This document shows, piece by piece, positions 1 to 33,000 of a stretch of 33,000 nucleotides of DNA (within the stretch, counting starts at the first letter, position 1; the number at the start of each line of letters is the position of its first letter). The position numbers and the translations under genes are program-made. The DNA comes from Octopus bimaculoides (taxonomy: Eukaryota), in contig NC_068992.1 in the NCBI RefSeq assembly GCF_001194135.2, positions 5,799,547-5,832,546 of the forward strand, given 5' to 3'. The notes beneath the pieces were generated by a model that was given only the letters and a program-made list of their open reading frames with translations, did no database searches and was not told the DNA's origin.

Positions 1-326
1 TAATATGAATAAATATGTTACTGTCTATGAGTTGTGTGTGTGAATATACGTAGCTCTGTGTTCGAGTCAGTATGCCGCTCGTGTATATATGCCATCTTTA
101 TTAGTCTACTTTCAACACCTGGTCTACTATTCAAAACGTTTGTATTATACCACATTTTTTCTTTTTTCTTTCATTGTTGACACTGTAAAACAAAAATATA
201 GACATTTAGTAACAGTGTTTAGACACATAATATAATAGCTCAAGTCTCTTCAGAGTAACTTCCATTCCTAACGGGCAGGGGATAAAATAATGTTGTTTTG
301 TTTAAAACGGTCATAGCAAAGATATA

Positions 327-366
327 TTAACTTCCTTTATAAAATACTGTAATGGAAATTTCCTTC
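327..366 (-). CDS. Candidate terminal coding exon of the minus-strand gene (KEISITVFYKGS*)
   Basis: Strong acceptor cttcctcacattcatgtttcag; phase-2 start fits the candidate upstream exon; TAA at 329-327; minus-strand AATAAA at 102-97. Very short, so it could be chance. Confidence 0.25.
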
Positions 367-889
367 CTGAAACATGAATGTGAGGAAGACAAATATTTTG
401 TAAGGATATAGACAAGGCCATTATTTAAGGTATTGAAATAGAGACAAATAGGTATAACATATATTACTACCAGCGGAGTTTAAGGTTATGTACAATGAAG
501 TGTATAAAAAGAGAGGTTCAAAACTTTATTACTTCAAAAGAATCCATCTACCGCAAGACATATATAAGGTATTCCTGAAACCATTTTTTTATGTCGTTGA
601 GATATAAAACTTTTGTCAAAATGATATATTCTTCTCAACAACTGAGAGAAGAGTGTCACTTATTTTCTTTTCTCGCCCCAGTGAAGGATGGAAGTCCTAG
701 AAAATGGAACTTTAAACAGTTTGCGATGATATTTTTCATGGACGAATCATTCTGAATGTAATTTCGTATCTTCAGTTCATTAGTGCAATATTGGTCTACT
801 TCGGTTCCTGATATTATTTTCAGGTGTAAATTAGTATGTAACTTTTTAAATAATACAGGCCGTTAATATTGACCCCGTTGTTTTTTTAC

Positions 890-1085
890 CTCTGTCTTCT
901 GTAACTTCTACGCAAAAAGAAATTCTTCCTGAGAATTACGCAACTGGTACATTTTTTTTTCAAAATGCAAGGATTTAACTCAACTGATGATAATGATTGA
1001 TTCGTCAGTTGTTTAGTACAACCAAGGTTTACATCTTCCATGCATCGCAAGTCGATCCTGTGACCCCTAAAATCTTTTCGGACAA
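890..1085 (-). CDS. Candidate internal exon (VRKDFRGHRIDLRCMEDVNLGCTKQ...RRSYRRQ)
   Basis: 64 open codons, phase 1 to 2, donor AG|GTAAAA; acceptor (gaagatcag) is weak. Confidence 0.25.
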
Positions 1086-1169
1086 CTGATCTTCAATATG
1101 ATCCGATTTACCCACTTTTCTATAGGTAGTTTACGGATCTGTTTCCCTGTATTTTATTGATTAGCTTAC

Positions 1170-1247
1170 AATGTGCAGCAGTGAATTGTAATAGTAATTG
1201 GTACATATCTTCAACGAAGAGGACATAGATATCGAATATCATATGAG
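1170..1247 (-). CDS. Internal exon (HMIFDIYVLFVEDMYQLLLQFTAAH) of an unidentified minus-strand gene
   Basis: Acceptor tttccatgtttag, donor GTAAGC, 78 bp, only one frame open, phase 1 to 1. Confidence 0.55.
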
Positions 1248-1528
1248 CTAAACATGGAAATATCTGAATTTACTAAATATGTACAATGGTTTTCTGCCTT
1301 CCTCGTTCATTTTCTCTGTTGAATAAAAGGTTATATTCTGATAACTACTTTGAACCAACACTTCCTTAGCACAGAAATAGTAACAGAATTTTCATCTAAT
1401 GCTGGTCTAGATTAATTCAATGGCGACACGGTTTGCCACCGAGAACGATGTGTGGTCAACCAACAGAATATAAATCAGCACCTGACGCAAACAATATTAC
1501 AATATCAAACGCCAATGATAATGATTTA

Positions 1529-1567
1529 CCAGAATTTAACCCAGAATTAAACCCAGAATTAAACCCA
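1529..1567 (+). repeat. 12-bp tandem repeat CCAGAATT(T/A)AAC x3 plus a partial fourth unit
   Basis: Read directly: ccagaatttaac ccagaattaaac ccagaattaaac cca. Confidence 0.9.
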
Positions 1568-1766
1568 ATAACATATTTCGATAAAGTAGTGGTGTACGAC
1601 GGTCGAGTTACCCATCAAGAAACACCTGGCACCCAAGCACATCAGAGCTGCTCAGTTAGATTTTTCTTGTTGGAATCGTAAATATGAAAGTGAAAACGTG
1701 TATTAGATGATGTTTATAGTACTTTTGCTTGAACAGAGATGTACTACTTCAAAGAAATGTAACTTA

Positions 1767-2015
1767 AGCGTGGCTGTGTGGTAAATAGCTTGCTTACCAT
1801 CCACATGGTTCAGGGTTCAGTCCCACTGCGTGGCACCTTGAGCAAGTGTCTTCTACTAAAGCCTGGGGCCGACCAAAGCCTTGTGAGTGGATTTCGTAGA
1901 CGGAAACTGAAAGAAGACTGTCGTATATNNNNNNNNNNNNNNNNNNNNNNNNNNNNNNNNNNNNNNNNNNNNNNNNNNNNNNNNNNNNNNNNNNNNNNNN
2001 NNNNNNNNNNNNNNN

Positions 2016-2089
<74 letters not shown>

Positions 2090-2320
2090 GTATGTATGTA
2101 TGTATGTATGTATGTATGCTTGTATATGTTTGTGTGTCTGCATTTGTTCCCCCACCATCGCTTGACAACCGATGCTGGTGTGTTTACGTCCCCTTAACTT
2201 AGCGATTTGGCAAAAGAGACCGATAGAATAAGTACTAGGCTTACAAAGAATAAGCGTATTGTCGATTTTCTCGACTAAAAACGGTGCTCTAGCATGGCCG
2301 CAGTCAAAATGACTCAAACC
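1767..2320 (+). mobile_element. tRNA-derived SINE (family 1) with an internal (TA)/(TG)/(TATG) microsatellite and an assembly gap
   Basis: A-box-like TGGCTGTGTGG (1771-1781), B-box-like GGTTCAGTCCC (1814-1824), CCTTGAGCAAGTG motif as in CORE/V-type SINE bodies, 3' tail GGTGCTCTAGCATGGCCGCAGTC; a second degenerate copy lies at 26671. Confidence 0.85.
1929..2015. other. Assembly gap (87 N) inside a microsatellite
   Basis: N run flanked by TA/TG repeats. Confidence 0.99.
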
Positions 2321-4213
2321 AATGACAGAATATATGAATATATAGAATGTCTCATGCAAGATAATTTCGAAAATAATCGTATATAGGGAAACCACCAGCC
2401 CGAAATTCAAATTCCGGGGTGTTGCTACTTCCAATATTGAAACTTTAACTATATGGTCCAATTCCATCCGCTTCATTTAACTACAGCACAGAACAGCCAC
2501 ACTGTGATGTTTCGGACGTAGATGCTAACTTGTTGGTAGTCTGCATCCTGGTTTTATCAAGGTGGTCACTGGACATTAATGTATCAATTACAGCGCATTG
2601 TTGTTTTCATATAATATATTATACGCGGATATTTGTGCAGTATTTGTATGCCAGATGTAATTATATTTTATAGACGATCAGAAACTATTGAAATCCAAAA
2701 TTAACACTGAAAAAGAGTCCAGTTCTCTCAGAATATATTCACGTTCTCCAACATTATGTATGTAGATGTACATAAATGAAAGCAATTTCTATTAATCTGT
2801 GTTATTAGTTGTTCAGAATATGAATTCTGCAAAAAAGAAAAAGAAACACCGTTTCCAAACTGCGTTTTCAAAATATTCACCGAAAACTCATTAAACCACT
2901 AAGTATTAGTTTTCTTGTTAATGCAAGTGTAATGGAGTCTGAAGTTATGAATTGGGCACAGATCGGAAATAATATCTGTTTATTTTATACAAAACCTGCA
3001 TGACATGAGAGTGTAATGAGATAGAGTAGACACATGAGAAAAAGTTCTGAATGAATAGAATTAAAAAAATGGATAAAATATGATGATGTGTTTGTTATTG
3101 GTGTTATCGCCTTTAATGATAATATTGATTTTTTTAGTGGTGGCCGTGGCAGTAACGTTTTGTTGTCTGCTGCAACCAAAAGGGACCATCATCCAAGCAT
3201 CTAGTTGATATTTGCTATGCTATTAGTTGCAAATGTATACGATAAAGCGGCAAATTCACTTGATGATAACTTCAAAGATTGTGTAAAAATTGAAAGGAAA
3301 ACAAATATATTAAACGTAAAAACCTTATCATGAAGACATGTATTAGTATAGTGTATTTAATCTAAATAAATCACCGGGGAACGGGTCACTCAAAAGTGAG
3401 ATTGAAGAATAAATGGAACTACTAACAGAACTGAAAATCGGAAAATCTTTCTCAAAGACATCATCACTAGCGATGCATTTGTTATTATTCCAAGGAGAGA
3501 GAGAGATGATGTGAAACTAGTCATCTACTTATAAATTAATACCACTACTCTCGTCTATAGTCGTCTTTCATTGGATACGTTTTATACCACTTTTTCATTC
3601 AAAACATCTCTGCATTGGAAAGAGAAAATCAATAATTTGGAAGCAAATACAAAATATGCTTTTCTTTTAGTTTTTATCAGTTTAACATTAAATTTCTATA
3701 TATAATTTAAATATCTTCTGGGATCCAACAGCATATAAAATCAGGTTTGCCTCAATACGTAATGTTTATTTATGAAAGAATAATCGAGAATTTTATCGAA
3801 CATTTCTTTCTATGTAAGATTTCCTGTCTAGGTGTGGCAATTCACAATATCAAACATCTTTTTTTCTTTTCTTAAACACATACCATTTTAAACTGCTTAA
3901 AACCAACTGAGGAAACAACAAATCTAAGAAAATTAGTGAAGTGTTAAAGAACACCTCAAGGTAAATTTTCTGATTCTTGTAGCTTATTGTTTGCTCGTTT
4001 TCTTTCTATTTTGTACCAAAATTTCCTTTGCATCAGTTACGGCACCACGTCAAAAATGCGACACGTGACTTTAAAATATTCCTCTTCGGTTTCTCAAATG
4101 CAATGAAGCAGAATCTTCCCGTCTTCCTTTCTTTAAACATTCTCCCTGTTGCACTCTTGGACCAAACGATAACGGCAAAATTTACACATGCGCATACTGC
4201 CACAAATGCATAC

Positions 4214-4482
4214 ACATAGAAGCACAGACAGGATTTTGTGTAAGCAAAAATCCACCATAGTCAATGAGGGATCGTATAAACGCAATGAGTAGATTCAATC
4301 GTGGAGATATCTTTCGTGGGAGGGAGGAACAGCCTGAGATTTTCGTGCAAAACAACAAATTTCCAATGCAGACACGACCGATGCAATATACTACCGATGC
4401 CATCAGATTGCCTGTGACATAGGCAATTCTGACAAACACATTGATTTGTGGTAAATCTAAGGAAGGTAAATTTTGCCATAAC
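4214..4482 (-). CDS. Candidate internal exon (LWQNLPSLDLPQINVFVRIAYVTGNLMASVV...LLTQNPVCASM)
   Basis: 269 bp open and GC-elevated; acceptor atatacag, donor GTATGC; phase 2 to 1 joins the 4624-4753 and 1170-1247 exons. A plus-strand frame is also open for 52 codons, so a TE remnant is not excluded. Confidence 0.4.
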
Positions 4483-4623
4483 CTGTATATGCATGCATGT
4501 ATGTATGTATGTATGTATTCATACATCTGATTATAAATGAGCGTATGTGTGAGTGTGAGTGTTTGTTTGTTATAATATAATATTCATATAAATTATTTAA
4601 ATTACAGATTTTAAATACATTAC

Positions 4624-4753
4624 AGTGAAAATTTCACTGCTTTATTCACAATATAGACAGTAGAGTAGAACGCCTTGAATAATTCAATGCTTTGGTGAAC
4701 ACTGAGAAGACAATATCCAACCTCATCATTCTGCTTCCAAAACGAATTCATAT
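4624..4753 (-). CDS. Candidate internal exon (MNSFWKQNDEVGYCLLSVHQSIELFKAFYSTVYIVNKAVKFS)
   Basis: Acceptor taccaatag, donor GTAATG, phase 1 to 2, consistent with both neighbours. Confidence 0.4.
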
Positions 4754-5244
4754 CTATTGGTATTTAAGCCAAATATAAGGACGAACTAACCATTATGACG
4801 CACTTATTTGTATCCTAATTCCCTCAATGGCTGCATAATTAGATAATTATGAAGTCTCTATATGCAAGAGGACATGTTAAAAAGCTAATGTAAATTTCAG
4901 TTAGAAATCTACAGATTTTAATTCTTCGCTGTAAGTCTAAACTTCCACGTAGAATATAAAAAGTGCATTTGCACTAATGTTAGTGATCTTCATGGGGTCA
5001 TCGATATACAAGAAATGACTTACATATTGGTATTCATATGGAGATTATTTACCGTAAGTGAAGATATAATCAACTTAGCACTTACTATGAATTAGACGTG
5101 ATACTTCGGTTCTAATGTAATAGAGTTAATATCTGAGTAAGACTCACACAAACAGATAGAAACATAACTATACATACATATTGACATGCGTATAAATATG
5201 AAAAATGTGTACTTATAACATGTAACACACATATATTATATACG

Positions 5245-5290
<46 letters not shown>

Positions 5291-5417
5291 TGTGTGTATG
5301 AGCCAAAACTAGACGCACACATACTTACACATGCACATATATGGATATGAACATGTTTCCCTCCCTCTCTAGAGCGCATTTATAAATACACACACACACA
5401 CACACACATACACACAG

Positions 5418-5474
<57 letters not shown>

Positions 5475-5476
5475 TA
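5245..5476. repeat. Compound (TA)n/(TG)n/(CA)n microsatellite
   Basis: Read directly; boundaries approximate. Confidence 0.95.
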
Positions 5477-6318
5477 GTAGTCAGAAGGTACGCGCATCAT
5501 TTCTACCTTTCCAGGTATAACAAAAATTATCTATCGCGAGATAACGTCAATGTGAATACTCTCGCAACTTGTATGCGCATGACGTGATACGAGGCGTCAG
5601 TTTATAGAAAATGACGTGACGTGATTGCGCTCAGAGATGATAAATTGTACATATCAATTATTCTCATTATGATTATTATTATTATTTATTACTAAGATGA
5701 CGGGTCATGTCGACATGACCTGAGTTTAGCTGAAAGGTACACGTTTTATAGAATACCGAATTACAAGGTAATTCAATGAATAGTGAATTCACTTGAAGAA
5801 ATTACTGGACGCTCATTTTATAAAATCGCACACACAAGCTGTCAGGAACAGCCACTCGTAGATGTAAACGCTTAGTTTTGGCGTGTTCTTACAACACGGC
5901 CTGTTGTGTCGGTTTTGTTATTCTCAGTGCTGACATGAAAACATTGGAAGCTTCTATTATATAACCAACGAACATCGGTATGTTTAGACAGAAACTGTGA
6001 CATGGAGGTGTGATAATAAATTTACCTTTTATTTCTGATGTTCAGCAAAATATAAACATGATATATTTTAGAAGGTAGTCGATAATATTATCAGAGATAT
6101 AATTTACATGCCATTCAACAAATTTTACTAAAATTTACGAAGAAACAAATCGTGGTGTGTCAAACGAAACGCCTCTCTCGCATTTCTTCTGGAAACGCTT
6201 TTCTGAAGAATAAATGATAATATAATCGTAATATGCTACATGAAGCAGGTATTTGTAGACGATCTTGTTAAAACTCTATAAGTTTCACAAATGATATGAA
6301 AGGAAAATTCATGGGTAC

Positions 6319-6377
6319 CTTGTTTTACTCGAGTGACGTAAGTTCCTTCGAACCACTTTTCATATTCTCCTTTATAT
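6319..6377 (-). CDS. Candidate small exon (YKGEYEKWFEGTYVTRVKQ)
   Basis: Donor AAG|GTACCC, phase 2 to 1 fits the chain; needs an uncommon GAG acceptor. Confidence 0.3.
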
Positions 6378-8115
6378 CTCGTTTACCATGCATAGTAAAT
6401 ATTGCAGGATTATATATATAAAATGCAGAAGAAAGTGCCGTTTCATTATTTGTGTTACAATTTTTTTTCAGAACAATAAACAGTGGTAATTTCAAATATC
6501 AGCCAATAAAAATTCCATTTGAGATGAAAACTTGTATGTAAAATATTCAATATTGAAAGCAGGTTTGAAACTTTAATAATTGCTTTCCATTAGTAAAAGT
6601 TATATAATCCAAACTAATTGCTAGGTAGCTTTACAAAGTATGAATAACCATATGCATTTAGGTATAAATATGTAAGCATAATAGATATATACATATATAC
6701 ACACAGACACACAGGCACTAATATATCTGTATGTATTATGCATGTATGCATATACATATGTGTGTGTTTGTGTATGTTTGTGTGTCTATTGTGATTCATA
6801 GTAAATAATTTTCACGTAATTTCACTTTTAATAATTCAAAAAATAAATAAAAGTTTCATATTTATAAGTAGGACACAGGCTGAAATAATGGTGTGAAACG
6901 CATATGTAATGTGACAAGAAAGTATATGGCATTTCAAGCGGCCACGAGAACGTTTACGTTATTCGATATCCGAATCTTTTTTCGGCTTCTTAGTGCCTCA
7001 GTTGATACCGTACCACGGTTTAACTCCAATCGTCTCACACACAAGTTATCCAAACGGACAAAATTCTAAGTTTAACAATGAACCAATCTCAAAATATATC
7101 TAATATAATAAGGATAATTTTTGTAAGTTTTCTTAGCATATATTAAATATGTTAATATATTAATAGCAAGATAAGTAAATACCGGAACGTAGAACTATTA
7201 TGTTTATTTTATTCGTTCTTAATCTTCAGACATCATCATAAGTTCAAACACAAAATTGAATTTTCTTAGACTATGGTAATTCTACACATCATTAAGCTCT
7301 AGTTAACATGACCTATCATTTACTATGCAGTCTCGTCATGTTCTCTTTTAAGACGTTACCGATCTGAACTTAACTATCATATACTTCATCGCATAGGCAG
7401 AAAATTTGAAAGTTTGAGGGAAGGGGCCTTGTTGACTGCAATGACCTCAGTGTTCATTGGCACCCGAAAGAGTAAAAGTCAAACGCATCGCGTGTTTTAT
7501 GCTCAGTTACTTAGTCGAACGGAATATGCATTTTGTCCGGCGTGCAAACTCTACTACCATCCTCTTTACCTTAATCAGGTGATTGTTATATCAGTAAGGA
7601 GAATTATTTAAAACTCTCTAGGCTTCGTAGTATTATAGTGGCATCTAGTTGGTGAGGGGGTCAGTCATTTGTATAATATAAATGTAGTTTTTCAATCTAT
7701 GAATGTTAAAAACTGTATAATGATGATATGGACTATATATTTCATAAATCACAATTATTGCCTTATATACCTGATACACCGTATTCAGTGTAGTTTTTAC
7801 AATATTTCACACATGTGGTTTCCCAAATGAGTAAGTGTCAACTAAGTATCTTCGATACATCAATCCAGATGTTATCGGTTTGTGTTGTTACATTATTTCG
7901 CTTTTATAATAAGGTACCTTTGAAATTGTAACCATAACTTATCCGTCAACGAAGTACGGAGATCACTCATCATGTTTTAAGTTTAAAAGTAATTGAAAAT
8001 TAAGATAATCAGCTACATAAAACAGTAATCATTTCTACAGATATCTAGAAGTGGGTGCCTCTATGCAGTTGTTCAGTGTAGTAGACGTATCAGCTCTTTT
8101 GGCTTTAATGCATAC

Positions 8116-8183
8116 GATATTGTCTTCAATACAGCTGGAAAACATGTCGATAATTCAGATATATATTGATCACAAGTAAAACA
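8116..8183 (-). CDS. Candidate small exon (CFTCDQYISELSTCFPAVLKTI)
   Basis: Acceptor ctttttaaactgatag, donor GTATGC, phase 0 to 2. Confidence 0.35.
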
Positions 8184-9037
8184 CTATCAGTTTAAAAAGT
8201 GAAAGCCTTTCGTCATAGTTTTGCTTAAATAAAACTATCACGTGACCAAACAACAGTCCAACTACAGTAACACTAATACCGTACGCCAAAGTCTACAGGA
8301 AGCTACTAATTGGGAGTTAAACCTACAAGAAATATCAGGCAAATCTTCGAGTGACTTAAATTAAACTGTTCTGTATAAATATAAGAAATATTACGTATTG
8401 TATCCTTAAATATATTACATGTATCATATCCCACCCAGTTGCATAGATCTTAAATCTGTTTGGGAATAGTTCTACTGTATAAAAGTTGTGTCGGTAATAA
8501 ACAGAAACGTAACATATTCAATCATTATGCCTCTCGCTAGTAGAGATTAAAAATAATTAATGCTAATACAGTTCTATGCATGATGATCAATCAGAATTAT
8601 GTTCCCACACAACTATAATCGCTTCGTGTTACAGAGTATTCAAAACATATGAAGATTCATTACAAATGAAAATTCGTCTTCAGCTTCCACTCAAACGTGT
8701 CCGTTACAGCATCGGCCAAAAAACATTGCGCATTTACTGCCGAACCTTGCGTTCACAGTGTTCAAATTGCGGTGAGATCAGGTTTGTCTTTCCTCCATCA
8801 TAAGACGATAGATTAAGGTACATTTCAAGAGTGAGAAAATGTAGAAAAGCTTAAAACTTAAAACAGGGGAATAAGCTTCGATTCTTAATTCTTTAATTTA
8901 AAATTTTCGCTTTTACTGAAGTGGGTGATAGACATAATCTAGTGCCTAGTGCAACACTCCTCCCCAGGGCCTCAGTTCATTTTTCAACCTCAACTCTGCA
9001 GCAAATATTCGAGCCAGGCCTTGAATTTAAGGATTAC

Positions 9038-9116
9038 TTCCTCTTTTCCTTCCATTAATCTCGGAGCTGCTATAAAGGCCGTACATAACTCTACCATCAA
9101 ATCTTTTGAAGTATAC
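9038..9116 (-). CDS. Candidate exon (YTSKDLMVELCTAFIAAPRLMEGKEE)
   Basis: Acceptor ctttcaacatgctag, donor GAA|GTAATC, phase 2 to 0; a second frame is also open. Confidence 0.45.
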
Positions 9117-11184
9117 CTAGCATGTTGAAAGACACAATAGGTGATGCTCATTGCTTTGACTCGCATTGATTTCAGATATTGCGCACGTTTCTGCTATTCT
9201 TAAATATACTTGGTACTTATTAGAAACAGCCAGCTCATTATGATGACAAAGCACTTCTTGACATCGATGAGTGCGCGTTTTCTACATATTATGTATTTCT
9301 CTATCGTTCTGCCTACAAAGTTATTTTTCTACACATTGGAAGAACATACTTTGGAAGCATGGCATTTTAGGGAAACGACTTCATAGGTTCCTTGAAATAA
9401 ATCATTCAAACATTGGGATAGCTACATTCATGAAATATTTAATGTGCGCATAAACGTGCCAATATACACATAAAATGTCAACCTAACTTCATTGAAATGT
9501 TCATAGCCACTAATCTCTGTTGGAGTAAAGTGACACATTGTGTGAACCCGTTTTCATTAAACTTCTCTGTCAGCAACTACTTTTACTGTTTACAATACAA
9601 TGCGCATTTTAAATCCTTCTATGTACACTAAAATGTCCTGTCTGCAATGAAAATCTCTGTCCACATTACAAAATAATCCTTACAATAAAATGCTCTGTCA
9701 ATATTAAAAAGTCCAGCGTTGAATTGAAAGTTGTGTCTACAATATAATATGTCGCCTGCATTGAAACATCATCCTCACAAATTATTTAGTAATCAATCAC
9801 ATGTTCGAACAACCGTTCTCTCGAAGAGACCGTACATGACTCTACCATCAAATTTTAATTCCAATTTTGATATTGATAGTATTGTATACAATCTAATCAC
9901 GCATATGTTTACTGCAATAAATTTATGTTTATTCTGGTTTACTTTACATTCTGTGTCTGCCATATTGGATTATTAACAAATTATTTCATTTAATCACATT
10001 ATGTATGTGTTTATACTCGCATATATACATTTATATTCACGCATGCATATATTCTCATATGCACACATTTATGTTTGCAGAAATTTGCAACTAGATGTCT
10101 CCTAAAGGGAATTTCGAAAAAAATGTGATTTTTTAATATTTTATTTAATGTGTTTTTGGAAAACTATTTTTAATAAAAGTAGCTTTGCTGCTTCTCAGCG
10201 AAATATGTTGTTTTGTTTCTTATTTGGATATTATTCCCATGTTCTAGTGGGAAATTTCTTTGAAAGGAAATAGTAATTTAAAACAATGTTATTGTGTAAT
10301 TAGCTACCATGCTGGAAAAACTTCTTTTTTTTTTTCATAATTGATTTCTCTCTTTATTATTTGAATTAAATTATATTTTAAGTTTCGTTTGAGTATTTTT
10401 GTTTTGTTTTTGTTATTTCATTGTATGCTCCTTTAATATTTTTGATTCCCAGTGATTTTCCAAACACATAATTTCTGTAATCTCTCTCCAACCCTATCAA
10501 AACAAGATCGTCAGTTTTGTGTTAATCTCGCGCTACAGTTACATTGATTCTTTCTTTCTTTTTCTTTGCCGTTTTCCACGTCATATGACTATTTTCCAAT
10601 GTGCTGTGCTACAGAAATAACGTATAAGTGAAAAATACCAAATAATTTGGTTTCTCTCAGAATTTACTCCATGCAGTTAACGGATAATGAAGTTAAATTA
10701 ATTTTCTCGGTTTTTATTAGCGATACTGGATGACACTTCCCTGATGTGGATTTATTTCAATGTAAGCATCGGCCTATTGGTTGTCAGATGATGCACCTGC
10801 ACATTGAAGTGACAAAACAATTTCAGTGTTTGTTGTTATAGTTTCAAATTAGTGTCATCCTAATCATTCACCGACATTAAATGGGAAATTAACTTCAAGA
10901 AAAACATTGTCCAGTGACAACCACATCTTAATTAAAATAATTCTGGTTACTGCAACGATGTTCATTTCAAACCTTAGCGCAAGGTTTCGAATAATATCAT
11001 TTGTAATACATGGAAATATGAATATTTACTGCAGATATCATTGAACAAATCATTGCATCTGATAGTAAATAACTCACAAAATGTCATCTACATACGTGAA
11101 GACCCCTAGTTAAGAAAGGTTAATCTGTCACCGATGAGAAGAAGGGATACCTGCTCGTTCATGAGACCTTACAAAATTTCTTAC

Positions 11185-11331
11185 AATGCATAGACTTTTG
11201 TAAATGTCAAACGAGGTAAGAGACGACACCAGATTATTTGGGACAAACGAAGAACTACTTGATTGCAAATGGATAAAATACGTAGACGTTCCTGCAAACG
11301 ATGTTCCTGGTTAGGAGCGAACGCACAACCG
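11185..11331 (-). CDS. Candidate exon (GCAFAPNQEHRLQERLRILSICNQVVLRLSQIIWCRLLPRLTFTKVYA)
   Basis: Strong donor GTAAGA at 11184; lies within the supplied 11181-11363 ORF. The 5' boundary is ambiguous (AG acceptors before 11331, 11306, 11291); 11331 gives the phase needed to join exon 14678-14891. Confidence 0.4.
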
Positions 11332-11940
11332 CTGCAGTCAGGCTGCAACAGTTCTCCAAACATTATTCAGACAAGTGGCACTGCCTTAATACTGATCTAC
11401 TTACAAGTTTAAACCTATAACTAATTGCTTAACAGTCTAGGAATGCGATGATTAGCTCGTAAAAGATCACTAACTCAATATATATATATACAGAAGAGAA
11501 GAAATACTTATGAGCCTAGTTTGTAAACGTCACACTAAAATTCACTGATAACAAATTATCCTATCTTTTCAAAGAATGATGGATAGAGAAGCACTATTAA
11601 TTACTTATCTTAAGAGAACACATCACATATATTGTGTATATGATGGTGGTAAGAAAAAAACGTTCATTATATGTGTGTATCCGCGCGAGTTTCTTTATGA
11701 TTGTAAGATCTAAAGATATAGGTGTAGGAAGCTTGTATGCTTCGAGCATTACTTTGTAGGTATAAATAGAAAAACAACTTTCAGGGATGCAAATTGATTT
11801 TGGCATAGGGGTGTCTAGGTTTCTCCTATATCGAAGTTCTATAAGCTGACGAAATATTTGTACAGTTCATGGCTATGAATAAGAAGTAAAATCCGGTGAG
11901 CATCTTGGGATTCCTTATGTATGCATTTATGTATTATGTA

Positions 11941-12119
11941 CCGCAATTTAACTTGTATAAGGATCCCTTCTTTGTAAAAAAATTAGACTACAATCTATGT
12001 GAGTTTCTCATACATGGTTAATAAAATAATCCCTTACAAAACATTTTTTACAAATATTTATTCCCCAAAATTCGGGTTTTCCTTATACACAAGGGTTCCT
12101 TATGCACGTTAAAATACGG
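11941..12119. mobile_element. MITE (179 bp), Tc1/mariner superfamily (Tc2/pogo-like), TA target-site duplication
   Basis: Left end CCGCAATTTAACTTGTATAAGGATCCCTT versus reverse complement of right end CCGTATTTTAACGTGCATAAGGAACCCTT, 24/29 identical; TA at 11939-11940 and 12120-12121; no coding capacity. Confidence 0.8.
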
Positions 12120-12184
12120 TATATGGTTGCATCTAAGATTCAACAAGTGTACTGGGAGTGTTTTTTTTTTGTTTTTATTTTTCT

Positions 12185-12240
12185 ATTTATGGACATTCGA
12201 AAGATGACATGCAAATTTGGTCGCCGTGAAATTCGAACTA
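12185..12240 (-). mobile_element. Old SINE family 2 fragment
   Basis: Reverse complement TAGTTCGAATTTCACGGCGACCAAATTTGCATGTCATCTTTCGAATGTCCATAAAT aligns by eye (roughly 70%) to the B-box and central part of the 13177 copy. Confidence 0.55.
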
Positions 12241-13176
12241 ACGCTGGAACTATCCAGAATAAAAACAAAAAAAAATGGAGGTATTATATTCAGCTGTTAT
12301 TGACACCAAGTGTATGTATTCATTTTATGTACTGGCACATATAACCATATAACTGGACAAACTCAGTTGAACTTTTGTTCTTATGAGACTACATTAAAAG
12401 TCACTACAGTGACATTACAAAATTCACAGCGAATAAATATGGCAGTTAATTTGAAAGTGTATTATGGACATTCTAGAACACAATCAACTTGCATATACCT
12501 TGTACATAGAATACTTTCTTTCATTACTAATGGAGTATATCACTCTTTATCAGGACGTAAAATACGTCAGTGTCATTTAAATAACTAGTAAGATATTTAG
12601 AATACAATTAAATGCCACGAACGTATTTCGTTTTCACATCATTATTAAGAAAATGTTTAAGTTTCTAGTATCTCCGTCAGTAACAATATTTCGCGTACAA
12701 TAGTACTGCTACTTTACAGAAAGTTCAAAAGCCTCTACATTGAAAATGGACTCCATCAAACGTGCATCTATATATCGTACTTAATTCACACTATTTTATG
12801 TAAATACACAAGAGAAATATTGAGCAATTAAACTTTAACTAATTAAAAGTGAGACGCAAAATATCAGTAAGGGAGAAAGAACAGAAACGAGACGAGACGC
12901 CTCCAGAAAATTCGTGGGTAACACCAAAAGTGTAGTGAGTAGTGGAGTATTCTCCTCCTATGACACTTCAATGAGGGCGTAACATTTAGTTCTGCTGTGT
13001 ACGATTGTGTAGGTTGCAATATCATAAGACGTCCCCAATGTCACGTGTTGCTCCATGCATCACACGCTGTTGCTAAGGGACTAGATTATACAATGATGAT
13101 GGTGTGCAAAATAGAAAAACCTTCTATTGGGAGACATCAGCTTACATTGTGACTTCATGTTCTTTTCCTCTCCATA

Positions 13177-13394
13177 AAGCGGCGCGCTTGCTGAAACGTT
13201 AGCACGCCGGGTGAAATTCTTAGCGGTATTTCGTCTGTCTTTACATTCCGAGTTCAAATTCCACCGAGGTCGACTTTGCCTTTCATACTTTCGGGGTCGA
13301 TAAATTAAGCACCAGCTGTGTGCTGTGGTCGATCTAATCTATTAGCCCCTTACCCCCAAAATGTTGTGCCTTGTGCCTAGAGTAGAAAAGATTA
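13177..13394 (+). mobile_element. Full-length tRNA-derived SINE (family 2) with 14-bp TSD
   Basis: B-box GAGTTCAAATTCC (13250-13262); central CTTTCATACTTTCGGGGTCGATAAATTAAGCACCAG resembling the Sauria/Meta-type SINE core; TSD TTTTCCTCTCCATA (13163-13176) / TTTTCTTCTCCATA (13395-13408), 13/14 identical. Confidence 0.9.
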
Positions 13395-13919
13395 TTTTCT
13401 TCTCCATATTACTTTCACCTTTCTAACGTTTTGAGCGATGCCATCGATTAACCCAAGAATTAGTGTAGTCTACCATAACCAACATCCAGTGATAGGAGCT
13501 AATTCCGAGTCAATGAGGATGCTTTGTACTCAATGCCCCTCCTATCCTGACTTCACCCACACACAATTCCACAAATAATGTCGAATTTTTCTAACCAGAA
13601 TAATTGAATCGAGTGAAAATATACTTCCTTGTACGTAGCATCAATAATAGTTACAGTTGTTGAGCCTGTTTGAACTAAATCCGATCGCCATAGTTGGAAC
13701 GTCTTCGATATCTCTTGTAATGATTAACAGAGAGATACTGAGTTTCAGTGAAATTAACTGCAGTAAATACAAATAGACAAAGCTCAGTTCAAGTAAGAAT
13801 TGAACGCTCATTCTGGTTTTACTCAATTGGAGGAACAATTGAACTCTCATCGAAACTTCTTTCACTGTGCACTTCTACTTACTGGATTTTCTAAGTCGAT
13901 ATTATTGATCATTTTTGTG

Positions 13920-13926
13920 TCTGTAT

Positions 13927-13973
<47 letters not shown>

Positions 13974-13992
13974 TGTATGTGTGTGTGTGTGT
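13920..13992. repeat. (TG)n microsatellite
   Basis: Read directly. Confidence 0.95.
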
Positions 13993-14146
13993 TGTGTTTC
14001 ATTTCCTGATTTATACCTAAACCGGGCAATCACTTAGAACTAATAATATCAGGCTTAATTTTTAAATACTCTCAGCATGTAAATACATAATACTACATAA
14101 TTTTACATTAAAAAACTTTTACATTCAAAGTTAATAACAATACTAT

Positions 14147-14210
14147 TCTCTCTCTCTCTATCNNNNNNNNNNTATATATATATATATATATCCCTCTCCC
14201 TCTCTCTCTC
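14147..14210. repeat. (CT)n/(TA)n microsatellite with a 10-N gap (14163-14172)
   Basis: Read directly. Confidence 0.9.
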
Positions 14211-14677
14211 ATTCATTCTTTCTCTCTTCCAGCCCTTATCTCTCAGATGGTGTTTACCATATTCTTGATATACGGTTGCATGATCAGCGAGGAAAATAAA
14301 ATAAGTATTAAATATTTAATTCGCCTTACTTCCGCTGGTTATCCAGTTCTTTTGCTTTAGAATTTAGCACACAATAAACAGGAACACATCTTTAACGAAT
14401 TATTTTAATATCAAATGTAAAAATAAGTCATTCTGAAAGTGGTCGCTTTTCATTAAACTGATCTTGCGTAATATTTTACAGTTTCTCGTCTAAGACTATA
14501 ACGTTTATTTGGACGAGTTTATTACTGGTTGTCTCAGTTTTTAATTAAGTATTTGAAAATCATTACTTTTCGCTTCTAAGTAGCAACCATGTAAGAAATA
14601 AAACTACATTTCAGTGACATATTCCTTTCGAAGCTATGTTTATTGTTGTCACTAAAGCTAAGACGCACGCGACTCAC

Positions 14678-14891
14678 TCCCTATGTCTTATCTCATGGTC
14701 AACCATATTGTGGAGCAAATCAGTTCTCTCATCAATCATGTTAATCTCTTTTTGTCTCCAGAAAGTGCCTCTGGAATTTCTTCCGTACTCCAGTGAGCTG
14801 TTATAACGTACTTCCTCATCAACTGAAATCGAGCGGGCCTCTTGTTCAAGGTATTCTCGGCGAGACGAACACAACTTTCTAAACATATGTA
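14678..14891 (-). CDS. Internal exon (HMFRKLCSSRREYLEQEARSISVDEEVRYNSSLEYGRNSRGTFWRQKEINMIDERTDLLHNMVDHEIRHR)
   Basis: 70 open codons with protein-like composition, GC-elevated, consensus donor GTGAGT at 14677-14672; the second AG of TAGCTAG gives the phase-1 start matching exon 15052-15122. Confidence 0.6.
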
Positions 14892-15051
14892 CTAGCTAGA
14901 AGTATAAGTTCTAATATTTCCTTTTTCTTTATTTTTAAAGACGTTAGACTATAATTGTAGGAAGAAATGGCTATTATTTGTATCAAATCTAGCTACCGCT
15001 CATATACAGACCACTTTGTTTGCCACTGCTTATGCATCACCATCCACTTAC

Positions 15052-15122
15052 ATGCATGTAATATACACTGCAAAGTCATCGATCTCAACGGTGTCAGAGG
15101 GACAGTAGTTCCTTGTTCACAC
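15052..15122 (-). CDS. Internal exon (CEQGTTVPLTPLRSMTLQCILHA)
   Basis: Acceptor tattttcatggtttag, consensus donor GTAAGT, only one frame open, 160-bp intron to the next exon. Confidence 0.55.
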
Positions 15123-16277
15123 CTAAACCATGAAAATATATCTAGTTATAACAGAGTTGCTCAAGCAATTTCTTCGCGAAAACACAAAATTAATCCTGAC
15201 ATGAAGATTATTGCACAATAAGATGAATTATAGAAATCCAGATATAGATGTCCTATTCTATAATTTTACAGTTGAATCATTCCATGCAATAATGTTCATT
15301 TTACCTATAAATTTATTTCTTAAGTAGATGATGAAGTGTATCAGAATGGGAATGTTTAAAAAAAAATTACGGTTTTTTTACATTCCTTAAATGTCTCCCT
15401 GTCATCAGTTGCATCACTTCTAAAAGGATTGATTTATTTCAGTTTTCTTTCTTTCAGAAAGGAAATAAAAAGGAAATTAATTTTTCTTTTTTTAATATTT
15501 AGCTGTTTTCTGATTTTTTTAATCTCCAGATTACTAGGAGCGGCTTGAAGAAACAGCTTAATGTTGAATGCCAAAGCTGCCATGTTTTCAATATTATTGA
15601 GTATTTTTATAATCCATAGAGATCAAAGAAAAAATGTTCAAATGAATAGCGCGTGAAATCATCGATTAATTATTTCAAAGGTATAATTCTTCATCAAGGT
15701 TTGACGAAGTTTAACTCGGTTACATAAATAAGTTGGAGTGGGGATACAAGCATAATCCCACTGCAAAACTGGGTGCTAGCTATGTGCACTGAATTGTGTA
15801 GTGTGCATTTGTAATCTTCTAGTATTAATATAAAACCAGTACTAATGAGTTAATATTCAAAATATTTAAATTAAGTATTTAAGAATGCGTTGGATGAGGT
15901 TGTATGCAGGGAAATAGGATGCTATTAATATTGTGGCTAAATTTTGCACGCTTTATTCGTGAATGTTATGTACCAGTTGACAATGAGGGCTAACAAGGCA
16001 ACAAACATTAAACTAAAACATGATGGTATGAACTTATACAATCCAAATAGCAGTATGGTACGCCCTAATTTTAACTGAATCACTAACTTTTAAAACAGAA
16101 ATCAAGAAAAGAATATTTCAGTTTCTAATATGACCAGTTATTCAAACATGTCCTACAAAGGCAATTAAGTTTGTTAGGGGACATATATGCTAATAATCAA
16201 TGTTAATTTTACATTTCAATGGGTTTTAGGAAAAGTGAATTCTGAAATAAATAGAGAAATAGCTAAACATTAATGTC

Positions 16278-16751
16278 TTCCAACATGCCATTCTGAATGA
16301 CATAATTAGAAGGGCTGATGCAGCTGACTTCCAGTCGCCACTGGGGCAACTAGATTGTCCGCGTGTCAATGGTAAGCATCGTTACTGAATAAATTTCTTT
16401 CCATACGTTGGAGGTGAATTCCTAATCTGGGACACGCATTACTATGATACATTTTTTTGCAGATCTAATCTTACTACATCGGCTGCAGTCATAGGTATTG
16501 CAGTACGTAACGCAGGGGAGATGAAGACAGAGAAATATGGGAGTCTGACCAGTCGCGATCAGTTTGTGTCAACCTCTGTCGAGATCTCATGTGTTCTCAG
16601 ATCCCGTATTACTGATTCCTTCCGCAAAATCGGGATAATTGCGGTCCGTCGGAGAAATGCGGCTCGCGATGTAGGGTGACTTTTTCAGTGAGCGCACCTG
16701 CCCTTTCTCCGCAGCAGCGCCCCTGTAATCCTGACCACGTGGCACAACTGA
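16278..16751 (+). mobile_element. Decayed 3' fragment of a CRE-clade non-LTR retrotransposon (C-terminal REL endonuclease region)
   Basis: One frame, three internal TGA (16386, 16677, 16689): FQHAILNDIIRRADAADFQSPLGQLDCPRVNGKHRY*INFFPYVGGEFLIWDTHYYDTFFCRSNLTTSAAVIGIAVRNAGEMKTEKYGSLTSRDQFVSTSVEISCVLRSRITDSFRKIGIIAVRRR...*LFQ*AHLPFLRSSAPVIL. It matches the CRE motif order H..LNDII.RA / G.RPDG / L.WD.T..DT / K..KY / F.P..VET.G / LFQR.S..I.R.NA (recognised by eye). Confidence 0.75.
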
Positions 16752-16974
16752 TATTTTATTTGGTCTGTGTTGTACAACCTGTAAATCTACCCCACCCCAT
16801 CCTCTGCTGCATATTACTCCCTTTCGTTTTCTCTTTTGATGAAGTTTTATGTTTTTTCTCGATTATTTGATTTTTATATCTTTATAATTCGTAAAGTAAA
16901 CAATCACACTATATATTCATTGTTCACTTCGGATTTATTTTATTAACCGGTTTTCTTTTGTGTTCAATGTCTAC

Positions 16975-17056
16975 AGTTCTTTTGTCACATATTCTGTGTC
17001 TTCTTCGTTAACTTCTGTCCCATCTGTGCATTCTTGCCTACTCATTTCATTTTGTC
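16975..17056 (-). CDS. Candidate exon (QNEMSRQECTDGTEVNEEDTEYVTKE)
   Basis: Acceptor atctttcctcaaag, weak donor GTAGAC; phase 1 to 2 bridges exons 17406-17461 and 15052-15122. Confidence 0.3.
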
Positions 17057-17405
17057 CTTTGAGGAAAGATCTTCAAACATAGAACATAAAATACCAATGA
17101 TGGTACAATAAAAGTGAAGTGAAAAAGGAATATACAGTGCGTGTGTTTATTTGACAATAAAAATTGACCTTCCCGAAATAAAACAATATCTGTTTCAACA
17201 GACAATTTCACAACAGGAATATTTTTCGTACGGAAAAATTATGTTGGTAAATAAAGCCCTGTTTTCATGCCAAGTAACAAATGAAACGAAAACGAAGTCA
17301 ATGAATATCTAAGAATATATCCCACAAAAGGTATAAAAGTGGTGGAATAGTGTTCTACTCATGGAAACGGTTGTCGCATAATGGAGAGTGCCCTCTAATG
17401 CTTAC

Positions 17406-17461
17406 GCTTCACCAGTGACCCAACACGATAGAATATGATGATGCTATCACTCTTCTCCTTA
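17406..17461 (-). CDS. Candidate exon (KEKSDSIIIFYRVGSLVK)
   Basis: Strong acceptor aattttatctttatag and donor GTAAGC, one open frame, phase 2 to 1. Confidence 0.45.
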
Positions 17462-17661
17462 CTATAAAGATAAAATTAATCTTAAACATTTAAACCATTA
17501 TCAGTTTTGAAATAATTAGGTTTTGAAAATATTTACTCATTTGTTTCAATATCGTTAATATTGGTGATGAGAGGCATCTCCAGTTTATGATACAAATTTG
17601 TCTTAGATAATTAAAGTAAAGGAATACCGTTAGAAAACTTTTGGGTAAATAAAGCTTTTAG

Positions 17662-17677
17662 ATGCGCGTGTGTGTGT

Positions 17678-17711
<34 letters not shown>

Positions 17712-18500
17712 NNNNNNNNNNNNNNNNNNNNNNNNNNNNNNNNNNNNNNNNNNNNNNNNNNNNNNNNNNNNNNNNNNNNNNNNNNNNNNNNNNNNNNNNN
17801 NNNNNNNNNNNNNNNNNNNNNNNNNNNNNNNNNNNNNNNNNNNNNNNNNNNNNNNNNNNNNNNNNNNNNNNNNNNNNNNNNNNNNNNNNNNNNNNNNNNN
17901 NNNNNNNNNNNNNNNNNNNNNNNNNNNNNNNNNNNNNNNNNNNNNNNNNNNNNNNNNNNNNNNNNNNNNNNNNNNNNNNNNNNNNNNNNNNNNNNNNNNN
18001 NNNNNNNNNNNNNNNNNNNNNNNNNNNNNNNNNNNNNNNNNNNNNNNNNNNNNNNNNNNNNNNNNNNNNNNNNNNNNNNNNNNNNNNNNNNNNNNNNNNN
18101 NNNNNNNNNNNNNNNNNNNNNNNNNNNNNNNNNNNNNNNNNNNNNNNNNNNNNNNNNNNNNNNNNNNNNNNNNNNNNNNNNNNNNNNNNNNNNNNNNNNN
18201 NNNNNNNNNNNNNNNNNNNNNNNNNNNNNNNNNNNNNNNNNNNNNNNNNNNNNNNNNNNNNNNNNNNNNNNNNNNNNNNNNNNNNNNNNNNNNNNNNNNN
18301 NNNNNNNNNNNNNNNNNNNNNNNNNNNNNNNNNNNNNNNNNNNNNNNNNNNNNNNNNNNNNNNNNNNNNNTATATATATATGTATATATATATATACTCC
18401 ATATTTTTATGTGTAGGTATTATGCGTCTCTTCATGGATGTACATATATACATACTTACATACACACATACAAACACAAACACACACACATATACATACG

Positions 18501-18544
<44 letters not shown>

Positions 18545-18642
18545 CATACATACATACATATATATATGTACATATATATATACATATATATATATATGTA
18601 TATATATGTATACATATATGTACATATATATATATATATATA
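17662..18642. repeat. Long (TA)n/(TACA)n microsatellite containing a 659-N gap (17712-18370)
   Basis: Read directly. Confidence 0.97.
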
Positions 18643-19169
18643 ATCCAATGCTTATTTTATTTTGTTTTGTTGATATGAGAGAATATTACTAATAACAAAA
18701 ACAAAAATATCAACAAAAATAACAGATAAAATATTGAATATTTTCCAATGGCAGCAAGAAACATAACCATAATATAATTATATATTTCTCAGAGAAGAGA
18801 AAACAACATTTGGGTATGACATAGTATTTGTAGAATGTTTCTGACAATTCAAAGAACTTGGCACTGGGCGGGCGAGATCTATGTCAAACTCTTAACATCA
18901 AGCAATAAATAATTGATTCCTCTTAGCCTTTGAAGAAAACAGAACAAGCTAGTTCAGCACATGTTTAATTGATAGGTTCAGTCATTTTTACTATTTCCTA
19001 TCAGAAAGTTGGAAATATATGACAAGCAACACAAAATTATTCTAGAAAACATGTTTTCTGGCATAATTCTTTTCTTGTGATGCAAGTCAAAATGGTGATG
19101 CTTTGTTTTGTTAGGTCGCTCATGGTATATTTATTTGCTTGATTTTACTTCCAAAATTCTGGTTACATA

Positions 19170-19341
19170 TACATACACATATAAACAGACATACACACAC
19201 AGAAATACGTATAGACACACAGAGACACTGATAAAACTTTGTTGTCAGCTGTGCATGTAAGCACGCACACTTGTGTATGTGTCTATGCGTGTGTGTATGT
19301 GTTTGTTGTATTTGTGTGTGTGTGAGTGTGTTTGCATGTAC

Positions 19342-19375
<34 letters not shown>

Positions 19376-19420
19376 TTGTGTGTGTATGTGTGTGTGTATG
19401 TGTGTGTGTGTGTATGTGTT
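19170..19420. repeat. Degenerate (CA)n/(TG)n tract
   Basis: Read directly; boundaries approximate. Confidence 0.9.
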
Positions 19421-20178
19421 CGCGCGCCGATGTCTTCATTTCTTTTCCGTACATATTGATGCAATAAAATATCTCTGTCATGTTCAACATAATCAGCCTT
19501 CTCTGACGTCTACATATATTAAGTTATATTTCCACATGTTTGGCTACAATTATAAACATACATAATTTTTATTTACTCAAACTTTTTATCTTTCATGTCT
19601 ACGAAATAAAAAAATAAATGCGTGATATGGAATAGTCTTAGTGACATTGTTGTGCTCCAGATCCGCTACAGACCAACTATACCAAGCAGGTCCATCACCA
19701 AAATGGGTCCGGGCTATGAATTCATTCAGAATACTATCAGATTCCGTGGTGTAGCTTATCAGACGAGCGGTATGAGTTAACGCATAATTGGATGATCACA
19801 ATTGTAGGTCAATCATCAAAGAGCCATAGTTCGTAGCCACTGTCTGTTTGTCTTTGTGGGTTCATGGTATTACTAAACACAGCTAGATATGGCAGAGTGT
19901 ATTTTTACGTAGAGAGTATTGGTTAAAATAATATGCAATATTTAAATTACATCTGACTTACCTACTGCCAATTTGAGTAACAATTTCTCAATTACGAAGT
20001 GGTTTCTTGTTCAACCCCACTACAAAGGAACCTAGGGTAAGTTTCAATTACATGCTACTCGATTACATGTCATCTGTTGGTGTTCATACATTAATTAGAA
20101 AGCATTTTTTCTTCGTGATCTCTGACAACTACATCCGGCATATTCTCCCCTAATTTCTCTATGTGTGTGTATTGGCAT

Positions 20179-20206
20179 ATATTATTATTATTATTATTAT
20201 TATTAC

Positions 20207-20257
<51 letters not shown>
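20179..20257. repeat. (TTA)n microsatellite
   Basis: Near-perfect run with one CTA interruption. Confidence 0.97.
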
Positions 20258-20259
20258 CA

Positions 20260-20413
20260 TTCTGTCTTTACGTTCTGATTTTAAATTCACGCCGAGGTCG
20301 ACTTTGCATTTCATCCTTTCGGCGTCGATAAATTAAGTACCATTGAAACACTGGGGTCGATACTATCGACTAGTCACTTCTCCAAAACGTCAGGCCTTGT
20401 GTCTTTAGTTGAA
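20260..20413 (+). mobile_element. 5'-truncated SINE family 2 copy
   Basis: GCCGAGGTCGACTTTGCATTTCATCCTTTCGGCGTCGATAAATTAAGTACC...CTGGGGTCGAT...GGCCTTGTG is clearly homologous to 13177-13394; no A-box head. Confidence 0.85.

Positions 20414-20490
<77 letters not shown>
20414..20490. repeat. (ATT)n microsatellite, expanded SINE tail
   Basis: Perfect run directly after the SINE 3' end; the 13177 copy also ends in ATTATT. Confidence 0.95.
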
Positions 20491-20693
20491 CCTTATTACT
20501 GTTATTGTTATTGTATTTATATACTCATAAAACCTAGGCCACATGAAAACAAACCTATGTTATAAAAAAGTGAACTGCCCGCTAGCAAATATGCATAAAA
20601 ATGTTAAAAAGTTATCAACACTAAGAATAATGGTGCACCATTTTGCAAATTCTTATGTAACTATTTACCCGAATATTCAATGCCTTTACTTAC

Positions 20694-20739
20694 TGATTTG
20701 GCTGATTCTCAATTCAGTTTTTCCAACAACAAAGGGAAT
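20694..20739 (-). CDS. Small exon (IPFVVGKTELRISQI)
   Basis: Strong acceptor ttttttctttttag, consensus donor GTAAGT, one open frame, phase 0 to 1. The phase 1-to-2 exon required before 17461 is not securely found. Confidence 0.5.
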
Positions 20740-21094
20740 CTAAAAAGAAAAAATTCTTTTCTATGTATTGTATGTACTGATGACCTTTAGTTCAAAATGT
20801 CAGTCACTATGAGAGTCTAAGCTTGGATGCATGTAAAAATTTCTCTGATCATATAATTATTCAACATTGCATCAACTATTGCGAGCTAACGGAGAAATTT
20901 CTAAGTGGTCATTCAAGCAACTAGAAAGAATAGCCAAATCTTTCCTCGTGACACACAAACGTTATATAAGACATTTGAAGATGTGGCTATGAACACTAAA
21001 TATAGGGGTATGAAGAATACAACACTTTATAACAGGATACGTGAAGACAGTCACCTAAAGTGAAACAGACTTCCAAACACAAACACACACATAC

Positions 21095-21264
21095 AAAATA
21101 AATGGAACAACTTTCTTCAGGGTCCAGGGAACGTTTTATGGTCTCTTTAATTGTGAAACACGGAAAATCAACTGCGGAAACAGCCTTTATAAAGGTGATA
21201 GATGTATGATAGCCATGACAATCACTTTGGTTAGAGCGTGTGCTTTCCTTAAGATTTTTGATAT
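21095..21264 (-). CDS. Candidate exon (IKNLKESTRSNQSDCHGYHTSITFIKAVSAVDFPCFTIKETIKRSLDPEESCSIYF)
   Basis: Acceptor catttcttacaattcag, donor GTATGT, 170 bp open, phase 1 to 0 matching the 20739 exon. Confidence 0.45.
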
Positions 21265-22199
21265 CTGAATTGTAAGAAATGTGGTTGCTGTTCCTAGCTA
21301 TTTGTACCACTTACTATATTCTCGTTACGTAACGTTCATACTGGCATTGCATAGGTTTATGATCTACCAGAAATAGTTGCAATATAATCTAAAGATTATT
21401 ACCATTTAACGGAATGTCCCATTATCTAATGTATAAGTATACCATCCAAGCTGAATTTATCTGATTCGATTTGACTTGCGTCTGAGGGGATCGTAGTAGA
21501 CATGTTACACTGTGTGCACCGCAAAATTCTACGGAAAAATAAATCAAAACTAAAAAAATCCATTCTTACACATTTAATAGTTATTCGTATAATATTTAAT
21601 GGTCAAAATGCATTTCCTCCTATTATTACCATCAACATTAGAGAACCCGTAGAAAACATCTACATGCTCATTCCCATTCAGATGCTTATAGGTGTATAAG
21701 CATCTGAACACTGATCTAAAATTGCTGGCTTTGTGCCAAAATTTGAAACGACAATTATCTAGGGTTATTTGTATTAAGGTCTAGTTTCATTTTAAGGATA
21801 ATAGTCAATTCTTTGCAAGTGAGTTGGTCGTTACTTTTTACAGGTCAAGAGATCACGGAGATGTGTGTTGATATGGTGGACGCAAGTGGGTATTGGATGT
21901 CAACGTTTGAACATGATCATCCCCTTATCTAACTATATCAGTTTCAAGGAAACGAAATTCCATGACAGTTATGGATTTCATTGCAGAGCAGATCAGATAA
22001 AAATTGAAATAATCTTCATAAATTCAAAAGTATGCAATAGTAATTCAAGCAGCTAGAGATAAGGCGATATTACAGGCTGGAGAATATAGATAAAGAGCAG
22101 ATATTTATGTAGTCATGGACACATACACACGCATACAACCGAGAATATATAGAAAATGAACATACAAAATTGTGTGAATCATATGTTTTACAATACAAT

Positions 22200-22288
22200 A
22201 TACATAAACATGTATACACACACACACGCGCACACACGCACACACGCACACACACACATACACACACAAACACAAACACACACACACG

Positions 22289-22353
<65 letters not shown>

Positions 22354-22500
22354 ATGTGTGTGTATATGTATATATGTATCTATATATATATCCATATATA
22401 TATATATGTATATATGCATATATGTGTGTGTCTGTCTCTATGTGTAAATATGCGTGCGTACGTATGTGTGTGTGTGTGTGTGTGTCTCTGCGTGTGTAGA
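22200..22500. repeat. Compound (CA)n/(TA)n/(TG)n microsatellite
   Basis: Read directly; boundaries approximate. Confidence 0.95.
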
Positions 22501-23738
22501 CAAGAACATAAATACATCCAAATAGAAACGAATAACCTGATCTGCGAAACACACAAATGTAGATAAAGGATCCAGTGCTGCTGCATACGATTGTATAAGG
22601 AATTGGTGATTAAGATAGAGCAGAGAGTCAAAAGAAAGCGCAGCCTTTAGTCCACAGTTTTCAATATTTGCAGAAATCGAAATTCATGCACAGATTCGCC
22701 ATTTGTTTTTATGTATCAGCCTGAAGTAATAAAGATTGCTTTTCTATATTCATTTACATAAACGCCTGCATATGTATGTAATAATTTACATAGAGATAAA
22801 ATGCTTCGAAACTAAAATGCATACACTTATACACAAATGCATACTCAATGATGCACATACATGCACACATACATACTCACACATATGTACATAGGTGTGC
22901 CCACATACACACTGACACTTTCACACACATCTATATAAACATATACATATAAATATATATAACATTCAACATATATCTTTATTTGTTGTTATTCTCCTTA
23001 TGTCATCAAATGTATTTATAGAATGTAGTTAATTATTCACTGACCCTCATCGGTCAGTTTGCTCTTTTACCCATAACAGACCATTGTTCGGTGATGGTGT
23101 CATTGCGTAATTTAGAAGGTCGTTTTGATTCTTTCTTGTTTTTTTTTTGTTTTTTTTTTGTTAATCACAGGTTTCACATCTTTATTTGTGAGACTTGTTT
23201 GCTTAATATTTATTGATATCAGTATTTACGTTTTTTCTATGTTATTTAAAAGAGGTTTTACTGAGTCCTTTTGTAAAGTGGTACATACTTTGGTTACACA
23301 GGTTTTCACCTATTTATGTTGTTCCTCATTCACTTCTGAAACCCATTTTCTTTAGTTTCCCGTATTTAATCATTAGTTTTATCAGAAGACTGCTTAAAGT
23401 GGAACGGTTTTGATAGATTTAGTTTTGAGGGATTTCTTTAAAGCAATAATGTAAATATTCACTTAAAGTAATTTCTTGTTACCTATAAATATTGTGTTTG
23501 TTTCTTAAGATAAATTTCCTTTGCCCAATGTAATAGTCTTTCCATAGATTTTATTCGAAAACAAATTTCATGACGAACAGGTGATCGACTTTTTGAAATA
23601 AAGATATCTCCTTATTTGAATTTATAAGACGTGAGTTCTCAAAGATTGATGCAGGTTCTTCAGCTGAAATAACCAGAGTTTTCACAATTGGAGAACATTT
23701 ATTCAATCTTACATTTGTTGGGCTAAATTTTCTCTTAC

Positions 23739-23817
23739 CTGTAATTGGTTTATCTTTCTTTTCCTCCTCAAATACGAATTTTGTTAGACATAATTCAACA
23801 GAAATGAGATATATCGA
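23739..23817 (-). CDS. Candidate exon (SIYLISVELCLTKFVFEEEKKDKPIT)
   Basis: Strong donor CAG|GTAAGA, acceptor cttctcttggctacaag; phase-1 end fits the 21264 exon. Confidence 0.3.
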
Positions 23818-24619
23818 CTTGTAGCCAAGAGAAGTTGTCTTCCTCCTCTACGTTCGCTCACACAACTATCCAGAAATCTACTAGAAATCCCATACTAAAC
23901 TTACGCAACCCCAGAGCACAAGTGTTTCAAAGAGAACGTCTTATCCAGTAATTCATGACATCATCTGCAACACTTGATATTATTTTCTCACTAATATTCT
24001 AAAGATGGTAACTTATTAATCGAGGTTCCAGTGAATGAGTTATTTCTACAATATATCCGATGAATCCCTTTTTATCCTTCATAGAAAGAACATTGAATGA
24101 CTGAACTGCAGTAATAGTGCGACTAATTTCATTGCACTCACTGATGGTTAATCACTGCCCCTCTCTATAGTGGCAAGCGTTTGATAAAATCAGGGGGCAG
24201 AAAAAAAAAACAATTGAAAAAAACTTTTATCTTCCAACCACCAATATCGTACCAACGAATATAAGCATCGTGTAAGAAATATTCTTGGGAAGAATTCAGT
24301 TATTGCTGATATATTTGCAAAATGCTTATCAACCATAAAATGAAATAAATGTGGATAATTTCCTGCCAGATTAACTAAATGTAACACTTACGAAAATCAA
24401 TGATAGGGCAAATGTTAAATTAAGGACGTCTGGGGGATGTAATTATGCATTACATTAATTTTGTAACTCTGCCTACATCTCAGAATTGAGCACTGGCTGG
24501 AGTAATAATCAGATAATGCTTATCGATAAGTGGATTTGAAATTCACTTATTGTAGTATTATTTGGGGCATTACCTAAACAACCGTTTCAGCTAATATCTA
24601 TAATGAGCCGATGCATTAC

Positions 24620-24670
24620 CGTATTGGTAACTACACATTCTTAAAGATTCACAGAAATAACAAGTAACTA
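24620..24670 (-). CDS. Candidate small exon (VTCYFCESLRMCSYQY)
   Basis: Acceptor tgttcaatttttag, donor G|GTAATG; connection to the chain needs a further weak 35-bp exon at 23905-23939. Confidence 0.2.
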
Positions 24671-25512
24671 CTAAAAATTGAACAGGTGCTTGTGTGTGGG
24701 AATATGAATGTGTGCATATGTGCATGTGTGCGTGTGTGTGCGTGTGTGTGTGTACATGTGTGTTGGTTGGGGTTATATTCATACTATTATAAACCAAAAA
24801 AGATCTCGGTGCTACGTTGACTCAAATTGTAAGATGCAACTATAATTCACAAACCATTTTCTTTTGTCTCCTTCATTCATCAATTTCCTCTTAATAACAA
24901 ACCTTTGCATATATGCCAACATTTGTGTTGATATTTCAGGTGTTAAATATGTTTATTATTCAGAAAATCTTCCACCTCGAGAAAAGAAAAGCCTTGTTGA
25001 AGAGAACCACTTCTTCACATTGGAGGCATTATTAATAAATTTGTAGGCGTGTTGCTCATGTTTAGTAATGCATATCAACTTGCCAAGCGTGAAAAACCTC
25101 GCTCACACCTCAAATACTCAAAAATATATATCGCATACATGAACACGTATGACGCTGTACTTCGACACAGTACATGCATGATTATTGCTCTATCTCTGGC
25201 AACTCCATTTGGAAACAAAGCAATTCTCTTCCTTCAACATTTTGTCGCATTAAATACAACCTTCTCACTGACGCGGTAGAATTAAAACACATTTGTGAAA
25301 TTCCTTAACAGTAACCACATCTCAACTGATTGTAAACATTCTAAGAGAAGTTAACAGCTTTTGTGCTTATTTCAATGGCTAGTACCTATATACAAACCGC
25401 TGATACATACATACATACATACATGCATACATACATACATACATAATTTAGGGTATGTTATACTCTCGATGATATCTGGTGTAGTGGTAGGATTAACGTT
25501 GATTTCAAATAG

Positions 25513-25695
25513 TGATACAAGCTAGTAATTTTTGAGAAAGGGGCAAATCGTTTACAGCGATCTCAGCTCCCAACTGGTCTTTTGAATTGATTGAGAAAGG
25601 ATGAAAATCAGGGTGGTGGGGTGACATCAGAACTCAATGACGGACAATATGCTGCGAAGCATTTTGCTCGGAATCATGCCAGCTGACCACTTTCG
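25513..25695 (-). mobile_element. Diverged SINE family 2 copy
   Basis: Reverse complement GGTCAGCTGGCATGATTCCGAGCAAAATGCTTCGCAGCATATTGTCCGTC...TTTTCATCCTTTC...ACCAGTTGGGAGCTGAGATCG...CAAAAATTACTAGCTTGT is colinear with the 13177 copy. Confidence 0.7.
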
Positions 25696-26670
25696 TAGTA
25701 GTAGTATTAATGTTAATAGCGACCGAAAGAAATAGTAACAAGCAGAATCAAACGTAAGATTGCTCCGCATTTGCCTGATGTTTAAAATGAATTAGCTGCG
25801 TGTGTGGTATGTTGTTTAGAACCACGCTTTGTAATTGTTTTTGATATGAGATATAAGGATATGTCTACATGTGACTTATTTTGTTGCATGTAATGTATTC
25901 TGAAATTTTATTTGTGTGTGCGTTGTAGAATTGATGGTAATCAATGCTGGAAATCAATTTGTACGTGCAACTACAATTGAATTAACAAAGCCACTACTGA
26001 GGCTTTGAAGTAACGTTCAATGCATGAAAAGCGACAAATAAATTTGTAAGGATATCTGAAAAGAATGATTGCATGTAATAATGAAAGATCACCATTACTT
26101 TCCAGAGTAAAGTACAAAGTAAAACTGAGCATAATCTGCTTCTAGCTAGTCAGTGAACAAGTTAGAAATAAGGCAAGATCTCTCTGAAAATAGATTCTAC
26201 CATTTATGCTAAAGGGAAAAGTCACAACGGAATAACGAAATTGTACTAAGAGGAAGCGTTAAACAAAGTATTAATCTCGTTGTGCCGTTTCATTTAAGAT
26301 TTTTCAGAACTTATTGGATCCGGTCACTTTTGAACGTTTGTGACTGATAGAAACTGAAGAAGTGTATTTCTCCTTTAATAAATTTATTCATCAATGCATC
26401 ATGTGTTGTTGATAATGAATTTAGTGCATTTCTTTTGCAACTTCAAAGTTCATCCCCGTATACCTGGGCTCTCTTCGACGCAAAATTGAGTTTGAGTAGT
26501 ATCATTTGGGATGAGTGACTGTGTCCCTTTAAAAGTACTTTAGAATACGTAGATCCCTATATCTAATAATTTCCTCTCCCATTCTCTTTCTCGCTATATA
26601 CAGATATTCTGATACATCAATATAAATATAATGTATGTATGTATGTATGTATGTATGCATGTACATACAT

Positions 26671-26866
26671 GTGTGGCGTATGGCAAGAAGTGTGCTTCCA
26701 AACCACATTGTTCTCGTGTTGGTCTGTTTATGATCTAGCAACTTAGAGGTTCAGCTCAATTGACCGATAGAATAAATACGAAGCTTTAAAAGAAAATAGT
26801 ACTGAGGTTGATGTCTTCCACTAAAATTCTTCACAGCAATGTCCCAACATGACAACTGTCTGAACC
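26671..26866 (+). mobile_element. Diverged, internally deleted SINE family 1 copy
   Basis: Head TGGCAAGAAGTGTGCTTCCAAACCACATTG and 3' part AACTTAGAGGTTC...GACCGATAGAATAAATAC...GCTTTAAAAGAA match 1780-1810 and 2195-2250; the middle is missing. Confidence 0.7.
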
Positions 26867-27180
26867 ATTAAAATATACTTTTTATTCACTGAAATTATTA
26901 TTGTATGATGCAATCTCCGAAACGGTCGTATTCCTAATGATAAGTGGTTAAATAACTGTATTCACCTCTCATACCCCTTGACATATCATGGTTTGTATAC
27001 GGCTCACGATATCAGTTCATCGAATGGACATCCTTAATTTCAGCAACAGGGATCGTGGTATAATACTCCTCTGTATTGGAAAATTTTGTGCTGTGATAGC
27101 CAGGTCCACTACAGGAGCTTTCTGTGATAGCCACGTTATTCTATAGATCCGTTTATTGCTCTCTTTTTCTCTCTCTTTCT

Positions 27181-27222
<42 letters not shown>

Positions 27223-27459
27223 GTACGCAATGGCACACACAAACACACGAACGCACTTACATACTAACACTCACATACAGGCACACGCTTAATGTATCGC
27301 ATTTTTGTAAATATTGAAACAAACAAAACCGTTCTTTGTTTGATTTCTTCTGCTCATTCAAACCGTGAAATGTCTTCCACCAACTCACCACAATTTTACA
27401 CGTTTCACAAATAGTTATATATTTACTTAAATCCACTTCTTTATATTCATTCCTTCATT

Positions 27460-27652
27460 TATTTCCCTCCTTATTGCTCTCTTTCTTTCTCACTGGCTCT
27501 CACACTACTCTCTCTTTATTTTTTCTCCACATTCTTTCACGTGTCCACCATTTTAGCTGTTTTGTTTTTAACTGTTCCTCTCAAAATATAAATATGAATT
27601 TATGTGCATTTCTCCATTGTTCTTTCTTTTTACCTTTCCCTCTCTCTCTCTC

Positions 27653-27696
<44 letters not shown>

Positions 27697-28110
27697 CCTT
27701 TCTCTTGCTCTTTTCCTTTGCTTTCTATTTCATTGAGTCTGCACATTTCTCTTCTATTTCCTCGTAACCATATTCTTCGTACTTATTTGCTCCGCATTTC
27801 TTGTACATTTTGAGTCCCCCTCTCTATCTCAGTCAAACTCTTTCTCTCTCTCTCCTTTCTCTTTCATGTCTCTCCTTTCTTTCTTTCTTTCTTTCTCCCC
27901 CCTCTCTCTCTGTTTCTCATAACTCTCCATTTATTTCCACATCTCTCTCTAGCTCTTTATCTTTTGAACTTGAATTTTCTTATTTCTTCCTTTCTTAATG
28001 TCATCTATTTATTCTCCCTCTATTTTTCCTTTCCTTATCGTTCTCTCTCCCCCTTTCTCTATCTCTCTTTATTTCATTCATCTCAATATCTCTCTTTTTT
28101 TTTTTCATTC
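27460..28110 (+). repeat. Long pyrimidine-rich low-complexity tract including (CT)n at about 27638-27692
   Basis: Read directly; strong C/T strand skew. Confidence 0.9.
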
Positions 28111-28907
28111 ATCAGTTAGCTCTATTCAATAGTTTATAAATGAAATCTACCACTAACTGTAATTGTTGTACATTTACCTTTCAGTAACAAGAAGAATTTA
28201 AATTCCCAGATACCAGCAGATATTGCGTTCGATGTGCTTGTTTTTGTTTTTGTTTTTTTTTAATATTTCTCATATTTGTTTTTTTCATATCGAGATAACT
28301 GGTAATATTTATTTTTACATTAAATAATATAAAATACAATATAAAAATAGCTTAATAAATTAAAGATATATTGTGTGTTGTTCGTTGTTGTCGTTGTTAT
28401 TCTGTATATACACCCTCCAACTCCCCGTTTTGCCACTCGCTTAACTATCCCACTCCGTCTTCCCTGTTATTCTAAAAAAGATGTCCGTATATATTGAAGG
28501 AGACAATACATTCCTGCTCAATTGGAGATGGCTGCGCTGTACAATTATGTTTGCCAATGAATATAACAGGAGGGAAAACTTGACAGAAAATATAAATGCT
28601 AACATTTCTCTTTTTCGTATTTTCAAATAATTTCACATTATTGATTTCTTCAAGAATAAAGGCATGCCTGGAGAGACTCAAACTGAAATCTTACCTCGCT
28701 TTTATTCCTTTTCTTCTTCTCATTTAACAAACAACATTTTTCTCTTTCTTTCCTATGTTTGTTTTGTTTTTACAATTTCATTTCAACTAGATATTTAAGG
28801 CTTTCAAAACAAAATATAATTTTCTGTCTAATAAGTTTTCTTAAGTAGAACGTTTCTTAGATTCTATTACAACTTCAAGCTTGGAAATATATTCTTACAT
28901 TTGATTT

Positions 28908-28936
28908 TGTTGTTGTTGCTATTGTTGTTGTTGTTT

Positions 28937-28968
<32 letters not shown>
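28908..28968. repeat. (TTG)n microsatellite
   Basis: Read directly. Confidence 0.95.
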
Positions 28969-30469
28969 AAAGTTTCTATTTTATTTCTTATTTTCATAAG
29001 GAATATTGGATTTGGATATGGATTTCTAGTATTGCAAAAGACGGTGGTTTTATTTCAGTATGCATTGATAAAACACAGGAGAAAAAGAAGACAAAATGGA
29101 CTATTGGTTTTAAAATAAAATTGTATGCAACATTCAAAAGCATTCGTTATTTTTAAGTGCATAAATCATCGCTGATTTGTTCAGAGTCCATCACAGAGTA
29201 ATTTGTAAACGTAACTGATGTTTAATTTTTTCGAATGTCAGAATTTGAAAACGTATTTAACCCATTTCGCCATCTATTAGATAGTGTAGTTTAACACATA
29301 ATAGTAAGTATAAAAGAGAATAGCTTATATCTTATGAAAGTAGCTTCTAAATAAATTGTAATGAAATAGAGTGCTGTTGCGGCTACAAGGAATGCCACTT
29401 GTCAAAAAATAGCAAAATAAATTCTTCCAAACAATATATAGCTGAAGGTAAGTAATAATAACAGATATAAAATACCACATATAAATATCTATCTCTCTCG
29501 TTCTGTCTCTTTTTCTTTCTTTCTCTCTCACTCTCGCTGCATACATATGTGTCTGTGTGTATGTCTGCGTGTGTGTGTGTGTGTGTGTGTATAAATCCAA
29601 TAATTTGGATAGCCCTGTGTGGTTCTTAAGGACCAACTCCATGGAATATAAAACAAGAGTGATGTCGAAGAAAACCCCATATGGTAATTGATCTGAATAA
29701 TGCAAACTAAGCTAAGCTGAAAGATTTCATATTCATTTTTATATCTATGACTCCCACCGGTCCCCTGAAGTACAGAGCAGAAATTTCAGCAAATGTAAAC
29801 ATATGGACAAGTTACTTTAGTAGAATTGCAGAATACTACCCTCGCAGACATCGGAAACCGTTTGGCTGATTCTATAGCAACTAACTTTATGGCTTTATAG
29901 TGAAAGAGGATTCACTCAAATCCATTCCCATCACTATATTTGGAAGAGAATATTAGCACCTTCAGAAATGCATCACCAGATGATTACACAGAGTGCATCT
30001 ATAACATATCTAAAGGCGTTCGTACCTAGGTCTGCTCATTGATGGCGAATAAAGAAATGGAAATATATGACGAAATATTTTCTAAAATGTGCTGGCGATG
30101 GTCATATTTGGAACGATCTCTTTTATCCTATGCAGTAGTCGCTAAAAGACAACGGTAAATTATCGGCCTAAAAACAACTCATTAATCCCGCTTAAATCAC
30201 TCGTTACCGTTGATGAAAAGGACATGCCGTACTTGAAGGGCCATTCAATCTCAGTTAAATGAACAAGAAAACAACGGGAATGAATAATGGCAATATATAG
30301 GTGAAAAACCTACGATGCATCGCAGTGCATCTCCGGAAATACAAATAGAAATAAATGTAGCAATTGAAAGCAAAAAAATCTTTAATATCATTTTTCTCTT
30401 TTAAATTCATTTGCATAATTTACAGAACCCTAATTATATATGAATTGTATGTGCATGCATATGTGTACG

Positions 30470-30504
30470 TGACACGCAAATTCGTGAAGCGTTCCATATT
30501 TTTT
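30470..30504 (+). pseudogene. U6: U6 snRNA 3'-terminal fragment (retrocopy)
   Basis: TGACACGCAAATTCGTGAAGCGTTCCATATTTTTT is identical to the conserved 3' end of metazoan U6 snRNA including the oligo-U tail; the 5' two-thirds of U6 is absent. Confidence 0.9.
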
Positions 30505-30507
30505 ACA

Positions 30508-30558
30508 CGGTGGTGCATCAGCATGGCCGCAGCTCCGAGCTGAAACTTTGAAATGAAA
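30508..30558 (+). mobile_element. Retroposon 3' tail joined to the U6 fragment
   Basis: CGGTGGTGCATCAGCATGGCCGCAGCTCCGAGCTGAAAC shares GTGC..AGCATGGCCGCAG with the SINE tail at 2283-2304 and ends in short GAAAT-type repeats. Confidence 0.75.
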
Positions 30559-30559
30559 T

Positions 30560-30633
30560 ATGTATGCATGTCTGTATGTATGTGTATGTATGCACACATA
30601 CACAGATATATTCATACAAGCTTACATATATTC

Positions 30634-30667
<34 letters not shown>

Positions 30668-30720
30668 GTATAAATATACTCGCACACGCATATATTTGTA
30701 TATATATATATAGGTATACA
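30560..30720. repeat. (TA)n/(TATG)n tract
   Basis: Read directly; boundaries approximate. Confidence 0.9.
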
Positions 30721-31692
30721 CGAACATCCAAATTACACAGGAATCTGGAAAGTGTGACTGAAGTTGGAGGTGGAAGTAACAAATACAAAATGAAAGGCAA
30801 ATAGAGCGAAATAATATTGAAAGTTGCATTAGAAGACGAACTTCATTGAATAAGTCAGAATCTCAAAACATTTTTATATTCAACGATGAAGTTGGGAAAA
30901 TTGATTTTGGAAGTGAAATACAATTTGTCTTCCATCAGATATTAATGAAAGTGGTATTAAATACTGGCTATTTAATGGTAAAAGTATAAATAAAAACGAT
31001 TTCATTAAAGAAATTTAATTATAAAGTAATCAGAAAGTCTTGGAAATTGTTCATATTTGTTGCGGTGGTAAACTATAATCAGTTAATATAACAAAATAAT
31101 AATAATAATAATAATAATCATATGCTTTAAAAGTTACAGATGTTTCCAAGAGTAACAATAAATATATTAAAGTGTGTGTGTGTGTCTGTGTGTGTATGCA
31201 CATACATATATAGATAATTAGAACAACAGGAACATTCTCTCATAGTTGCATGATGATGTGTATGTATATGTGTATGTGTGTTTGTACATGTGATTGTGTT
31301 TGAGCGTGAGCGCAAAACACAAAGAGAAATATATATTTAACGTCGTGACATATACACAAATAAAAGTCTGCAAATATTTTGTGGAGCATACGAAAGTACG
31401 CATTTATCAGTGTTTGGGAAATTGTTTTCCATCTCTTAAATATATGTTCATATAAGCAAAGAACATATATGTACATACATGCGCACACAAGCACGCACAC
31501 ACGCACACACATATGTGTATATATGTGTGGGTGTGGGGAGGGTTTGTGTGTGTATGTCTGTGTCTGTGTGTGTGTTTGTGTATTTATATATGGCGAGAAA
31601 TGATGAGAATACGTAGGTGTGCATATAAATTAGATACAATTTATTAATTATATTATGCAAAATACAAGTAAGTATATATGTATGTGTGTATC

Positions 31693-31723
<31 letters not shown>

Positions 31724-32313
31724 TTGTGTGTGTACCTATGTGTAGAGAGAAAGAGGGACGGAGATAGTTAGATACGTAGATAGATATATTGTATGCATGT
31801 ATGTATGTATTATCTATGTATGCGTGTGCGTGCGTATTTCTCTCTTCGTACAAAAGAAAATTATACAAGTTAATTTCGTGCCTCATATGACTGTTCCGAT
31901 TTTTCACATCTGACATTTCAGCTATTAAAAGGATGCAAAATATAAGACATATTCAAAATACAAGCAAGTCTGTAAACAGTGCCATTCTTATTGCAAGAGA
32001 AACAAATATACGGATGGTCTTTAATTAATAGATTGCAACAGACTTTGAGTCATTAAGAATAGATACTAACATACAAGTATGTTCATCACTCAAACTCCGA
32101 AGTATAAAATGCTCAGCCCCTCATCAGCACATTGTTAATAACAGTACAATGGACAATAAATCATGATAACAGCAAAACAAAGTGTTTAAATGTAATAGGC
32201 CATAGGTGATAAATATGCAGGGTGGGTAGAAATTGCTTGTAGAATTTTTAGACAAACAACTCTAATGGGATTTTTTTTTTCATTTTCTTATTGTCTTATT
32301 TCTTATCTTCCAG

Positions 32314-32560
32314 ATGGTCGGCCTTTTGCGTGTTTAGGGGTTAGCTAAGATCGAATCACGTTATGAAGTGTGGAATTCCGTTGTTTTCGTTCAGAGATGG
32401 TGGCTTGCATGGAAAAGTAAGCATGCAACACTACGTATGGAAGCAATAAAAAGTCACCAAGGGATCTGTGAACGAAACAAGATGTGGCCGTCCAACCACA
32501 TCCTGATCAGCAGGAAAATTTTAATCACAGTCCGCAAAATCAATACTCCAATCTGATCCA
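32314..32560 (+). mobile_element. Degenerate Tc1/mariner transposase N-terminal (DNA-binding) remnant
   Basis: Frameshifted pieces SVVFVQRWW..., then GSVNETRCGRPTTS (32462-32503; the GSV.D..R.GRP linker typical of Tc1/mariner), then HSPQ; possible 5' TIR start CAGGGTGGG at 32218. Confidence 0.6.
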
Positions 32561-33000
32561 TCAATACATGTAGCATCAGTGTTATTTGAAGCCCAGTGAT
32601 TGAGTTTCGGGGATATATAACGCTTTTGAAATGGAGTAAAGTGATTTGTCTATTACCAACTATATCAAATTAGTAGTTTACAGAAAACTGGATCGGAAGT
32701 CGGATCTGATATGTTTGCAACGAAGTAAAGGAAACCATTTTGTCCGACACTCTAAATATTCAGAAAATACAAGCTTTCTCCTATTATTTACGCTTTTCAC
32801 ATGTTTTTTTTTTTTTAGTTTAGTCAGTACATTGTAACTATAAAATGTCGGGAATTTCAAATATACAAAGGGCGTACGTATAATCTGAATTTTAAAAATG
32901 CCTGCCTTTCTGTACTTCCGCCATCCAATCCTTGTTTCATTGTGAAACTGATAACAAATCAACTTGAGAATGTATTCTTCCAGAAGAGAGGGTATCTAGT

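What the first reader, a model, noticed from the sequence alone, without database searches (positions are those of the whole stretch)
30470..30558. U6 snRNA 3' end fused to a retroposon tail: a U6-retroelement chimera or an undescribed U6-derived SINE
Seen: 35 nt identical to the U6 3' end with six T, then ACA, then a ~50-nt tail sharing GTGC..AGCATGGCCGCAG with the SINE tail at 2283-2304 in this same window. Established: U6-LINE chimeric retrocopies are well known in mammals (U6 oligo-U end joined to L1 sequence, attributed to template switching or RtcB ligation), SINEs borrow 3' tails from partner LINEs, and snRNA-headed SINEs exist (U1/U2-derived SINEU in crocodilians). Inference: the same process acting in a mollusc with a non-L1 (probably RTE-type) LINE. 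Many copies with an identical junction would define a Pol III-transcribed, U6-headed SINE family; varied junctions would mean recurrent chimera formation. This copy is 5'-truncated and has no clear TSD.
Basis: partly seen in the sequence, partly recalled or inferred. Interest (0 to 1): 0.8.

Follow-up and report, generated by a model that had tools for sequence, protein, structure and literature searches.

The report
Truncated U6 fused to retroposon tail
A 35-base copy of the end of the U6 spliceosomal RNA sits directly against the last ~55 bases of an octopus-type retroposon tail, most likely a dead by-product of a reverse transcriptase jumping between two RNAs, a kind of chimera already described in platypus and lizard, so it is a modest new example and not a new class.

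Summary
Window 30470-30504 is the 3' end of U6 snRNA, in sense and ending in a run of six T. Two or three unassignable bases follow. Then comes a ~52-nt stretch (to 30559) that shares a 20/22 block (GGTGCnnnAGCATGGCCGCAG) and a hairpin in the same place with the 3' end of a SINE-like repeat at 1768-2345. The same tail core occurs in two Octopus vulgaris transcripts. About 34 nt of (TATG)n follows.

The best reading is one chimeric retrocopy: a non-L1, tail-recognising LINE enzyme started on a LINE or SINE tail, then switched to the 3' end of U6 RNA (or copied a ligated U6-tail RNA), and stopped after 35 nt. It has no promoter and is inert.

Doucet et al. 2015 described exactly this architecture for L2, RTE, CR1 and their SINEs in platypus, opossum, Anolis and turkey: a 5'-truncated U6, a short stringent-LINE or SINE tail, a simple repeat, and short or no target-site duplications (TSDs). 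So this is a new member of a known kind, possibly the first noted in a mollusc.

The more exciting reading, a U6-headed SINE family, could not be tested because no cephalopod genome was reachable with the tools. It is mechanistically weak, since the U6 promoter is external. The partner LINE is unidentified and the TSDs are ambiguous. Interest is low to moderate.

The parts
30470..30504 (+). 3'-terminal 35 nt of U6 snRNA (Rfam model positions ~72-105 plus one extra T). The T-run is 30499-30504. The copy is 5'-truncated, and U6 nt 1-71 are absent.
30505..30507 (+). Junction bases ACA. AC, and perhaps the A, cannot be assigned to either partner. They may be non-templated bases added at a template jump. 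The shared string ACGGTG in the in-window repeat starts at 30507.
   Evidence: direct reading of the alignment
30508..30559 (+). Retroposon-type 3' tail. It has a conserved block GGTGCATCAGCATGGCCGCAG (30512-30532), a hairpin CAGCT-CCG-AGCTG (30530-30542), and then AAAC plus the A/T-rich end TTTGAAATGAAAT.
30559..30592 (+). (TATG)n simple repeat, about 9 units at 75% match, directly after the tail. It is either the terminal repeat of the retroposon or part of the target microsatellite. More AT/TATG-rich repeats continue to about 30726.
30444..30469 (+). Upstream flank, TG/TA-rich and microsatellite-like. It contains TATGTGTA (30460-30467), which recurs at 30579-30586. This is the only candidate TSD and is not convincing in this low-complexity context.
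1768..2345 (+). Comparator, not part of the chimera: a composite SINE-like repeat. It has a head with box A/B-like motifs (1768-1928), an assembly gap (1929-2015), an internal (TG)n/(TGTA)n (2016-2135), and a body whose 3' end (2283-2303 and the hairpin at 2302-2315) matches the chimera's tail.

Best explanation
This is a single, dead-on-arrival chimeric retrocopy.

Inferred mechanism: a non-LTR retrotransposon enzyme of the 'stringent' kind, which recognises a structured 3' tail instead of poly(A), nicked the genome in or next to a TG/TA microsatellite. It began reverse transcription on the 3' tail of its own RNA or of a dependent SINE RNA. After copying about 52 nt it continued on the 3' end of a U6 snRNA. 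That step was either an end-to-end template jump, with the 2-3 unassignable junction bases added without a template, or the copying of an RNA in which U6 had already been ligated to a tail fragment. It copied 35 nt of U6 and aborted, which gave the 5' truncation.

Shown: the two parts, their orientation, the junction at the natural U6 3' end, and the tail's kinship to an octopus repeat tail. Inferred: co-insertion, the enzyme, and the order of events.

The product has no promoter and no expected function.
For: (1) U6 is in sense and ends exactly at its natural oligo-U end. The tail begins 2-3 nt later in the same orientation. That is the signature of RNA-to-RNA joining, not of DNA rearrangement.

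(2) The tail shares a 20/22 block with the 3' end of the in-window SINE-like repeat. The same 13-mer ends two O. vulgaris transcript contigs from the supplement of PMC9115989.

(3) Right after the core, three of the four tails fold into a 5-bp hairpin at the same place, with different and mutually compensating stems: CAGCT/AGCTG, AGTCA/TGACT, CAGCC/GGCTG. Each is followed by (G/C)AAA(C/T). A stem-loop tail is what stringent LINEs recognise (PMC4476161).

(4) A simple repeat, (TATG)n, follows the tail. Another SINE family in the window ends in (ATT)n, so simple-repeat termini occur among the repeats here.

(5) There is precedent with the same anatomy. Almost all of the 40 platypus chimeras of U6 with L2 or its SINE Mon-1 have a 5'-truncated U6 upstream of a short L2 sequence, with TSDs of only 1-9 bp. 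Anolis has U6 chimeras with L2, RTE and AnolisSINE2. Opossum has 5'-truncated U6 with RTE and RTESINE1 and no TSD.

(6) Such tails occur about twice per 33 kb here. An independent insertion starting within a few bases of the U6 end in the same orientation therefore has a prior of roughly 1e-4 per U6 fragment (my estimate).
Against: Only one copy could be examined.

The donor LINE or SINE carrying this exact tail variant (GCAGCTCCGAGCTGAAAC) was not found: not in the window, and not in the 400 kb of O. vulgaris transcripts that could be searched.

Tail homology outside the 22-nt block is weak. The hairpin energies are not individually better than shuffles.

The TSD is ambiguous: an 8-mer inside low-complexity sequence.

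No empty orthologous site could be checked, so co-insertion is inferred and not shown.

That the comparator is a SINE rests on its structure and on my memory of octopus repeats. ARAGORN and Rfam do not call its head a tRNA.
Confidence: 0.68

Rival explanations
1. This is one 5'-truncated copy of a multi-copy retroposon family whose head is U6-derived, a U6-headed SINE-like family comparable to SINEU or snoRTE. It would have been founded by one chimera that then became a master copy mobilised through its LINE-type tail.
For: The structure, a small-RNA piece plus a LINE-type tail, is how such families begin. Examples are snoRTE/PlatSINE1, MeloSINE with a 28S 3' end, and SINEU. 5' truncation is normal for LINE-mobilised copies. 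The 35/35 intact U6 part with three intact CpGs suggests a young insertion. Copy number could not be measured.
Against: Only one copy is in the 33 kb window. Metazoan snRNA promoters, U6's included, lie upstream with no internal promoter (PMC4494074), so a retrocopy would lose its promoter. Independent chimeras are the documented outcome in vertebrates. The searchable library held no paper combining U6 snRNA with octopus or mollusc repeat terms.
Confidence: 0.12
2. The adjacency comes from two unrelated events. A U6 gene or pseudogene remnant lost its 5' 72 nt by deletion or microsatellite turnover, and a 5'-truncated retroposon fragment separately landed, or already lay, just downstream of the U6 terminator.
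For: There is no clear TSD around the whole unit. Both flanks are unstable microsatellite. The region is repeat-dense.
Against: It needs a coincidence of position (within 2-3 nt of the RNA 3' end) and of orientation, plus a separate 5' deletion. No U6 upstream promoter context or 5' remnant is present.
Confidence: 0.12
3. The 'tail' is not retroposon-derived at all. The 13-mer match would be chance, or the tail would be a rearranged internal piece of U6, because AGCATGGCC is also U6 nt 53-61.
For: A 9-mer shared with internal U6 arises in 1.6% of shuffles. A 13-mer between a 55-nt query and 66 kb has about 0.04 expectation (my calculation). Identity outside the block is low.
Against: The match to the repeat tail is longer (20/22 against 13/16 for U6). 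It lies at the 3' end of a repeat. It is accompanied by a hairpin in the same place and a GAAAC motif, and it recurs in O. vulgaris transcripts. The tail alone gives no U6 hit or any other Rfam hit, even at E 10.
Confidence: 0.05
4. It is an assembly artefact: a false join of reads in a scaffold built from short reads.
For: The window has three N gaps and many microsatellites, so the assembly is fragmentary.
Against: The whole unit is about 90 nt, shorter than a read. No gap lies within 12 kb.
Confidence: 0.03

Closest known systems
U6 chimeras with L2 / Mon-1 in platypus, and with L2, RTE and AnolisSINE2 in Anolis (Doucet et al. 2015, PMC4476161; their Group IV snRNA pseudogenes)
   Same: U6 is in sense and ends at its natural 3' end. 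It is usually 5'-truncated and fused to a short 3' piece of a stringent LINE or its SINE, with a simple repeat at the end. TSDs are 1-9 bp or absent.
   Different: The host here is a mollusc (apparently an octopus), not a vertebrate. The donor element is not identified. Only one copy was seen.
U6/L1 chimeras of placental mammals (Buzdin 2002; Garcia-Perez 2007; RNA-ligation model cited in PMC11838501)
   Same: U6 oligo-U end joined to a 5'-truncated retrotransposon 3' part, in the same orientation. The mechanisms are the same (template switch or RNA ligation).
   Different: There, U6 is predominantly full-length, the partner is L1 with poly(A), and TSDs are long and clear. Here U6 is cut to 35 nt, the tail has a stem-loop plus (TATG)n, and there is no clear TSD.
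snRNA/snoRNA/rRNA-headed SINEs: SINEU (U1/U2, crocodilians), snoRTE/PlatSINE1 (platypus), MeloSINE (28S 3' end)
   Same: A small structural RNA piece sits upstream of a LINE-type tail. These families probably began as a chimera like this one.
   Different: Those are families with uniform junctions across many copies. Uniformity and copy number are untested here, and only a 3' fragment of U6 is present.
Octopus SINE-like repeat carrying the tail core GGTGCnnnAGCATGGCCGCAG plus hairpin (window 1768-2345; tails in O. vulgaris transcripts)
   Same: Conserved 21-nt block, a hairpin in the same position, and a GAAAC-type motif.
   Different: The chimera's tail differs in the stem sequence and in everything 3' of it. 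It comes from a sister subfamily or from the partner LINE, not from this repeat.

Membership tests
snRNA/retrotransposon chimeric retrocopy (Group IV of Doucet et al. 2015) | The snRNA part is in sense and ends at the natural RNA 3' end, joined directly to retrotransposon sequence in the same orientation. | tested here: met
   U6 model positions 72-105 end at 30503/30504 (T-run). The tail starts at 30505-30508 on the same strand.
snRNA/retrotransposon chimeric retrocopy (Group IV of Doucet et al. 2015) | The downstream part is the 3'-terminal, 5'-truncated portion of a LINE or SINE and carries that element's 3' terminus. | tested here: inconclusive
   There is a 20/22 block plus a hairpin in the same place, shared with the 3' end of an in-window SINE-like repeat and with two O. 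vulgaris transcript ends, and (TATG)n follows. The donor with this exact tail was not found.
snRNA/retrotransposon chimeric retrocopy (Group IV of Doucet et al. 2015) | One pair of target-site duplications flanks the whole chimera. | tested here: inconclusive
   The only candidate is TATGTGTA at 30460-67 and 30579-86, inside low-complexity sequence. Short or absent TSDs are usual for non-L1 chimeras.
snRNA/retrotransposon chimeric retrocopy (Group IV of Doucet et al. 2015) | Both parts arrived together (empty orthologous site in a relative). | not testable with these tools
   No cephalopod genome was reachable. The metagenome, viral and protein-index routes all came back empty.
SINE with an snRNA-derived head (SINEU / snoRTE type) | Many copies with a uniform head-tail junction. 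| not testable with these tools
   There is one copy in the window, and no access to the rest of the genome.
SINE with an snRNA-derived head (SINEU / snoRTE type) | The head includes the 5' part of the source RNA or another means of transcription. | tested here: not met
   Only the last 35 nt of U6 are present, with no U6 5' part upstream. This could be 5' truncation of this copy, so it weighs against membership without excluding it.
SINE with an snRNA-derived head (SINEU / snoRTE type) | The 3' tail is shared with a partner LINE in the same genome. | not testable with these tools
   No LINE ORF or RT domain is in the window.
Functional U6 snRNA gene (Rfam RF00026) | Full-length, about 105 nt, scoring above the gathering score. 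| tested here: not met
   20.5 bits against a gathering score of 44, with 71 model positions missing.

The most novel reading that the evidence does not exclude
The unit is one copy of an undescribed, multi-copy octopus retroposon family in which a U6 3' fragment, or full-length U6 in complete copies, is permanently fused at a fixed junction to a stringent-LINE tail. That would be the first U6-derived (Pol III type-3 gene-derived) SINE-like family.
Probability: 0.1. Interest if true: 0.6.

Novelty: new member of a known kind. Interest (0 to 1): 0.27.

Why it matters
If confirmed as a co-inserted chimera, it extends U6 capture by non-L1, tail-recognising LINEs from vertebrates to a mollusc. That supports the view that template switching or ligation to U6 is a general property of non-LTR retrotransposition (PMC4476161). 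It also gives a small, datable marker of recent LINE activity in a cephalopod genome. In itself the element is inert. Only if many copies share the junction would it bear on how new SINE families arise from RNAs that lack internal promoters.

Tried and rejected
1. Fetching other copies.
- A junction pattern (U6 end, 0-30 nt, tail core) in metagenome contigs gave 0 hits.
- The general tail pattern gave 62 hits, all chance matches limited to the pattern, in unrelated contigs with no SINE homology.
- Viral contigs gave 0 hits.

2. Protein-index route.
- The minus-strand ORF that spans the chimera found no candidates.
- An ORF across the SINE body found no candidates.
- A window ORF is not on record.
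- So the indexed collections seem to hold no cephalopod non-coding DNA.

3. Literature.
- Sequence strings of the tail and the SINE were not found in any paper text.
- The first 400 kb of the O. vulgaris transcriptome supplement holds the tail core twice.
- It does not hold this tail variant, U6, or the SINE body/head strings.
- A second paper's supplements were empty of all of these.

4. 'The tail is U6-derived': rejected.

5. tRNA origin of the comparator's head: not confirmed by ARAGORN or Rfam.

6. The mir-297, mir-466 and mir-3149 hits around 30553-30720 and elsewhere are microsatellite artefacts, all far below gathering scores.

7. Similarity of the tail's end to the 3' end of the SINE's first module (before its internal microsatellite): not significant, p 0.41.

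8. Pfam on the eight least repetitive ORFs gave nothing above cut-off and no RT or EN domain.

Full report
WHAT IS THERE

Window 30470-30504 reads TGACACGCAAATTCGTGAAGCGTTCCATATTTTTT. Rfam's U6 model aligns 30469-30503 to its last 34 positions, with every conserved position matching. The score is 20.5 bits, below the gathering score of 44 only because 71 of 105 positions are missing. No full RNA gene of any family reaches threshold anywhere in the window. The 27-mer core is unique in the window and never appears in shuffles. Against human U6 written from memory, the fragment equals nt 74-107 plus one extra T. Upstream of 30470 there is only TG/TA-rich low-complexity sequence and no trace of U6 nt 1-73.

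After the six T come ACA and then CGGTGGTGCATCAGCATGGCCGCAGCTCCGAGCTGAAACTTTGAAATGAAAT, running to 30559. About nine units of (TATG)n follow, and then further AT-rich repeats.

IS THE TAIL A RETROPOSON TAIL?

The 13-mer AGCATGGCCGCAG occurs only twice in the window, at 30520 and 2291, even when two mismatches are allowed. Around it the two loci share GGTGC, then 3 nt, then the 13-mer. That is 20/22 in a local alignment, scoring above all 2000 shuffles.

The 2291 site is the 3' end of a long composite SINE-like repeat on the + strand:
- a head with box A/B-like motifs at 1768-1928;
- an assembly gap at 1929-2015;
- an internal (TG)n/(TGTA)n;
- a body at 2140-2345.

A diverged relative of this repeat lies at 26662-26890. 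I recognise it from memory as the abundant octopus SINE. The tools support this only indirectly. The tail core is found twice, on the reverse strand and at the very ends of contigs, in the part of the Octopus vulgaris transcriptome that is held as text (supplement of PMC9115989). ARAGORN and Rfam do not call the head a tRNA.

Immediately at the end of the core, three of the four available tails fold into a 5-bp hairpin at the same position, with different stems:
- CAGCU/AGCUG in the chimera;
- AGUCA/UGACU in the window repeat;
- CAGCC/GGCUG in one O. vulgaris tail.

Each hairpin is followed by (G/C)AAA(C/T). The fourth tail is degenerate. With so few sequences this covariation is suggestive only, and the energies are not significant on their own. 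It is nevertheless the kind of 3' stem-loop that tail-recognising ('stringent') LINEs and their SINEs carry (PMC4476161).

Outside the 22-nt block the chimera's tail is not close to the in-window repeat. Its exact variant was not found elsewhere. So the donor is a sister subfamily or the partner LINE itself, and it remains unidentified. The tail alone matches no Rfam family, U6 included. Its 9-nt identity to internal U6 (AGCATGGCC) arises in 1.6% of shuffles, and I treat it as chance.

HOW IT MOST LIKELY AROSE

The informative feature is the junction. U6 is in sense and stops at the natural oligo-U end of the RNA. The tail follows 2-3 nt later on the same strand. That is what joining of two RNAs produces. 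It can happen by a template jump of a LINE reverse transcriptase that had started on the tail, or by reverse transcription of an already ligated U6-tail RNA.

Copying then stopped 35 nt into U6. The flanks on both sides are TG/TA microsatellite. The only candidate target-site duplication is an 8-mer, TATGTGTA at 30460-67 and 30579-86, which cannot be trusted in that context.

SINE-type tails occur roughly twice per 33 kb here. An unrelated insertion beginning within a few bases of the U6 end, in the same orientation, is therefore a priori rare: about 1e-4 per U6 fragment by my estimate. I therefore favour co-insertion, but it is inferred and not shown.

COMPARISON WITH WHAT IS KNOWN

Doucet et al. 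2015 (PMC4476161, section 10) report the following.
- Forty platypus chimeras of U6 with L2 or its SINE Mon-1. Almost all have a 5'-truncated U6 upstream of a short L2 sequence, and TSDs are only 1-9 bp.
- Anolis chimeras with L1, L2, RTE and AnolisSINE2.
- Opossum 5'-truncated U6 with RTE and with RTESINE1, without TSD.
- A turkey U6-CR1 case.
- Their conclusion that template switching to U6 is a general property of non-LTR retrotransposons.

The present unit has exactly that anatomy. It differs from the mammalian U6/L1 chimeras, in which U6 is predominantly full-length.

Families such as SINEU, snoRTE/PlatSINE1 and MeloSINE show that such chimeras can occasionally become SINEs. They are recognised by uniform chimeric structure across many copies.

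WHAT COULD NOT BE DONE

Copy number and junction uniformity decide between 'sporadic chimera' and 'U6-headed family'. They need the source genome, and none of the collections I could search holds cephalopod DNA.
- The junction pattern scan was empty.
- The general tail scan returned only chance matches.
- The viral scan was empty.
- Two protein-index searches with ORFs spanning the chimera and the SINE found no candidates.
- A window ORF is not on record.
- No LINE is present in the window.
- No paper in the searchable library combines U6 snRNA with octopus or mollusc repeat terms.

VERDICT

The best explanation, at about 0.68, is a single inert chimeric retrocopy: a 5'-truncated U6 joined to the tail of a stringent LINE or SINE. 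It is a new member, possibly the first noted in a mollusc, of a kind already documented in vertebrates.

The U6-headed SINE family reading remains open at about 0.1. It is disfavoured because vertebrate snRNA promoters, U6's included, lie upstream of the gene with no internal promoter reported (PMC4494074), and because sporadic chimeras are the documented norm. Interest is low to moderate.

Noticed in passing
window 1768-2345 (+): A full composite SINE-like repeat. It has a head with box A/B-like motifs, an 87-N assembly gap (1929-2015), an internal (TG)n/(TGTA)n microsatellite, and then a 200-nt body. The internal microsatellite suggests a fusion of two retroposon modules. ARAGORN and Rfam do not recognise the head as tRNA.
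   Followed up: partly
window 26662-26890 (+): A diverged relative (about 69% over 110 nt) of the same repeat body, directly preceded by (ATGT)n at 26631-26660. Its tail has a different hairpin (GACA/TGTC) before TGAACC.
   Followed up: partly
window 13200-13420, 20261-20440, 8761-8822 (+): A second SINE-like family, with copies about 75% alike. The 20261 copy ends in a long (ATT)n (20410-20490) and is preceded by another (ATT)n (20190-20260).
   Followed up: no
window 2290-2299 and 30520-30528 vs U6 nt 52-61: The conserved core of the SINE tail, (T)AGCATGGCC, is identical to 9-10 nt of the internal region of U6 (…GATTAGCATGGCCCCTGCGC…). A 9-mer arises in 1.6% of shuffles. It is probably chance, but it is curious beside a U6 chimera.
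   Followed up: partly
O. vulgaris transcript in supplement file 3 of PMC9115989 (near part 40): A 3'-UTR-like stretch contains CGTTCCATATTTTT, 14 nt identical to the U6 3' end, followed by GTATGTTTGCATG-type sequence. It may be another very short U6 3' remnant next to a TG/TA repeat, or it may be chance.
   Followed up: no
window 17712-18370, 14163-14172, 1929-2015: Assembly gaps (runs of N). The 659-N gap is reported by the repeat finder as a perfect 'inverted repeat' (I1-I6), which is an artefact.
   Followed up: yes
window 27000-28100: A strongly strand-skewed CT-rich stretch (GC skew -0.51, AT skew -0.36) made of (CT)n/(CTTT)n-like repeats.
   Followed up: no
window 30553-30720, 5210-5450, 18480-18640, 22280-22440: Sub-threshold Rfam hits to mir-297, mir-466, mir-3149 and mir-1277 on both strands. 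All coincide with TG/TA microsatellites and are false positives.
   Followed up: yes
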